Below are positions 1-64,000 of a stretch of 64,000 bases of DNA, piece after piece. The DNA is from Bacillota bacterium (GTDB lineage: Bacteria; Bacillota; Dethiobacteria; DTU022), in the NCBI GenBank assembly GCA_029552125.1, contig JAKPEE010000106.1:15699-79698 (forward strand), written 5' to 3'. The notes under the pieces are model-generated. The model was not told the DNA's origin. It was given only the letters and a program-made list of their open reading frames with translations, and ran no database searches. Position 1 is the stretch's first letter; every line of letters starts with the position of its first letter. The position numbers were made by a program, and so were the translations under genes.

Positions 1-129
1 GATCACATCCTGGTCGAAGCGGATCTTGTTTACCAGCGCCTCGTTATTTTCCCTGTCCACTACCGGTTTTTCAAGCAGTTCCTTTAACAGCTCGAGAGAG
101 GTCTCGACTGTCTTCTGGCTGTAATCCAT
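1..129 (-). CDS. Hypothetical protein, first 43 codons only (gene runs off the window start). It may be a MukE/JetB-like partner of the two upstream genes.
   Basis: ATG at 129-127 lies 9 nt after GAAGGAG. It reads MDYSQKTVETSLELLKELLEKPVVDRENNEALVNKIRFDQDVI and stays open to position 1. It is absent from the ORF track only because it is under 60 aa. It overlaps the 3' end of the upstream ORF by 59 nt. Confidence 0.4.
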   Translation of the reverse strand, partial: MDYSQKTVETSLELLKELLEKPVVDRENNEALVNKIRFDQDVI

Positions 130-1729
130 CTTTCCCGCTCCTTCTGATGACCAGGTTTTTGATTTCAATGCCGTGGGGCAGCTTGACGAGGCCCTCACCC
201 GCCTCGATTGTAACCGGTCCGATGGTAGCCAAATCCGGTCTTTTTACAAGTAAGCGGTAAAAGGCATATTCCATCAGGTCCGCGTCGCCGGGCTCATACG
301 GCCAGGGGAGGCCGGCCTCTATTTTCCGGCTCTGATGCAAAAGCATCAGCAGGTGGGTCAAGGCGGCAACTTCAGCTTTTGGACAGGTCTCTAATGCCAG
401 CACCTGCTGGAGCTCTTTTATGGTTACCCTATCGCGGCTGGTAAGCGCCTCTAAAATGCCGGCAAAAAAACGCTGCAGCAGCGCGATAGTATGCCGTTTA
501 CGCTCTTTTTCGGCCTGCTGATATTCTTCCCAGGCGGCCAGGTCCGGCTCGTCCGGTTCAGCTTCCAAAGGTCTCTCTCTTTCCCGGCCCAGCAAGCGCT
601 GCGGGGCCAGGAAAGTTTCAGGCCCCAGCAACCGGGGCGTACGGGGCCGCATGAGGGGGGCAAGGACCGTCTTCTTGAGCGCCTCACCGGGGGCATTGTT
701 TGTTATTACCGCATCGAGAAACTCTTTTTTTAGATGAAAGCGCACCATCAGGCCTGAATAGATGCTTTCCTGAAGAACTTGTCCCACCAGGTTTTCCAGA
801 TCAGCCCGGCTGCTGATTAGCTCCAGGTGGCGCGCGGCAACATGGTTTAAGGCGTTGCTTAACCTGATTATTTTGGCGGTACGGGTTTCAGTATCCGCCC
901 CGGGCGCTTCATTTTCGAGACGCTGCCTGGTTTCCCTGACCAGCTCTTTGAGGTTGTCAAATATGTCCTGTTCCTGCTGCAGCTGTTCTTCCATTCTTTT
1001 CAGCAGTTTGGCATAATCCGCAGAGTTGAGAGACTCGATTACATTACGGCGCACATGTTCCCGCTGCCGTTTGCACTCCTCTTCAATCCCTTCTACAGCC
1101 ACTTCCAGCTCGTTGACCGTCTTCAGCGCTCCATCAAAAACCCCCCGGCGGATTTGCTGATCCAGGTAGAGCTGCATCACCGAAAAGTGCAGGTCGCGGT
1201 AGATTTCCCGGGATTTAAAGAGCAGCTCCAGCCCTTTTTCGGTGAGACGCAGGGCGATGGTGTCCCGGCCTAAGATAGTGAGGGGTCGCTGCTCCAGCAG
1301 CCGAAACTTAACCTGCTGCTCTTCCCCGGTAAAGGGGTTATAGAAGGTATAGACAAAGGGGCTGCCCCTGTTGGTGAGCTCATCGAGAAGCTTGCGCGCT
1401 ATTTGCAGTTCGTCGCTGTCTGCTGTTTCTTCTTTCACCATCCGGGGCAATAAGTTACAGATAAAATCTTCACAGTCTTCGTAAGTGCAGTGGCTGTGAT
1501 GGAGCATTTTTTCCAGCACAAAGAGCAGCAGGCACACTCCCAGCTCAAAACCATGGTAGTTGGCCAGCGACGTTTTCTGCTTCAACTCGTACAGGGGGAA
1601 GAAATCGAACATGGCCGCCAGGCGCTCGCCGTAACCTTCGGAGGGGATGTACTCTAACATTTTTTTCTGAAAGGCGCCGGCGCTGCCGTCTGTTTGCGCC
1701 TCAAACCTTAGTTCCACCTGCCCGCTCAA
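71..1729 (-). CDS. Large coiled-coil protein, possibly a kleisin-like (JetA/MksF-like) subunit; function uncertain.
   Basis: Long ORF (track 71..1849). The likely start is the TTG at 1729, which overlaps the upstream TGA as TTTGA and lies 8 nt after GGGAGTG. The protein has a central heptad-rich, charged segment (ELEVAVEGIEEECKRQREHVRRNV...LQQEQDIFDNLKELVRETRQRLENE) flanked by helical, winged-helix-like ends. The functional call is inferred from architecture and neighbours only. Confidence 0.45.
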   Translation of the reverse strand: MSGQVELRFEAQTDGSAGAFQKKMLEYIPSEGYGERLAAMFDFFPLYELKQKTSLANYHGFELGVCLLLFVLEKMLHHSHCTYEDCEDFICNLLPRMVKEETADSDELQIARKLLDELTNRGSPFVYTFYNPFTGEEQQVKFRLLEQRPLTILGRDTIALRLTEKGLELLFKSREIYRDLHFSVMQLYLDQQIRRGVFDGALKTVNELEVAVEGIEEECKRQREHVRRNVIESLNSADYAKLLKRMEEQLQQEQDIFDNLKELVRETRQRLENEAPGADTETRTAKIIRLSNALNHVAARHLELISSRADLENLVGQVLQESIYSGLMVRFHLKKEFLDAVITNNAPGEALKKTVLAPLMRPRTPRLLGPETFLAPQRLLGRERERPLEAEPDEPDLAAWEEYQQAEKERKRHTIALLQRFFAGILEALTSRDRVTIKELQQVLALETCPKAEVAALTHLLMLLHQSRKIEAGLPWPYEPGDADLMEYAFYRLLVKRPDLATIGPVTIEAGEGLVKLPHGIEIKNLVIRRSGKDGLQPEDSRDLSRAVKGTA

Positions 1730-2814
1730 AGTTCGATCACTCCCACTGCAGCCAGCCTGCTTGCCGAGAGGGCCTCCTGGGGGATCATTTTGCCCTGCAG
1801 CCACAGCTGCAAGATGCTTGTCCTGAGCGCCGGGGAAAAATTCATACAAGAGACACTCATGATGCTAACATCCGTTTCAACTACTGGTTTGGGCAAAGGC
1901 CGGGCCATACCCTGCTTCATTAGCAAGGCGTACAGCGGTTCGGCCAGCTCCAGGTGGAGAACTGCTTTGGCCGGCGCGCTGCCGCTATCATAGTGGTTTA
2001 CTTTTGAGGTCAACCGGAAGTAGATCTTAAATCCTTCCGGGTCAAGGTCGCCGAAATAATAGAGGTTGACCGTTTTGCCGCTCACCCAGGGGATGGATTC
2101 AAGAAAAGACCAGCTCTTGGTGATTTTGTTGCCTTCGCCGTAAATAATCAGATCCAGGGCCGGGGAAAAGCGCAGCAAAGATCTTTCCAGCAGCCGGGAG
2201 ATAGAGGCAAAGGTATCTTTGTTCTCGATAATGAGGCCGTTAATTTCAGGGCTGGCGCCGGCATTTTTGAACTGGCGGTAAAAAAACGGTTCAGCCACTT
2301 TATAGCAATGCAGATCGGTTAAAGTGACCTTGATTTTGCTCAGCAGAGCGGTCCCCTCTGCGGAGGATAAAAACTTTTCGTCGCCGGCGAGGGCCAGGGA
2401 ACGCTCGTTGACCGTGTCCCATACTGCGGGCTCTTTGTTACTGGTTGCAAGCAGATATTTATCAATATTTTGCAGTACTTGCTGATAAGTTTCGAGCTGC
2501 TCAGGATGACGGTGAAAGTAACTAAGATCAATTGAGGATTGAAAGCTGAAAATTTTAGAAGAATACTGCTTATTTCTTTTCAGGCGGTATTTCGCAGCCA
2601 GGGGCGGCACCCGACCGTTTAACCCGGAAGCCTTAAGCGGGACCAGTTCGCCCTCTTGAACCAGCCTGGTAATCTCATGGGCAAAGGTTTCATATGCCCC
2701 GGCCCGCTCCCAGGCCGATTCACCCATTAAAGCGATAACTTTATTTTCAAGATCCCTGCTGCTAATCGTCTTACGGGGATAGTTGGCCATTACTTTTTGT
2801 AAGTATTCTTGCAA
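1726..2814 (-). CDS. Toprim-domain protein of the DUF2220 / JetD (MksG)-like family.
   Basis: The C-terminal half carries the Toprim acidic motifs IIENKDTF (conserved Glu) and YFGDLDPEGFKIY (DxD), as in topo VI-A / JetD. The track ORF is 1726..2862. The best RBS (AAAGAGGG, 6 nt spacer) supports a TTG start at 2814. Confidence 0.6.
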   Translation of the reverse strand: MQEYLQKVMANYPRKTISSRDLENKVIALMGESAWERAGAYETFAHEITRLVQEGELVPLKASGLNGRVPPLAAKYRLKRNKQYSSKIFSFQSSIDLSYFHRHPEQLETYQQVLQNIDKYLLATSNKEPAVWDTVNERSLALAGDEKFLSSAEGTALLSKIKVTLTDLHCYKVAEPFFYRQFKNAGASPEINGLIIENKDTFASISRLLERSLLRFSPALDLIIYGEGNKITKSWSFLESIPWVSGKTVNLYYFGDLDPEGFKIYFRLTSKVNHYDSGSAPAKAVLHLELAEPLYALLMKQGMARPLPKPVVETDVSIMSVSCMNFSPALRTSILQLWLQGKMIPQEALSASRLAAVGVIEL

Positions 2815-2887
2815 CAGTAACCCTCTTTCGGGAAAAGTCTCACCTGGTATCCTGTCATGCAACTTATTAGACGATTAGTTATACTTT

Positions 2888-2922
2888 TCTATTAAATCCC
2901 CCTTTATAAAAGGGGGACTTTC
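2888..2922. repeat. Short palindromic intergenic repeat, copy 1 (TCTATTAAATCCCCCTTT-ATA-AAAGGGGGACTTTC).
   Basis: Perfect CCCCCTTT/AAAGGGGG hairpin. A near-identical copy with the same 5' flank TCTATTAAAT lies at 19014-19047. Confidence 0.7.
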
Positions 2923-3116
2923 TGCTGGTCAGTTAGCCAGATAGACATAATAGTCTCCAAGGGCCTGGAAGGCTGGTGGTTCCTAAAACCTGGATCTAAC
3001 CTTATTTTACAAAAAATTACGCCAAGTTACAACCAACAAGAATTATAACATAATTGTTCGGCGTGGCTCTGCCGCCGGGATATTTTTTTAACATGCTTTC
3101 AGGGCTGTTTTGAGCA

Positions 3117-3161
3117 TAAAAAGGCCGGCCTAGAAGTGAAGTTCAAACTTTTAGGCCGGCC
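3117..3161 (-). terminator. Rho-independent terminator of the ABC transporter operon.
   Basis: On the minus strand: GGCCGGCCTA, a 19-nt loop, TAGGCCGGCC, then TTTTTAT. It starts 14 nt after the stop at 3175. Confidence 0.85.
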
Positions 3162-3174
3162 GGTTAAAACTCGA

Positions 3175-4389
3175 CTATCTCTCGTTCCACGCAGGCACAG
3201 GGAAAACAGGTTCAGATGTGGCCAGTTCACCTGGAGCGACTACTTCTTGCTTTCCATCTTGCCACTGCATGAGCACCTGGTAATCGAAGCCGGCGTGCGG
3301 TGAAACTCTGCTTTGATGGAATTGCAGGTTGCCCAGAGGTGTATCCCAGGAGCCGTTTTCCAGGGCCGTAATGATGGCGTCTTTATCGGTGCTTCCGGCC
3401 TCATTAATCGCATCGGCCATGGTTATCAAGTTGACATAAGCCATAACGGCCCAGTAAGTCTTCGGCGGCTGGCCTACAACCGCGGTGTAGTCTTCCACGA
3501 ATTTCTCCGTTTCCGGGGTGGGAACGGTCGGGCTCCACATGCCGAGGGCAGTCATGTACTCGCCTTCAGGGAGATCGCCAAAGCCGTCAGGCCAGCCCGG
3601 TGTATAGCCCACCGTCAGTTTCGGGCTGTAATCGACTTCTTTCATTTGCGTAGCCATGGTTGTCGCATCTGCCGGATAACCGATCCAGATGAAATAATCA
3701 TGTTCAATGTTTTTGGCCTGGGTGAGCACGGAACTTAAATCGGCTCTTCCGCTTTTAAACGGTAGAGATTTAACCAATTCGAAGCCCTGCGGCACCAATA
3801 TTTCTTTGAACATCTCAACGTTGCTTGTGCCGAATATTCCGTCTTCATAAGCCAGGAGCAGTTTGCCGGGACCGCCGACCTCGATCAAAGCTTCTCCCAG
3901 GGATCTCACGTTATCATATTCCCAGGGGTGATAATGGAAAAACCATTTGGCATCACCGAAGGCCTCTTCAACTGATACGGAGGCTCCTCCGGTACAGCCG
4001 AAAATGGGTTCATAGCGAGACATCGGTTCTGCCAGAGCCACGTCAACAGTGCTTGAGATTGTCCCGAGGATAATTTCCGTGTTGTCCCGGGTGATCAGTT
4101 TCTCCAGGGCAGCTACTGATGTGGCCGGATCCCCTTTGCCGTCTTCAAAAATCAGCTCTATTTTCTTGCCGCCTAAAATCCAACCGTTCGCTTCGATCTC
4201 ATTCAAAGCAGTTAAGTAGCCGTTGCGCATCTGCTGCCCGGAATCTGCTGACGGCCCGGAAAGCGGTATAATGATCCCGATCTTAACAGGCTCCTCCTCC
4301 GCACCCTGCTCGCCCGGCTCCCCGGCACAGCCTGCCAGTAATGTTAACATACAAACAATCGACAGCACTGCTACCCAAAACTTCTTCAC
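3175..4389 (-). CDS. ABC transporter substrate-binding lipoprotein of the Leu/Ile/Val-binding (LivK-like, type 1 PBP) family.
   Basis: Signal peptide plus lipobox LLAGCAG, with the typical PBP1 layout. A GTG start at 4389 follows GGAGGG. It is the last gene of the liv-like operon. Confidence 0.8.
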   Translation of the reverse strand: MKKFWVAVLSIVCMLTLLAGCAGEPGEQGAEEEPVKIGIIIPLSGPSADSGQQMRNGYLTALNEIEANGWILGGKKIELIFEDGKGDPATSVAALEKLITRDNTEIILGTISSTVDVALAEPMSRYEPIFGCTGGASVSVEEAFGDAKWFFHYHPWEYDNVRSLGEALIEVGGPGKLLLAYEDGIFGTSNVEMFKEILVPQGFELVKSLPFKSGRADLSSVLTQAKNIEHDYFIWIGYPADATTMATQMKEVDYSPKLTVGYTPGWPDGFGDLPEGEYMTALGMWSPTVPTPETEKFVEDYTAVVGQPPKTYWAVMAYVNLITMADAINEAGSTDKDAIITALENGSWDTPLGNLQFHQSRVSPHAGFDYQVLMQWQDGKQEVVAPGELATSEPVFPVPAWNER

Positions 4390-4426
4390 TTTTGTCCCTC
4401 CTTCAATGAACATGTATTTAAAATAT

Positions 4427-5146
4427 TTACACCGCCAGATAAGCCCTTTTAACTTCCTCGTTTTCCATTAACTCCGCACTTGTCCCCTGGGCGACAATAT
4501 GACCGTTTTCTATGACATAACCCCGCTCTGCCAGCTTTAAACTTCGCCGCACATCCTGTTCGACCAGAAAAATAGCTACGCCATTTTCCCTCACCTCCCT
4601 TAATGCTTTAAAAACGTTATCCACCACGGCCGGCGCCAATCCCATGGAAGGTTCATCGACCAGTAAAAGGGATGGACGGGTCATTAATGCCCTGGCGATA
4701 GCCAGCATCTGTTGTTCACCGCCAGATAGTGTCCCGGCCAGCTGATTGGCTCTCTCCGTAAGAATGGGGAATAAGTTGTAAACATAATCCATCGTTTCCT
4801 CTTTTTTTTGCCAGGCCTCCGGTGAACAGTTTGCTCCCACCTCCAGGTTTTCGCGCACGGTCATTAAACCAAAAAGATTTCTGCCTTCCGGCACATGGGT
4901 CATCCCAAACCTGGCTATGCGGGCCGGCAGCCAGCTGGTAATCGTAACACCTTGAAATTTTATTTCACCCTTCATCGGCTTCTCCAGCCCCGAGAGCAAT
5001 CTCAAGGTGGTCGTTTTGCCGGCACCATTTGCACCGATCAGGCAAACGATCTCTCCGGCCCGGACGGTTAAATTCAGGTTCCAGATCACCTGCAGTGCCC
5101 CGTAGCCTCCCGACAGGTTGTTAACTTCCAATATGGGGGTATTCAT
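4427..5146 (-). CDS. Branched-chain-type ABC transporter ATP-binding protein (LivF-like).
   Basis: Walker A GANGAGKTT, signature LSGGEQQ, Walker B LLLVDEP. Confidence 0.85.
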   Translation of the reverse strand: MNTPILEVNNLSGGYGALQVIWNLNLTVRAGEIVCLIGANGAGKTTTLRLLSGLEKPMKGEIKFQGVTITSWLPARIARFGMTHVPEGRNLFGLMTVRENLEVGANCSPEAWQKKEETMDYVYNLFPILTERANQLAGTLSGGEQQMLAIARALMTRPSLLLVDEPSMGLAPAVVDNVFKALREVRENGVAIFLVEQDVRRSLKLAERGYVIENGHIVAQGTSAELMENEEVKRAYLAV

Positions 5147-5880
5147 TGCGCCACCGTCTCCTCTTGCCCTAAATAAGCTTCAATGACCCTCTCATCACCG
5201 GTCACATCTTCATAGCAGCCTTCGCACAGCTTTTGCCCATAATTCATGACGATTACCCTTTGACACAACTCGCGGACCACGCGCATAACATGCTCAACAA
5301 GAATCACGGTAATCCCTTCGCGGTTGATGCCCTTAATCAGATCCAGTATTTTATCGCATTCACCCGGCAAAAGGCCGGCCATCATCTCGTCCAGCAGCAA
5401 TAACCTGGGCCTGGTAGCCAGGGCCCGCGCTATTTCCAGCAGCTTCAAATCGGGGGTAGTGAGCTGTGCCGGATAAAGATCTTTTTTCGAAGAAAGATTG
5501 ACCTTGGCCAGCACTTCTTCGCTATATTTTTTTACTTTCCCGGGATGGACAGGCTTGCTATGGCCAAAGACTGCCGCAACAGCGACATTGCCCAGTACTG
5601 TCAGCTCTTTAAAGGGCTGGCAGATTTGAAAAGTGCGCCCTATGCCCATGTGACAGCGTTTATGCGGGGCCAGAAGGGTAATATCTTCACCCAAAAAAAC
5701 AATGCGCCCGGCATCTACAGGTATTAACCCGCAGAGCAGATTAAAAACGGTTGACTTGCCGGCTCCATTGGGGCCAATAATGCCAAGAATTTCGCCCTCC
5801 TGGACGGAAAAGGAGAGGCCGTCGACAGCCTTAACGCCGCCAAAGTTTTTTCTGGCGTTTTCTATTTTAAGAATTTCCAC
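5143..5880 (-). CDS. Branched-chain-type ABC transporter ATP-binding protein (LivG-like).
   Basis: Walker A GPNGAGKST and Walker B LLLLDE. There is a 4-nt overlap with the downstream ATPase gene. Confidence 0.85.
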   Translation of the reverse strand: MEILKIENARKNFGGVKAVDGLSFSVQEGEILGIIGPNGAGKSTVFNLLCGLIPVDAGRIVFLGEDITLLAPHKRCHMGIGRTFQICQPFKELTVLGNVAVAAVFGHSKPVHPGKVKKYSEEVLAKVNLSSKKDLYPAQLTTPDLKLLEIARALATRPRLLLLDEMMAGLLPGECDKILDLIKGINREGITVILVEHVMRVVRELCQRVIVMNYGQKLCEGCYEDVTGDERVIEAYLGQEETVAQ

Positions 5881-6782
5881 TTGTTTTGCACCCCCACGAG
5901 GCCTTTGGGTAAAAAGAGTATTCCGGCAACCAGGAGTAAGCCGTAAATAATCATGTACCCATAAGGAATGGTTACCCGCATATACTCTTCAATGATTTTC
6001 AAAACAATGGCGCCGAGGACGGGGCCCACCGTAGAGTAAAGCCCCCCCAAAACAGCCATGACCATGCTGGCTACACCGATATTCAGGTTAAAAGCTTCAT
6101 AAGGAATGGTGGTGGTAGTGTAATGCACATAAAACGCTCCCGCCAGGCAAGAAAAAATGGCACTGAGGGTAAAGGAGGACAGGCGATAGCGGACCGTGTT
6201 TACACCTAAAACTGAGGCCACGCTCGGGCTTGTGCGCATGGCGCTGAAAGCTAAATGAAAATGCGATCTTTCCAGGTAGAGGGAGACAACAACGGCCAGG
6301 GCCAGAATACCGAGTATTAATCCATAGCAGTAAACCCGCATCCCCCCGAATAGGCTCGGCACACTGATACCCATGGCTCCTCCCGTTACTTTTGGCAGTT
6401 GCAGCGCCACCACCAGGAGGACCTCGCTAAAGGCCAGGGAAGCAATGGCAAAATAGATACCCGAGAGGCGCAGCGTGAGGTAGCCCAGGGCGATGGCTAC
6501 CACGATGGTGAGTAAAACAGCCACCGTAAAGCTCAAATACAGGGGAAAATCTAATTTTAAAAAAGTTACCGCGCTGGTATAAGCGCCCAGCCCAAAAAAA
6601 CCGGTGTGGGCAAAGGAAACCAGCTCGGCCCGCGCGGCAAAATCCCAGCTTAAAGCCAGAACAGCATACATTAAGGTTAAGATGGCCAGATGGCGATAAT
6701 ATTCGCCCGTGATAAAGGGAAATATGACCGCCAGGATAGCGGCAGCAGCAACCAGTATGTATTTCAGGCTATATTTTTTCAT
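5862..6782 (-). CDS. Branched-chain-type ABC transporter permease (LivM-like).
   Basis: Polytopic hydrophobic protein located between the LivH-like and LivG-like genes, with overlapping junctions. Confidence 0.8.
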   Translation of the reverse strand: MKKYSLKYILVAAAAILAVIFPFITGEYYRHLAILTLMYAVLALSWDFAARAELVSFAHTGFFGLGAYTSAVTFLKLDFPLYLSFTVAVLLTIVVAIALGYLTLRLSGIYFAIASLAFSEVLLVVALQLPKVTGGAMGISVPSLFGGMRVYCYGLILGILALAVVVSLYLERSHFHLAFSAMRTSPSVASVLGVNTVRYRLSSFTLSAIFSCLAGAFYVHYTTTTIPYEAFNLNIGVASMVMAVLGGLYSTVGPVLGAIVLKIIEEYMRVTIPYGYMIIYGLLLVAGILFLPKGLVGVQNKWKFLK

Positions 6783-7666
6783 ATTGTCCTCACCCTGCTT
6801 TGCCTTACTACTAGCCCCCCGAGGATCATTAAAAAGAAAATTGCTCCCGACCAGCCTGTGCCGTTAGGCAGGAAGACCCCAATAAAAGATTCGGTAATGC
6901 CCAGGAGCAGGCTGGCCCAGATCACGCCATAGACATTACCAAGCCCGGCCATCACCACTACGGCCAGGCCTTTTAAGGTAAAATTAAAACCCACCATGGG
7001 CTCGGCCTGGAAGATGATACTCAGCATCATGCCGGCCACGGAGGCAAAGCCGACGGCAATGCCCAGGGCGATTAAATAAACTGACTCTGAATCGATCCCC
7101 ACCAGGGCGGCGCCTTCGGGCTCCTGGCTTACCGCCCTGATGGACCTTCCCACGCGGGTGCGCTGAAGAACCTGGTACAACAGCACCAGCAGCACAATGG
7201 AAAGCAAAAGAATGAATAAGCGGGCCGTGCCGAAATTGATGCCCCAAAAACTGATGGTATGGGTGCGGTAGGGCACCGAAATAGTGCGAATCGTTCCGCC
7301 GAAGATTAACAGGGCAAGGTTTTGCAGGAATATGGAAATACCGAAGGTTAACAGGAGCTGGTTTAGTTCGCCTGCCTTAAGGACCGGTTTCACCAGGGCC
7401 TTGTAATAGGCGGCACCCAGGATAAAGAAGAGAATAAAAACCACAGGGGTCATTAATAAAGGGTCAAGGCCGTAAGTGCTAAAAACAATAATGCCGAAAT
7501 AGGCTGCCAGCATTAAAAATTCGCCATGGGCCAGGTTGAGGAATTTAACTACCCCAAACGCCAGCGCCAATCCGCTTGCAGCCAGGGCGTAGATGCCCGA
7601 GACCAGTATGCCGTTAACTAAAGCCTGGCCAAACAACTGCCCAGCGTACACCATTTCCCCTCCCAT
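6779..7666 (-). CDS. Branched-chain-type ABC transporter permease (LivH-like).
   Basis: Polytopic membrane protein with an N-terminus typical of LivH (LFGQALVNGILVSGIYALAASGLAL). The exact start is uncertain (7666 or 7654). Confidence 0.8.
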   Translation of the reverse strand: MGGEMVYAGQLFGQALVNGILVSGIYALAASGLALAFGVVKFLNLAHGEFLMLAAYFGIIVFSTYGLDPLLMTPVVFILFFILGAAYYKALVKPVLKAGELNQLLLTFGISIFLQNLALLIFGGTIRTISVPYRTHTISFWGINFGTARLFILLLSIVLLVLLYQVLQRTRVGRSIRAVSQEPEGAALVGIDSESVYLIALGIAVGFASVAGMMLSIIFQAEPMVGFNFTLKGLAVVVMAGLGNVYGVIWASLLLGITESFIGVFLPNGTGWSGAIFFLMILGGLVVRQSRVRTI

Positions 7667-7695
7667 CTAAGGCATTGGATCAATTGGTTTTACCG

Positions 7696-8094
7696 TTAAA
7701 TTTTGACAAGGGCTTCGCCATTTAATACAATTTTTCCGTCCTGGTTTTTACAGGTAGTGCTTAAGCGCAACCTCCTTTTAGCCTCAATGATTTCTATAAC
7801 TTCTACTTCAGCCTCAATGGTATCGCCAATTCTAACCGGGGCCAGAAAACGCAGGGTTTGTTCGAGATAGATACAACCGGGGCCCGGCAACTTATTGCCA
7901 AGAACGTTGCTGATGAGAGCAGCACTGAAAATGCCGTGCGCTATCCGGCCGCCGAAAATAGTAGTTTTAGCATATTCTTCATCGACATGGATCGGATTGT
8001 AATCACCCGTAATGCCGGCAAAGTTAACAATATCTGCTTCTGTGATGGTTCTTCTTACAGAAGCGCGGTCTCCAACCCGGTAATTCATCTGCAT
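7696..8094 (-). CDS. MaoC-like (R)-specific enoyl-CoA hydratase / hot-dog fold dehydratase.
   Basis: 132 aa with the motif FAGITGDYNPIHVDEEYAKTTIFGGRIAHG, a MaoC hydratase signature. Confidence 0.8.
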   Translation of the reverse strand: MQMNYRVGDRASVRRTITEADIVNFAGITGDYNPIHVDEEYAKTTIFGGRIAHGIFSAALISNVLGNKLPGPGCIYLEQTLRFLAPVRIGDTIEAEVEVIEIIEAKRRLRLSTTCKNQDGKIVLNGEALVKI

Positions 8095-9107
8095 TCACCC
8101 CACAGGAGGGCAGTAGCTGCCCAGGTATAGCCGGTACCGGCGCCAAACATAACCACGAGGTCCCCGTCTTTTAAGCGCCCCAATTTTGATCCTTCAACCA
8201 GGGCGATATATGCATCTGCAGATTGACAGTGACCATAATGATCCAGAATATAAGATTGATCCTCGGTTAAATTGAAATGGGACAGTATTTTAAGCAGTAT
8301 CGAACGTTTCATGAAAATGGGGGCGATAAAATCAATATCTTGCGGATCATAGCCGCTTTTTTGGGCTGCCTGCTCAATGACAGTGATAAAATTATCCAGG
8401 GTAATGGGATCAAGCCTTTCTTTCATGGAAAGGGGGTCTTGAACATCCAGGTTCCGTAAATCGTAATTCAGGGTGGGGTAGCGGTAATAATTACGGGAGC
8501 CCACTCCGTAGACAGCAACATCATCCGCAAATTCTGCTCTTGTAATCATGGAACTTTCCAAAATTTTATTTCTATTGATGCCTTTAATTAACAAGGCAGC
8601 TGCTGCTCCATCACCAAAGTTAAACATAAACCGGGCCCTTTGATTTTTAAGATCAATCAGATCGGCCTCCTTGGAGGAAGTGACCAGCAATACTCTATTG
8701 AGGTCGGGGTCCTGCAGCATCATGCTTTTTACAACTTTCAGGGACCAGACTCCCGCGGAACACAAGGAATGTATCTCAAAGGCGTTGGAGCTGGTAGCGC
8801 CGATCTCATGCTGAATTTTGGCCGCCAGGTTATGCAGGTAATAATCTTTATACTCGCTGCCACAGTAAACGACGAGATCCAGGTCACGGGGGTCAAAATC
8901 CTGTAAAGCGTCCAGGGCCGCTTTAACCGCCATATGGGATACATGCTCGTCCGGCCCGGCCTTATGTTTCTGTTTTATGCCAAATTTTTGTTCTATGACC
9001 TCCAGCGGGATGCCCGATTTTTCAGCTATAAAAGCGCTATCCTGAATACCCGGCGGTACATATATTCCGATATTTTCAATACCGACTGTCATCGTCTCTT
9101 TTGCCAT
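8085..9107 (-). CDS. KASIII (FabH)-like thiolase-fold enzyme lacking the condensing His/Asn; possibly a DpsC/CerJ-type acyltransferase.
   Basis: The active-site Cys context HSLCSAG is present. The FabH HQAN motif is replaced by APIFMKRS, and the GNTSAAS motif is replaced by GHCQSAD (His-x4-Asp). An ATG start at 9107 lies 9 nt after AAGGGAG. Confidence 0.6.
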   Translation of the reverse strand: MAKETMTVGIENIGIYVPPGIQDSAFIAEKSGIPLEVIEQKFGIKQKHKAGPDEHVSHMAVKAALDALQDFDPRDLDLVVYCGSEYKDYYLHNLAAKIQHEIGATSSNAFEIHSLCSAGVWSLKVVKSMMLQDPDLNRVLLVTSSKEADLIDLKNQRARFMFNFGDGAAAALLIKGINRNKILESSMITRAEFADDVAVYGVGSRNYYRYPTLNYDLRNLDVQDPLSMKERLDPITLDNFITVIEQAAQKSGYDPQDIDFIAPIFMKRSILLKILSHFNLTEDQSYILDHYGHCQSADAYIALVEGSKLGRLKDGDLVVMFGAGTGYTWAATALLWGECR

Positions 9108-9173
9108 TGCCAATTACTCCCTTTAAGCTCTACGCAATTTATAGTAAACACTGGAACAGAAACAAATATTGGT

Positions 9174-10730
9174 TTATTGTCCCGGTTTGCCATAAAGCCT
9201 GGCTACATCGGCCGTGAGAATTTTGCCCACAGAGTTCTTGGGTAGTTCGTCAACGAATTGCACATATTTGGGCACTTTATAATGGGCTATTCTGCTCCGC
9301 AAATAAGAGATGATTTCTTCTTCGGTCAACTGTTGGCCGGGATTTAAAGAGATCACTGCTTTGCCAACTTCCCCCCATTTTTCGTCCGGGACACCAATAA
9401 CACAGGCTTCGCGAATTTGCTTTAATTCATACAAAACTTTTTCAATCTCCGCTGGGAAAACATTTTCACCTCCGCTGATAAACATATTTTTCTTGCGGCC
9501 GATAATATAATAAAAACCGTCTTCATCCCTTTTGGCCATATCGCCGGTGTAGACCCACGAATCCCGAAGCGTTTTGGCGGTTTCTTCTTCATTGCGCCAG
9601 TATCCTGAAAAAATCTGGGGGCCGCTCCAGATGAGCTCGCCAATCTCGTTATCTTTAACCTCGTTTCCTTCCTCATCGACAATTTTTACCGCGGTCAGGT
9701 ACATGGGCTTCCCGACAGAGCCATGCTTCTCTTTAATTTCTTCCCAGGTTAAGTGCTCCGCCAGAACGGAGAGATTATTGGGTCCCGCCTCGGTCATGCC
9801 ATAGCCTAAAATAAAGCGAACACCCTTGGCCCAGAATTTTTCCATCACGCTTAGCGGTGTAGGCGCAGCCCCGGCCATGACCCAGCGCAAAGATGATAAA
9901 TCTGCTTCTTCGAATTCCGGCAAATCAATCATGGTTTTAAATATTGTTGCTGCGCCAAAACAGAAGGTCGTCTTTTCATTTTCAATGGTCTTTAACGCCA
10001 GTAGCGGATCAAATTGCTTGTTAATGATAATTGTGCCTCCGGCGTGAAGAAGCGGCAGGGTCAGGAGATTCCATCCCCCGGTATGGAATAATGGCAGTAA
10101 AATGTGAGCGGAATCTGTATGGGTAATATTCCAGGTCACGATCTCGTTAAACGAGTTAAACAAAAGGGCCTGGTGTGAAAGCATGGCCGCTTTAGGCAGC
10201 CCCGTGGTGCCGCCGGTATGCAACAACAAATGAATATCATTAAGCGTCAGGTCCGGACAGGATTGAGGCTCTGTGCGGCCGGCAGAATAGATTTTCTCGT
10301 AAGGCGTGTCGTCTCCTTTTTCTGAAGCACCGGTCAGGACCACGTAGTGCCGAATACCGGTCTGCTCTTTTAAGGCCATAACCTTATCTTTGAAAGTGTC
10401 TTCGTAGAAAAGAACCTGCGGCTCTTCGTTCTGGACTAATTGAACCAGCTCCACCGCCGATAATCTTATATTGTAAGGAACAAGGATGGCTCCTATTTTG
10501 CCCGTTGCATAGTAAGCATCGATCAATTCAATGCAGTTGCGGGCCAGGAAAGCCACCCGATCGTTTTTTTTAAGGCCGAGGTTCAATAAAAAATTAGCGA
10601 GCATGTCGGCCCTTTGATCCAGCTCGCGATAGGTGTAATATTGCCGGTTGTCCAGATCGTAAACGGCTTTTTTGTTCGGGGTTAGAGTGGCCCTGTGCTT
10701 CGAATAATTTCCCACCCAGTTCGCAATCAT
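9174..10730 (-). CDS. AMP-dependent acyl-CoA synthetase/ligase.
   Basis: AMP-binding motifs LLHTGGTTGLPKAAMLSH, GYGMTE and YTGDMAKRDEDGFYYIIGRKKNMFISGGENV. The start is trimmed to the ATG at 10730 (MIANWVG...), which follows AAGGGGG. Confidence 0.85.
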   Translation of the reverse strand: MIANWVGNYSKHRATLTPNKKAVYDLDNRQYYTYRELDQRADMLANFLLNLGLKKNDRVAFLARNCIELIDAYYATGKIGAILVPYNIRLSAVELVQLVQNEEPQVLFYEDTFKDKVMALKEQTGIRHYVVLTGASEKGDDTPYEKIYSAGRTEPQSCPDLTLNDIHLLLHTGGTTGLPKAAMLSHQALLFNSFNEIVTWNITHTDSAHILLPLFHTGGWNLLTLPLLHAGGTIIINKQFDPLLALKTIENEKTTFCFGAATIFKTMIDLPEFEEADLSSLRWVMAGAAPTPLSVMEKFWAKGVRFILGYGMTEAGPNNLSVLAEHLTWEEIKEKHGSVGKPMYLTAVKIVDEEGNEVKDNEIGELIWSGPQIFSGYWRNEEETAKTLRDSWVYTGDMAKRDEDGFYYIIGRKKNMFISGGENVFPAEIEKVLYELKQIREACVIGVPDEKWGEVGKAVISLNPGQQLTEEEIISYLRSRIAHYKVPKYVQFVDELPKNSVGKILTADVARLYGKPGQ

Positions 10731-10749
10731 GCAAAATGCCCCCTTAATA

Positions 10750-11364
10750 TTATTTTTGGAGTTTTTCAAGCAAAAAGTAGATGTTATCGGCGAGATGCTC
10801 CATGATCGTGAGCCCCTCCCGATCAGATTCGGCATCGACTGCGCCCGCCGTTCCGGCTAAAGCCATCGGCCAGTAATCGGCGCTGACTATAATCAAGTCG
10901 TTTACTGTTCCCCATAACAGCAACTGGGCAAGAGCAAAGGTGTGCCCTGTCCTGCGAGCCACGGTAATCGGGGCCAGTATTTTACGCGACAAGGCAGTTC
11001 CCTTCCATTGGTAATTCTCATCGGCCCTTTTCATCTCGCTGCCAATCCAGCGGGAAACAAAGCCAGTGCGGTCTAGAAGACCTTTCAATTTACCAGCTAT
11101 ACCGGCATGGTGGACTGGGCTTCCGATTACCAGAGCGTCAGCGCTGCACATTTTGGCAAATATGGCTTGAAAATCATCCTTTGTGCTGCAGCCTTTTTCT
11201 TTCACACAGTGGTAACAAGCTTTACAAGGGGCGATTGACTTATCAGAAAGGGTGATGAGTTCAGTATCCACTCCTTTAGCTGATAGTTTGCTTAGTACGA
11301 AATCAACCAAATACTCCGTATTTCCCTTGGCCCTGGGGCTGCCGCTTATCCCTATTGCTTTCAT
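10750..11364 (-). CDS. Flavodoxin-like NADPH-dependent FMN reductase / iron-sulfur flavoprotein (ISF-like).
   Basis: GISGSPRAKGNTE flavodoxin-like N-terminus plus a compact Cys cluster CKACYHCVKEKGC (C-x2-C-x2-C-x5-C). An ATG at 11364 follows AAGGAG. Confidence 0.7.
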   Translation of the reverse strand: MKAIGISGSPRAKGNTEYLVDFVLSKLSAKGVDTELITLSDKSIAPCKACYHCVKEKGCSTKDDFQAIFAKMCSADALVIGSPVHHAGIAGKLKGLLDRTGFVSRWIGSEMKRADENYQWKGTALSRKILAPITVARRTGHTFALAQLLLWGTVNDLIIVSADYWPMALAGTAGAVDAESDREGLTIMEHLADNIYFLLEKLQK

Positions 11365-11560
11365 TTGATCCAATCTCCTTTTAATTAGATTGAATAGTTC
11401 TGATTATGCGAAAAGCTAAAACCTAACACCTGAACCATCTCTCATGTTTTAATCATATCACGCTTATGCCACTTGTCAAGCACAATTTTTAATTGTTATA
11501 TTTTTTTACCCAGTATTAACATTCAAGCATCGCTACGCAAAAAAATAATATTGCTAATAA

Positions 11561-11590
11561 ATAAAAAACTGCATCTTTATGATGATGCAG
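11561..11590 (-). terminator. Rho-independent terminator after the TetR gene.
   Basis: Minus strand: CTGCATC-ATCATAAA-GATGCAG followed by TTTTTTATTT. Confidence 0.8.
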
Positions 11591-11651
11591 TTTGCACATT
11601 TCTGTTTTACAGTCAACCTGTTTTACAGGCAGCTAGAAAATTACCCGTTTA

Positions 11652-12248
11652 CTAGTCTTTGGCGAATGCTCCCTCTCGAATAAACTTCAAAACATCATGA
11701 AGCACATGTTCCGGAATTTTTGCTTTTTCCCATATTACCCAGCGGAGCCCGACAAAATTAGTAATACCCATAAAACAGTAAGCCAGGACTTCGGGATCGA
11801 TTTCTGTTACTTCACCTTTTTGTTGAGCTTCAGCCAATCCCTTGACATATCGCTCTCCAATATTAGCATAATATTCTTTAAATATTTCTTCATCAACCAT
11901 TTGGGCTTGCCAAATTATTTTATACAGGTTGGGATGTTCGGCAATAAAATCAAAAAAAGTCTTGAACCCGACATGCTCGGCTTCAAGCCTGGTTTTACAG
12001 TTCTTTATATTTACGGCAATTTCTTTGCGCAAATCCTTGCTCAGGTTTCTGACCAGGTAACGGAAAACACCGATCTTGTCTGAAAAATAGATGTAAAAAG
12101 TACCCGGGGCAATCCCGGCCAGGGAGCAAATATCAGTAATTGAAGTATTATAATAACCTTTCTCTCCAAAATACTTCTCCGCGGCAGAAAGGATCTTTTC
12201 TAATGTTTCCCATCCTCTACTGGTCTTCGGTAAATTAACTTCACTCAA
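11652..12248 (-). CDS. TetR/AcrR family transcriptional regulator.
   Basis: N-terminal HTH (GYYNTSITDICSLAGIAPGTFYIYFSDK) and about 200 aa in length. TTG start after AAGGAG. Confidence 0.85.
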   Translation of the reverse strand: MSEVNLPKTSRGWETLEKILSAAEKYFGEKGYYNTSITDICSLAGIAPGTFYIYFSDKIGVFRYLVRNLSKDLRKEIAVNIKNCKTRLEAEHVGFKTFFDFIAEHPNLYKIIWQAQMVDEEIFKEYYANIGERYVKGLAEAQQKGEVTEIDPEVLAYCFMGITNFVGLRWVIWEKAKIPEHVLHDVLKFIREGAFAKD

Positions 12249-12580
12249 GATATAATCTCCTTGCGGCCACGATTGGGGATTCCTAATCTCTCACAGCTAA
12301 GCTCTCCCTCTGCACCGCCGGGCCGTGAGAGGCAGCAACGCGAAAGCTAGCTTATTTTCAAAAGCCGCCAACTTTCTGTTTGATTATATAATATGAATTT
12401 TTAATATTCAACTCTGAGATTCAGTGAGCCTGTGTCAATTTAATATAATTGTAAGAGCAATTTATAAACTTAGAGATACAGATACGGACCGCGGTATACT
12501 TTCCAGGCGTGCCAATTGATATAATTATCGTTGCGATCAAGCAAATGCAAAAGACGCAATTGATTTTGATATTAATTAAC

Positions 12581-12745
12581 TTAATCTCCAGCAAAAGCTT
12601 TTAAAACCTCAGTAAACTCTTCGGGGAAAAGCATGGGGGTATGGTGGGCGCCTGCTTCAAAAATGTATGTTTCGGCTTCCGGGTAAACGGCTGCTAATTC
12701 CTGTAATTTATCGATAGTATCCTGGTCGTCCTGACTGTTAATTAT
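12581..12745 (-). pseudogene. Remnant of the C-terminal end of an alpha/beta-hydrolase gene.
   Basis: The minus-strand frame reads ...IINSQDDQDTIDKLQELAAVYPEAETYIFEAGAHHTPMLFPEEFTEVLKAFAGD*, a classic catalytic-His tail of an a/b hydrolase. There is no intact N-terminal part. The upstream 12742..12933 ORF is in another frame. The context is AT-rich. Confidence 0.5.
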
Positions 12746-13064
12746 TCTTTGCCTCTCCAGCCTGAAATATCGGGCAGTTCTTCTTTAAGCCTCTCGACAA
12801 GCGTCACATAAAATTCTATCAATAATTTGTGATTAATTTTTGAATAAAAACCGTTTAGGTATACATTTCTAAATTCGTTATAGCGGGAAACCCGGCAATA
12901 TTTCATTCGCCTTTTAAACGCAAACCTGATCATGAATTCTGGAATATATTTTAACGCACTTATTTTTTTATCTTCAATTCTTTCAATAAAGCTTTTCGTT
13001 GGGTAAGCATCTTGTCCTCACTAAAAAGTTATTTCTCCAACGCGGCTGCTGTTGCTCGAAACAC

Positions 13065-15185
13065 TCATATGTCTTCCGGGGCTTTTTGACCCCGGTATTC
13101 TTCGCGGTCAACCAGGCCGTTGATTTCGGCCAGGAAAGGGGATTCCTGGCCGGCGGTGGTGAGCAGGAAGAGGTTTTCCGCGGCGCGGGTCATGGCCACG
13201 TAGAGCAGGGTACGGAAGCGCTCCAGATCCAGTTGCTGCTCTTCCGGATCCAGGCCATTGCGGTTGATATAACGGGGGAGCAGCCCGCGCCGCACCCCGG
13301 CGACAAAAACCACCGGAAACTCGATGCCCTTGGCCGAGTGAATGGTCATGACCTTCACATTTTCTTCAAGGATATTAAAAGCCTGGTCCTTGTGAAAGAC
13401 ACAGGGGATGTTGCGGTTAGTCAAAGCATCGCAATACTGCTGGCACAACTTATTGGTTGGGCAAAGGACGGCAAAATCGGACAGGCGGAAGTGCCCGCCC
13501 CCGATCAGCTCCAAAATTGTTTCGCAAACGTAGCGCACTTCCCTATCTTGCAGGTCGCAGGTGATCACCCGGGGGCGGGCGCCCACCCGGTGAGACCATT
13601 CTGGCTTGATGAATTCCTGCTCTGCCTGAAGGAGGGTATTATGCACAATCAGGCAGGCAGCGGCAACAGCCACCTGCCTGGTATTGCGAAAGTTTCTACG
13701 CAAGATGGCGGTGCGGCCGCGGGCATCGATACCGGCATTTTTCCAGGAGAAGCCCCGGCTGTAAATGGTTTGGGAGGCGTCGGCCATAACCATAAAGCTG
13801 CGGCGGGAGCGGGGATCGCCGCCCTTGATCAACTCCCGGGTAAGGCGCAGTTGGACCGGGCTCAAATCCTGGCCCTCGTCAAGGATAACGTCGTCGTATG
13901 GATCGGCCAGGGGTTCTTCAGTAATCAGCTTCAGCCCTACCAGGGGCAGGTCGTTCCAATCATGCAGCCCGGCTTCCTGGAGCAACTCCTGGTAGGCTGT
14001 ATATACAGCCCAGACGGCCCGGCGGTGCCCTGGAGATAAGGGGGTGTTGCGGCCGAATCGGCGCACCTGCAAGTATTGTTCCAGGCTGCCGATGCCGTTA
14101 CCCTTGATTACCTGCTGGATCTCGGTATGGAAAAAATTAAGATCCAGCCGGGGAAAATCGTTTTCCGATGTCTGGCGGACCCGCTTGATCGCCTCCTCCA
14201 CCAATTCCTTCTGCCGGTCGTCATTAATGACATCAAATTCAAGCTCATGCTCCCGGCGCAGGTACTCGGTAAGCCAGTTAAAGAAAGTCATTACTTCCAG
14301 GTTATCCGGCAGCGAACCGATTAACTCTTCAATCAAGGTCTTGTTGACGCCGTTTAAGGTGCGGGTAAAGGTGAGCAGGAGCACTTTGCGCCCCTGGGCG
14401 GCCTGCTCGATGGCCCGGTAAATGCCCACAGTAGTCTTGCCCGAGCCGGCGCAGCCCCGCAGGACCAAATCACCGGTATGGCGAGAAGCAACATAGCGGC
14501 TTTGTTCCGGATCCAGGTACAGCATTAACCTTTTCAGGCTGCCCCGGCAGTAGCCTTGAAGGCGGTCCAGGGTGGTGCGGAAAAGCAGGTTATCGGGGTT
14601 ATAGATAACATGCTCCATTTCGCAGTTTGTGGCCAGGTCCAGCAGCCAGTTGAGGCTCTGCAGGGGCAGACCGTCAAGCTGCTCCAGTTCTTCGAGGCGG
14701 CGGGCCCTTTGCACCTTTTTGACCAGGTGGGAGGGCACTCCCAGGATGCGCAGGTGCGCTGCCGGAAAATAAGCAAAGGGGTTGTCCGCTTCACCTTCAT
14801 TCACCGGGCTGGAGATAGCGGTGCCAGTATGCGCTGCAGCGGCGGCCACTTCGGCTTCAGCTTCAGTGACATCATCATCTGTTTCCAGGCGGCTAAAGGC
14901 GGTTTGCGGAGCGAAAACCCGCCGGTGCACCCGGTCGATAATGCGATGATCGCCCAGTTTCCACAGGCGCAATACATCGCAGTCCCAGTCATAGATGATG
15001 CGCCACGACAAGTTCACATAACACTCCCACTTTCCCGGCGTGCTGTTTAACCGGTGGGCCTGTAGACCCGGATGCCACGGATCCACCCTGAGCTTCTTGA
15101 TCGTGTCCATGGCCTGGTTCTTGATTTCCGCCGGACAGTGATCCAGAGTAGCCTTAAATTCGTCTGAAATAAGTAGTTCAAACAC
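13065..15185 (-). CDS. Fusion protein: an N-terminal RelE/ParE/YafQ-like toxin-fold domain joined to an SF1 UvrD/Rep-like helicase.
   Basis: GTG start 6 nt after GGAGGG. Residues 1-90 follow the RelE/YafQ pattern (KKLRVDPWHPGLQAHRLNSTPGKWECYVNLSWRIIYDWDCDVLRLWKLGDH). The helicase motifs are Q-like LDPEQSRYV, Walker A GCAGSGKTTVG, motif II VILDEGQDLSP, motif III ADASQTIY, motif IV NFRNTRQV, motif V TIHSAKGIEFPVVFV and motif VI LLYVAMTRAAENLFL. Confidence 0.75.
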   Translation of the reverse strand: MFELLISDEFKATLDHCPAEIKNQAMDTIKKLRVDPWHPGLQAHRLNSTPGKWECYVNLSWRIIYDWDCDVLRLWKLGDHRIIDRVHRRVFAPQTAFSRLETDDDVTEAEAEVAAAAAHTGTAISSPVNEGEADNPFAYFPAAHLRILGVPSHLVKKVQRARRLEELEQLDGLPLQSLNWLLDLATNCEMEHVIYNPDNLLFRTTLDRLQGYCRGSLKRLMLYLDPEQSRYVASRHTGDLVLRGCAGSGKTTVGIYRAIEQAAQGRKVLLLTFTRTLNGVNKTLIEELIGSLPDNLEVMTFFNWLTEYLRREHELEFDVINDDRQKELVEEAIKRVRQTSENDFPRLDLNFFHTEIQQVIKGNGIGSLEQYLQVRRFGRNTPLSPGHRRAVWAVYTAYQELLQEAGLHDWNDLPLVGLKLITEEPLADPYDDVILDEGQDLSPVQLRLTRELIKGGDPRSRRSFMVMADASQTIYSRGFSWKNAGIDARGRTAILRRNFRNTRQVAVAAACLIVHNTLLQAEQEFIKPEWSHRVGARPRVITCDLQDREVRYVCETILELIGGGHFRLSDFAVLCPTNKLCQQYCDALTNRNIPCVFHKDQAFNILEENVKVMTIHSAKGIEFPVVFVAGVRRGLLPRYINRNGLDPEEQQLDLERFRTLLYVAMTRAAENLFLLTTAGQESPFLAEINGLVDREEYRGQKAPEDI

Positions 15186-15478
15186 GGTTTGCCCTCCATG
15201 AAGGCAGCGGTTTGGATATATAGTTTTATGAGGGTATATCTGGTTGATAGAAAGTTACGAAGGCTGAAAAGTGTATCTTAGTGCAAACTTTGGGATATTT
15301 TGTAGCCTGATTTCATTCTAAAGGAAATGTGATAGCAGGACAACCCCTAAATTAACTAGTTTTGAGTGAGCTAAAGCAACCGAGAGGTTTCGTGCTAACC
15401 TGAACGGTATAGAGCGAAGGGCTGCTGAACACTTCCTTAGCGCACCAGTTATTGTATTAGAAAGGTTATTTAGTCGAT

Positions 15479-17353
15479 TTAATTCAATAGTTCCATCAGC
15501 TTCTCCCGCAGTTCCAGGGGGATGACCGCTACCTTGGTGCTGCGATTGTCGATGACGGCCCGGCCGATGAAAACGAGGGCGCGGGACCACAAGAGCCCGA
15601 GGGGAGAAGAGGGATCTTCCTCGTCCCAGTAAAAGCCATCCCCCGCCATGCGGCCAAACTTGCGGGTAACGGCATTTAAGCGAGCCCAGCCGCCCTGCTG
15701 CAGGAGATAGCGCAGAAGCTCCTTCTCTACCTGCCCCAGGTCTTTCACAACCTTTGCCAGCACCTTTTGGTTCATCAAGCAGGCTGCAATCTTGTTTTCC
15801 CGGTCGCGGCGCCGCTGGCGGTCCAGGCCGAGGTGGTTGCTTAAGTTAAGCAGCCACTCGTTGGGCATGTTTTTCAGGCCCCGCTTTAAGGTGGCTTGCA
15901 GGGGGATCTTTTTATTTTCAATCTCTTCCCGCAGGCTATCTTCAAAGGCGATGGTTGCGGCACGCTTTTTTAAGGGCTCGTTTAAGGAGAGGCGAATTTT
16001 CACCAGCTTTCGGATTAGTTTTATTGTTTCTTCTATCTCCTGGTCCACCAGTTCTGCATCAATGTGTTCCAGACACTCAAGAGCCGCCCGGTATTCATGA
16101 AGCTCCAGGTAGACGCCAGCCAGGCTAACCAGCACCAATGGTTCCCCAGGGAGCGCCCGTTCCAGCAGTTCTAAAATTTCCCGCGCCGACTCCAGTTTTT
16201 TCTTCCGGCGGTAGAGGTTGGCCAGGGTAACCAGGGTGGGCAAATAATAGCGCCCCTGCTCATAGAGCGGCTCCAGCAGCTCCAACGCTTCGTTGATCTT
16301 CCCCCTCTTTCTTAAGGCCATCGCCTTTTTATTGAGGCGGTCAAGCTCCGGATCTGATTCGACTACAATTCTGATTTCCTGAAGCGTGATCTGTTCTTCT
16401 TTGCCGTCAATGACCGCAGGAATGGGCTGGCCGGGTTTGTAAATACCGCGCTCCACCAGGGCCCGGGCGGCAAAATATTTAAACTCCCGGGGAATACCGC
16501 CGGCCTCGAGCAAGTTTAAACCAAATTCTTTGCCCCACTCTTCTCCAAATTTTATGAGCGGGCAGAGAATGCCTTCCACCTGGTCTTCGCGAATGTCCGG
16601 GCTGAAGAGATACGCTAAAAGGGCCATGCGTACATTACCCCGGGTCAGGAAGCGTGACTGCACCGCTTCATTTTCCGGCTCCCGGGCCAGCTCCATGAGC
16701 TTCTCCGGATCGAAGATTTCATATTCCAGGGGGAAAGGTGGGATTAACCCCCGGTCTACCAGGAAAGCAACCTGCTGCATCATCACGGCGAACCCGGCGA
16801 CATGACTTATGCGCTCCCACAGGGAGGCGGCCCGGCTGAAGCGGCCGATGTTAAACGAGGCGATGCCCGCCAGGAACGTGTTTTCCCAGTTAACGTGATA
16901 TTTATCCCAGCGGCGGTAGAGGTCGAGGACAAGGTGGTGATCCTGCAACGCCGCGGCGGCCCGCATGATCTGAACAGTATACTCGTACCACACTTCTTTT
17001 ACCAGGCCCAGCCGGTCGAGAAGCGGAAGCTTCTGTTCGAAAATGGCGGCGGCCTCCTTTAGCTGCGCCCGGGCATCTTCAGGGCGGCCCAGGCGAACGG
17101 AAAGCTGCGCCGCCAGGGCAAAGGTATAGGGATTGGCATCGGGTGCGGCAGGATCAAGATGCGGTTCGACAACAGCCCAGGCCCGCTCGATTTCGCCGTT
17201 TAAAAAAAGAGCGGTGGCCAGGTTGTTGAGGGCGGAAATATCATTTGTTAGCTCCAGGGCTTCGCTAAAGGCTTTCGCTGCCTCCCGGTAATCTTTTTCC
17301 CTGAGCAGGGTTTTGCCCCGCTCCATCATTTCAAGGAATTTGCTGCTGCTCAA
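15479..17353 (-). CDS. Tetratricopeptide-repeat protein with a non-TPR C-terminal domain of about 110 aa.
   Basis: Multiple TPR-like helix pairs (e.g. EKDYREAAKAFSEALEL, GKINEALELLEPLYEQ, KKLESAREILELLERAL, HEYRAALECLEHI). The C-terminus, LLRYLLQQGGWARLNAVTRKFGRMAGDGFYWDEEDPSSPLGLLWSRALVFIG, looks like a winged-helix module. Confidence 0.7.
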   Translation of the reverse strand: MSSSKFLEMMERGKTLLREKDYREAAKAFSEALELTNDISALNNLATALFLNGEIERAWAVVEPHLDPAAPDANPYTFALAAQLSVRLGRPEDARAQLKEAAAIFEQKLPLLDRLGLVKEVWYEYTVQIMRAAAALQDHHLVLDLYRRWDKYHVNWENTFLAGIASFNIGRFSRAASLWERISHVAGFAVMMQQVAFLVDRGLIPPFPLEYEIFDPEKLMELAREPENEAVQSRFLTRGNVRMALLAYLFSPDIREDQVEGILCPLIKFGEEWGKEFGLNLLEAGGIPREFKYFAARALVERGIYKPGQPIPAVIDGKEEQITLQEIRIVVESDPELDRLNKKAMALRKRGKINEALELLEPLYEQGRYYLPTLVTLANLYRRKKKLESAREILELLERALPGEPLVLVSLAGVYLELHEYRAALECLEHIDAELVDQEIEETIKLIRKLVKIRLSLNEPLKKRAATIAFEDSLREEIENKKIPLQATLKRGLKNMPNEWLLNLSNHLGLDRQRRRDRENKIAACLMNQKVLAKVVKDLGQVEKELLRYLLQQGGWARLNAVTRKFGRMAGDGFYWDEEDPSSPLGLLWSRALVFIGRAVIDNRSTKVAVIPLELREKLMELLN

Positions 17354-17587
17354 TGGGAACGTCTCCTTTTTTCAGGTCTTTACTATTCATTTCGGCACTG
17401 GACCATTTTCCCCTTCCCGTACCGGCAAAGGCAGTCTAAACAAACCAGGGTATACAGAGGTGGCAGCGCCAGGCAGGAACCGGGTGCCTGTTTTTCTTGT
17501 CACCATAGTATAATGGATATTGGACGGCCGGCACGGCCGGGCAGGCGTGGATAAGACCGGCCGCCAACCAAAGAGAGGATGGGATTC

Positions 17588-18871
17588 ATGAAAAGGTTAA
17601 ACCTAAAGAAACGGTGGGTGTCAACGATTCTCGCTTTTTTGTGGCTGGGAGCGATGGCGCTGCACCTGGCAGGCTGCTCTTCCGCCGCTTTAGAGGTACA
17701 GGCCGCAGACCTGATGGAAGGCATCACTGCTAAAAGCGCCAGCGGCAAAACCGCAGACAGCAGGTTTACCGGCAATACGGCGGCGTTCGCCGTCGATCTG
17801 TTCAAGGAGACGATTGCCGCCGGCGAGAATTCTTTAATCTCCCCACTGTCGGTGCTGCTGGCCCTGGCGATGACAGCCAACGGGGCGGACAATGAAACGC
17901 TGGCCCAGATGGAAGAAGTGCTCGGCCGGGGTATGGGCATTGACGAGCTAAACGAGTATCTCTACTCCTATGCCCGCAGCCTGGCAGGCGACGACCAGTC
18001 AAAGCTCTCCATCGCCAACTCGATCTGGTTCCGTGATGATGAAAACCGCCTGACCGTGGAGAAAGAATTCTTGCAAAAAAACGCCGACTATTACGGCGCC
18101 GCCGCTTATAAGTCCGCATTTGACGGGCAAACCATAAAGGATATCAACAACTGGGTCCGGGCCAATACGGACGGGATGATCGATAAAATTCTGGATCAGA
18201 TTGATCCGGACGCGGTCATGTACCTGATCAATGCCATAGTCTTCGATGCACAGTGGAAAGTAGTGTACAATAAAGAAAATATCTATCAAGGCGAATTTAC
18301 CGCCGGCGACGGGCAAAAGCAAACCGCCGATTTCATGTCCTCGGAGGAATTGCTCTTTCTGGACGACGGCCGGGCTACCGGCTTTATCAAACCCTATGCC
18401 GGCGGAAAATTCAGCTTTGTAGCCCTTCTGCCCAATGAAGGCGTGGCCATCGAAGACTACATTGCCTCCCTTTCGGGAGAAGCCCTTCTAAGCACAATTA
18501 GAGGGGCGGAAAATACGACGGTCATTGCGGCACTGCCCAAGTTCAGCGATGATTATACTGTCACGATGAACGACGCCTTAAAGGCCCTCGGCATGCCGGA
18601 TGCATTTTCGGCCGCCGCAGCCGATTTTAGCAGGCTGGGCCGATCGTCTTGGGGCAACCTCTATATTGGCGAGGTGCTGCATAAAACCTTTATCGCGGTG
18701 GATGAACTCGGTACCAAGGCCGGAGCCGTAACCAAGGTCGAGATGAAAGTGGGATCAGCCTATGTTGAACCAAAGATAGTAAAGCTGGACAGACCTTTTG
18801 TCTACGCCATCATCGACAACGCAACCGCGCTGCCGCTGTTTATGGGGACAGTAATCAGTTTAAACAATTAA
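17588..18871 (+). CDS. Serpin-family serine protease inhibitor, lipoprotein.
   Basis: Lipobox LAGCSS. Serpin core with hinge/reactive loop VDELGTKAGAVTKVEM...KLDRPFVYAIID. ATG at 17588 after GAGAGGA. Confidence 0.8.
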   Translation: MKRLNLKKRWVSTILAFLWLGAMALHLAGCSSAALEVQAADLMEGITAKSASGKTADSRFTGNTAAFAVDLFKETIAAGENSLISPLSVLLALAMTANGADNETLAQMEEVLGRGMGIDELNEYLYSYARSLAGDDQSKLSIANSIWFRDDENRLTVEKEFLQKNADYYGAAAYKSAFDGQTIKDINNWVRANTDGMIDKILDQIDPDAVMYLINAIVFDAQWKVVYNKENIYQGEFTAGDGQKQTADFMSSEELLFLDDGRATGFIKPYAGGKFSFVALLPNEGVAIEDYIASLSGEALLSTIRGAENTTVIAALPKFSDDYTVTMNDALKALGMPDAFSAAAADFSRLGRSSWGNLYIGEVLHKTFIAVDELGTKAGAVTKVEMKVGSAYVEPKIVKLDRPFVYAIIDNATALPLFMGTVISLNN

Positions 18872-18950
18872 CCGTTGCTTGACGCTCCTCATGCTTCAGG
18901 GTTGAGCTGTTCCGGTCCGGCCCGGGACACTGCTCCCAATAAAAATATTG

Positions 18951-18986
18951 CGCCAGGCGCCTCTCCGGCGGCCTGGCGTTTTGCTT
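18951..18986 (+). terminator. Rho-independent terminator after the serpin gene.
   Basis: CGCCAGGC, a 12-nt loop, GCCTGGCG, then TTTTGCTT. Confidence 0.75.
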
Positions 18987-19013
18987 GAAAATAGCCGCTT
19001 CGGCTGCATCTTG

Positions 19014-19047
19014 TCTATTAAATCCCCCTTTGAGAAAGGGGAATTTC
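19014..19047. repeat. Short palindromic intergenic repeat, copy 2 (TCTATTAAATCCCCCTTT-GAG-AAAGGGGAATTTC).
   Basis: Same sequence family and orientation as 2888-2922. Confidence 0.7.
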
Positions 19048-19217
19048 CGGTTTTCTCTCAACTGTTTCCCTTGATAGGGTAGGGGATTAATATAAGAAAC
19101 AAGTAAATTGACTGGGTACTAGTAATAAGTAAATAATAAAAGGCAAAAAAATACCCTGAAAAACGCGGAGATTCATGATATCTTTATAGAAGGTAGGTCT
19201 GGAGAGGAGGGTTTATT

Positions 19218-20312
19218 TTGGCCAAGACAGTGAAGCCGAACCTTTATATCGGGCTAATTGTGTTCTTCATGGTCCTGGTTTTGATGATACTTGTGGCTAT
19301 GCCAATGCAGATGGCATGGGGCATGTGGGGGCTGGCCTTGACAGAGTTAATGCTTCTGGCCTGTGCCATTGTTCCGGCCCTGATTTTCAAGTGGGATCTG
19401 CGGGAAATTTTCAAATTCAGCAGACCTACGGTAAGGCAGATCTTTGGCGTTCTGGTGCTGTGGCTGGGCGCTTATCTGGCCATAGCGGCAGTAACCATGA
19501 TCATTGCTTATTTTTTCCCTGAGGGAGTGAGTTATGTCAGCAGCGAGCTGTCTAAGTTCTTCAGTTCTGTGCCCTTCCCGCTGACCTTATTGATCGCGGC
19601 GGTAATGCCGGCTGTCTGCGAAGAGGCCTTGCACAGGGGACTGATTCTCCATACCTTTGGGGGTAAAAGCAAATGGATCACCATGATGGGGATGGGACTT
19701 ATCTTTGGCATTTTCCACCTGGATCCGTACCGCTTCCTGGGGACGGCGATATTGGGCGTAATCCTGACCTTGATCATGATTGAAACGCAAAATATCCTCC
19801 TGCCAATACTCTTCCACTTCGTAAATAATAGCGCCAGCCTTCTTTCCACACTGATTGATGAATCGGGCGCGGCAGTGCAGCCTCCCCTGGAATCAGTGGG
19901 CGTTTTTATGATCCTGGCTGCTGCTGTCCCCTTCTTGCTTCTGGCCGGCAGCAGGCTGCTCAAGAGCAAAGCGGAAAGCCGAAGCAACCCCGTCAGCAAA
20001 AGGGCAAAGTTCGTTGCCGTGGCCGCAGCCGTAATTCTGGCCGCGGCTGGCACAGGCATTATTGCTGCATCCCTGGCCCAGGCACCGCTCTTTGAGACAT
20101 CTTATTCCGGCGGGGTAAACCGGGATACTTCACCCCACGAACTGGAATTTACCGTGCCTGAGGACGGCAGCTATATCATCGATTTGAACATTCAGGGGGG
20201 CCCGGTCATCACTACCATGGTGATCGAAAATAGCAGGGGAGAACAGGTCTTCGATGTCAGCGCCGGATCTTTAACGTATAACGGGCTGATCGATCTGGAG
20301 GCCGGGGATTAG
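19218..20312 (+). CDS. CPBP (CAAX protease / Abi) family intramembrane metalloprotease with a C-terminal extracytoplasmic beta-rich domain. The gene ends at an in-frame TAG.
   Basis: CPBP motifs EEALHRG, FGIFH and FHFVNN within a polytopic N-terminal half. TTG start after GGAGGG. The frame stays open for 23 codons after the TAG at 20310, through the last sense codon at 20381 (see findings). Confidence 0.75.
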   Translation: MAKTVKPNLYIGLIVFFMVLVLMILVAMPMQMAWGMWGLALTELMLLACAIVPALIFKWDLREIFKFSRPTVRQIFGVLVLWLGAYLAIAAVTMIIAYFFPEGVSYVSSELSKFFSSVPFPLTLLIAAVMPAVCEEALHRGLILHTFGGKSKWITMMGMGLIFGIFHLDPYRFLGTAILGVILTLIMIETQNILLPILFHFVNNSASLLSTLIDESGAAVQPPLESVGVFMILAAAVPFLLLAGSRLLKSKAESRSNPVSKRAKFVAVAAAVILAAAGTGIIAASLAQAPLFETSYSGGVNRDTSPHELEFTVPEDGSYIIDLNIQGGPVITTMVIENSRGEQVFDVSAGSLTYNGLIDLEAGD

Positions 20313-20447
20313 GTAATCACCCTGACGCATGATCACAACAGCGAAGATTACCTCAATGTAAGTGTTGATATATTAATTAGATAAAGGGTTTAAGAGATTT
20401 GTTTGTTCTTATTGTCAGGACACCAAAAGCGCGGGGTTTCCGAGAGT

Positions 20448-20879
20448 TTACTTGTTATGAGTCAGGTAATCTGCTATGTGGGACGCAAACATACTAAAAT
20501 CTTGCAGCCTGTTATTTAATATATCGCTTACAATGTCCATATCAATCCCCGCATACTCATGAACCAAAAGGTTGCGTAATCCGGCCATGCCTTTGATTGA
20601 CTGTGCATATTCTTCAGGCAAGATTTTCAAACGGGCTAACTCATGAAAGATATCTGCATACTCACGGACAGCTACCCCTTCTGCAGCTAAAATATGATTG
20701 CCAATATCCAGGAGTACCTGTATAGACAGCTGTAAGCCGTGTTGAATAATCCAAGCCTTGTCCAGGTCGTCAATCAAAACCGATGCTGTCGCTCCTTGAT
20801 GCTTTTTTAGTTGAGCCAGGTAACGGTTTAATTCCTGAAGCTTAAGCAGTACCAGTTCGGCGTCAACCAGTTTTACCAC
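20448..20879 (-). CDS. hepT: HepT-like (DUF86, HEPN-fold) toxin of a HepT/MntA toxin-antitoxin pair.
   Basis: R-x4-H HEPN motif in GLRNLLVHEY and a size of about 143 aa. The GTG start at 20879 overlaps the upstream nucleotidyltransferase gene by 17 nt. Confidence 0.75.
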   Translation of the reverse strand: MVKLVDAELVLLKLQELNRYLAQLKKHQGATASVLIDDLDKAWIIQHGLQLSIQVLLDIGNHILAAEGVAVREYADIFHELARLKILPEEYAQSIKGMAGLRNLLVHEYAGIDMDIVSDILNNRLQDFSMFASHIADYLTHNK

Positions 20880-21312
20880 CTCCAAAGGTCCCTTCAGCCA
20901 CTTGCCTGTATAGATAGAGGTTTTGAATCTCCAGCAGTGGTTTAAAATCAAGATACGTCCTTACAACCTCTTCATGAAAAGCTCTCCTTTTATCTTCAAG
21001 GCGGCAAAAGATAAGGATACCGCTTTGTAAAACATTAAATTTCAAAATGGTAGGCGTATCATTTAAGATAACCACATCTACCGGCGCGTTCAGTATAGAT
21101 TGAAGCTCTACCACCAGTTCACTTTGATAGCCGTAGCCGCGGTTTGGCGGTAAATGCAGCGCGTCAACAAATACAGCGATATCGATATCGCTCAGTTTGC
21201 CGGCGGTTCCTTTAGCTACAGAACCAAAGAGATAAGCAAAAATGATTTCCGGCCGGCGATCAAAAAAAGAGAGTAATCTGGACTGAACCTGCTCAACACT
21301 GACAGGTGCCAT
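20863..21312 (-). CDS. mntA: MntA-like minimal nucleotidyltransferase antitoxin.
   Basis: GS-x9-DxD motif LFGSVAKGTAGKLSDIDIAVF. ATG at 21312 after GGAGGG. Confidence 0.75.
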   Translation of the reverse strand: MAPVSVEQVQSRLLSFFDRRPEIIFAYLFGSVAKGTAGKLSDIDIAVFVDALHLPPNRGYGYQSELVVELQSILNAPVDVVILNDTPTILKFNVLQSGILIFCRLEDKRRAFHEEVVRTYLDFKPLLEIQNLYLYRQVAEGTFGGGKTG

Positions 21313-21474
21313 TCTGCCAACCCTCCGTTCTCTTGTGCACACATTATATCAAATAATTTCCACTATAGCAATTAACTATAAATTGACACAGCGAATCAAA
21401 AATAGAACCAGCCTGTAACCATAGCGCCTCCTGTCTGTATTAGGATGGGGATATTTTGAGACGGTGAAATGTAT

Positions 21475-21497
21475 TAAAAAAGCAGCCTGGCGGCTGC
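21475..21497 (-). terminator. Rho-independent terminator after the FAD oxidoreductase gene.
   Basis: Minus strand: GCAGCC-GCCA-GGCTGC followed by TTTTTTAAT. Confidence 0.75.
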
Positions 21498-21533
21498 AAG
21501 TGTGTTGACTGGAAACATGTTCCTTAAGTGATC

Positions 21534-23030
21534 TCATTTAATCCGCCTGGCACAGGCGTAGGCGGCGCTGATGGCGCCGGGGACGCCGCCGATCTGGGAA
21601 GACCAGCAGGAGCCGATGTAGAGGTTTTTAACCGGGGTATCTACGTAACTTTTAAGGAAGCTGTCATAGAACTTGTTTTGCGGGTTCCAGCTCCAGGCCG
21701 AACTGGCGCCATTGGTGTTGTGGGTGTAGCGTTCATAGGTCAGGGGTGTAGCAGCATCCTGGAACTCGATGTAATCCCGCAGGTTGGGGATAATGGCGGC
21801 GGCCCGGTCGATCATATCTGCCGCGGCCCGCTCTTTTAGCTCCCTATACTTCTCTTTATCGCCGCCGCCCCAGTTATTCATCCAGCCGGTGGGGGCCAGG
21901 TTTTGCAGCATCAGGGACGATTTTCCCGGCGGGGCCAGATCCGGATTGTAGAGGGACGGGGCATATAGGCCGACGCCTGTTTTCTTGAAATAATCCGGGT
22001 CTCCGGGGTCGTTCATGTCCACTTCGACGGCCAGATCCATATACATAACATGGGGCACTTTCAGGTATTCCTTGAGGCGTTCGTTGGAGAGGGAAAGGCC
22101 AAGGTAAACGGTAGCCATGCCTTCGGAGACTTTGTTCTCTTGAACCTTCTTCAGGAATGGCGCGGGAACAATGGATTTGTTATCCAGGAGCATTAAAAAG
22201 GTTTTTTTATAATCGCCGGCGGAGATGACGTAGTCGGCGGTATAGGTCTCGCCGTTGCAGGTAACGCCCACGGCCGCACCGTCTTTAGTGATGATGGCAT
22301 CGACATAAGAGCGCAGGAAGAGCTCTCCGCCCAGGCGGGTAAAGTTTTCGGCCAGGATATCAGCCCAGGACTGCATACCGTCTTTGACCGTCCAGTAGTC
22401 ATCGAAGATGCAGGCTATCGCGCCGCCGATGATATAGGCGGCCATTTCGGGATAGCCGAGCCGGCTCAAGAGCCGGTAGAGTTTGGAATCCTGCGGGAAA
22501 AAATGCTCCGTAAACTGATCCAGGGTTACCCGGGCGTACTTGCGGTAGAGGCCGGCCATTTTAAGGCCGCCGGCGGCATAAGCGAGCAGGGAAGCGGGGA
22601 AAGTCTTGTCGTTATAAATAAAAACTTTTGTGGCATCGTACATCTTATCCAGCTCGGCAAAGTAGCTTTTTAAACGATCCTGTTCCCCGGGAAAAGCCCC
22701 ATAAAGCATCTCTTTGAAAGACTGATATGTCTCCAGGACGCCGTCAAAATCTTCCGAGACCCAGCGCGAAACCTGACGGGTAAAGCTGATGCGGTCGTAA
22801 AGCCCGAGCTCTTGCATTGCTTTAAAAACCTGATTCGATGATTCAAAGGACAAAGTGCCGCTTTCGAAGTAAAAACCCTTGCGCCGGAAGCCGGCGGTAT
22901 AACCGCCCGGGGCGCTGTGTGATTCAAAAATTTGCACCCGGTGACCTCTTCTGGCCAACAAGTTCCCCGCTACGAGGCCGCCCATGCCGGAGCCGATAAT
23001 AATCACTTTACTCAACAGGAACACTCCCAT
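21534..23030 (-). CDS. NAD(P)/FAD-dependent oxidoreductase of the phytoene desaturase (CrtI) / amine oxidase-like family.
   Basis: N-terminal Rossmann motif VIIIGSGMGGLVAGNLLARRGHRVQIFE, about 500 aa, and a C-terminal GG-containing FAD motif (GSCWSSQIGGVPGA). Confidence 0.7.
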   Translation of the reverse strand: MGVFLLSKVIIIGSGMGGLVAGNLLARRGHRVQIFESHSAPGGYTAGFRRKGFYFESGTLSFESSNQVFKAMQELGLYDRISFTRQVSRWVSEDFDGVLETYQSFKEMLYGAFPGEQDRLKSYFAELDKMYDATKVFIYNDKTFPASLLAYAAGGLKMAGLYRKYARVTLDQFTEHFFPQDSKLYRLLSRLGYPEMAAYIIGGAIACIFDDYWTVKDGMQSWADILAENFTRLGGELFLRSYVDAIITKDGAAVGVTCNGETYTADYVISAGDYKKTFLMLLDNKSIVPAPFLKKVQENKVSEGMATVYLGLSLSNERLKEYLKVPHVMYMDLAVEVDMNDPGDPDYFKKTGVGLYAPSLYNPDLAPPGKSSLMLQNLAPTGWMNNWGGGDKEKYRELKERAAADMIDRAAAIIPNLRDYIEFQDAATPLTYERYTHNTNGASSAWSWNPQNKFYDSFLKSYVDTPVKNLYIGSCWSSQIGGVPGAISAAYACARRIK

Positions 23031-23283
23031 CAGTTTTATGGCCAGCCGGCCATGCGCAGCCAGAGCCGGGCCTTGCCGGTTGACAATTTCATTTTACTGG
23101 AAAAACGGGGCTATGTCGAGGTACGCAGGATATTTTTGGGGGATAGGATACTAAATTATTCATCTCAAGTTGGATTAATGAATGTTATAATTAAGTATAC
23201 TTTTCCCCGAATTACCATAATAAACCGTTAGGTTGCCGATCACGGCGGTTGAAAAAAAATGCGTATACAGGAGGCGGCATACT

Positions 23284-24045
23284 GTGAAAAAAACATTTCT
23301 TCTTTTCTTACTGATCCCGGCGATCTTTCTCGTCATAAGCTGCGGAGGCTCCGAAGAAGCCGGACCGGCGGGCGAAGTAGAAAAAATTACTGTAGAAACC
23401 GAACCGGCGGGCGAAGTAGAAGAAGTGGAAAAAATTACGGTAGAAAAGCGCTGCCTGGTTGAACAGGACAATGAAGAAGCTGAAATTTTGTTAGAAGTTC
23501 CAGTCCTCTCCGGCCTTCCGGACCGGTCGCTGCAAGAGCGAATTAACCAGGACTTCGAAAAAAAAGCGCTGGATTTCCAAAATGAAAGCCTGGAGCCCCT
23601 GGCCGAATACAGAGAAGAGATGGAAGAAAACGGGTTAGACCCTAATCCTTTTGTCGTCCACACCACGTTCACAGTTCCATTCAATCAAAGAGGCCTTTTA
23701 AGCATCAACACCACCTATTACAGCTACCAGGGAGGCGCCCACGGTTACACCTCTATGGAGACGCTGAACCTGGATATCAATACGGGCAAGATACTGCGCC
23801 TCGAGGACTTCTTTGAGCCCGGTGAAGATTACCAGCGCATCATCCTGGAGGAGATTCACCGGCAGATCGAGGCCAGCCCTGAAAACTTCTTCGAAGATGC
23901 CCGGGAAACACTAAGCACAATCCCACAGGACCAGCCATTCTACATCGGGGACGGTTATATTGTGGTCTACTTTGACCTGTATTACCTCGCCCCTTACGCG
24001 TATGGGATGCCGGAATTTAAGATCCCGGTCGCTGTAATGCCCTAA
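23284..24045 (+). CDS. Lipoprotein with DUF4163/DUF3298-type (RsiV/PdaC-like) domains.
   Basis: GTG start after AGGAGG and lipobox VISCGG. Motifs YYSYQGGAHGYTSMETLNLD and FYIGDGYIVVYFDLYYLAPYAYGMPEFKIP. A short in-frame tandem repeat (PAGEVE..EKITVE, two copies) lies at about 23345-23450. Confidence 0.7.
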   Translation: MKKTFLLFLLIPAIFLVISCGGSEEAGPAGEVEKITVETEPAGEVEEVEKITVEKRCLVEQDNEEAEILLEVPVLSGLPDRSLQERINQDFEKKALDFQNESLEPLAEYREEMEENGLDPNPFVVHTTFTVPFNQRGLLSINTTYYSYQGGAHGYTSMETLNLDINTGKILRLEDFFEPGEDYQRIILEEIHRQIEASPENFFEDARETLSTIPQDQPFYIGDGYIVVYFDLYYLAPYAYGMPEFKIPVAVMP

Positions 24046-24092
24046 GCGGGCAAGATAAGAATTTATAGGTTATTTTACAAGGCCTCGATTCG

Positions 24093-24133
24093 CCCCGCCG
24101 CCTCCTACCCTGGCAAGGGTGGAAGGCGGCGGG
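24093..24133. terminator. Bidirectional hairpin between convergent genes.
   Basis: CCCGCCGCCTCC, a 15-nt loop, then GGAAGGCGGCGGG. It sits between the convergent stops at 24045 and 24158. The flanking U-tracts are weak. Confidence 0.5.
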
Positions 24134-24157
24134 ATCAGGGGAGACTCACCAGGCTTT

Positions 24158-24598
24158 CTATTTCGCCTGTTCAAGGGCGGCTTCTACTGCCTTGAGATGG
24201 GCCTTGCTGGTCAAGGTGGCGCCGCTGATGGTATCGACCTGCAGCGATTGTTCCTGGATCACGCTGTCAAACAAGTCAGCCACGGTCAACCCCTTTGCCA
24301 GCTCGACGGGCTTTCCATCACTGTCCAGGGCAGCGCTCTTCAATACCTTAATGCCAGTGACTTCGCCCGAGGACACGGTCACCTTTACGGTGGCCCCCCT
24401 CATGGGGCTTTTGCCGCCATCATAAACTCCCACGTAGGTGCCGTCACGAAGGACGGAAAAATCGATGGCGGCGATGGGCAGGTTCTTGATCTCACGCCTT
24501 CCCGGAGCGGTAAACAGTACAGTTCCGCCAAGCCCCACTCCGATCAACCCGATAATGGCCAGGACAATTAACATCTTTCTCCTCCTCTTTCCTTTCAT
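24158..24598 (-). CDS. Membrane-anchored FMN-binding (FMN_bind) domain protein; predicted ApbE flavinylation substrate.
   Basis: N-terminal TM helix. The C-terminal motif QVDTISGATLTSKA matches the D-x-x-S-G-A-T flavinylation site of NqrC/RnfG-type FMN_bind domains. The start abuts the upstream stop (TAAATG). Confidence 0.8.
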   Translation of the reverse strand: MKGKRRRKMLIVLAIIGLIGVGLGGTVLFTAPGRREIKNLPIAAIDFSVLRDGTYVGVYDGGKSPMRGATVKVTVSSGEVTGIKVLKSAALDSDGKPVELAKGLTVADLFDSVIQEQSLQVDTISGATLTSKAHLKAVEAALEQAK

Positions 24599-25575
24599 TT
24601 AGATTTGATGGGCCTCCTTTTTGCCTATAAACTGCATCTCTACCCGGCTGTCCGCTTGAAAGTAATCCCGCAAACCGGGGGTCACATGGACCTGGATGCC
24701 ACTATCCACAAAAACAGCTTCGGTTCCCGGGAACTGCTCCAGCAGGCCGATCCCTTTTTCCATCCCCGCCACAAACAGAATCGTCGATAAAGCGTCGGCG
24801 AGAGTGCCATCGTCTGCCACCACGGTCACGCTGGCGAGCCCGGTAACAGCCGGATAGCCTGTGGCCGGGTCCAGGAGGTGGTGATGCCGGGTGCCGCTGC
24901 CATCTAAGAAAAACCGCTGGTCATCCCCGGAGGTGATCACCGCTTTGTCCGCCACCGCTACCTTCCCGATCAACCGCCGTTTTTCCCTGGGGTGCCTGAT
25001 GCCCACCTGCCACAGGCTGCCGTCGGGCTTGCAGCCCAGGGCCGCCACATTGCCCCCCAGGTTGGCTAAGGCCGAGCGCACGCCGTATCTCCTGTATATT
25101 TCCAGGATCCGGTCGCCGGCATAGCCTTTTCCGATGCCCCCAGGTCGATGGATTGCCCCGGCTTGCGCAGACCTGCGGCCCGGTCGCGGGGATCCAGGTG
25201 CAGGGCGGTATAATCCACCAGCGGAAGAACCTGCCTGATCATGGCCTTCTGGGGAGGCTCGCCGGTTTCCCTGCCGATACTCCAGAGGTCCACCAGGGGG
25301 CCGATGGTGATATCAAAGAAGCCCCGGCAGCTTCGCGAGAACCCGAGGGCCCGCTCCAGCAGTTGATACGTCTCCGCGCTTACCCTTACACACCCGGCGC
25401 CCGCCGCGCAGTTGATCCTGCTGATTTCGCTTCCAGGAACAAACCGGCTCAGCATTTTTTCCAGCCGTGCGGCTTCACCCTGGACCGCCTGCAGGGCTTC
25501 TGCCGCAAATCGACCAAAGGCCCGGTGCCTGATCACCGTGTTCATCCCCATATGGGCCAAGCAATATTCTTCCAT
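24599..25575 (-). pseudogene. ApbE-family FAD:protein FMN transferase with no signal peptide, interrupted by a 1-nt frameshift.
   Basis: Two consecutive ORFs (25066..25644 and 24599..25081) together span an ApbE. The conserved IDLGGIGKGYAGD motif is restored only if the G5 run (C5 on the plus strand, 25137-25141) becomes G6. ATG at 25575 after AAAGGAG. Confidence 0.7.
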
Positions 25576-25672
25576 GCCCAGTCTCCTTTCTTCACATCTC
25601 ATACCAATACCACAACTGGTGTGAATGAATGATAATTTATTCATTCATGAAGAGATGAAAAAATAAACCGTT

Positions 25673-26251
25673 TCAACCGGTTTCCGTTAAACCCTTCATC
25701 ACAAGCTCCAGTATAATCTCCAAAAGCTCCGGAAAATACTGCAATCCGATTTCCTCCTTATGGGTTTCGATATTAATGATGGCGGCAAAGATCATCATGA
25801 TCATCTCGCTGTCCAGGTCACGCCGCATCTTCCCCTCGGCCTGCCACTTTCGGATCAGATCCAGGAAGCAGTCATACAAAAAGTTCATCTTGTGCATCCC
25901 GTTTTCATCCCGGAAAAGCCGCTCCAGTTTATCATATACACCCGGGTTGAACCACTGGCACAGGATGGGGTTGGCCTGCATCCCCTGAATATTCAGCGCC
26001 ACCATCTGCTTCACCACGTCGATGGGAGCCCGGTTTAAATCAAGGGCTTCCAGGCACTTTCTCTTGAGCTTTTCATTCTCTTCCAGGAAAATATCCATGA
26101 ACAGTTTCTCCTTGGAGGGGTAATAGTTGTAAAAGGTGCCCACGGCCACTCCGGCCATGCCGGTAATATCGGCTACGGTAGTATCCTTAAACCCTTTCGT
26201 ACTGAAAAGCTCCTTGCCACAGTTGTAGATCCGCATCTTTTTTTCTTCCAT
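25673..26251 (-). CDS. TetR/AcrR family transcriptional regulator.
   Basis: N-terminal HTH (GFKDTTVADITGMAGVAVGTFYNYYPSKEKLF); 192 aa. Confidence 0.85.
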   Translation of the reverse strand: MEEKKMRIYNCGKELFSTKGFKDTTVADITGMAGVAVGTFYNYYPSKEKLFMDIFLEENEKLKRKCLEALDLNRAPIDVVKQMVALNIQGMQANPILCQWFNPGVYDKLERLFRDENGMHKMNFLYDCFLDLIRKWQAEGKMRRDLDSEMIMMIFAAIINIETHKEEIGLQYFPELLEIILELVMKGLTETG

Positions 26252-26341
26252 ACTTCGTCCCGCCTTGGTGAATGAACATTTTTTTATTCATTCACATGAT
26301 ATCACGGGTTCCCCCTTTTGTCAATAGCGCTGTCCCCCGAA

Positions 26342-27415
26342 TTACTCGTTGGTGGCGCCGTAGCTCTTAAGCATCTGCTTCATGCCTTCCGTGACCCTGA
26401 TTTGTCCATCAGGCAATACCCAGAAGGCTTCCACCCCGTCAATACTTTCGGCCAGGGCCAGGCTTTCGGTAAAAGGCAGTAAAAACAGTTCGGTCGATAA
26501 GAAGTCGGCCACTGCCGAATTGTAGGCCACTACCGTGACCGCGCGAAAATGGGTGGCCGGCATCAATGTTTCCGGATCAATAAGATGATGGTAGATTTCG
26601 CCGCCGACACGATAGTAGCGCTGGTAATCGCCGCTGGTGACGATAGCCGCATTGTTGACCAGGATGGTATCGAGAAGGCCGTCCTCGGCCACGATCGATT
26701 TTTCAGGGTTATGAATGCCGATGGTCCAGCGTTCGCGCACACCGTCCAGGGGGCGGCCGATGGCGTAGACATTGCCGCCGGCGCTGATTAGCCCCGATTC
26801 CATCCCCGCGGCCATCGCCTTTTGCGCGGCCAGTTCGGTGGCATAACCCTTGGCCACGGCCCCTACGTCAAGGCTCATCTTCGGATCCGGTAAAAACACC
26901 GTATTCTTTTCTGTATTGACGATAACCTCGTCGAGACTGGTATGCCGGGCCGCCTCCTGCAGCGCTTCCAGCGGCGGCAGCTTTGCATTGGGGGGGTCGT
27001 CAAGCCCTGCGGTGCGATAATCATGCCAAAGCTGCAGCACCGGCCCCAGGGCTATGTTGGTCCGCCCCCTGGTGCGGTCATGCCACTCCTTGGTAAAAAG
27101 GATCAGATCGATAATGTCCCGATCTACCGGAACGGGAGCGACACCGGCATTCTCGTTGATCGTCTTAATATTGTTGAGCCCTTCGTAGCTTTCATAAATG
27201 TTGTAAAGCCGGTGCAGCCTGGTAAACTCATCCTTAATAATTTGATAATAAGTGCGGAATTCTTGCTCGCTTTTGGTATAGGCCACAACCTGCACCAGGG
27301 TGTCGAAGGTATCGAAAAAGCTGTCAGTGTACTTGCTATATTCGTTTTTGGGGGTGCAGCCCGGTAAAGCCAAAAGGAGGGCCACCAGGATAACGAAGAG
27401 CACCAGGTTTTTCAA
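26342..27415 (-). CDS. apbE: ApbE-family FAD:protein FMN transferase, lipoprotein (extracytoplasmic).
   Basis: Lipobox LALPGCT. ApbE motifs LDVGAVAKGYA, GLISAGGNVYAIG and SGDYQRYY...HHLIDPET. Confidence 0.85.
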   Translation of the reverse strand: MKNLVLFVILVALLLALPGCTPKNEYSKYTDSFFDTFDTLVQVVAYTKSEQEFRTYYQIIKDEFTRLHRLYNIYESYEGLNNIKTINENAGVAPVPVDRDIIDLILFTKEWHDRTRGRTNIALGPVLQLWHDYRTAGLDDPPNAKLPPLEALQEAARHTSLDEVIVNTEKNTVFLPDPKMSLDVGAVAKGYATELAAQKAMAAGMESGLISAGGNVYAIGRPLDGVRERWTIGIHNPEKSIVAEDGLLDTILVNNAAIVTSGDYQRYYRVGGEIYHHLIDPETLMPATHFRAVTVVAYNSAVADFLSTELFLLPFTESLALAESIDGVEAFWVLPDGQIRVTEGMKQMLKSYGATNE

Positions 27416-27432
27416 AAGTGATCCTCCCTTTG

Positions 27433-27464
27433 ATAAAACGCTCCCCCGCAGCCGCGGGGGAGCG
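27433..27464 (-). terminator. Strong intrinsic terminator between the duplicated lipoprotein gene and apbE.
   Basis: Minus strand: CGCTCCCCCGC-GGCT-GCGGGGGAGCG followed by TTTTATC. The apbE RBS (AAAGGGAGG) follows within about 10 nt, which leaves no room for a promoter. Confidence 0.8.
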
Positions 27465-27491
27465 AAAGATTACTCAAGACCCGTGCGCCTG

Positions 27492-28580
27492 CTACCGCGT
27501 GTTGGCAAATGCTTCCTCCACAGCGGCAAGATAATCCTGAACCGTCATAGTGACCAGGGAGCTCAGCTCGGGATCATCGGGAACTGCCGGGTGAGCTTCA
27601 TCTCTTTGCTTGACCGGCAGGGCTTTGATCTCTTCTACTGTTTTGCCGACCATCCATTTTTCCAGTTCGGCAATCTGCTCATTCCATTCCTTGCCAATTT
27701 CTGAAACGCGTCCCATGCCGTAATCGGGGCCCAGTTCAGCCTTGGTCTTCGGATGATCACTGAGGTCGGAAGTAACCTGGCCCTCCGCGTCAAAATTGAC
27801 CTTGACCTGCGCGGTGTCGATAATCACACCGGCCACTTTGCCGTCGCCGTCAAATGCGGTGGCAGCCATGACCGTATCAACCTGGGCCAGGGGCAGGGTT
27901 TCTGTTCCGCTAGCCTCATCCTTGCTGTAGCCTTTGGACTTGGCAATGGAAATGTTGTGGCCGAGACCCAGCTTCACCGCGTTTTCTACATCAACCCTGT
28001 TATTATAAGCTTTTTCTACGGCTTCAATGTATTCATGCACCGTGATGGTTACCAGGGAGCTAAGCTCGGGATCATCGGGGACTGCCGGGTGAGCTTCATC
28101 TCTTTGTTTGACCGGCAGGGCCTTGATCTCTTCTACTGTTTTGCCGACCATCCATTTTTCCAGTTCGGCAATCTGCTCATTCCATTCCTTGCCGATCCCT
28201 GAAACGGGGGCCATACCGTATTCCGGACCCAGTTCAGCCTTGGTTTTACCAGGGGCACTTAGATCAGAGGTAACCTGAAAATCTTGATTAAAGTTAACTT
28301 TGGTCTGCGCGGTATCAATAATGACGTCAACAACCCGGCCGTCCTCATCGAACAGGGCCGCAGCCATAACGGTATCCACTTGCCCGAGCGGCAAGGTTTC
28401 GCTACCGTCATCGCCTTTCGAATAGCTTTTTGATTTGGCAATTGAATTAATGACACCGAGGCCCAGGGATACTGCCGCGCCTTCTTCAGATCCTGTGCCT
28501 TCGTCGGTACCGGAGCAACCAGCCGATACCAGCGCTACTACCAGCAGCAGCGCTAAAGTGAGCGACCAAATCTTTTTCAT
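27492..28580 (-). CDS. Lipoprotein of unknown function made of two tandem modules of about 166 aa.
   Basis: ATG at 28580 after AGGAGGAAGG. Lipobox VSAGCSG. The two halves repeat the block GKEWNEQIAELEKWMVGKTVEEIKALPVKQRDEAHPAVPDDPELSSLVT almost exactly. Confidence 0.75.
   Translation of the reverse strand: MKKIWSLTLALLLVVALVSAGCSGTDEGTGSEEGAAVSLGLGVINSIAKSKSYSKGDDGSETLPLGQVDTVMAAALFDEDGRVVDVIIDTAQTKVNFNQDFQVTSDLSAPGKTKAELGPEYGMAPVSGIGKEWNEQIAELEKWMVGKTVEEIKALPVKQRDEAHPAVPDDPELSSLVTITVHEYIEAVEKAYNNRVDVENAVKLGLGHNISIAKSKGYSKDEASGTETLPLAQVDTVMAATAFDGDGKVAGVIIDTAQVKVNFDAEGQVTSDLSDHPKTKAELGPDYGMGRVSEIGKEWNEQIAELEKWMVGKTVEEIKALPVKQRDEAHPAVPDDPELSSLVTMTVQDYLAAVEEAFANTR
27553..28215. repeat. Intragenic tandem duplication with a 498-bp period and a near-identical core of about 150 bp.
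   Basis: The segment starting ACCAGGGAGCTCAGCTCGGGATCATCGGG at 27553 recurs at 28051 with only a few substitutions across about 150 nt. Similarity is weaker over the rest of each unit. Confidence 0.85.
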
Positions 28581-28820
28581 AACCCTTCCTCCTATCATCT
28601 AGGTAATTCTGCTAAACCCTAGTTGATATTATCACATTGTTAAAAATAGAACAATGCCTATAAACAAAATTAATACCAGGGATTTGGTTATGTTACTGGC
28701 AAAATAATTCAGGCCCAACCGTCGGGGCAAAGAAGCAGTCCCGCTACCATAAGAAACCCTTATGGCAGCAAATAGCTGAATAATTCGGCCTGAAAAAAGA
28801 GGGGAGCATCCGATTTTAGT

Positions 28821-29993
28821 TTAAACAACCTTGTTTTTACCGCTACTTTTCGCCTGCAACAATCTATAGTCTGCCCGGGACATCAGGGAGCTACTGTCAT
28901 CGCCCTCCTTGTAAGAAGCCACGCCAAAGCTGCAACTAACAGAATTAACCTGATCAAAACGAGATGTTGCTATAATCATACGTATGCGCTCCGCCAATCC
29001 ATGAGCCTGCGTTCTATTCGCGTAAGGCAGGAGAATGGCAAACTCATCTCCCCCCCAGCGGGCGAAAACATCGGACTCTCTGATTGAACTTTTAATCACA
29101 GCAGCCAGGGAGGCCAGGACCTGGTCACCGATAATGTGGCCGTAATGATCATTGATCTTTTTAAAATCATCCACGTCAAAGAGAACCAGGGATAAAGGAT
29201 ATTGATAGCGCTGAGCCAACTCCACCCACTTGTTGAGCTCTGTATTAAACTTACCCTTGGCATAGATGCCTGTTAGAGCATCAATTTCACTGGTCCGCAC
29301 CAACTCTTTGTTGTAAGCAAATTGCAAACGCTTGTAATAGTTGGTGCGGTAGGAGGAAATTGCACTCATGGTTATAACAAGGGTAATATATACACCTACT
29401 GCCGCATATTCCGAAGCAGGTATGTGCCCAAAACGTAAATTAGCGGTAAACATAAAACCGGCCCCTAAAAACAATGAAATCAAGATAACATTGAGCCAGC
29501 GGTTGACCACCAGGAAGAAAGCCAGGATCAAGATAACAACGCCGAAAGACTGGACGAAAAAATTGGGCGATTCATACAGGTAAAAGATAAGCAGAAAAGC
29601 AATAGAGACTAACAGTTTATATACGGATATCAAATATATTAGAGCGCCGTATCTGAGATTTTGACCCAGGACCACGTAGAGAATAATAATAAGCAGCATA
29701 AAAGAAGCTCTGATAAAAAAAATGGCTTGAAAGGTCTGGCTGTTGCTGGTTAAAAAATAATCAGGAATAATAAACAGAAAAAAGAGGATCCCTAAAATGA
29801 GTGCAGCCGTCCTGATATAATTCACGAGGCCGCTCATTTCATGCCGGAAATAATCTTCTTCCAGTCGTTTGTCTTTAAATTCAGCCAGAATCAGTGAAAA
29901 GGCAGGAGAAAATTTATTTGCGTTCACCTTTGTTTGCGCTCCTAGGGAACAGGGTGTTTTAAAGCTGTATAGATTGCCACTAATTAATCGCAA
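28821..29993 (-). CDS. Membrane-bound diguanylate cyclase (GGDEF domain).
   Basis: About six N-terminal TM helices. The C-terminal GGDEF domain contains DALTGIYAKGKF and ARWGGDEFAILL. The start codon is uncertain (29993 or a GTG at about 29927). Confidence 0.8.
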   Translation of the reverse strand: MRLISGNLYSFKTPCSLGAQTKVNANKFSPAFSLILAEFKDKRLEEDYFRHEMSGLVNYIRTAALILGILFFLFIIPDYFLTSNSQTFQAIFFIRASFMLLIIILYVVLGQNLRYGALIYLISVYKLLVSIAFLLIFYLYESPNFFVQSFGVVILILAFFLVVNRWLNVILISLFLGAGFMFTANLRFGHIPASEYAAVGVYITLVITMSAISSYRTNYYKRLQFAYNKELVRTSEIDALTGIYAKGKFNTELNKWVELAQRYQYPLSLVLFDVDDFKKINDHYGHIIGDQVLASLAAVIKSSIRESDVFARWGGDEFAILLPYANRTQAHGLAERIRMIIATSRFDQVNSVSCSFGVASYKEGDDSSSLMSRADYRLLQAKSSGKNKVV

Positions 29994-29999
29994 CTCTGC

Positions 30000-31073
30000 T
30001 CAGATGTTAAAGCGAATATTGAGGATGTCGCCGTCCTGAACAATGTAGTCTTTGCCTTCCAGGCGGAGCAGCCCTGCTTCGCGCACTTTGGCGGCGCTGC
30101 CGAGACGATAGATATGATCAAAATGAAATACTTCGGCCCGGATAAAACCGCGCTCCATATCGGAATGAATCTTGCCGGCAGCCTGCCGGGCTGTGGCTCC
30201 CCGGCGTATGGTCCAGGCGCGCACCTCATCTTCACCCACGGTGAAAAAAGAGATTAAGCCCAGGCGCTCGTAAGCGGTCCGGGCCAGGCGATCCAGCCCC
30301 GACTCGGTCAACCCCAGGTCGGCCATGAACTCCTCCCGCTCTTCGGGAGAAAGCCTGCCTATTTCCATCTCTACCTGGGCGCAGATTTCAATCACCGGAA
30401 TATCATACTGCGCCGCGTAAGCCGCGATCTGCTCGCGCTGGGGGTAATCATTGGCCGCAAGCTGTTTTTCATCAAGATTAATGGCGGCAATAAGCGGTTT
30501 TTCACTTAAAAAGGCCTGTCCGGCCAGGTACGCCTGCTCCTCAGGGGTTAATCTGACCGTGGAAAGGGGTTGCTCCTGCTCCAGGGCCAGAAGCATACGC
30601 TCCAGGACAGCCAGTTGCTCCTGGGCCTCCTTTTTGACCTTGGGCTTGCTTTTGATGCGCTGAATTCTTTTTTCCAGGGCATCCATATCCGCCAGTATGA
30701 GTTCGGTGCCGTAGTCAACCAGGTCCCGGTACGGTGCCGGTGGGGTAGAAGCACTGTCAGCGCTGCCGTTAAAGGCGCGCACAACCTGAACCAGAACATC
30801 AGCAGACCGGACCTCGTCCAGCAACTTCGCCGCCCTGGCTCCGCTTTCATTCATCCGCACCCCGGGTATATCGTTAAACGTGATACGGGCGTAAACTGTT
30901 TTTCGCGGTTTATATAATGAAGAAAGAAAATCAAGGCGCTTATCGGGAACTATCGCACTGCCGGTATGAACCTCGGCTGCGGGATTATAACCCGTGGGCA
31001 GGCCCAGCCCGGTCAACAAATTAAAAAAGGTGGTTTTACCGGCCTGCGGCAGGCCGACCAGTCCTATTTGCAT
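30000..31073 (-). CDS. ychF: Redox-regulated ribosome-binding ATPase YchF.
   Basis: MQIGLVGLPQAGKTTFFNLLTG (G1 motif) and a TGS-like C-terminus (GKDYIVQDGDILNIRFNI); 357 aa. Confidence 0.9.
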   Translation of the reverse strand: MQIGLVGLPQAGKTTFFNLLTGLGLPTGYNPAAEVHTGSAIVPDKRLDFLSSLYKPRKTVYARITFNDIPGVRMNESGARAAKLLDEVRSADVLVQVVRAFNGSADSASTPPAPYRDLVDYGTELILADMDALEKRIQRIKSKPKVKKEAQEQLAVLERMLLALEQEQPLSTVRLTPEEQAYLAGQAFLSEKPLIAAINLDEKQLAANDYPQREQIAAYAAQYDIPVIEICAQVEMEIGRLSPEEREEFMADLGLTESGLDRLARTAYERLGLISFFTVGEDEVRAWTIRRGATARQAAGKIHSDMERGFIRAEVFHFDHIYRLGSAAKVREAGLLRLEGKDYIVQDGDILNIRFNI

Positions 31074-31242
31074 TTTTTTATCATCTCCCGGAGATTATTA
31101 TATCAACTCTGGCATGTTACCACAATCAGGCTAGTTAAGGAAAATAAACACCTTATTCTAATTGAACTGAGCCCCGGCCGCATAAATTTGAAACACCCCG
31201 AAAAAAATATTAAAAAAAACATTGCTCTGGAGGTGCAAAGCC

Positions 31243-31665
31243 GTGCCCTTAATTCCTTATGAGCCTTTCCGGGAGATGGGCAACTTTTGGCGGGAGATGG
31301 ACCGCTTCTTTGGGCCCTGGGGCCGCGAGTTTTCCGGGCCGCGCGTCGATGTTTTTGAAACAGAAAACGAAGTGATCGCCCAGTGTGAAATACCGGGCCT
31401 GGAAAGCAAAGATGATATCACCATTGATATCCGGGATGACCTGCTTGAGCTGCGCGGCACGATCAATCGCGGCCGGGAAATTAAAGACGAGCAGATGCAT
31501 CGCCGCGAACGATTCAGCGGCACCTTTCACCGGACCGTCTCTCTGCCTGGCCCCGTGGTGGCAGATGGAGCTAAGGCTGTTTACCGTAATGGCATCCTGG
31601 AGATCACCATGCCCAAGGCTGAGCCGCACCGGCAGCACCGCCGCATTGAGGTTGACTTTCATTAA
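31243..31665 (+). CDS. Hsp20/alpha-crystallin family small heat-shock protein.
   Basis: GTG start 7 nt after GGAGGTG. Alpha-crystallin core VDVFETENEVIAQCEIPGL...FHRTVSLPGPV...AVYRNGILEITMPK. Confidence 0.85.
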   Translation: MPLIPYEPFREMGNFWREMDRFFGPWGREFSGPRVDVFETENEVIAQCEIPGLESKDDITIDIRDDLLELRGTINRGREIKDEQMHRRERFSGTFHRTVSLPGPVVADGAKAVYRNGILEITMPKAEPHRQHRRIEVDFH

Positions 31666-31671
31666 GGCGGC

Positions 31672-31712
31672 GCAAAAGGGGCCATTCCCCCGGGGGAGGC
31701 AGCCCCTTTTGC
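31672..31712 (+). terminator. Terminator hairpin after hsp20.
   Basis: GCAAAAGGGGC, a 19-nt loop, then GCCCCTTTTGC. Confidence 0.6.
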
Positions 31713-31798
31713 GGCCGGCAATTCAGCGGCTATTCATCCTGTGTAAATGCCGGGGAGACAATCTGTCCCGGTATTCTTTTATTTTAGGCGTCTGAATT

Positions 31799-31808
31799 GT
31801 GCTATAAT
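31799..31808 (+). promoter_or_regulatory. Extended -10 promoter element (TGcTATAAT) upstream of gatC.
   Basis: TG-C-TATAAT at 31800-31808, about 40 nt upstream of the gatC TTG start. The -35 element is weak. Confidence 0.45.
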
Positions 31809-31847
31809 GTTGCATAGATGCTATGCGGGAAGGACGGTGAGTTTTTC

Positions 31848-32132
31848 TTGAAAGATTACCGGACTGCCATAGAAAACGCTGCCCGCGCCAGTAAAATCGA
31901 GCTCAACCCTGGTGATCAAGAGCAGCTGCAAAAAGATTTGGCCGCCTTTGAGCAATGGCTGGAGCCTCTCCTGGCCGTAGATACCGCCGGTACAGAGCCG
32001 CTGCTTTTTAGCCACCACACGGTGAATGTCTGGCGGAACGATGAACCGGAGGCCGGGCACCAGGAGAAACTGCAGCAGGCTGCAGCCAGATTTAGAAAAA
32101 ATTATTACCGGGTGCCGGCCATAATCGATTAG
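31848..32132 (+). CDS. gatC: Asp/Glu-tRNA(Asn/Gln) amidotransferase subunit C.
   Basis: A TTG start gives a 94-aa protein with the GatC pattern (IENAARASKIELNPGDQEQLQKDL...AVDTAGTEP). It lies directly upstream of gatA-gatB. Confidence 0.85.
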   Translation: MKDYRTAIENAARASKIELNPGDQEQLQKDLAAFEQWLEPLLAVDTAGTEPLLFSHHTVNVWRNDEPEAGHQEKLQQAAARFRKNYYRVPAIID

Positions 32133-32152
32133 AACGCTAAAGGAGGGCTATC

Positions 32153-33616
32153 GTGGAACTGGATAAGATGACAGCCGCCGCCGCGGCTAAAGCTGTAAAT
32201 AACAGGGAGATTTCAGCCCGGGAGCTAACCGAAGCTTACCTTAACCGCTGTACTACCCTGAACAGCACCTTGCATTCATTAGTACATATTTTTGAGCAGG
32301 AGGCGCTAAGGCAGGCTGAAGCCGTTGATAGCCTGGTAAGCCGGGGCGAGACCGCCCTCCCGCTGGCCGGGGTACCGGTAGTCTTGAAGGACGACCTCTG
32401 CTACAGTGCAGGACCCACCACCTGGGGAGCCGCCTCCCTGAAAAACTTCCAGCCGCCTTATACCGCCGCCGCGGCACAGAAACTGATCGATGCCGGGGCG
32501 ATCATTGTGGGTAAGGCCAATCTGGATCAGTTCGGTCTGGGCTCGTCGGCGGCAAGCTCCTATGCCGGACCCGCGGCCAATCCCCGGGATCCGGCCCGGC
32601 CGGCCGGGGACGGCGCTGCCGCGGCGGTAGCCGCCGGCCAATGCCTGCTCGGCTTAAGCTCAGACAGCGGCGGCTCGCTGCGCATGGGGGCCTCACACTG
32701 TGGCCTCTTCGGCCTGCGCCCCACTACCGGGCTGGTATCCCGCCACGGGCTATACACCCATGCTCCCTCTTTCGCCAGCGTGGCTCTTGCCGCCCGCGAT
32801 ACCGCGGATATCAACCTGGCTCTGCAAGTTATTTCCGGCTACGATTCCCGGGATGCGGCCACTGCCGCCGTGAAAGACGGGGCCCCCCGGGCAGAGGGTG
32901 AAAAATTATCCCGGAGTGTAAAGATCGGCTACCCCAAAGATCTGTTTGCCCTGCTGCCGCACCACACCCTTAGCGCCCTTGAGCCGGCCCGGGAAAGATA
33001 TAGGGCCGCGGGAGCGGAGTTTGTGGAAATAACCCTGCCCCTTTTCCGGGAAGCGCTGCTGGCTTATTATGTCATCGCTTACGCGGAAGCCTCTTCTAAC
33101 CTGAGCCGCTTTGACGGCATCCGCTTTGGCCTTTCCGCGGAAGGAGCAAACCTGGAAGAATATTATTTTAAAACCCGCGGCGCCGCCTTTGACGCGGAGG
33201 CCAAACGCCGCGTGATCATCGGCACCCACCTGTTAAGCCAGGACAATTTTGAGAGATACTATCGCCAGGCTCAAAAGGTCTGGAGACTGATCCGGCAAAG
33301 TTTTGCCACGGCCCTGGAAAAGTGCGATCTGATCATGCTGCCGGCGGTACTGGCACCGGCGGAAGCCCGGGAAGAAAGCCAGGATTTTCTAAAGGCATAC
33401 ATCCAGGGCTGCTTCTGCGCCCCGGTGAGCCTCTCCGGGCTGCCGGCTCTTAGTGCCCCGGCGAGCGAGGTGGGCGCCCTGCCCGTGGGCTTGCAACTGG
33501 TGGGCCGGCCATTCGCTGAAACAACGCTGGCTGATCTGGCCGGGCGGGCGGCACTGCCGTTTAAATCTCCCCCGGTAGAGGTTCTCTCAAGGAAGGAAGA
33601 TACCCATGGAATATGA
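32153..33616 (+). CDS. gatA: Asp/Glu-tRNA(Asn/Gln) amidotransferase subunit A.
   Basis: Amidase signature region (GGSSGGS-like SDSGGSLR, KDDLCYSAGPTTWGA). GTG start after AAAGGAGG. Position is between gatC and gatB. Confidence 0.9.
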   Translation: MELDKMTAAAAAKAVNNREISARELTEAYLNRCTTLNSTLHSLVHIFEQEALRQAEAVDSLVSRGETALPLAGVPVVLKDDLCYSAGPTTWGAASLKNFQPPYTAAAAQKLIDAGAIIVGKANLDQFGLGSSAASSYAGPAANPRDPARPAGDGAAAAVAAGQCLLGLSSDSGGSLRMGASHCGLFGLRPTTGLVSRHGLYTHAPSFASVALAARDTADINLALQVISGYDSRDAATAAVKDGAPRAEGEKLSRSVKIGYPKDLFALLPHHTLSALEPARERYRAAGAEFVEITLPLFREALLAYYVIAYAEASSNLSRFDGIRFGLSAEGANLEEYYFKTRGAAFDAEAKRRVIIGTHLLSQDNFERYYRQAQKVWRLIRQSFATALEKCDLIMLPAVLAPAEAREESQDFLKAYIQGCFCAPVSLSGLPALSAPASEVGALPVGLQLVGRPFAETTLADLAGRAALPFKSPPVEVLSRKEDTHGI

Positions 33617-35039
33617 AGCTGTCATTGGTTTGGAAGTCCACGTGGAGTTGCTGACTGAAAGCAAGCTTTTTTGTAAATGTCCCAACCGCTTCACTGCCGA
33701 GGCCAACAGCCATACCTGTGAGGTATGCCTGGGTTTTCCGGGCGCCCTGCCCCTGCTGAACCGCGAAGCGGTGCAGAAAGCTTTAACCGCGGCGGTGGCT
33801 TTAAACTGCGAGATCGCCCTGCACAGCTACTTTGACCGTAAAAATTACTTTTACCCGGACATGCCCAAGGGATACCAGATCTCCCAGTACCATGTTCCCC
33901 TGGGCCGGAACGGCTTTCTCGAAGTGGAAGACGACAGCGGAGCGCTGAAAAAAATCCGGATCGGGCGGGTGCACATGGAAGAAGATGCCGGCAAGCTGGT
34001 ACACGCCCCGGCGGGGCTCGATTCGGCTGTCGATTATAACCGGGCCGGCGTGCCGCTGATTGAAATTGTCACCGAACCGGACCTGCACTCCGCCGGCGAA
34101 TGCCGCCGCTACCTGGAACAGTTAAAGAGCATTCTCCAGTATGCGGAAGTGTCTGACTGCAAAATGGAAGAAGGAAGCCTGCGCTGCGATGCCAACGTAT
34201 CTTTACGCCCCCGGGGCAGCAGCATCCTGGGCAACAAGACCGAGCTGAAAAATATGAACTCATTTAAAGCCGTGGAAAAAGCGGTGGAATATGAAATTGA
34301 GCGCCAGGCGCAAATACTGCGCCAGGGCGGGTCAATAATTCCCCAGACCAGGCGCTGGGAAGAAGGAAAGCAGGTAACCGTGGCCATGCGCGACAAGCTG
34401 CAGGCCCAGGACTACCGCTGCTTTGCCGACCCGGAGCTGGCGCCCATAGAGCTAACCGCTGCAGAGGTGGAGGCGGCGCGCCGCAACCTGCCCGAAATGG
34501 CCTCAAAAAGAGCGGCCCGCTATGTCGCCGAGTACGGCCTGCCGCCTTACGACGCCGCGGTGCTTACGACCACCCGCGGCCTCTCCGACTATTTTGAAGC
34601 CTGTCTCAAGCTCTATCCCAACCCCAAGGAAGTGAGCAACTGGGTCATGGGTGATTTTACCGCCCATCTCAGCGCCGCCGGCGTGAAGCCGGCCGAAGCC
34701 TCTTTTACCCCGGAATATATGGCCTCGCTGCTGCAGATGATTGACGATCAGGTTATCAGCGGCAAGATCGCCAAGGAAGTCATGGAAAAATCCTTTGCCA
34801 CCGGCAAATCGCCGCGGGCCATCGTGGAAGAAGAGGGCCTGCTGCAGATTTCCGACCAGTCGGAGCTGGAAAAAATCGTGGATCAGGTTATCGCCGCCAA
34901 CCCCTCGGGCGTGGAAAACTACCGCAGCGGCAAAACCAAGGCCCTAAGCTTCCTGGTGGGACAGGTGATGCAGGCCACGAAGGGCAAAGCCAACCCCGGG
35001 CTGGTGAACAAACTGCTGGTGGAAAAGCTGCAGCAGTAA
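33606..35039 (+). CDS. gatB: Asp/Glu-tRNA(Asn/Gln) amidotransferase subunit B.
   Basis: MEYEAVIGLEVHVELLTESKLFC... and the C-terminal YqeY-like tail GKANPGLVNKLL; 477 aa. Confidence 0.95.
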   Translation: MEYEAVIGLEVHVELLTESKLFCKCPNRFTAEANSHTCEVCLGFPGALPLLNREAVQKALTAAVALNCEIALHSYFDRKNYFYPDMPKGYQISQYHVPLGRNGFLEVEDDSGALKKIRIGRVHMEEDAGKLVHAPAGLDSAVDYNRAGVPLIEIVTEPDLHSAGECRRYLEQLKSILQYAEVSDCKMEEGSLRCDANVSLRPRGSSILGNKTELKNMNSFKAVEKAVEYEIERQAQILRQGGSIIPQTRRWEEGKQVTVAMRDKLQAQDYRCFADPELAPIELTAAEVEAARRNLPEMASKRAARYVAEYGLPPYDAAVLTTTRGLSDYFEACLKLYPNPKEVSNWVMGDFTAHLSAAGVKPAEASFTPEYMASLLQMIDDQVISGKIAKEVMEKSFATGKSPRAIVEEEGLLQISDQSELEKIVDQVIAANPSGVENYRSGKTKALSFLVGQVMQATKGKANPGLVNKLLVEKLQQ

Positions 35040-35062
35040 CCGGGGCCGGACTAATGAGGAAT

Positions 35063-35097
35063 AAAGGGGCTGCCCTTTTGGGACAGCCCCTTTATTG
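35063..35097 (+). terminator. Rho-independent terminator after gatB.
   Basis: AAAGGGGCTG, an 11-nt loop, CAGCCCCTTT, then ATTGATG. Confidence 0.75.
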
Positions 35098-35188
35098 ATG
35101 CCGCAACAACGACTAGCCCTACTATACCGGGCGAAAAGGTAATGAGCCGATGGATACAGCCGACAAGCAGCTTTTTTACGTGACTCTT

Positions 35189-35533
35189 TTAGGCAAGCAA
35201 AATACTGCCCTCAAGCAAATTCTTGTAATCCCCGGTTTCCTGCTGCACTGCGGTGATTATATCAAGAGACAGCCCGATCTTTCCGCTGAAAAACCGGTAA
35301 TACGGCTTCATTCTCTCCAGCGGATTCTTTTCCCCGCTTTCGGTGACGATAAATAGATCAATATCGCTTAACCCGGTATGCTCTCCCCTGGCCACAGAAC
35401 CGACCAGCCTTATCTCTTTTATTTCAGGGAAGAGCAACAAGGCTTCCGAGGCTGCTTCCCGCAGCTTTTTGATTAACTCGCTTCTATCCAAGTAGAATGC
35501 TTTCACAGAACCTGATGATCTTATCTGCCGCAT
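35189..35533 (-). CDS. Minimal nucleotidyltransferase (MNT) domain protein, partner of the upstream HEPN protein.
   Basis: GS-x9-DxD motif LVGSVARGEHTGLSDIDLFIV. It overlaps the HEPN gene 3' end. The start is either the ATG at 35533 or the GTG at 35506. Confidence 0.75.
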   Translation of the reverse strand: MRQIRSSGSVKAFYLDRSELIKKLREAASEALLLFPEIKEIRLVGSVARGEHTGLSDIDLFIVTESGEKNPLERMKPYYRFFSGKIGLSLDIITAVQQETGDYKNLLEGSILLA

Positions 35534-35903
35534 CTACTGCCTCCTGCGCCTGCTTTTTGGTAAAGTAATCTGCGGGTTTGCCGGAAGAAAAGCCGTTGGG
35601 ATAGCGTGTGGGAATGTAATATATATCAAGCAGCTTACCCAGCTCCACAATCTCTTCTGTAATCGTGACGTTTTCCGCCAAAAGAATCAGTATCTCTGTT
35701 AGAGAGTGCCCCCATATGGTTATTCCTTTTTTTAAGGCCACTCCTTTAAGGGCTTTCTCCGCCGACTGCTGGGCGGTAAAACAAGCCCACTCGAAAAAAT
35801 GATGATCTATATCCAGTTTGGCCCGCTCCAGGTCTCTTTTACCCTGCTCGTACCAATCCTTCCACCGGTTAATGATCTTTCCTCCTCTCTTATACAAAAG
35901 CAT
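35484..35903 (-). CDS. HEPN domain protein.
   Basis: 139 aa with the typical HEPN helix pattern (FFEWACFTAQQSAEKALKGVAL...GHSL) and a closing YIPTRYP motif. It is paired with the MNT gene. Confidence 0.7.
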   Translation of the reverse strand: MLLYKRGGKIINRWKDWYEQGKRDLERAKLDIDHHFFEWACFTAQQSAEKALKGVALKKGITIWGHSLTEILILLAENVTITEEIVELGKLLDIYYIPTRYPNGFSSGKPADYFTKKQAQEAVDAADKIIRFCESILLG

Positions 35904-36047
35904 TATGCTTTTTAATGTTCATCCTGAGGCATAAAGATTTTTATGACTTAAACTTTTCATTTCGCCAGAAGTATAACATTTTTTACCAGAGATGTCAACG
36001 CTATTCTTGGCTATAAAGGGAGCAGGGGCTGCATATTGCGTTCAATG

Positions 36048-36854
36048 CTAAGGCTCTGCTTTAAGCAGCGATTTGACCAGGTTTTCCGCGGCAAACTGGC
36101 CGCCGGTCAGGGCAGCGAGGCTGCTTTCCCCACCGAAAAGGCGCTCGACGATCTGCGGGATGGCAAGCCCCTCCTGCTGCAGCCGCCCGGCGTTATACTG
36201 GAGTTCCCGCAGGTGCTCCAGGCAGGCGCGCAACGCCTCTTTTCCTTGCGGGACGATACGCCCGATAGAGGTAAAAAGGGTTAGCCGGTACGGCAGGGCC
36301 AGCAGCTTTTCCATGGAGCCCATGATCGCCCGGGCATCTTCCTCGGGACGGATCACCTTGATTTTCTCGGAAATGAAGAGATCGCCGGAAAAGCACCAGC
36401 CCCGCTCCGGTTCGACCAGGACGGTGTGATCTTCGCTGTGCCCCGGCGTTTCCACCACCTGGAAGCGGCAGTTGGCAGTCTGGATACAGTCGCCGTCCAG
36501 CGATAAAACAAGGGCCGGCTCGGGATAGCCCCAGACAAGTTCCTGGTAAGGATAAAGGGCCGGGGCCTTAGGGATAAGGCTCACGGTGCGGGGATGGGCC
36601 CAAACTTTGACCTTCAACTGCTCTTGCAACAGCCTGTTGCCGCCGATATGGTCCTCGTGATAGTGGGTACAATATGCCTGCCGCACCTCCCGGCCGCGCA
36701 GGGTTTTCACCAGCTCTGCCGCAGTATGCCGGCAGCCAGTGTCAATAAGCAGGCCGTCTACCAGGTAGGCCGCGACCCGGTAAAGCACCTTCCCGTCCAA
36801 CTCCCGTCCCATGGTCAACCGGGTGACCGGGCCGTGCTGCGAGATTTCAATCAT
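36048..36854 (-). CDS. MBL-fold metallo-hydrolase.
   Basis: HxHxDH motif THYHEDHIGG and a downstream TPGHSEDH; 268 aa. Confidence 0.8.
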   Translation of the reverse strand: MIEISQHGPVTRLTMGRELDGKVLYRVAAYLVDGLLIDTGCRHTAAELVKTLRGREVRQAYCTHYHEDHIGGNRLLQEQLKVKVWAHPRTVSLIPKAPALYPYQELVWGYPEPALVLSLDGDCIQTANCRFQVVETPGHSEDHTVLVEPERGWCFSGDLFISEKIKVIRPEEDARAIMGSMEKLLALPYRLTLFTSIGRIVPQGKEALRACLEHLRELQYNAGRLQQEGLAIPQIVERLFGGESSLAALTGGQFAAENLVKSLLKAEP

Positions 36855-37117
36855 TTCAGCTTAATCCCTCCCTGGTGGCTCTGTCTCCAAAACCCCACCA
36901 ATATTCCAGGCCAGCTAAAATATTCCACCTGCTCGCCGCATTGACCTGCCCACTCGCCAGGCCATTATCCCTGCCGGCTCCCGCAAGCAGATGACGATAA
37001 AAACATGTAGGTGATAAAACGCCTGGCGGGGTGATGCGCAGGCCGCAACCGGTGAAAGAGTAGCATAATGGGCCATGATCAGGCTAAATTAAGCCATGGC
37101 GAATTAGAATGGTGCAG

Positions 37118-39289
37118 CTAGCCCGGGTTGTTTATCCGGGCAAGCGTAGCCCTTAACGTATCCAGATCAACCGGCTTAGTAAGCTGAGATTGAAAGCCGG
37201 CCTCCCTGGCCCGCCTCAAGTCGTCAGGCCGGGCGTATCCGGTTAAAGAAATTAAGTAGACATTTCTTAGGTTTTCATGGGCTCTAAATTCCCGGGCAAC
37301 CTGGTAGCCATCCATGCCGGGAAGGCCGATATCGCAGATTAAAATCTCGGGTCTTATCTCCTTGGCCTCAGCCAGGCCCCGGTAGCCGTCTGAGGCCAAA
37401 AAGACCGTATGGCCGTCGCTTTCCAGCAGCAGTCTTAATGACTGGGCCACATCGTAATTATCCTCAATTACCAGTACCCGCTTGCTTTTAGATGAAGCTG
37501 TGGCAGCGGCTTCATTTTTCGCGGCCACATCCGGCCCGGCGGACAGGGGCAAGCGCACTGTAAACATAGATCCCTTGCCCGGCCCGTCGCTGCTTGCGGT
37601 CACCGTACCGCCGTGCAGTCTGACCAGGCCGTGGACCAGGGCCAGCCCAAGTCCCAGGCCGGCTCCATTGCGATCAAGAGTAGTGCCGGCCTGAACAAAG
37701 GGTTCAAAAATACTTTTTAATAGCTCCGGGCTTATGCCTATACCGCTGTCTTCAATACGGATATAGGCGCATTGTTCAAAGCTATCTCTTGATACAGTTA
37801 CCCGGGTATGCCCTCCGGCGGCCGTATACTTAACGGCATTGTGCAGAAGGTTTCCTACCACCTGAGAGATGCGGACGGGATCAACCTTCACATACAAGGG
37901 CTCTGATGCCGGGCGAAACTCGAGTTTTACCCCGTTTTGCTGAAAGTTTGTTTGGAAGTCTGCCACTGATCGGCTCACCAGGTCGCCCAGCTCTACCAGC
38001 TCCTTTTTCATCTCCATTTTGCCTAGAGTAATCCGGGTGATGTCAAGCAGATCGTCCACCAGGCGGGAAAGCTGTGCAGCCTGGCGGTCCATAATTTCTA
38101 TGGCCTTTGCCGCTTTAGCACTACCTGTTTCCGCCTTACTCAACAAAGAGAGGCTGAGCATGATCGAAGCCAGTGGGTTGCGAATCTCGTGGGAGAGCAT
38201 GCCTAAAAATTCTTCTTTTCGACGGTCTGCCTCCTGCAGTTTTCTTACCAGATCACGGTAGCGCGCCTCGCTCCTGCGTAGAGCCTGCTCGGTTTGCGTG
38301 CGCTCAATAAGATCCGCAGCCTGGCGTGCCAGGACGTCAAGATTGCGGATTTCCCATTCAGACAACTCATGGGGCTGGCGCCAGTACGTGGAAAACATGC
38401 CGATCAGGGTACCGCTGCGAGAGAGCAAGGGCGTTGTCTGAACGGCACGGATGCCAATCTTAAGATAGGCATCAAGATAAATACTGCCAGCCATGTAATC
38501 GCACTGTAACACGTCCGAAAAAGCTACTCTTCGCCGGGTATTCAAGGCCAGGCCACAGGAACTTCGCGAGCGTGGTGTTATCCATTGCCATACCTTGATG
38601 TCGGATTCATTAAATCCACGGTACCTTAAGAGACAAAGCTCTCCTTCCGCCCCGCGTTCAGGTATAAATAGTTGAAAGCTGGCGTAATCTGAGTGCAGGA
38701 GCATCATCGCTGTATCAAGAATCTGATCATATAGTGAATCGATATCATTGGCTTGAATCAGCTTCGTGCTAACATTTTGAAGAAGTTTGGCCCTCTCCAG
38801 CTCGATCGCAAGTTGCTTCTCGCTATGGCGCAGCAAATGTTGGGCCTTGATGTGTTCTGTAATGTCCTGGGCAACAACTATAGCACCGGTAATACCACCC
38901 GATTCGTTCTTCACCGGAACCCCTGATAAAATGATCGTGCTGGTCGCGCCGTTATGATTCTCGATTTCTACGATCACGCCCCTGGTCTCACGCCCGTAAA
39001 ATAGCGCTTGAACGGCCGGCCAGTCACCCGGCTTTAATGGCTCTCCGGTATCAGGCCAGTAGCCTTTGTATTTGCTAAAATCATGAATATGTTTCAGGGG
39101 AGCTTCACCGGCAAAGATCCGATTAGCTTCTTCATTAGCTAACGAAATTTGGCCGTTTGCCCCAATAACAAGGAGTCCGGCAGGGATGGCGGTTATTATT
39201 GTTTTAATACAACTGTTTTCAAGGGATTTATCCTGGTATGAGCCGTGTGGCATATTATGGTTATCACTGGAGACAGAAACCTCTCTCAA
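37118..39289 (-). CDS. Hybrid sensor histidine kinase / response regulator (PAS-GAF-HisKA-HATPase_c-REC).
   Basis: H-box LGMLSHEIRNPLASI, N-box LLHNAVKYT, G-boxes DSGIGI and GAGLGLGLALV. The C-terminal receiver has VLVIEDNYD...ILICDIGLPGMDGY. TTG start after GGGGAGG. Confidence 0.85.
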   Translation of the reverse strand: MREVSVSSDNHNMPHGSYQDKSLENSCIKTIITAIPAGLLVIGANGQISLANEEANRIFAGEAPLKHIHDFSKYKGYWPDTGEPLKPGDWPAVQALFYGRETRGVIVEIENHNGATSTIILSGVPVKNESGGITGAIVVAQDITEHIKAQHLLRHSEKQLAIELERAKLLQNVSTKLIQANDIDSLYDQILDTAMMLLHSDYASFQLFIPERGAEGELCLLRYRGFNESDIKVWQWITPRSRSSCGLALNTRRRVAFSDVLQCDYMAGSIYLDAYLKIGIRAVQTTPLLSRSGTLIGMFSTYWRQPHELSEWEIRNLDVLARQAADLIERTQTEQALRRSEARYRDLVRKLQEADRRKEEFLGMLSHEIRNPLASIMLSLSLLSKAETGSAKAAKAIEIMDRQAAQLSRLVDDLLDITRITLGKMEMKKELVELGDLVSRSVADFQTNFQQNGVKLEFRPASEPLYVKVDPVRISQVVGNLLHNAVKYTAAGGHTRVTVSRDSFEQCAYIRIEDSGIGISPELLKSIFEPFVQAGTTLDRNGAGLGLGLALVHGLVRLHGGTVTASSDGPGKGSMFTVRLPLSAGPDVAAKNEAAATASSKSKRVLVIEDNYDVAQSLRLLLESDGHTVFLASDGYRGLAEAKEIRPEILICDIGLPGMDGYQVAREFRAHENLRNVYLISLTGYARPDDLRRAREAGFQSQLTKPVDLDTLRATLARINNPG

Positions 39290-39559
39290 GCTATCAACCT
39301 CCCCTGGCGCATAGCCGATCTTTATTCCTGCTCATTATCCATGTTTAATGGCGATTATAATACGTATACTGCATATTCCGCAGATTTCCTTTGAAGATAA
39401 TAGTCGAATAATGACTAATTATTTTTGGGGCTCACCATGGCAGCTAGAGGGGTGATTCTCAATGCCAGCCGTTGCTATCTCGAGATGCTTAAGCAGCCGC
39501 TCTCCGGCATAACCAAATTCGTGGATCATGCGGCTGCGCCAGGCATAAACCCTTTTTGA

Positions 39560-39715
39560 TCACTCCGGTAAACACATCAATATGACGCAAGCCGCGAGAA
39601 AAAGAAGGCTGCCGCCGGCGATAAGCCAGTCGCCGTCGCGCCAGCCAGCGGCAAGGAAAAAAAAGCTGCAGAAGAGGAAGAGTAGCCAGGCTGTGAAACG
39701 CAGTTTTTTCACCAT
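39560..39715 (-). CDS. Possible 51-aa small membrane protein directly downstream of glmS.
   Basis: The ATG begins 4 nt after the glmS TAA. It reads MVKKLRFTAWLLFLFCSFFFLAAGWRDGDWLIAGGSLLFLAACVILMCLPE*, which gives two hydrophobic helices. There is no clear RBS, and it is below the ORF-track size cutoff. Confidence 0.35.
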   Translation of the reverse strand: MVKKLRFTAWLLFLFCSFFFLAAGWRDGDWLIAGGSLLFLAACVILMCLPE

Positions 39716-39718
39716 GGT

Positions 39719-41560
39719 TTACTCTACGGTAACGCTCTTGGCCAGGTTGCGGGGCTTGTCGACGGAGCAACCCCGGGCCACAGCAGCGTAGTAGGCGATG
39801 AGTTGCAGCGGCACCGCGGAGAGAACCGGGGCCAGCAGGTCCTTCACCGGGGGCAGGTAAAAGGCCCCTTCGACCTGGCGGGCTATCTCGCCGCGGCCTT
39901 CCGGGATGACGGCAAAGACGGCGCCGCCCCGGGCGTTTACTTCCTGAATGTTGCTTAAGGTTTTATCCAAAATGGACTCCTGGGTGGCCAGAACGATTAC
40001 GGGAATGCCCTCGGTGATCAAGGCGAGGGGGCCGTGCTTCAGTTCACCGGCTGCGTAGGCTTCAGCATGAATGTAAGAAATTTCTTTCAATTTAAGCGAA
40101 CCCTCCATGGCCACAGCGTAGTCCAGGTTGCGGCCGAGGAAGAAAGCATTTTCCCAGCGGGCCAGGCGGTCAGCGTAGGCGCGCAGCTCGGAGAGGCGCT
40201 CTTCGGCCAGGATTTGTTTTAAAAGCCCGGGGAGACGATCCAGGTCACGCACCAGCCTGGCCGCTTCTTCAGACGGCAGGGCTTTCCGCAGGTCACCCAG
40301 GTAGAGGGCCACCAGGTACAGGGCGATGAGCTGGGTCAGGTAGGCCTTGGTGGAGGCCACGGCAATTTCAGGGCCGGCCCGGGTGTAGAGCACTTCGTCC
40401 GCTTCCCGGGCTACCGAGCTGCCGACCACGTTGGTAACAGCCAGGACCCTGACTCCCTTTCTCCGGGCCAGGCGCAGGGCGGCCAGGGTATCGGCGGTCT
40501 CGCCGGACTGGCTCACCGTGATCACCAGGTGTTTCTGTTTCAGCAAAATGGGTTCACGGTAGCGGAATTCCGAAGCCAGGTCTACCTCCACGGGGAGCCC
40601 GGCCAGCTTTTCAATGGCGTATTTGCCCACCAGCCCGGCATGATAAGCGGTGCCACAGGCAATGATGTATATCTTTTCCAGGGCGCAAAGTTCTTCAGGG
40701 GCAAAATTTAGCTCGTTTAAATTGACCCTTCCAGCAGCGGTGTCAATGCGCTGGCGCAGGGTTTCGCGCACGGCCGTGGGCTGCTCCATGATTTCCTTGA
40801 GCATGAAATGATTGTAACCGCCCTTTTCAGCGGCTACAGCATCCCACTTCACCGTAAAAACTTCTTTTTGCAGAATCTCGCCTCCAGCCCTTGAAATTTT
40901 TACCTCTTCCGCTGTCACAGAGGCAAACTCGCCGTCCTCGAGGATATAGGCGCGGCGGGTATGGCTCAGCAGGGCGGTGATATCGGAGGCGATATAGTTT
41001 TCTCCTTCTCCCAGGCCAATAATCAAGGGGCTGTCCTTGCGGGCGCAGACCAGCCGCCCCGGCTCATGGGCTGAAAGAGCGGCCATGGCGTAGGATCCTT
41101 CCACTATTTCCGCAGTCCGGCGCAGCGCTTCAAGAAGATCTCCGGCATAAAACTCTTCAAGAAGATGAGCCAGCACCTCGGTATCCGTTTCGGAACGGAA
41201 GACATGCCCCTTTTCATCGCGCAGCCAGTCGCGCAGGGCGCTGTAGTTTTCAATGATGCCGTTATGGACAACGGCAAAGTTGCCGCAACAGCTAAGATGC
41301 GGATGGGCGTTCTCATCGGTAGGGCGGCCATGGGTGGCCCAGCGGGTGTGGCCTAGACCCACCTGGAGTGGTTTAATCTGACCCCGGACCCGTTTTTCCA
41401 ATGCGGCGATGGAACCGGCGGCCTTGACCACCCGGATCCGGTCCCCGTCCTGCAGGGCCAGGCCGGCAGAATCATAACCGCGGTACTCCAGCTTTTTCAG
41501 GCCTTCAATAAGGATGTCAAATGCCTCTCGGGGGCCGGTATAGCCTACAATTCCACACAT
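39719..41560 (-). CDS. glmS: Glutamine--fructose-6-phosphate aminotransferase (isomerizing).
   Basis: MCGIVGY N-terminal nucleophile, two SIS domains, and the C-terminal KPRNLAKSVTVE; 613 aa. Confidence 0.95.
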   Translation of the reverse strand: MCGIVGYTGPREAFDILIEGLKKLEYRGYDSAGLALQDGDRIRVVKAAGSIAALEKRVRGQIKPLQVGLGHTRWATHGRPTDENAHPHLSCCGNFAVVHNGIIENYSALRDWLRDEKGHVFRSETDTEVLAHLLEEFYAGDLLEALRRTAEIVEGSYAMAALSAHEPGRLVCARKDSPLIIGLGEGENYIASDITALLSHTRRAYILEDGEFASVTAEEVKISRAGGEILQKEVFTVKWDAVAAEKGGYNHFMLKEIMEQPTAVRETLRQRIDTAAGRVNLNELNFAPEELCALEKIYIIACGTAYHAGLVGKYAIEKLAGLPVEVDLASEFRYREPILLKQKHLVITVSQSGETADTLAALRLARRKGVRVLAVTNVVGSSVAREADEVLYTRAGPEIAVASTKAYLTQLIALYLVALYLGDLRKALPSEEAARLVRDLDRLPGLLKQILAEERLSELRAYADRLARWENAFFLGRNLDYAVAMEGSLKLKEISYIHAEAYAAGELKHGPLALITEGIPVIVLATQESILDKTLSNIQEVNARGGAVFAVIPEGRGEIARQVEGAFYLPPVKDLLAPVLSAVPLQLIAYYAAVARGCSVDKPRNLAKSVTVE

Positions 41561-41581
41561 GCAAGGTACTCCTCACTTTGT

Positions 41582-42268
41582 TCAGTTCTCCGTTAGAGCG
41601 GTGTCTTCAATCCGCTCCAGGTTAATCGTTACCGTTATCTCTTCGGGAATCAGGGTTACTCCCGGCAGTTCTTCACCCTGGCTGTCCACCGCTACCGGAA
41701 TGGCCCGGCGGCGGGTCTGCCCGCTGAGGCCGCTCTGATCAATATGAAGGACAACCTGGTCAATTAGTTCAAAGGTTGACCGGGGCGCTTCCGCCCGCAC
41801 ATACTCCGGTTCTACGGAAAAAGTTTTTCTGGTCCAGCCCTGGGCCGGCTCTCCGTAAAAATCCACGGCTACCTGGAACTCGCCGGAAGCCAGTGCTTCG
41901 AGAGTTATATTTACCTGCTGGGGAGAAAAAGTGATCAGGCTCAGGCCGCGGGGCGGCTTCCCTCTTACGCGAAGCTGGTGGGTACCGGGGCCTTTTTCAG
42001 CCAGGTCAACATAAGCTTCCAGTTCGTCCACGGTTAAACCTTCGAAGGCAGCGGGAAGCCCCTCCAGGATTACGGATACAGACGCCGGCATACCCGTAAC
42101 GACAAGGCCGCTTTCCAGGTTTTCTACGCTTAAGGGAACGCCCTGGATTTCCTTGCGGACCGGAGTAGTGCGGGTGATATTGTCACCCATGACAAAAAGC
42201 CACAGGGCAATGGCCATAAACAGGGCCAGAATCCGGGCAAACATGTTGCTGCGTAGAAACTTTTCCAT
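41582..42268 (-). CDS. cdaR: YbbR-domain protein (CdaR-like regulator of CdaA).
   Basis: N-terminal TM helix followed by YbbR-like beta repeats. It lies immediately downstream of cdaA, as in other Firmicutes. Confidence 0.7.
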   Translation of the reverse strand: MEKFLRSNMFARILALFMAIALWLFVMGDNITRTTPVRKEIQGVPLSVENLESGLVVTGMPASVSVILEGLPAAFEGLTVDELEAYVDLAEKGPGTHQLRVRGKPPRGLSLITFSPQQVNITLEALASGEFQVAVDFYGEPAQGWTRKTFSVEPEYVRAEAPRSTFELIDQVVLHIDQSGLSGQTRRRAIPVAVDSQGEELPGVTLIPEEITVTINLERIEDTALTEN

Positions 42269-42270
42269 TA

Positions 42271-43107
42271 TTATTTACTATTCCTCCACGGCCAGAAACT
42301 GATTCCCTCGCTGCGGGGCGGGGCGCACAAATCAGTCAGGACGGAACGCAGTTTCTTCTCGTCCAGGTAGCGGGTCAAAATACCGTTATGGGCTACAGAG
42401 ATAACTCCCGTCTCTTCGGAGACGATAATGGCCACGGCGTCGGATTGCTCTGAAGCGCCGATGCCGGCCCGGTGCCTTGTACCAAGCTCTTTATTCAGGT
42501 ACGGATCATCGGTTAGCGGCAGAAAACATCCGGCAGCAACGATCTGGTTGCCCCGGATAATTACCGCCCCATCATGCAGGGGGCTGCGCGGAAAAAAAAT
42601 ATTGATTAACAGTTCGGCGGAGACAATCCCCTCCACCAGGATGCCTGTTTCCACCCAGTCTTTCAAGCCTGTTTCCCGCTCCATAATGATCAGCGCGCCG
42701 ATGCGTTTCTTCACCAGAACAGGAATGGCTTTGAGCAGCTCGTTGAGCATCTGGTCGAATTCCTGGGGGTTCCAGTTCCAGTAGCTGCGCTGGAAAAGCT
42801 TGCCCCGCCCCAACTGCTCCAGGGCCCGGCGCAGCTCCGGTTGAAAAACAATGGGGATGGCGATGGCCAGCCCCACAGTCGCCTGGCGCAGCAGCCAGTG
42901 CAATGTATTCAACTGCAGTTGATAGCTGGCGATCATCGCCAGAAGCAACAGCAGCAAACCTTTGACCAGTTGCTCGGCGCGGGTGCCGCGGATAATCAAA
43001 ATAAGGCGGTAGAAAACATAGGCCACGATGAGGATATCAATCGTGTCGCGCCACCAGTTGATATTTAGCTGTGATATTGCGGTAATAATGGTGTCCCAGA
43101 TGCCCAC
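42271..43107 (-). CDS. cdaA: Diadenylate cyclase CdaA (DisA_N/DAC domain).
   Basis: Three N-terminal TM helices. The DAC domain has HDGAVII and GTRHRAGIGASEQSDAVAIIVSEETG. Confidence 0.9.
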   Translation of the reverse strand: MGIWDTIITAISQLNINWWRDTIDILIVAYVFYRLILIIRGTRAEQLVKGLLLLLLAMIASYQLQLNTLHWLLRQATVGLAIAIPIVFQPELRRALEQLGRGKLFQRSYWNWNPQEFDQMLNELLKAIPVLVKKRIGALIIMERETGLKDWVETGILVEGIVSAELLINIFFPRSPLHDGAVIIRGNQIVAAGCFLPLTDDPYLNKELGTRHRAGIGASEQSDAVAIIVSEETGVISVAHNGILTRYLDEKKLRSVLTDLCAPPRSEGISFWPWRNSK

Positions 43108-43594
43108 GTTGGCGCTGATCCCTCTTTAGAATTCATGCCCCGGTTATTGAAGGCTTTATAGCTTATTCGCCTTCATTTATGTAAATACCTTCAATGAAAA
43201 GGAAAAGTTCTATCGGTAGATCCAGTCACTTTTTCCAAACCGCCGGTCAACTGCAGCACCACTGTGCTCAAGCCAATCAATCCGATCCGGCCAGGCAGGG
43301 CCAAGCCGCTGCGCGAGGCCAGGTATAACCGGCCGGGTTCAAGACAAAGGCCGGGGAGCTACCGCCCCACCAGGGCAGCCGGTTTGGCATTATCAGCGGA
43401 ACGGGAATCACCCTTCACCGTTGTGCCGGTTAACCATGGCACGTCTTCCCGGCGCAGCGCAGTACAGACCGCAATTGCTTCTACTGATAGTATGAAGAAC
43501 TGGGGGGGATTCATTCTCTATTTTTCTGGTTTAAGAGGGAAACCACCGTAAAAAGAGCCTGCCATCTGAACCGGCGGGCTTACAGGTCATTCCT

Positions 43595-44605
43595 TCAGGA
43601 AAGGACGATGGGGATGTCTGAGCCGCAGCCCCGGCAGCGTCTCCCTTCCAGCCCGGCCAAAACAGTCCGGTACCCGCTGCGCCTGATTAAAAGTGCGCCA
43701 CAGGAAGGGCAAACGGTGTCTGAAGAGCCGGGCAGTTCCACATTGCCCAGGTAAACAAAATTCATCTTTTTTTGGGCCAGCTCCCGCGCCTGCTTAAGTG
43801 TTTCTAGCGGTGTGGGCGGTAAATTCATTTCATACCGGGGAAAGTAGCGGGAGAAATGCAAAGGAATATTGGGGTTGATCTCCGCCAGCCAGTCGCTTAA
43901 AGCTTCTATTTCCGCGGGATCGTCGTTGAGTGTCGGGATAAGGAGGCAGGTTACCTCCACATGGCTGCGGGAAGCGGCCAGCTCCACCGTCTTTAACACA
44001 GGGCGGCGCATCCCCCGGCAGTAACGGCGGTAGAAGTGGTCGCTGAAGGCCTTGACATCAATATTGAAAGCATCTATAAAGGGGAGCAGCTGTAACAGCG
44101 CCTCCCGGCTAATAAACCCGTTGGTGACCATGACATTGCGGTAGCCGTGGCTGTGCAGCAGGCGGGCCGTATCGAAGATAAATTCATACCAGACCGTGGG
44201 TTCGTTATAAGTGTAGGCCACGCCCAGGACTTCTTCCGGCCCGCCTTCGCGCCGCAGCATCTGTAAAACCTGTTCCGGGCTCAAACGGAGGCAGCCCGTT
44301 TCTGTTTCGGGATTGCCCCGGGCCAGGGACCAGTTCTGGCAGAAGCTGCAGGAGAAGTTGCAACCCAAGGTGCCCAGGGAGAGAATGGGCCGGCCGGGAT
44401 GGAAATGATAAAGGGGCTTTTTTTCCACCGGGTCCCAATGGACGGCGGCACAGAGACCGTAAGTGGCTGTATAGAGCTCCCCCTGCATCACCTTGCGGGC
44501 GCCGCAGAACCCGGCCTCCCCTTCGGCGATGCGGCAGCGCTGCGGGCAAAGCAGGCAGCGCACTGTGCCTTCTTTTTCCTTTTCATAGTAAAGTGCTCTG
44601 TGCAT
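43595..44605 (-). CDS. AmmeMemoRadiSam-system radical SAM enzyme (PFL-activase-like).
   Basis: N-terminal Cys pair CLLCPQRC and CxxxCxxC radical SAM cluster GCNFSCSFCQNW; 336 aa. It lies directly downstream of the AMMECR1-fusion gene. Confidence 0.75.
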   Translation of the reverse strand: MHRALYYEKEKEGTVRCLLCPQRCRIAEGEAGFCGARKVMQGELYTATYGLCAAVHWDPVEKKPLYHFHPGRPILSLGTLGCNFSCSFCQNWSLARGNPETETGCLRLSPEQVLQMLRREGGPEEVLGVAYTYNEPTVWYEFIFDTARLLHSHGYRNVMVTNGFISREALLQLLPFIDAFNIDVKAFSDHFYRRYCRGMRRPVLKTVELAASRSHVEVTCLLIPTLNDDPAEIEALSDWLAEINPNIPLHFSRYFPRYEMNLPPTPLETLKQARELAQKKMNFVYLGNVELPGSSDTVCPSCGALLIRRSGYRTVLAGLEGRRCRGCGSDIPIVLS

Positions 44606-44645
44606 GGCTAATCACCTGCGGGCACGGCCCGCCGCGCCAGTTGAC

Positions 44646-46007
44646 TCATTTTTGACCATATCGTGTCACGGTGAAACGATAAAGTTCTACCGGTTCACCC
44701 GGGGAGATGCCGCCTTTACGGCGGGCAATAGCCACCTGCTCTTCCACCGTGTCAATCCCTTCCAGGTCGGGCAGCAGCAGTCCGCTGCGATGCCCGCTTC
44801 TCACCAGAACCCCGTATTTTTGCGGATCGAGATCTTCCAGGCTGTTTACCCGCTCCATGGGGCTAAGCACATCCACGGAAAAGGTGATCCGATCCAGCTC
44901 CTCCAGGCTAACGGGGGGGAAGCGCGGATCGCGCACGCCGGCGCTGATCGCATTGGCGATAATCTCTTCGGCCAGGTTACGGCGTACAGGCTCCACGGTG
45001 CCGATGCAGCCGCGCAACTGCCCGCCCATCTTTAAGGTGACAAAAGCGCCCGCACGCACGCTTAAAGCAGGCGGCAGCGGCTCCGGGGCCTTTAAGATGC
45101 GGCCGTGCTCGAGATAATGGCGCAGGGCCTTGCGGGCCAGCTCCACGTGTGGACTTTGCTCCGGTTCACGGGCCCCGTTATGGCCCTTTTCCGGGGCCGC
45201 GGTATGGCGGCCCGGCCGCGGGAGCAGGGAAGCTACCAGGTAGCCTACGCCGAAGGGACCTTCGTAAGAGAAAACTTCTGTCTCAAAGGGCGTGCCATCC
45301 AACGTCCCCAGGGCGATGCTAAAGGAGCCCAAGGCGCATTGGCCGGCTTCTTCCACCCAGTCCGGGTCAAACCTAAGTATCTCTTCCACGGCCCCTTGCT
45401 GCAGCAGCTCCACCAGGCGGCGATCAAAGGCGGCGCCGCGGGAGCTGAACCCGGCGGGGGCGTCCCGGGTCAGACGGTGGGAAAGATCGCCGCTGGCGAT
45501 TACTGCGGTGGGAAAACCATGGCTTTCCACGGCCCGGCGCAGGGCCCGCCCAAATTCATAAAGTTCACGGTAAGGGAGGAAGCCGGGGGTAAGGTGAATG
45601 CCGGATAGCGGCACATCTTCCCGCTGCAGGTAGTACAGGGGTACGGCGGCGCCGTGATCGAGGGTGGCAAAACCGCGGATTATGCTTAACGGCAGGTCCG
45701 CCGCCCGCGCTTCTTTCTCCAGGCGCTCCAGTAAAGTTTGGTCTTGATCAAAAGTTACCGCAGCTTCGGGAGCGCCAAAATGGCCAAAATCCCCGGATAG
45801 CCTTGCGGCAGCAGGTGCGGCCACAGCGTGCCGCAGGGCGGGGCCATGGGGAGTGATCACAATTAAGCGCTTCGGCCGCGCCTCGCTGATGCGGCGGCTT
45901 AGATCACGCAAACCTTCCACCGTGGCGGCGGCCTCGGCCAATCGCCCGCCGCCCACTTCGGGGATAATAATGGGAGGGTGGGGCGTAATGCCGATGATTT
46001 TGATCAT
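44646..46007 (-). CDS. Fusion of a LigB/Memo-superfamily (class III extradiol dioxygenase-like) domain with an AMMECR1 domain.
   Basis: The N-terminal half has ITPHPPIIIPEVGG, VITPHGP and SGDLSHRL (LigB/Memo-like metal-site pattern). The C-terminal half has the AMMECR1 signature LRGCIGTVEP and DPRFPPV. Confidence 0.75.
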   Translation of the reverse strand: MIKIIGITPHPPIIIPEVGGGRLAEAAATVEGLRDLSRRISEARPKRLIVITPHGPALRHAVAAPAAARLSGDFGHFGAPEAAVTFDQDQTLLERLEKEARAADLPLSIIRGFATLDHGAAVPLYYLQREDVPLSGIHLTPGFLPYRELYEFGRALRRAVESHGFPTAVIASGDLSHRLTRDAPAGFSSRGAAFDRRLVELLQQGAVEEILRFDPDWVEEAGQCALGSFSIALGTLDGTPFETEVFSYEGPFGVGYLVASLLPRPGRHTAAPEKGHNGAREPEQSPHVELARKALRHYLEHGRILKAPEPLPPALSVRAGAFVTLKMGGQLRGCIGTVEPVRRNLAEEIIANAISAGVRDPRFPPVSLEELDRITFSVDVLSPMERVNSLEDLDPQKYGVLVRSGHRSGLLLPDLEGIDTVEEQVAIARRKGGISPGEPVELYRFTVTRYGQK

Positions 46008-46200
46008 GACAGACCACCTGCTTTTTTCTGTATTCTCTCCTTATTATACCAATATCCGGAAAAAAATAAAACTAGAACCGATGAAAAGAACGTCCTGCTA
46101 TGGTAAGCTTGTGGTAGAAAATATGGACCCGGCCCGGCAGGGTTGGGCTTTTTTTAAACGTCTTATATTATGGGCGCGCTGAAAGGAGGAAGCGGAGCGG

Positions 46201-46722
46201 TTGGTAGAACGGAACAGCAGAAGAGATGAAGACTTTGCCCGCATCGTGGAGCAGTACAAGGGCTACCTCATGGCCGTAATTCTTCCGGTAATCCGCGATC
46301 CGGAGCAGGCTCAGGACGTGCTCCAGGAAACTTTCTGCCAGGCTTATCGCTCCCTGCCTTCCTTTCAAGGAGGTAATATAAAGTTTTGGCTGTCGCACAT
46401 TGCTGTGCGCAAAGCCGTGGACTGGGCGCGGCGACAGGAGCGGCGGCGCCGGGAAGTGCTGCAGGCGGAGCCCGGCGAAGGGGCCCCTGCAACGGTCCGC
46501 TCTGCAGAAGAGGAATACCTGAAACTTGAAAACAGCTCCCGCCTGGCTGCCGCCCTTAAAAACCTGCCTCTGCCTTACCGCCTGACCCTGACCGGTTACT
46601 GCCTGGAAGGGAAAAGTTACAGGCAACTGGCTGAAGAAGCCGGCATAACCGTAAAAACCGTAGAATCCCGGCTTTACCGGGCCAGGCGAATCCTGAAGCA
46701 AGAGATGGAGGAGGGCCTGTAA
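46201..46722 (+). CDS. ECF-type RNA polymerase sigma-70 factor.
   Basis: Region 2 (YKGYLMAVILPVIRDPEQAQDVLQETF) and region 4 HTH (GKSYRQLAEEAGITVKTVESRLYRARRIL). TTG start after AAAGGAGGA. Confidence 0.85.
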   Translation: MVERNSRRDEDFARIVEQYKGYLMAVILPVIRDPEQAQDVLQETFCQAYRSLPSFQGGNIKFWLSHIAVRKAVDWARRQERRRREVLQAEPGEGAPATVRSAEEEYLKLENSSRLAAALKNLPLPYRLTLTGYCLEGKSYRQLAEEAGITVKTVESRLYRARRILKQEMEEGL

Positions 46723-47186
46723 TGATAATAAGGCATTACCATTCCGGCGAATGGCGCGACTACAGGCTGAATAAAGTGAGCGCAGCCAAAAGGCGCCGCA
46801 TGGAGCACCACCTGGCCCGCTGTGACACCTGCCTTCAAGTCTACACCGCCGCAGTGGGGACCGAAGAAGCGGCGGCGGCAGAAAAGTTGCTGCCGGCCGA
46901 TTTTACCGCCCGGGTTGTGCAGCTGGCCCACCGGGCCGAGGAGACACAGCCATCCAGGCTGCGGCGGCGCCTCCTGCTGCAATATGCGGCCGCAGCTTCC
47001 ATCACCCTGGCCCTTACTGTAGGCGGCTTTTTCGAGGCCGCTGCCCGGGAAATTCCTCAAATGATGAGGAGTCTTGACCGAATTTCCCGGGAAATTAACC
47101 GCGTTGCCGAGCTGAAGTGGTCCGACAAACTGGCGGAATCGGCATCTGAGCAAATTAATTATTTACTGTTTCGAAAGGGGGATTAA
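46722..47186 (+). CDS. Anti-sigma factor (zf-HC2 type) with one TM helix.
   Basis: H-x3-C-x2-C motif MEHHLARCDTCLQ. The start overlaps the sigma gene stop (TAATG). TM segment LLLQYAAAASITLALTVGGFF. Confidence 0.7.
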   Translation: MIIRHYHSGEWRDYRLNKVSAAKRRRMEHHLARCDTCLQVYTAAVGTEEAAAAEKLLPADFTARVVQLAHRAEETQPSRLRRRLLLQYAAAASITLALTVGGFFEAAAREIPQMMRSLDRISREINRVAELKWSDKLAESASEQINYLLFRKGD

Positions 47187-47190
47187 CCAA

Positions 47191-47700
47191 ATGCAAAAAA
47201 GTAAATTCGCCACAGTGATCCTTTCCATAGTGCCGGGAGTGGGGCACCTCTACCTGGGCTGGATGGAGAGGGGCCTCCAGTTCATGTGCGCCTTTGCCCT
47301 TTCCATTTTTCTCCTGGAATGGCTCAGCTTATCCCTGTTCGCCTACCTGCTGCCGGTAATCTGGTTTTACAGCCTCTTCGACGCCTTAAACCTGCCCCCC
47401 CGTGACGCCTCCTCCCGGGAGGTGCGCCCTCCATGGGCCTGGCTGGCAGAAAACCAGCGCTGGGTTGGCATCGGCCTCATCGTGGTGGGGGTGCTGACGC
47501 TAATCAACCGGCTGTTCTATCCTTTCCTGCATCTATATCTAAATTTTTACGACACCAGGATGATCAGCGCAGCCGTGGTCGGGATCCTGCTTATTGCCGG
47601 GGGAATCCGGCTGGCCATGGGCAGGCAGGTACCGGCTCGGGACACCAGTGTTAAGGATGATGAGACCAGGCTTTCAGCCCCGGAAAAGGAGGCGGAATAA
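47191..47700 (+). CDS. Integral membrane protein of unknown function.
   Basis: Four predicted TM helices with an N-terminal SIVPGVGHLYLG motif. It is co-oriented and tightly packed with the sigma/anti-sigma genes. Confidence 0.6.
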   Translation: MQKSKFATVILSIVPGVGHLYLGWMERGLQFMCAFALSIFLLEWLSLSLFAYLLPVIWFYSLFDALNLPPRDASSREVRPPWAWLAENQRWVGIGLIVVGVLTLINRLFYPFLHLYLNFYDTRMISAAVVGILLIAGGIRLAMGRQVPARDTSVKDDETRLSAPEKEAE

Positions 47701-48612
47701 ATGCGCCAGTGGCGGGTCGGCTCATTTTCCATGGGACTGGTGCTGGTGCTGCTGGGGATAGGGCTGCTGCTATACCAGTTTAAAGGATCCCCTGCAGCCC
47801 TGGATTTAATAATTAACTGGTGGCCCCTTGCCCTAATTTTCCTGGGGATAGAAGTGCTTGTTGCCGGTTTTTTTCAGCGCGGCGACAAAATTTCCATTAA
47901 ATACGATTTCTGGTCCGTGCTGCTGGTAATCGTCTTTTTTTTCTCCAGCCTGGCCGGTTACGCCCTCCATGAAAGCGGAATGATCACGCTGGTACGGGAA
48001 GCGGTGCAGGTTAAAGAGCATGCGGTGACCCTGCCGGAAGAAGTGATTCCGCTGACAGGGATTGAGCGGGTGGTGCTCTCGTGTGCAGGCGGCGAACTGG
48101 AGCTGCGCAGCAGCGACGGTGACGCAGCGCGCATCTTCGGCCAGGGTACTTTTATCGCCGCCTCCGCGGGGGAGGCCGCAGCGCTGGCCAAGGTAATCGA
48201 TGCTGATTATTATGTGGAGGGCAGCACCCTTTACCTGCAAATAAACCAGCCGCCCCTGCGGAGCACTCCCTTCGGCTGGCACAGGACCGGGGAAGTAAGC
48301 CGGACTGTGCTGATTCCGGCCGGAGTGGCCCTGGAATTAAGGAACAACAGCGGCTACCAGACCAGAGTGATTTTAAATGACCTGGCCGCACCCTGGTCCA
48401 TTCATGCAGATGGGACACTCCAGGCTGAACTATCTTCCTCCCTGGATGCGACGGTTTACGGATTAAGCAGCCATGCCGGCAGTTTTAGGGGCAACGCCGA
48501 CTGGAACGTGGGAGAAACAGGCTCCCAGGCGGTGGCCACCTTTACCCTGGGCGAGGGGACCTGGCCCCTTAATCTTACGGCAGAGTGGGAAATCGAGGTA
48601 AATGTACATTGA
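47701..48612 (+). CDS. LiaF-like membrane protein with a DUF4097-type beta-strand-repeat C-terminal domain.
   Basis: Two or three N-terminal TM helices followed by a beta-rich repeat region. The start abuts the previous stop (TAAATG). Confidence 0.55.
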   Translation: MRQWRVGSFSMGLVLVLLGIGLLLYQFKGSPAALDLIINWWPLALIFLGIEVLVAGFFQRGDKISIKYDFWSVLLVIVFFFSSLAGYALHESGMITLVREAVQVKEHAVTLPEEVIPLTGIERVVLSCAGGELELRSSDGDAARIFGQGTFIAASAGEAAALAKVIDADYYVEGSTLYLQINQPPLRSTPFGWHRTGEVSRTVLIPAGVALELRNNSGYQTRVILNDLAAPWSIHADGTLQAELSSSLDATVYGLSSHAGSFRGNADWNVGETGSQAVATFTLGEGTWPLNLTAEWEIEVNVH

Positions 48613-48825
48613 ACAACCCCTTGTAACAAAACGGCTAAGGGCTGCCCCCCGGAGGGCGGCCCTTTGTGCTTAAGCCTGGTTTGAAGCCTTCCATAGGTAG
48701 AAGGCCGCTTCTTTTGCCGCGACCCTGCTTTTTCAACAGCTTTTCTAAAGGATATCGCTCCTCTTTGTGGAAATGACTATAGGTAAAGTATGAAACTAAC
48801 GTACCCGGCAAAGGAGCAGACGTCT

Positions 48826-49338
48826 ATGGGTAGCGAATACAGAGACATGGAGAAGTTTACCGCGGCCATACAGGCCATTTTTCCCAAGTTGATGCATTAT
48901 CTAAGCGCAGAAGAAAACCGGGAGTTGACGGGCCTGGGCATAACCCCCAGCCAGATTAATGCCCTGCTGGTTCTCTATTTTAATGAAAACCTGACTATGG
49001 GGGAACTGAGCGCGGAGATATACCTGGCTGAAAGCGCAGCCACACGGCTGGTTAACCGCCTGGTGAATTTGAATCTGGTGCGGCGGCGGGGCGATGAAAA
49101 AGATCGCCGGGTAGTCAGGGTCAACCTGACTTCATACGGGCGTCAACTGGCCCGGCTTGTCTTTGAAAGGCGCCATTTTCGCTTCAATAACCTGGCCCGC
49201 GCCCTTACCGCCGACGAACGGGAGAATCTGATCGTTTCCCTGCAGGCAGTGATGCGCGCTTTCGCCGAGCTGGAAAAGCTGTATCCATATGAACAGAAAA
49301 ACAACAATGGGGCCGGCCTGGAAGCAGAACAAAAATAA
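48826..49338 (+). CDS. MarR family transcriptional regulator.
   Basis: Winged HTH (LTMGELSAEIYLAESAATRLVNRLVNLNLVRRRGDEKDRRVVRVNLTSYG). ATG at 48826 after AAAGGAG. Confidence 0.8.
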   Translation: MGSEYRDMEKFTAAIQAIFPKLMHYLSAEENRELTGLGITPSQINALLVLYFNENLTMGELSAEIYLAESAATRLVNRLVNLNLVRRRGDEKDRRVVRVNLTSYGRQLARLVFERRHFRFNNLARALTADERENLIVSLQAVMRAFAELEKLYPYEQKNNNGAGLEAEQK

Positions 49339-49359
49339 ATCCGGATCAGAACAACAAAC

Positions 49360-49947
49360 GTGAAAAGAGGTAAGCAATTGCAGCCGGAAGAGACAGTACC
49401 GGTACAGCGGGTTTCCCTGCTAACCATTTTCCTGGTTTTTTTTAAGGTAGGCGCTTTTACGATCGGGGGCGGCTACGCCATGCTGCCGGTAATTCAAAGA
49501 GAAGTGGTTCACCGGCACAAATGGCTGAAACAGTCAGTTTTTTTTGATTCCCTCATTGTTACCCAGAGCATACCCGGACCGCTGGCGTTGAACAATGCCA
49601 TCATCATCGGGCAGCGCCTGCGGGGTTTTAGCGGGGGGATCATAGCGGCACTGGGCGTAATCACCCCTTCCGTCCTGGTCATCCTGGCCGTGGTTTCCTT
49701 TTTTTTCCCGTATTTCCGCCATAACACCTACGTTCAGGCCGTCTTTTACGGGCTGCGCCCGGCAGTGGTAGCCCTGATTACCGCTGCTGCCTTGAACCTG
49801 GCCCGGGAGCTGCTGCGCAGCTGGGCCAGCGCCATCCTGGCGGCAGTCCTGCTGGCGGTAAACCTTCTGTTCGAGATCCACCCCATTGTGATTATGCTAA
49901 TCGGAGGTTTAGCCGGCCTGGTCATTTTCTGGAAAAGGGAGGGGTAA
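49360..49947 (+). CDS. Chromate transporter (CHR) family protein, half-size, first of a pair.
   Basis: FLVFFKVGAFTIGGGYAMLPVIQREVV and a polytopic profile. The start is either the GTG at 49360 or the TTG at 49378. Confidence 0.8.
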   Translation: MKRGKQLQPEETVPVQRVSLLTIFLVFFKVGAFTIGGGYAMLPVIQREVVHRHKWLKQSVFFDSLIVTQSIPGPLALNNAIIIGQRLRGFSGGIIAALGVITPSVLVILAVVSFFFPYFRHNTYVQAVFYGLRPAVVALITAAALNLARELLRSWASAILAAVLLAVNLLFEIHPIVIMLIGGLAGLVIFWKREG

Positions 49948-49950
49948 AGG

Positions 49951-50475
49951 ATGCTGCTGCTTTCTCTCTACTGGGCGTTCATTAAAATCGGCCTTTTTAC
50001 CTTCGGCGGCGGCTACGCCATGATTCCGCTGATGGAGGCGGAGATGATTAACCGCTACGGCTGGCTCACCGCGGCGGAATTCCTCGATATTGTGGCCGTG
50101 GCCGAAATGACCCCCGGACCGGTGGCCGTAAATGCAGCCACCTTTATCGGCTACCGCCTGGCCGGAGTGCCGGGATCGCTGCTGGCTACTCTGGGCGTGA
50201 TTACTCCCTCCCTGGTGATCCTCCTCCTGCTGGGCCGCTTTTTAATGGCCTTTATCCAGGATCAGCGGTCTGAACGCTTTTTCAAAGGCCTGCGGCCCGC
50301 CATGATCGCCCTGATCCTGACAGCCGCTTTTACCCTGGGGCAGGCGGCCCTGATTAACTTAACCACTATCCTTATTTTCGCCGGCCTGCTGATATTAAGC
50401 CTGCTGCGCAAAGTGAATCCGCTCTATCTGATCTGCCTGGGAGCGCTGCTGGGTTTAATCCTCTATCCTTACTGA
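49951..50475 (+). CDS. Chromate transporter (CHR) family protein, half-size, second of a pair.
   Basis: FIKIGLFTFGGGYAMIPLMEAEMINRYGWL. It forms an adjacent pair with the previous gene, like short-chain ChrA pairs in Bacillus. Confidence 0.8.
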   Translation: MLLLSLYWAFIKIGLFTFGGGYAMIPLMEAEMINRYGWLTAAEFLDIVAVAEMTPGPVAVNAATFIGYRLAGVPGSLLATLGVITPSLVILLLLGRFLMAFIQDQRSERFFKGLRPAMIALILTAAFTLGQAALINLTTILIFAGLLILSLLRKVNPLYLICLGALLGLILYPY

Positions 50476-50554
50476 TTCAATAAAAGAAAGTTGCTTGACT
50501 CCTTTGCCACGCCCTTCATCTAACGCTTCAACACTCTGAACAGGGGACAATAAA

Positions 50555-50899
50555 TTAAACAGGCCTATCCTGATCCGCCCGGGCGAGAATGCCCAGCACT
50601 TCATTCACGTAGGCGTCTGCAGCCCCCCAGTCAAAGTCGAAAAGTAGCCTCTTGCTACTGCCGGTGGAGATAACCCTGGCCCGGGTTTGCCCGGAGAAGT
50701 TTTCCGCAATCACAATCAGGGCAATGCGGTTGCCGACCCGGGAAAAATATTGCTCGTAGACCAGCACTCCGCTTTGGTTCTGGCCCAGATCATGGAATTC
50801 TTCATGGACCTTTTCTGATCGCCCCACATAACGATCCACAGCGGCCAGAGCTTCGCGAGGCGAAAGGTGCTGCATGGTAATCGATTTTACTACACTCAT
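50555..50899 (-). CDS. Small conserved hypothetical protein (114 aa).
   Basis: Clean ORF with coding-like composition. I am not confident about the family (it resembles small DUF proteins with a ...FDFDWGAAD... motif). Confidence 0.5.
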   Translation of the reverse strand: MSVVKSITMQHLSPREALAAVDRYVGRSEKVHEEFHDLGQNQSGVLVYEQYFSRVGNRIALIVIAENFSGQTRARVISTGSSKRLLFDFDWGAADAYVNEVLGILARADQDRPV

Positions 50900-51235
50900 G
50901 AAAACGCCCCCCTTTAAAGATTCTTCCGTGCTCAGAGATGCTACCCTTCATTTCTCCTGATACCGCCTCGCCGGGGCCGCAGAATGGCGGATAAACTGAC
51001 ATAAGGATGAGCGTACTCCTTTGCAGTACCATCTGCCTCTTTCAACAAAATGGTTTTGATGGCCATGGCCTGGCCGTTAAAGGGCAGCTAATCATGTGCA
51101 TATTTACATTATTTTACACTGCGGTAGATCTTTTTGCAAGGCAAACCTTCAACCCCAGGCAACAGGAGGCAAAATCAATAATATTGCGGAGCCGGGTCAA
51201 AATGATATAATATTGACAGGTATAATTAAATATTG

Positions 51236-51377
51236 CTCCGAACCTTTGCACCTACAGCCTCCTTATGGCTACGGTGGAAGGTCTGGGTTGGGGGAGAAAT
51301 CCCTCCGCCTCCCGTATCTGGAAAGGAGAAACCTGGCCAAGCCGTACTTTCCATATCAGGAGATACGGTTTTTTATT
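51236..51377 (+). promoter_or_regulatory. Candidate molybdenum-cofactor (Moco RNA motif) riboswitch with a terminator expression platform.
   Basis: This is the 5' leader of moeA. It contains CCCUCCGCCUCCCGUAUCUGGAAAGGAG, which I recall as resembling the Moco motif core. A hairpin (GCCGTAC...GATACGG) plus TTTTTTATTT follows at 51341-51377. The 3' arm AGATACGG can alternatively pair with CCGTATCT at 51312-51319. Confidence 0.45.
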
Positions 51378-51392
51378 TGAGGTGATCAGAAG

Positions 51393-52628
51393 ATGAAGCT
51401 GATGCGGGTCACAGAGCCCGAGAGAGTGCTGTCATTAATTGAGGAGCGCTTCCACCCCCTGGAGGCGGAACCAGTGCCACTGGAGGAGGCCGGGGGGCGC
51501 ATCCTGGCTGAAACGGTAACCCCAGGGGAAGATGTACCCGGATTCAACCGCTCCACGGTGGACGGCTATGCCGTATCCGCCCGGGAGACTTTCGGCGCCG
51601 GGGAAGGGTTGCCGGCGGTGCTGGAATGCGCCGGCGAGGTACTGATGGGGCACCCCGCTCCCGCTGCCCTGCAGCCGGGCCAGTGCTTCCTGGTGCATAC
51701 CGGGGCCGTGCTGCCGGAGGGTGCCGATGCCGTAGTCATGATGGAAGATACCGAGGTCTCAGGCTCCATGGTCAACTGCTACCGCCAGGTCGCGCCCGGT
51801 GAAAATGTAATCCACCGCGGGGAGGATCTGCGCCGGGATGAGCCGGCGCTGGAGGAAGGCCGCCTGCTGCGCGCCCCAGAGCTGGGGCTCCTCGCTTCCC
51901 TGGGCATCGCTACTGTGCCGGTATACCGGCAGCCGGTGGTGGGACTGCTTTCTACCGGAGACGAACTGGTGGATTATAAGACCGCCCCCGGAAAGCTGCC
52001 GCCGGGGCGCATCCGCGACAGCAACTCCGTGGCGCTGGCATACCTGTGCCGCCAGTCCGGCGCCCGGGCCGTGCGCGGCGGCATCCTCGGCGACTCTTTT
52101 GCTGAATTTATAGAAAAAAGCCGCGCCCTGATGGAACAGGTAGATTTCCTGGTATTCTCCGGGGGCAGCTCTGTGGGCAGCCGCGATTTTACTGCCCGGA
52201 CCATGCAGGAATTGGGGGAACCGGGGCTGCTGGTGGAAGGAGTCTCCATCCAGCCGGGGAAACCGACCCTGCTGGCCGACTGCAACGGCAAACCGGTGCT
52301 GGGGCTTCCGGGGCACCCGGTATCAGCCCTGATCATCTTCTCCCTCTTCGGCAGCGCCATTATCGGCCGCCTGGCAGGGCGGAAAGCGCCCCCCTTTAAA
52401 CCGGCGGTACGGGCCACGCTAACCCGCAATATTCCCTCCCGCTCCGGGCGGACAGACTACGTGCGGGTGCAGCTTAAACTGGAAGGCGGCGGCTTTTCAG
52501 CTTCGCCCGTATTCGGCCGTTCGGGAATGCTGCGCACCCTGGCCGAAGCCAACGGCATTATTGTTGTTCCTGCCGCCAAAGAGGGGCTGGCCGCCGGGGA
52601 AGCGGTGGAAGTGTATCTGTGGGAGTAG
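51393..52628 (+). CDS. moeA: Molybdopterin molybdenumtransferase MoeA.
   Basis: MoeA N-domain pattern (PGFNRSTVDGYAV), MoCF_biosynth domain (VGLLSTGDEL...SGGSSVGSRD) and a C-terminal beta domain; 411 aa. Confidence 0.9.
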   Translation: MKLMRVTEPERVLSLIEERFHPLEAEPVPLEEAGGRILAETVTPGEDVPGFNRSTVDGYAVSARETFGAGEGLPAVLECAGEVLMGHPAPAALQPGQCFLVHTGAVLPEGADAVVMMEDTEVSGSMVNCYRQVAPGENVIHRGEDLRRDEPALEEGRLLRAPELGLLASLGIATVPVYRQPVVGLLSTGDELVDYKTAPGKLPPGRIRDSNSVALAYLCRQSGARAVRGGILGDSFAEFIEKSRALMEQVDFLVFSGGSSVGSRDFTARTMQELGEPGLLVEGVSIQPGKPTLLADCNGKPVLGLPGHPVSALIIFSLFGSAIIGRLAGRKAPPFKPAVRATLTRNIPSRSGRTDYVRVQLKLEGGGFSASPVFGRSGMLRTLAEANGIIVVPAAKEGLAAGEAVEVYLWE

Positions 52629-52698
52629 TTGTGAATCTAGGAGACAGGAGATATCCTGTATCCAGTATCCTGTCTTTAATAAACATAGGAGGGCTGAT

Positions 52699-54600
52699 AT
52701 GCGTAAAGTCTATCTGAACAATATCCCCCGGGAAGAAGCGCTGCAGCGTTTCCTGGAAAAGGCAGCCATACCGCGGCGCACGGAAACCGTGCCGGTGGCG
52801 GAAGCCCTGGGACGGGTCACGGCAGCACCCGTTTTCGCCCGCCTCTCCATGCCGGGCTACCACGCTGCAGCCATGGACGGCTACGCCGTGCGGGCGGAAA
52901 GCACTTTCGGCGCCTCCGACCAGAGACCGCTGCGGCTGGCGCCGGGGGACGGCTACGAAGCAGTAGATACGGGAGACCCTCTGCCGCCCGGATTTGACGC
53001 GGTGATCAAGGTAGAAGATGTTCAACCGCTGGAGGACGGCACTATCGAAATTTTAGCTCCGGCCACCCCCTGGCAGCATGTCCGGCCGGTGGGAGAGGAC
53101 GTGGTGGCAGGAGAGTTGATCCTGACCGCCGGCCAGACCCTGCGCCCGCAAGACCTGGGAGCCTTGCTGGCCGGGGGAGTGCTGGAGCTGGAAGTGCTGG
53201 CCCGGCCCAGGGCCGTGATTATACCCACCGGTTCCGAGATTGTCCCGCCGGAAGCCCGGCGCGGCAAGGGAGATATACCTGATTTTAACAGCACTGTCAT
53301 CGCCGCATATCTGCAGGAGTGGGGGGCTACGGCCACTGTTTACCCCATCGTGCGCGATGACCTGGAGAAAATTACTGCTGCGGTAAAGCAAGCCATGGCC
53401 GGGGGCGACCTCATCATCGTTATCGCCGGCTCTTCCGCCGGGCGGGAAGACTACACCAGCCGCGTGATCGAAGATCTGGGCGAAGTGCTGCTGCACGGCG
53501 TGGCCACCCGCCCCGGCAAACCGACGATCCTGGGCCTGGCACAGGGAAAACCGGTGGTGGGCCTGCCCGGCTACCCCGTTTCAGCCTATATGAGCCTGGA
53601 ATGGTTTGTGCGCCCCCTGCTCTACCGCTACCGGGGACAGCCGCTGCCGCAGCGGGAGCGGCTGGAAGCGGTGCTGGGACGGCGCATCGTCTCGGAAATG
53701 GGCCTGGAAGAGCATCTGCGCATGGCCATAGGCTTTGTGGGCGGCCGGTTCGTGGCCAACCCGCTGGCCCGCGGCGCCGGGATAACCATGTCGCTGGTCC
53801 GGGCAGACGGCCTGCTGATCATCCCGGAACACTCGCTCGGGTTTGAGCAGGGTGACACGGTAACCCTGGAGCTTTATCGCCCCGCGGCAGAGCTTAAACA
53901 CAATCTCCTTGCCGCCGGCAGCCACGATTTGATTATCGACCTTTTGGCCACGGCGCTGAAAAGTAAAGATCCCCGGCTGGCGCTCTCTTCGGCCCACCTG
54001 GGCAGCATGGGGGGTATTTTTGCCGTGGACCGGGGCCAGGCCCACCTGGCCGGGGTCCACCTGTACGACCCGGAAACAGGCGATTACAATGTACCCTATA
54101 TTCGCCGGCTGGCGACCAACAAAGAGCTCTGTCTGGTCAACCTGACCTACCGCATGCAGGGCTGGATCGTGCCCCCGGGCAACCCGGACGGGGTGGACGG
54201 TGTGGAAAGCCTGGTGCGGCAGAAGATCAGCTTTATCAACCGGCAGAAGGGTGCGGGGACGCGCCTGCTGCTGGACCACCTGCTAAAAGAGGCCGGCTTG
54301 CACACGTCAGACCTCTACGGCTACGAGCGGGAAGAGCATACCCACCTGAACGTGGCCGCCGCCGTGGCCGCCGGCACCGCCCGGGCCGGGCTGGGCATTC
54401 TTTCCGCCGCCCGGGCCTTTGGCCTCGATTTTGTCCCGGTGGCGGAAGAGCGCTACGATTTATTGATGAGTAAAGACTTTTATCACTCCCCGGCGGGACA
54501 AACCCTGCTGGAAATTATCACCGACAGATCATTCCAGGAACAGGTGGAGGCGCTGGGCGGGTACAGCATGCGCGAAGCGGGCCGGTTGATTGATCTTTAA
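52699..54600 (+). CDS. MoeA paralog fused to a C-terminal periplasmic-binding-protein-like (molybdate/tungstate-binding-type) domain.
   Basis: ATG at 52699 after AGGAGGG. The MoeA core has PGYHAAAMDGYAV and PTGSEIV...AGSSAGREDY. An extra roughly 230 aa follows (AAGSHDLIIDLL...INRQKGAGTRLLLD), typical of the PBP-like extension in long MoeA proteins. Confidence 0.75.
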   Translation: MRKVYLNNIPREEALQRFLEKAAIPRRTETVPVAEALGRVTAAPVFARLSMPGYHAAAMDGYAVRAESTFGASDQRPLRLAPGDGYEAVDTGDPLPPGFDAVIKVEDVQPLEDGTIEILAPATPWQHVRPVGEDVVAGELILTAGQTLRPQDLGALLAGGVLELEVLARPRAVIIPTGSEIVPPEARRGKGDIPDFNSTVIAAYLQEWGATATVYPIVRDDLEKITAAVKQAMAGGDLIIVIAGSSAGREDYTSRVIEDLGEVLLHGVATRPGKPTILGLAQGKPVVGLPGYPVSAYMSLEWFVRPLLYRYRGQPLPQRERLEAVLGRRIVSEMGLEEHLRMAIGFVGGRFVANPLARGAGITMSLVRADGLLIIPEHSLGFEQGDTVTLELYRPAAELKHNLLAAGSHDLIIDLLATALKSKDPRLALSSAHLGSMGGIFAVDRGQAHLAGVHLYDPETGDYNVPYIRRLATNKELCLVNLTYRMQGWIVPPGNPDGVDGVESLVRQKISFINRQKGAGTRLLLDHLLKEAGLHTSDLYGYEREEHTHLNVAAAVAAGTARAGLGILSAARAFGLDFVPVAEERYDLLMSKDFYHSPAGQTLLEIITDRSFQEQVEALGGYSMREAGRLIDL

Positions 54601-54673
54601 AGGAGCATTTCTTTTGCCCGGATAAAAGCGCACCGGCACATAATTGCGGAAAAAGCTTGAGGAGGGATAGGCT

Positions 54674-55669
54674 GTGGCATTGATCGACTCTTACGGCAGA
54701 AAACACGATTACCTGCGTATTTCCGTAACAGACCGCTGCAACCTGCGCTGTATCTATTGCATGGGCGAGGCAGGGATAAAGCTGATCCCGCACCAGGAGA
54801 TCCTGCGCTATGAAGAGATCCTGCAGGTGGTGGAAGCAGGAGCAGCGGCAGGCATCCGCAAGATCCGCCTGACCGGCGGCGAACCGCTGGTGCGCAAAGA
54901 CCTGGCCACCCTGGTGGAGAAAATTGCCGGGGTTAAGGGCATCGAAGACCTGGCCATGACCACCAACGGGGTATTGCTGTCCCGCGAAGCACACCGGTTG
55001 AAGCAGGCCGGGCTGAAGCGGGTCAATATCAGCCTCGATTCCCTGGATCGGGAAAGATATAAGCGCATTACCCGTATCGGCGAACTGAAGCATGTTCTGG
55101 AAGGAATCGAAGCGGCCCTGCGCGAAGGGCTGGCTCCGGTCAAAATAAACATGGTTTTAATGAAGGGGCTTAATCACGACGAGGTGCCCGCCTTCCTGAA
55201 ATTAACGGCTACACGGCCGCTGCATGTACGCTTTATCGAATATATGCCCATCGGCGATCATGACCGGGAGTACCGCCGGCACTACCTGCCCCTGGAGTAT
55301 GTGCGTGAAACTGCGGCCCGGGCGGGGATGCCCCTAATCCCGGTTCCCTCCCCCGGCGGGGCCGGGCCGGCGGAAACATTTGCCATACCCGGAGCGCAGG
55401 GCACCGTGGGGCTAATCCGCCCCATCAGCCAGCATTTTTGCCATTCCTGCAACCGCCTGCGCCTGACCGCGGAAGGAAAGCTAAAAGCCTGCCTCTACTG
55501 GCAGGACGAGCACCCGGTGCGTCCGGCCCTGGGCGATCCGGCGAAGCTGCAGGCGCTATATCAAAAGGTACTGGATTTAAAAGCGCGGGAACACCACATG
55601 AGCCCGGGGCGCAAAAGCGGTCCGGTCAATCCAGGAGCCATGCGAACGATGTCGAAAACGGGCGGCTAG
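54674..55669 (+). CDS. moaA: GTP 3',8-cyclase MoaA (radical SAM).
   Basis: GRKHDYLRISVTDRCNLRCIYC (CxxxCxxC) and the C-terminal second cluster CHSCNRLRLTAEGKLKAC. GTG start after GAGGAGGG. Confidence 0.9.
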   Translation: MALIDSYGRKHDYLRISVTDRCNLRCIYCMGEAGIKLIPHQEILRYEEILQVVEAGAAAGIRKIRLTGGEPLVRKDLATLVEKIAGVKGIEDLAMTTNGVLLSREAHRLKQAGLKRVNISLDSLDRERYKRITRIGELKHVLEGIEAALREGLAPVKINMVLMKGLNHDEVPAFLKLTATRPLHVRFIEYMPIGDHDREYRRHYLPLEYVRETAARAGMPLIPVPSPGGAGPAETFAIPGAQGTVGLIRPISQHFCHSCNRLRLTAEGKLKACLYWQDEHPVRPALGDPAKLQALYQKVLDLKAREHHMSPGRKSGPVNPGAMRTMSKTGG

Positions 55670-55730
55670 CCGTCCGGTAACTCCTCCCCCTTGATGGAGG
55701 AGGGCCGGGGTAGGGGTGAAGGTTATCGGA

Positions 55731-55774
55731 CCCCCTCTCCCTAACCCTCTCCCACCAGGGGAGAGGGAACTGCC
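55731..55774. repeat. Polypyrimidine/polypurine hairpin repeat, copy A (CCCTCTCCC-ACCA-GGGGAGAGGG core).
   Basis: It lies in the intergenic region between moaA and mobB-moaC. A closely related copy lies at 63338-63381. Two more CT-rich/GA-rich hairpins flank it, at 55681-55722 and about 55812-55860. Confidence 0.7.
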
Positions 55775-55935
55775 GCTGCCGCACTGAATTCCGTAGATGC
55801 AGACAACAGGCAGGTTAACCGGTCTCCTTCCTCCTCTTGATTGGAAGGACCCTGGTAAGGGAAGACAGAAGGGTAAAAGTACGTAGATTGAAAATTTCTG
55901 CTGCCGGAGTATACATAGATTAAGGAGGGAATCGG

Positions 55936-56925
55936 GTGGCACCGGTGACAATTAATCTGGTTTCGGCCCAGTCGGGTACCGGAAAAACGACCATTTTAGA
56001 AAAGCTTATACCCGAGCTTACGGGGCGCGGCCTCAAGGTAGCGGCGCTCAAGGGAGAAATCCATCACTACAACCTGGACCTGCCGGGCAAAGACACCTGG
56101 CGCTTCGCCCGGGCAGGCGCGATAGTAGCAGGGATGACCACCCCGGAAAAATATATTCTCATCGGCAGTGACCCGGTTCAGGGCGGCATGGCCGCGGCGC
56201 AACAGCTATTGCAGGATCTGGATCTCATTCTCGTGGAGGGGCACAAGAAAAGCGGCAACCCTAAAATCGAGGTAGTCCGGGGAGCGGTCAATCAAAAACC
56301 GTTGCTGCCCGATCACGTCATCGCCGTCATTACCGATGTGCCCAACCTGGCGGTGGAGGTGCCGGTGTTCCACCTGGAGGATATAAAAGGACTGGCCGCG
56401 TTTATTCTTGAACGTTTCTTTACCCCCGACAAAGACGGCCGAACCGCCGAGTTGACCCACTTTGACCCCTCGGGGCGGCCGCGTATGGTCGATGTTTCCG
56501 GCAAAGCGGAGACCCTGCGGGAAGCCTATGCCCGGGGTGAAATCGTGATGCAGCCGGAAACCCTGGCCCGGGTGAAAGAAGGAAAGATGGCCAAGGGCGA
56601 CGTTCTGGGAGTGGCCCAGGTGGCGGCGATCATGGCGGTTAAAGAAACAGGGCGCCTCATCCCCATGGCCCACCCCCTCCAGGTTTCCGGCGTGGAAGTG
56701 GATTTTAACCTGGTGGAAGGCCGGGAGAGTAAAATCGAAATCGGGGTGCGGGTAAAGCTGACCGGGCGGACCGGCGTAGAGATGGAAGCGCTCACCGGGG
56801 TCAGCGTGGCCGCCCTGACCATATATGACATGTGCAAAGCCATTGACAAATCAATGGTCATTCAAAACATCCGCTTGATCGAAAAGAAAGGAGGCCGTTC
56901 CGGGCACTATCGCCGGGAACCATAA
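55936..56925 (+). CDS. Bifunctional MobB (GTP-binding adapter) / MoaC (cyclic pyranopterin monophosphate synthase) fusion.
   Basis: N-terminal P-loop SAQSGTGKTT with the MobB layout. The C-terminal half is MoaC (VDVSGK...GDVLGVAQVAAIMAVKET..LIPMAHP...TGRTGVEMEALTGVSVAALTIYDMCKA). Confidence 0.8.
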   Translation: MAPVTINLVSAQSGTGKTTILEKLIPELTGRGLKVAALKGEIHHYNLDLPGKDTWRFARAGAIVAGMTTPEKYILIGSDPVQGGMAAAQQLLQDLDLILVEGHKKSGNPKIEVVRGAVNQKPLLPDHVIAVITDVPNLAVEVPVFHLEDIKGLAAFILERFFTPDKDGRTAELTHFDPSGRPRMVDVSGKAETLREAYARGEIVMQPETLARVKEGKMAKGDVLGVAQVAAIMAVKETGRLIPMAHPLQVSGVEVDFNLVEGRESKIEIGVRVKLTGRTGVEMEALTGVSVAALTIYDMCKAIDKSMVIQNIRLIEKKGGRSGHYRREP

Positions 56926-56927
56926 CC

Positions 56928-57845
56928 ATGGCCGAAATCATCGCCATTTGCACCAGCGCCAGGAAGGGCGAACGGAAGAAAAATATCGGGCAGGGACGAC
57001 TGATAGCACACCAGGGCCTGGAAGGGGATGCCCACGCCGGCCATGACCACCGCCAGGTAAGTCTGCTGGCTATAGAAAGTATTGAAAAGATGATTGCCGC
57101 CGGGCTGAAAGTGGGCCCCGGCGATTTCGCGGAAAACCTGACCACAAGGGGAATCGATTTAGCCGGCCTACCCGTGGGCACACGCCTGCAGGCCGGAGCG
57201 GAGGCGGTGCTGCGCGTAACCCAGATCGGCAAAGAGTGCCACAACCGCTGCGCCATCTACTACCAGGCCGGCGACTGCGTGATGCCGCGGGAGGGCATCT
57301 TTGCGGAGGTGCTGCGGGGCGGCCCGCTGAAAGTGGGCGATACACTGCGGATCAGGCTGGCGTACCGCTTTGGCGTGCTCACCGCCAGCGACAAGGGCGC
57401 CGCCGGAGAACGGGAAGACAAAAGCGGGCCCGCCGCGGCTGAGTTTCTGGCCCCCTGGGGCGACGTGGTTGATACTGCCGTGGTGCCCGATGACCGTGCC
57501 TCCCTGAAGGCGGCCTTGAAGAAGATGGTTGCGGCGGGGCTGGACGCTGTCTTCACCACCGGAGGAACAGGCCTTTCCCCCAGGGATGTTACCCCCGAAG
57601 CGACCCTGGAGGTAGTGGACCGGCTTGTCCCGGGCCTGGCCGAAGCGATCCGCCGCGAAACGGCGGCGGTTACACCGCTGGCCATGCTTTCGCGGGGCGT
57701 GGCCGGTATCAGCGGCCGCACCCTCATCGTCAACCTGCCCGGCAGCCCCAAGGCGGTGCGGGAATGCCTGGCCGTGCTGGCCCCGGTTTTAGATCATGCC
57801 CTGGAGATCCTGACCGGGCGGGGCGGAGAGTGCGGCAGCCCGTAG
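56928..57845 (+). CDS. Fusion of a MOSC-domain protein with a MoaB/Mog-type MoCF_biosynth domain.
   Basis: The N-terminal roughly 145 aa is MOSC-like (HQGLEGDAHAG...RQVSLL...GENLTT-like FAENLTTRGIDL). The C-terminal half has TTGGTGLSPRDVTPEA and LPGSPKA, which are MoaB/Mog signatures. Confidence 0.7.
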   Translation: MAEIIAICTSARKGERKKNIGQGRLIAHQGLEGDAHAGHDHRQVSLLAIESIEKMIAAGLKVGPGDFAENLTTRGIDLAGLPVGTRLQAGAEAVLRVTQIGKECHNRCAIYYQAGDCVMPREGIFAEVLRGGPLKVGDTLRIRLAYRFGVLTASDKGAAGEREDKSGPAAAEFLAPWGDVVDTAVVPDDRASLKAALKKMVAAGLDAVFTTGGTGLSPRDVTPEATLEVVDRLVPGLAEAIRRETAAVTPLAMLSRGVAGISGRTLIVNLPGSPKAVRECLAVLAPVLDHALEILTGRGGECGSP

Positions 57846-57882
57846 GCTTCCTGGATTGCCCCGCAGGCTCTAGAGTTGTACC

Positions 57883-58257
57883 TTAGTTAACCTCACTCCC
57901 GCTGCCCTCGTTATCGCTCCATGGCCGGCGCCGCGGGCAGGGGCACGGTTTTAACTGGAGGATCCTTCGCTGCTGCTCCGGAGAATCGAGATAGCTTTTC
58001 TGGACAGCCTCGCCAGTGGCCAGGCGCCGGTCCAGCGGGCTGCGGTGGGCATAGCCCCGCCGCTCCATCTCGCGCACCAGCGCTTCATGCCTGGCATAAA
58101 GGGCCGTCAGTTTGCCAACCCAGCGCCTCGTTTCCGGATGCCGGCTGTAGCCTTCTTTCTTCTGGGTGAGGATGTTCCACAGCCCATGCAGTTCGCGGTG
58201 CTCTCCTAAAAGATGGTGGCGGCACAACTCACCCGGGTCAATATCCCAGATCCGCAA
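57883..58257 (-). CDS. Pyrimidine dimer DNA glycosylase (T4 endonuclease V-like, Pyr_excise family).
   Basis: TTG start at 58257 after GGAGGG. It reads (M)RIWDIDPGELCRHHLLGEHRELHGLWNIL...GYSRHPETRRW, the family hallmark. Confidence 0.75.
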   Translation of the reverse strand: MRIWDIDPGELCRHHLLGEHRELHGLWNILTQKKEGYSRHPETRRWVGKLTALYARHEALVREMERRGYAHRSPLDRRLATGEAVQKSYLDSPEQQRRILQLKPCPCPRRRPWSDNEGSGSEVN

Positions 58258-58329
58258 CTTTAACCCTCCAGTAACAACCGTTAATTTTCGAAAACCCGGG
58301 CCCGCTCTGCCACTCAAGAGTGGTAAAAC

Positions 58330-58640
58330 AATCCCGGCTTACTTCCACTTTTCCTGTTTCAGGATCGCTGCGCCACTGCGCTCCCCGCCATGACCGCTCG
58401 TTATACTTTTTGCCATGCAGATGAAGTTTGAATTTCGTGCAGTAATATCTTTGCCGAATTAACCGGAATGGATGATCACGGAAAAAAATCAGGGCCGCAG
58501 GCGGCAGTGATTTGCTGGTCGGCTTTTACGACTGCTTGATGAGCGAAACGTATTACCCCTCTACCTATCCCCGGATGGACAATTTCTGTTGGCGATAATC
58601 ACCGGCAGCGCTTTCCAAAAGCCGGTGAGCACAAATTAAT
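58330..58640 (-). pseudogene. Possible decayed gene remnant (DUF523-like fragments in several frames).
   Basis: Minus-strand fragments LTGFWKALPVIIANRNCPSGD, FAHQAVVKADQQITAACGPDFF and FGKDITARNSNF...GAAILKQEK sit in different frames separated by stops. The family assignment is tentative. Confidence 0.3.
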
Positions 58641-58698
58641 TAGGGGCCAGCAGCGGCCCCCATTGATTAGAATTTTTTTTAGATTGTGAGCTGAGAAG

Positions 58699-59433
58699 CT
58701 ATTCTTTCAAGGCACTGAGAATAGAGCGCAGGCGCTCGCGGTAGCCGGCGTTTTCAATAACCGTGCCGGTAACCACAATGTCCGCCCCGGCCTGGCGCAC
58801 CCGGCGGGCGTCGATGGCGGTGCGGATGCCGCCGCCCACGATAAGCGGTATGGAAATTTCCCGTTTAACCGCGCGGATCATCCCGGCAGGCACCGGTTGA
58901 GCCGCACCGTTTCCGGCTTCAAGGTAAACGAAATCCATACCCATAAATTCAGCCGCCAGGGCATAACCGATGGCTTTCCAGAAGTTATCCCGGGAGACCA
59001 GTTCAGCTTCGCCCAGCTCGGCAATTTTCATCCCCGGTTCGACCATGATATAACCGGCGGAGATAGTTTCCACTTCGAGGCGTTTTAACACCAGGGCAAT
59101 TTTGGCGTGAGCACCGCTAATAAAATGGGGATTGCTTGAATTGAGCATGCTTAAAAACAGAAAAGCGTCAAGGTTTAAACTCAAAGATTCGGTTCCAGCC
59201 GGGTAGAACAGGACGGGAATTGAAGTCCGCTGTTTAACCACATCCACTGTTTCGACCAGGGCTCTCTGGGTAATATTGGCGGAGCCGCCCAAAAAGATTA
59301 GATCGCTGCCCACTTCCTGGGCTGTTTCGGCCAGGCGGCCGGCAGCCTCCGGGACCTGGCGGGAAGGATCAATTAAAGTGATGTGAACGGCGCCTTGCGC
59401 CAGTTTATTATTTAAATACTCTTTGACTTTCAT
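58699..59433 (-). CDS. pcrB: Geranylgeranylglyceryl / heptaprenylglyceryl phosphate synthase family protein (PcrB-like).
   Basis: TIM-barrel pattern with HITLIDPS, LFLGGS and PLIVGGGIRT; 244 aa. A hairpin GGGGCCGCTGCTGGCCCC lies downstream at 58643-58660. Confidence 0.65.
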   Translation of the reverse strand: MKVKEYLNNKLAQGAVHITLIDPSRQVPEAAGRLAETAQEVGSDLIFLGGSANITQRALVETVDVVKQRTSIPVLFYPAGTESLSLNLDAFLFLSMLNSSNPHFISGAHAKIALVLKRLEVETISAGYIMVEPGMKIAELGEAELVSRDNFWKAIGYALAAEFMGMDFVYLEAGNGAAQPVPAGMIRAVKREISIPLIVGGGIRTAIDARRVRQAGADIVVTGTVIENAGYRERLRSILSALKE

Positions 59434-59565
59434 TTAATTCAAAACCTTTTTATTAATTATACTTTATCGCTATTACCTAAAATTATAAATCAGACCCGGC
59501 ACTTTGACAACAGCTAAGTTTTACCGTAATTAGCTCCAGGGTGCCACCACGCCCCATTTGCCGGG

Positions 59566-60441
59566 CTAGAGGGCTTCATAAAGCCTGCCGCTATCCTGCA
59601 CGCATATCCGCGCCTTCTGCAGCATTAGCTGCAAGTGTTTTTCGATCATATTTCCCTCAAAGAAACGAAACAGATGCTCCGGGTAGGGATGGCGGCCGTA
59701 AATAAGCTTGAGGTCAATGAGCTGCTCCAGGGTCTTCGGGCCGCCTGTTAAAGCCTGGTAAAGTTTCTCTTCCCGCTGCTGGATCACGGCGGCATACCCG
59801 GCCAGGCACCGGTCCAGGCCGTCCCTTACGGGACTGCTGTGGCTGGTTAAAAGGAGCGCCGGTTTTAAACTGCGCAGGCGCTGAATTGATTTCAAAAAGC
59901 TGGCCGGATCCGAGGTGGGGTTGCCATACCACGGTCCAAAAGAGGTAAGATCGATATCCGCTGCGAAAACCGTTTCATATTCTTCAATGAGAAAGGCGCA
60001 ATGACCGGGGGTATGACCGGGAGTATGAAGCACCTGCACGGTCATAGTCCCCAGGTCGAACCGCATCCCATCTTCGATGGATCCGGCCAAACTTGTCGCC
60101 GTAAAGCCGCTTTGCCTGACCAGCTTCCAGTAATCTGCACCGCAGAAACGGCCCAGTCCGCTCAGTTCCAAAAAGCCTTCCAGGCTTTGGACTCCCGGCG
60201 CATCCAGCGGGTGGATTTTAAAAGCGGCATCGGCAAAGAGATGGTTGCCCATAACGTGATCACGGTGGTAATGGCTCAAGAGAACCAGCTCCACCCGGCC
60301 GGACAGGGGAGCCAGGCCGGAACCGGCACCGGTATCTATAAGCAGGTTTGGATCTCCCTCAAGGAATAATGAGTGAGCGAAAGGGAAACGGCCCTTATTT
60401 TCAGCCTTAACCAGCCAGACCCCGGGCAGTATCTGTTCCAT
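59566..60441 (-). CDS. MBL-fold metallo-hydrolase.
   Basis: LLSHYHRDHVMGN (HxHxDH) and HTPGHTPGH. The start is trimmed to the ATG at 60441 (MEQILPGVWLV). Confidence 0.8.
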   Translation of the reverse strand: MEQILPGVWLVKAENKGRFPFAHSLFLEGDPNLLIDTGAGSGLAPLSGRVELVLLSHYHRDHVMGNHLFADAAFKIHPLDAPGVQSLEGFLELSGLGRFCGADYWKLVRQSGFTATSLAGSIEDGMRFDLGTMTVQVLHTPGHTPGHCAFLIEEYETVFAADIDLTSFGPWYGNPTSDPASFLKSIQRLRSLKPALLLTSHSSPVRDGLDRCLAGYAAVIQQREEKLYQALTGGPKTLEQLIDLKLIYGRHPYPEHLFRFFEGNMIEKHLQLMLQKARICVQDSGRLYEAL

Positions 60442-60594
60442 ATATATTCTCAACTCCTGCTGATTATGTTTTCCAGCTACTCCGTTTGCCAACAATGCAT
60501 AATGAGGCTGGCATCCGACAGGCAAAAACGGTAGGGTACTTCTCTCCGGGTAGATGCAGCAATCCGGGACAATTGAAGTCTAATCTGTTGAGGT

Positions 60595-60756
60595 TTATTT
60601 TTTTATGGCATGCATCCCCTGTAAAAACAGCAAAAAGAAAACCATTGGTATTACAGCATAACCTGCGTTAGCTTTATCGCCGGTATAAATAACGTAGATT
60701 GCTCCACAGATTGTTAATACTGCAAAAATAACTGACAATAATTTTGTTATTTTCAA
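60595..60756 (-). CDS. Possible 53-aa hydrophobic peptide.
   Basis: The TTG-initiated frame reads LKITKLLSVIFAVLTICGAIYVIYTGDKANAGYAVIPMVFFLLFLQGMHAIKK*, which gives two TM-like segments. The RBS is weak. It lies in the AT-rich islet downstream of the YcxB-like gene. Confidence 0.3.
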   Translation of the reverse strand: MKITKLLSVIFAVLTICGAIYVIYTGDKANAGYAVIPMVFFLLFLQGMHAIKK

Positions 60757-60848
60757 TCTTTACTCGCCCTGTTCAGATGGAGTATTTTCAATCAACGACG
60801 ATAATCGTACTTAAACATTTCCGATTCCATTTTGCCGTAGTCTTACCA

Positions 60849-61370
60849 TTAGATGCTTTTATATTTGTTTCCAAACTTATTGACAACAAATTCCTTGAAT
60901 GCTTTAAGATTATCAATATCTTTTTTTCTTACCAGGGACGCTTGATTTATGGTTAAATAAAAAATAAAATAATCTTTACTTTCCAGTAGAGTATAAAATT
61001 GACTATACTTTAACTCACCCGTAGACTTAAGCTCCTTATTCTCAAAAACAATCCGGTCGTCATAAAACTTTAAAGTATTAATGCTATCAAAGGCACCGGT
61101 TTGATCTGTTTTTATTCGTTGTGCCTTTCTCATTTCAACTTTAAATACAACAACAGCTATGGCCAGAGCAAACAAAGCAATCCAGCTGATGATCAGCTTA
61201 GTGAAATCTAAATTACCACTATCAAAACTTACTATTATGCTTGCAGCCAAAGAGATTAACCCCAGCAAAGGGATTACAGCTTTATTTTTTCTGAAGGCTG
61301 CTATGTATAAAAATTTCCGGTAATCTTCCTTTGACATTGTTGTATTAATAATGATTTCAGGTTGTTCCAC
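60849..61370 (-). CDS. YcxB-like membrane protein.
   Basis: Two central TM helices flanked by the YcxB pattern (MSKEDYRKFLY... and C-terminal YFIFYLTINQASLVRKKDI). A GTG at 61370 follows AGGGGGG. GC content is clearly lower than in the neighbours. Confidence 0.6.
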   Translation of the reverse strand: MEQPEIIINTTMSKEDYRKFLYIAAFRKNKAVIPLLGLISLAASIIVSFDSGNLDFTKLIISWIALFALAIAVVVFKVEMRKAQRIKTDQTGAFDSINTLKFYDDRIVFENKELKSTGELKYSQFYTLLESKDYFIFYLTINQASLVRKKDIDNLKAFKEFVVNKFGNKYKSI

Positions 61371-61475
61371 AGTATCCCCCCTACTCAATTATAACGGTTT
61401 TCCACACATTTTTCTAACGATTGTGGCCTGCAGGCGAGGGATGACAGCTGCGCCCGCACCAATTGTTTTTTACAC

Positions 61476-61513
61476 ATAAAAAACCGCCAAAGGGAATTAA
61501 CCAACGGCGGTTT
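61476..61513 (-). terminator. Rho-independent terminator after rpsI.
   Basis: Minus strand: AAACCGCC, a 17-nt loop, GGCGGTTT, then TTTATGTG. Confidence 0.8.
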
Positions 61514-61579
61514 ATTGAACTGGCAAGCAAATTTTTAAGTTTGAACAAAACTGGAGTGTAAATAAGGCACCCAGGTTGT

Positions 61580-61972
61580 TTAACGCTTGGAAAACTGGGG
61601 CGCGCGGCGGGCCTTTTTCAAGCCGTATTTTTTACGCTCTTTCATGCGCGGATCCCTGGTCAGGTAACCATTTTTCTTTAATACTGGACGGTATTCGCTG
61701 TCAGCCTGGAGTAGAGCCCTGGCGATGCCGTGGCGGATGGCCCCGGCCTGTCCGGAATAACCGCCGCCCTCCACCCTGGCAATAACATCAAACCGGTCCA
61801 GCGTAGCCGTTGCGGTCAGCGGCTGGCGCACAATCAACTTCAAGGATTCCAGGCCAAAATACTGATCCATCGGTTTGCCGTTTATGATAACCTTGCCTTC
61901 ACCTGGAACCATGCGAACCCTGGCCACAGATTTCTTACGGCGTCCGGTGCCCATATATTGCACTAAACTCAA
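61580..61972 (-). CDS. rpsI: 30S ribosomal protein S9.
   Basis: ...[30 protein letters not shown]... and the C-terminal [12 protein letters not shown]. The TTG start overlaps the rplM TGA (CTTGA) and gives 130 aa. Confidence 0.9.
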
Positions 61973-62436
61973 GATGCAGGGCCTCCTTTCTCTACAGGTT
62001 GCGGCCCTTCCGCCCACATCAAGGGCTGCTGCGCCTCGTGGGGGTGTTGCTTATCGCGATAAACCCTTAATTTTTTAAGCATGGCGCGGCCCAACCGGTT
62101 ATGGGGCAGCATCCCTTTGATGGCAATATAAACAGCCCGTTCCGGTTTCTCCGCCAGCAAAGTGGCGTAATCGGTCTTTTTCAGGCCGCCGGGATAACCG
62201 GAATGGCGGTAGTGATACTTTTGCCGTAGCTTGTTACCTGTTAGTGTAACCTTGGAAGCATTAAGCACAATAACATGGTCACCGGTATCGATAGGGGGGG
62301 TGTAAATGGCTTTATGTTTTCCTCTGAGCAACCTGGCCGCCTCAACCGCGACCCGGCCCAAAGGCCGGCCTGCCGCATCGATAATATACCATTTGCGCTC
62401 AATGTCCCGGGGTTTGGCCATATAGGTGGTATGCAT
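61969..62436 (-). CDS. rplM: 50S ribosomal protein L13.
   Basis: [30 protein letters not shown]... and [10 protein letters not shown]; canonical L13. Confidence 0.95.
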
Positions 62437-62540
62437 TTCTTACCTCCACTTCCTCCAATCAGTCACAAATATCATTGTAATATACGGGTTGGGCAGTGTC
62501 AAGGAAAAACTGCGTATTTTGTACCTTTATATCGCAAAAT

Positions 62541-63284
62541 TTATTCGTAGATCACCTGCTCCAGGCAAAGGCCGTGCGGCGGCGCGGCAGGACTGGCGGC
62601 AGCCGGGCAGCAGCCCTCCAGGGCGGCGGCCAGATCTTTTACCGCCAGCTTGCCCTGGCCCAGCTTAAGCAGGCTGCCGGTGAGCAGGCGCACCATCTTG
62701 TATAGGAAGCCGTCCCCCTCGAACCGGAGCTTGAGCAATTGTATGCGGGGCAGATCTTGCAGCTCGACCCGGTAAAGGGTGCGCACCGTGTCGCGCACGG
62801 TGCTGCCCGCGGCCTGGAAAGCGGCAAAATCGTGCCTGCCCTGGAGAAGCTTTGCCCCTGCCCGCATGGCTTCCAGGTCCAGGGCGGCAGGGAAATGATA
62901 GCTGTAAAGGCGCAGCAGGACCTGGGGATATGGCGCCCGATCTATGGTGTAGCAGTAGATTTTTCTTTTGGCCTGAAAGCGGGCATGAAAATCCGCGGGG
63001 ACCGCTTCGGCCCCGGTGATGACAATATCGCCGGGCAAAACGGCATTCAGGGCGGCAGGCAGATTGCTTACGGCTATATGGAAAGGGGCCTCGTAGTGGG
63101 CCGCCTGCCCCCGGGCATGTACTCCGGCATCGGTGCGCCCGGCGCCGGTAACGCGCACAGGCTGCTTGTAAATAACGGCCAGTGCCTTCTCCAGCTCGCC
63201 CTGGATGGTCGGCGCGTTATCCTGGATCTGAAACCCGCTGTAGCGCGTCCCGTCATAGCTGATGTGCAGCTTGATTTTGTTCAC
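62541..63284 (-). CDS. truA: tRNA pseudouridine(38-40) synthase TruA.
   Basis: ISYDGTRYSGFQIQ and GAGRTDAGVHARGQ (catalytic Asp). Position upstream of rplM matches the usual Firmicute arrangement. Confidence 0.9.
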   Translation of the reverse strand: MNKIKLHISYDGTRYSGFQIQDNAPTIQGELEKALAVIYKQPVRVTGAGRTDAGVHARGQAAHYEAPFHIAVSNLPAALNAVLPGDIVITGAEAVPADFHARFQAKRKIYCYTIDRAPYPQVLLRLYSYHFPAALDLEAMRAGAKLLQGRHDFAAFQAAGSTVRDTVRTLYRVELQDLPRIQLLKLRFEGDGFLYKMVRLLTGSLLKLGQGKLAVKDLAAALEGCCPAAASPAAPPHGLCLEQVIYE

Positions 63285-63337
63285 CGGTCCATCTCCTGTT
63301 TACAAATTGTTAGACTACTTAAATTAACGGTTATTTA

Positions 63338-63381
63338 GCCTCTCTCCCCGGCTCTTTCCCACCAGGGAGAGGGAAATGACC
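63338..63381. repeat. Polypyrimidine/polypurine hairpin repeat, copy B.
   Basis: GCCTCTCTCCCCGGCTCTTTCCCACCAGGGAGAGGGAAATGACC aligns over most positions with 55731-55774, in the same orientation. It lies in the intergenic region between ecfT and truA. Confidence 0.7.
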
Positions 63382-63447
63382 GGGCAGGGCGGCCATAATT
63401 ACCAGCCTTGAATAAGGATATATTTTAATGCCTCAAGCTTTAATCGG

Positions 63448-64000
63448 CTATATCCTCGCCACAATGATCACGACCAGGATAGCAATGCTAAAAAGCAGCA
63501 CTACCCAGTCGCGGAAGGAAGCTTTGCTTTCATGCAGCCGGGTGCGGCGGGCGCCGAGGCGGTAACCGCGGGCTTCCATGGCCAGGGCCAGTTCGTCGGC
63601 CCGGCGAAAGGCGCTGACAAAGAGGGGGACGATTAAAGGAATGAGGTTGCGCGCTTTGCGCCAAAGGTTACCGCTTTCAAAATCGGCGCCCCGGGAGATC
63701 TGGGCGCGCATAAGGCGCTGGCTTTCCTCCATTAACGTGGGGACAAAACGCAGGGCAATGGTCATGATCATGGCTATCTCGGACACAGGGAGGCGAACCA
63801 GTTGAAACGGCTTTAAAAAGAATTCGAGCCCATGGGTCAGGGAAAGGGGGGTGGTAGTAAGAGTGACCAGCAGGGTGGCCATGACCAGGCCGATCAGGCG
63901 GGCCACGACAAACAAGCCTTGGCTAACTCCGGCCTGTTCCACGGTCACCGGCCCCAGGCGCAGCAGAACCACACCGCCCTTGGTAAAAAAGAAATAGATC
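63448..64000 (-). CDS. ecfT: Energy-coupling factor transporter transmembrane protein EcfT; 5' end lies outside the window.
   Basis: The frame stays open to the window end. EcfT pattern ALRFVPTLMEESQRLMRAQISRGADFESGN...RADELALAMEARGY. Position is upstream of truA. Confidence 0.85.
   Translation of the reverse strand, partial: IYFFFTKGGVVLLRLGPVTVEQAGVSQGLFVVARLIGLVMATLLVTLTTTPLSLTHGLEFFLKPFQLVRLPVSEIAMIMTIALRFVPTLMEESQRLMRAQISRGADFESGNLWRKARNLIPLIVPLFVSAFRRADELALAMEARGYRLGARRTRLHESKASFRDWVVLLFSIAILVVIIVARI

Follow-up and report, generated by a model that had tools for sequence, protein, structure and literature searches.

An ArmD-like RelE-UvrD fusion gene standing without the usual ArmD partner genes in a Bacillota bacterium

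The gene described here occupies positions 13065..15185 of the minus strand of a 64,000-nucleotide stretch of Bacillota DNA (the window, meaning the whole stretch analysed) and encodes a 706-aa protein which, on the evidence of its ORF, its full-length homologs and its homology to E. coli ArmD, is an ArmD-like RelE-UvrD fusion. This toxin-helicase design is already known: in ArmD of ARMADA Type II, as described by Bell et al. (bioRxiv, September 2025; PMC12458937), an N-terminal RelE-like domain is joined to a GajB-like UvrD helicase, and the window protein is a distant full-length homolog of ArmD. BLASTP against E. coli ArmD gives E=1e-52 at 27% identity, and hhalign a probability of 100 and E=4e-55 over 644 columns (Q24-702 / T6-701). 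The earlier note, made from the letters alone, was right about a covalent fusion to a UvrD-like SF1 helicase (a single 706-aa ORF with Pfam matches to UvrD-helicase at 2.5e-19 and UvrD_C at 3.4e-26); its remark that no described system has such an architecture does not hold, since ArmD (PMC12458937) matches and CnuH of CoCoNuT has a similar predicted domain. What differs is the context, an ArmD-like protein that stands alone, without the usual ArmD partner genes. We favour, with some caution, the reading that the gene is a solitary member of the ArmD-like RelE-UvrD proteins and most likely works as a stand-alone anti-phage or anti-mobile-element factor.

The N-terminal portion (aa 1-100, core aa 1-84; 14886..15185, minus strand) is assigned as a RelE/YafQ-fold toxin-like domain by profile, AF2 and Foldseek. 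Taken alone the window protein scores below threshold: Pfam YafQ_toxin gives E=0.012 with the full protein and E=8e-4 with residues 1-104 (20.1 bits against a cut-off of 30), and NCBIfam RelE_StbE gives E=0.0037 (17.7 bits against 27.9). At family level the likeness is clearer, as YafQ_toxin is matched at E<0.1 by 34 of 36 members (best E 6e-7) and the domain profile retrieves from the PDB H. pylori HP0894 (E~1e-4), then HP0892, YoeB and YafQ. The AF2 model (pLDDT 88.4, pTM 0.82) has the order beta-alpha-alpha-beta-beta-beta, and the roughly 50 top Foldseek matches in the PDB consist almost entirely of RelE/YafQ/YoeB/HigB/ParE toxins (probability 1.00, E down to 1.7e-5, TM up to 0.82), with Cami1 (8phj) among them. 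The RelE/YafQ-like N-terminus proposed in the earlier note is thus borne out by family profile, model and structural matches, and the profile check that it suggested for residues 1-100 returned RelE-type matches, sub-threshold for the window protein by itself. We conclude from sequence and model together that the domain in all probability has a genuine RelE/ParE-superfamily fold. A conserved extension, D84...F91..T95.F97.R99 in the alignment, lies within aa 1-100. A ParE-like gyrase poison was also considered, as the ParE_like and ParE_toxin models match too; it ranks lower because the top structural and profile matches are of the RNase type and the R and H positions of that type are invariant. 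The nearest relatives of the domain are free-standing toxins of 85-95 aa whose upstream genes overlap them by 4 nt, one of these encoding a MazE-type antitoxin (4.7e-13), which points to descent of the RelE-like domain from genuine type II toxins.

The residues invariant in the family are L32, P36, L41, H44, W53, Y56, R62, W75, G78, H80, D84, F91, T95 and F97. With reference sequences verified, R62 aligns with RelE R61 and YoeB R65, and H80 with RelE R81, YoeB H83 and YafQ H87; in the alignment both are invariant in the fusions as well as in the nearest free-standing toxins. Basic or His residues therefore appear to be kept at the predicted RNase active-site positions; position 54 likewise keeps Glu (or Asp), and position 44 stays basic. 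The equivalent of YafQ H63 is a Tyr (Y56), and the position matching YafQ D67 is not conserved in the family. The earlier note had pointed out ECY where YafQ has ECH; this is literally correct with respect to HP0894 and YafQ, but the nearest subfamily of free-standing toxins is not constant there, and the substitution does not serve as a sign of inactivation when the window protein has every residue (R62, H80) that never varies in those closest toxins. The loss of a single His says little, since RelE-family active sites are plastic. Identity within the close clade is 69-81% for the toxin domain and 72-78% over the full length of the protein, so that the domain is as well conserved as the rest.

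The absence of an antitoxin gene, also claimed earlier, was confirmed. The 293-nt upstream spacer holds only ORFs of 21-30 aa and a 90-aa ORF lying out of frame over the neighbouring TPR gene, none with a Pfam match; spacer and flanks together offer no credible antitoxin ORF or Pfam match, and no small upstream ORF is conserved across the 49 non-redundant family loci. A classical toxin-antitoxin module with an unrecognised antitoxin was rejected because neither spacer nor survey yielded a candidate. The gene starts with GTG at 15185, and a ribosome-binding site GGAGGG (15192..15197, minus strand) can be read in the sequence 6 nt 5' of it. A promoter-like site, TTGTCC-17-TAGAAT, found by consensus scan only (15315..15343, minus strand), lies in the spacer and suggests that the fusion gene has its own promoter.

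Behind the toxin-like domain comes an acidic, Ala-rich linker (aa 101-133; 14787..14885, minus strand), seen at columns ~150-200 of alignment A1, where both its length and its sequence vary among family members. It leads to an all-alpha middle domain of unassigned fold (aa 134-226; 14508..14786, minus strand), delimited by alignment A3 and AF2. The helical region of about 90 aa noticed earlier is thus a real conserved domain, with 68% mean column identity in A3, the motif string HLRILGVP...WLLEL...LFRTTLDRLxGYC...KRLMLNL and an all-helical AF2 model of pLDDT 79. Against the PDB it had no match by sequence profile and none by Foldseek on the model, which leaves an impression of a helix-hairpin-helix-like element unsupported; its patterns found no relatives in viral contigs. 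The remainder (aa 227-690; 13116..14507, minus strand) is assigned by Pfam, PADLOC and PDB matches as an SF1A helicase core of UvrD/PcrA type with domains 1A, 1B and 2A. PADLOC finds GajB at 2.6e-33 and NERD+UvrD at 3.4e-46. The best PDB match is PcrA (1.5e-24), whose residues ~378-560 are skipped in the alignment, so that the core lacks most of domain 2B, with no canonical 2B. Walker A, GCAGSGKTT (aa 244-252; 14430..14456, minus strand; K250 corresponds to ArmD K266), and Walker B/motif II, DEGQD (aa 436-440; 13866..13880, minus strand; D436 corresponds to ArmD D454), are intact in the window protein and invariant across the family, the former in alignment A1. The protein does not look like a housekeeping UvrD, PcrA or Rep in equivalog score or in domain 2B: the NCBIfam equivalogs pcrA and uvrD score 143.5 bits (cut-off 911) and 97 bits (cut-off 1144). 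In public annotation ArmD-like family proteins are named "3'-5' exonuclease" or "ATP-dependent helicase", and the toxin domain is missed.

In the window the immediate neighbours are metabolic genes, a serpin, a CPBP protease and a TPR protein, with no defence genes among them. The TPR gene (624 aa; 15479..17353, minus strand) lies directly upstream and had been proposed as a partner of the fusion. The survey of family neighbourhoods speaks against this, as the two adjoin in only 1 of 49 groups and what follows relatives of the TPR gene is unrelated cargo: polysaccharide genes, a McrA/Mrr/BREX island or an IS21 element. The TPR gene is conserved in Bacillota, borders a variable slot and does not belong to the system, and a role as sensor partner is rejected on this adjacency and the unrelated cargo; the weak TPR-S and TPR-CSD matches of its product reflect generic TPR similarity. 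Local G+C is 0.57 at the fusion gene and 0.39-0.47 in the flanks. Near the gene no tRNA and no att-like flanking repeats were found, and no Rfam family in the flanks.

The family, of roughly 600 or more members, includes more than 120 full-length homologs with 44-78% identity to the window protein, and the neighbourhoods were surveyed over 49 non-redundant groups. (A profile search of genome contigs with the full-length alignment picked up generic helicase motifs and returned mostly distant UvrD-like genes; only L003, L009, L020 and L037 were useful loci.) The family is found mostly in defence contexts, in agreement with the defence islands foreseen in the earlier note; the other outcome that it had allowed for, a housekeeping family in a conserved core-genome setting, does not fit neighbourhoods that are patchy, variable and dominated by defence genes. 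Relatives are the last gene of ARMADA II, Dpd, type III RM or type IIG RM cassettes, or stand solitary in defence islands. In 13 of the 49 groups the gene belongs to a type IIG or type III RM cassette, embedded in a tight set of four genes behind the RM genes; this four-gene cassette consists of a small protein (c2), an Hsp70-like ATPase, the ArmD-like protein and a DinG-UvrD double helicase. This cassette is apparently undescribed: our literature search on the combination of Hsp70, DinG, UvrD and RelE returned nothing relevant and no description of it. Other relatives sit with type III RM in alphaproteobacteria, in a Dpd cluster on a Deinococcus plasmid, in a McrBC / PRTase-CE island or with Wadjet JetC directly upstream (L098). 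An antitoxin role was considered for c2 and for alphaproteobacterial proteins of ~165 aa; these have no Pfam or PADLOC match and no detectable relationship to each other, and the window, read in all frames, has no counterpart of them. In 9 of 49 groups the gene keeps stable synteny with genes of housekeeping type (GH31, TauE, canonical UvrD), and in 2 groups it has a PafBC-type WYL regulator on one side and AddAB-like genes on the other. In the closest clade (about 8 groups, 71-78% identity) the gene stands alone throughout, in differing contexts. As the survey shows, the ArmD-like protein type is not confined to ARMADA; a general accessory function is suggested by the way it recurs as the 3'-terminal gene in several systems based on modification.

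For a stand-alone defence factor, the mechanism that we propose is as follows. Invasion would be marked by a nucleic-acid feature on which the helicase module loads before it translocates with ATP; candidates include DNA ends, foreign DNA that is unmodified or being replicated, and the transcription complexes on such DNA. The helical and helicase domains would take the place of the lost antitoxin and keep the RelE-like domain inactive in cis; such control of the toxin by the helicase is possible. Engagement of the substrate would release or position the RelE-like domain, which could then cleave RNA, most plausibly ribosome-bound mRNA, as RelE, YoeB, YafQ and Cami1 do. In the window clade the protein would have grown independent of DNA-modification-based systems. 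A defence role is supported by the variable slot behind the TPR gene, which in one relative holds the McrA/Mrr/BREX island. Several observations count against a stand-alone factor: the metabolic, serpin and CPBP flanks, the 9 of 49 groups with housekeeping synteny, the sub-threshold scores with RelE models, the dependence of E. coli ArmD on ArmA-C and the mild phenotype of the armD deletion in EDL933. Furthermore, the abortive-infection logic suggested in the earlier note finds no support in ARMADA II, the sole tested relative, which is reported to protect directly and without growth arrest (PMC12458937); a broad mRNA interferase activity therefore fits poorly.

This non-abortive defence would suit a RelE-like domain that has lost its nuclease activity and acts as an adaptor, binding RNA, ribosome or protein so as to target or regulate the helicase. 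The work would then be done by the helicase/ATPase, for example by GajB-like nucleotide depletion or displacement of phage complexes. Y56 in place of the YafQ/HP0894 His, the unconserved D67 position, the divergence of ArmD-like proteins at H44, E54 and Y56 and the remark of the CoCoNuT authors that some of the residues required for toxicity may be missing from related RelE-fold domains (PMC11090510) all speak for such an adaptor, and loss of the antitoxin would be explained most simply by loss of toxicity. We nevertheless regard it as unlikely, though worth serious attention, given that neither R62 nor H80 (matching RelE R61/R81 and YoeB R65/H83) varies in fusions or free-standing toxins, that E54 (or Asp) and the basic residue at 44 are kept, and that the domain is conserved to the level of the helicase. 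Slightly less probable again is that the gene is an orphan from a system of several genes based on modification (ARMADA-like or RM-linked), and that it is inert alone or acts in trans with partners elsewhere in a genome visible to us for 64 kb only. The need of ArmD for ArmA-C in E. coli, the 13 of 49 groups with the RM-linked cassette of four genes and the relatives that end Dpd or type III RM operons agree with it. However, all motifs and family-invariant residues of the window protein are intact, the gene has its own ribosome-binding site and promoter-like site, the window contains no partner homolog, and the close clade is well conserved although solitary in varied contexts, which argues for selection on a stand-alone function.

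A lineage-specific housekeeping helicase of DNA repair or replication, with an N-terminus that is merely toxin-like, would account for a helicase closest to PcrA and UvrD, for the 9 of 49 groups syntenic with GH31, TauE and canonical UvrD, for the 2 groups next to AddAB-like genes and for the metabolic flanks in the window. We consider it very improbable: scores fall far under the PcrA/UvrD/Rep equivalog thresholds (143 bits against 911), neighbourhoods are patchy, variable and defence-dominated, the window protein is homologous to ArmD, a validated defence protein, and local G+C stands out between the flanks. At the other end, and about as doubtful as the orphaned gene, is a broader extension of the stand-alone defence factor. 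Here the fusion would be a portable "RNA arm" attached as the final component to four or more kinds of immune system built on DNA modification (ARMADA II, Dpd, type III RM, and type IIG RM with Hsp70-like ATPase and DinG-UvrD double helicase), and the window clade an autonomous single-gene system in which the helicase has replaced the antitoxin and couples the sensing of foreign DNA, or of its transcription, to ribosome-dependent cleavage of mRNA.

Within a defence system validated only recently, ArmD is the component about which least is understood. A solitary subfamily, conserved as one gene and free of three large partners, would be a much simpler system for the questions that ArmD raises: whether the protein is a ribosome-dependent RNase, whether the helicase substitutes for an antitoxin, and which signal releases the toxin.

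Among known systems, ArmD (E. coli ECs_5264 / Z5902, WP_000218177.1) is the nearest. It has the same parts in the same order (RelE-like domain, linker, helical region, GajB-like UvrD core) and a length of 704 aa against 706 aa; K250/K266 and D436/D454 align, equivalents of R62 and H80 are kept, and there is no antitoxin. ArmD is required for ARMADA II defence, and protection is lost in the Walker A mutant K266A (PMC12458937); in the ARMADA papers only the ATPase motifs of ArmD were mutated, and the armD deletion in EDL933 had the mildest phenotype. E. coli ArmD is non-functional without ArmA-C (PMC12458937) and is always the fourth gene after ArmA (SNF2/BrxHII-like), ArmB (PglX-like methyltransferase) and ArmC (YprA-like helicase), whereas within the 64-kb window no homologs of ArmA, ArmB or ArmC, of RM, SNF2, Hsp70-like or giant-helicase proteins, or of the cassette partners were found. 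In L003 an ArmD-like protein homologous to the window protein does abut a YprA/DruE-like ArmC. The proteins also differ at H44, E54 and Y56, and the middle-domain profile of the window family does not detect ArmD-like proteins; with only 27% identity, the window family forms a subfamily separate from ArmD.

Other resemblances are partial. Free-standing RelE/YafQ/YoeB toxins share the fold and the core NPxHPSL..H[RK]..WE..YR..VGxH with invariant R62 and H80, but they have an overlapping upstream antitoxin gene and no further domains, whereas the window protein carries ~600 aa more. GajB of Gabija is likewise a UvrD-like SF1A ATPase in phage defence (profile match 2.6e-33), but it lacks a toxin domain and is paired with GajA, a nuclease of the OLD family, and no such OLD-family ATPase/Toprim nuclease is present among the annotated neighbours of the window gene. 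CnuH helicases of Type II and III-A CoCoNuT systems also combine an SF1 helicase with a predicted RelE/colicin D-fold, "RNase toxin-like" domain in a defence system (PMC11090510), and Hsp70-like partners occur both in CoCoNuT systems and in the ArmD-like four-gene cassette. In CnuH, however, the helicase is UPF1-like (SF1B), an SmpB-like domain is present, the operons are of McrBC type and the RelE-fold domain is internal, not N-terminal; the helicase of the window protein is of UvrD (SF1A) type, with Pfam AAA_12 reaching only E=0.0043, and no McrB/C gene adjoins it, so that it is not a CnuH. Finally, Cami1 (CARF-RelE, PDB 8phj/8phb) offers a precedent for the proposed mode of control, as an antitoxin-less RelE-fold mRNA interferase that acts on the ribosome and is governed in cis by a fused sensor, although that sensor is a CARF domain binding cyclic tetra-adenylate and not a helicase.

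The fusion gene (13065-15185, minus strand; 706 aa) starts with a GTG, preceded 6 nt upstream by a ribosome-binding site, GGAGGG, read from the sequence. Its earlier reading as a toxin-like N-terminus joined to an SF1 helicase is borne out at the domain level by Pfam and NCBIfam, by family profiles and by AlphaFold2 and Foldseek. As a single sequence, the N-terminus gives only sub-threshold matches (YafQ_toxin, 0.012; RelE_StbE, 0.0037; ParE_like, 0.18) and it was therefore examined at the level of the family. The 591 relatives returned by a database search include at least 120 full-length proteins (44-78% identity). Thirty-six relatives were aligned: 14 positions within the first 100 residues are invariant and, when the members were each scanned singly, YafQ_toxin was matched by 34 of them, ParE_like by 30 and ParE_toxin by 14. 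Conservation of the N-terminal region within the close clade matches that of the remaining protein (69-81% vs 72-78% identity). The profile of this domain best matches H. pylori HP0894 (about 1e-4), then HP0892, YoeB and YafQ. The AlphaFold2 model (pLDDT 88.4, pTM 0.82) has a beta-alpha-alpha-beta-beta-beta topology, and its top 50 or so Foldseek matches in the PDB are nearly all RelE/YafQ/YoeB/HigB/ParE toxins (probability 1.00), with the CARF-RelE fusion Cami1 among them.

Searched against 1.84 billion representative proteins, the domain profile retrieved 1,704 clusters at E<=0.001, a mix of fusions of about 700 aa and free-standing proteins of 85-95 aa, the latter having in common the signature NPxHPSL..H[RK]..WE..YR..VGxH. 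These small proteins form classic toxin-antitoxin pairs, each with an upstream gene of 85-88 aa and a 4-nt overlap; one such upstream gene encodes a MazE-type antitoxin (4.7e-13). Residues R62 and H80 are invariant in fusions and free-standing proteins alike. Using RelE, YoeB and YafQ references verified against the PDB, R62 aligns with RelE R61 and YoeB R65, and H80 with RelE R81, YoeB H83 and YafQ H87. The N-terminal domain has a true RelE-family fold derived from real toxins and, as judged by alignment, in the window fusion it retains the residues kept by its free-standing relatives. The earlier remark that it carries ECY instead of ECH is correct with respect to HP0894; since the residue differs among members of the nearest toxin subfamily, it is a poor guide to activity.

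Behind this domain lie an acidic, Ala-rich linker (aa 101-133), variable in length and sequence across the family alignment, and an all-helical, strongly conserved middle domain (aa 134-226; AlphaFold2 pLDDT 79) for which neither sequence nor fold searches detected a relative in the PDB. The remainder (aa ~224-690) is an SF1A helicase of the UvrD/PcrA type (UvrD-helicase, 2.5e-19; UvrD_C, 3.4e-26; Pfam and NCBIfam), and its alignment to PcrA skips PcrA residues ~378-560, which is most of domain 2B. The best PADLOC models are "NERD+UvrD" (3.4e-46) and GajB (2.6e-33). The window protein clusters with HOL17866.1 (P0270 in our set of homologs), annotated "3'-5' exonuclease [Bacillota bacterium]". 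The NCBI names of this and other fusions (P0020, P0060 and others), namely 3'-5' exonuclease, ATP-dependent helicase or UvrD-helicase domain-containing protein, do not reflect the toxin-like domain; the JGI names of some relatives already couple "superfamily I helicase" with "YafQ/RelE endonuclease".

The absence of an antitoxin gene for the fusion, proposed in the earlier note, was confirmed. The 293-nt upstream spacer offers nothing beyond ORFs of 21-30 aa, apart from a 90-aa ORF that runs into the upstream TPR gene in another frame; no Pfam match was found for any of them, and across 49 non-redundant family loci conservation of a small upstream ORF was not seen. The TPR gene itself (15479-17353, minus strand; 624 aa) had been considered as a partner, and this did not hold up: it adjoins a fusion nowhere else among the family neighbourhoods. 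Its family, small and restricted to Bacillota, consists of ~630-aa proteins with a C-terminal region of ~140 aa that is without annotation. Downstream of three TPR relatives (loci L177, L178 and L179) lie polysaccharide genes, a McrA/Mrr/BREX island (in L178) or an IS21 element. Given this differing cargo and the unique pairing, the TPR gene seems to mark the conserved edge of a variable slot, as seen from three loci only, and the position downstream of it suggests an insertion hotspot. The local G+C of the fusion gene is 0.57 vs 0.39-0.47 for its flanks, and searches around it found neither a tRNA nor flanking repeats nor an Rfam match. Downstream is an AT-rich, non-coding gap of 815 bp (12249-13064; surrounding 2-kb G+C 0.39) with several promoter-like sites and no credible ORF, Rfam match or tRNA. 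One flank encodes a branched-chain amino-acid permease, a FabH-like enzyme, an acyl-CoA ligase, an FMN reductase and a TetR regulator; the other a serpin, a CPBP protease, an amine oxidase and ApbE. The serpin (17579-18871, plus strand; 3.3e-87), divergent from the TPR gene, is followed by the CPBP/Rce1-like intramembrane protease (19218-20312, plus strand), an uncommon pairing.

Across the family, 79 metagenomic loci were gathered through middle-domain patterns and the contigs of named homologs were added; all three modules are present in 81 of 90 focal genes, split or truncated forms being rare. Contexts were counted over 49 groups (<90% identity). In thirteen groups the fusion is part of the same tight, co-directional cassette, whose ORFs overlap (L119:6796-17453; L116:216-17663; L089:5181-16054; and 10 more groups, e.g. 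L103, L105, L107, L112, L114, L139), in the order of a ~175-aa protein lacking any known domain (unmatched in Pfam and PADLOC), an Hsp70-family ATPase (1e-42, ~770 aa), the fusion, and a ~1,950-aa double helicase (DinG-like SF2 plus UvrD-like SF1) whose C-terminus resembles the PADLOC candidate PDC-S68. In every case a type IIG or type III restriction-modification unit precedes this cassette, at times accompanied by an SNF2/PLD protein; we found no description of the cassette in the literature searched. More distant alphaproteobacterial relatives come after type III Res and Mod genes (L009:2372-17811; L020:399-8489; L037:2802-11341), with a ~165-aa protein in between that has no Pfam or PADLOC match and whose stop overlaps the fusion start; in L009 a 1,945-aa DUF4011/AAA_11/AAA_12/MTES_1575 helicase-nuclease follows. 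On a Deinococcus taeanensis plasmid (NZ_CP083460.1; L176:1-14064), a Dpd 7-deazaguanine DNA-modification cluster ends with an ArmD-like fusion, annotated 3'-5' exonuclease, which adjoins a PLD-domain gene. In IMG/VR, middle-domain patterns retrieved no relatives. A full-length relative (P0087, 45% identity) sits on a 23-Mb NCBI contig, far above bacterial chromosome size; this could reflect a contaminated eukaryotic assembly or a transfer into one.

The window's own clade consists of solitary genes in varied surroundings, among them a PIF1-WYL helicase, a McrBC/PRTase-CE island and Wadjet JetABC directly upstream (L098:1411-10606; JetC, 4e-96, preceded by JetA- and JetB-sized genes). In this last locus, the close relative of the window fusion sits where JetD might be expected. 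WYL-domain proteins recur beside family members (L081:6075-7616; L085:7007-7987), as the PIF1-WYL helicase divergent from the fusion in this clade and as an HTH-WYL-WCX regulator directly upstream in another; they may regulate the fusion gene.

The earlier note knew of no described system with this architecture, a claim that fails on ArmD of the anti-phage system ARMADA Type II, in which ArmA is a helicase of BrxHII/SNF2-like type, ArmB a PglX-like methyltransferase, ArmC a YprA-like helicase and ArmD a GajB-like UvrD helicase with a RelE-like domain at its N-terminus (Bell et al., bioRxiv, 15 September 2025, PMC12458937). We retrieved the operon with the 704-aa ArmD of E. coli O157:H7 Sakai (ECs_5264; L171:38041-40155). 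The window protein shares 27% identity with it (E=1e-52), and the family profile aligns over 644 columns to ArmD residues 6-701 (probability 100, E=4e-55). A Lachnospiraceae relative (L003), which matches the window protein over the full length (E=7e-48), abuts a YprA/DruE-like gene, as in the ArmC-to-ArmD arrangement. The window gene is shown to be a solitary, intact, distant ArmD homolog. Walker residues K250 and D436 of the window protein correspond to ArmD K266 and D454; K266A abolishes protection and D454N weakens it (PMC12458937). In a second preprint, on EDL933 O-island 172, the phenotype of the armD deletion is milder.

We infer that the window fusion is a stand-alone defence factor. 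In such a protein, the helicase and helical domains would take over the role of the antitoxin, and an encounter of the helicase with its substrate would release the RelE-like domain or position it on RNA. Caution is called for mainly by the direct, non-abortive protection of ARMADA II (PMC12458937) and by the absence of RelE-domain mutants from both ARMADA preprints (PMC12458937; EDL933 O-island 172). The RelE-like domain may instead be a non-catalytic adaptor, a reading that the invariance of R62 and H80 speaks against. The gene may also be an orphan requiring partners encoded elsewhere in the genome: all four ARMADA II genes are needed for protection (PMC12458937). Against this, no homolog of cassette or ARMADA-type partners was found anywhere in the 64-kb window, and the genes of the window's clade are solitary. 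A housekeeping helicase is the least likely of these alternatives. The helicase core is nearest to PcrA, UvrD1, UvrD and Rep, nine of the 49 groups sit beside GH31, TauE and canonical UvrD genes in ordinary lineage synteny, and two lie in a DNA-repair-like setting, flanked by a WYL regulator and AddAB-like genes; the score of the fusion falls far under the housekeeping helicase equivalog thresholds.

A RelE/colicin D-like domain had been predicted earlier in the UPF1-like CnuH helicases of CoCoNuT, for which Hsp70-like partners were also described (PMC11090510). The RelE-UvrD architecture is, with ArmD, already described and not new. What is new here is a separate ArmD-like subfamily that stands alone, together with the recurrence of ArmD-like proteins at the end of several modification-based systems.
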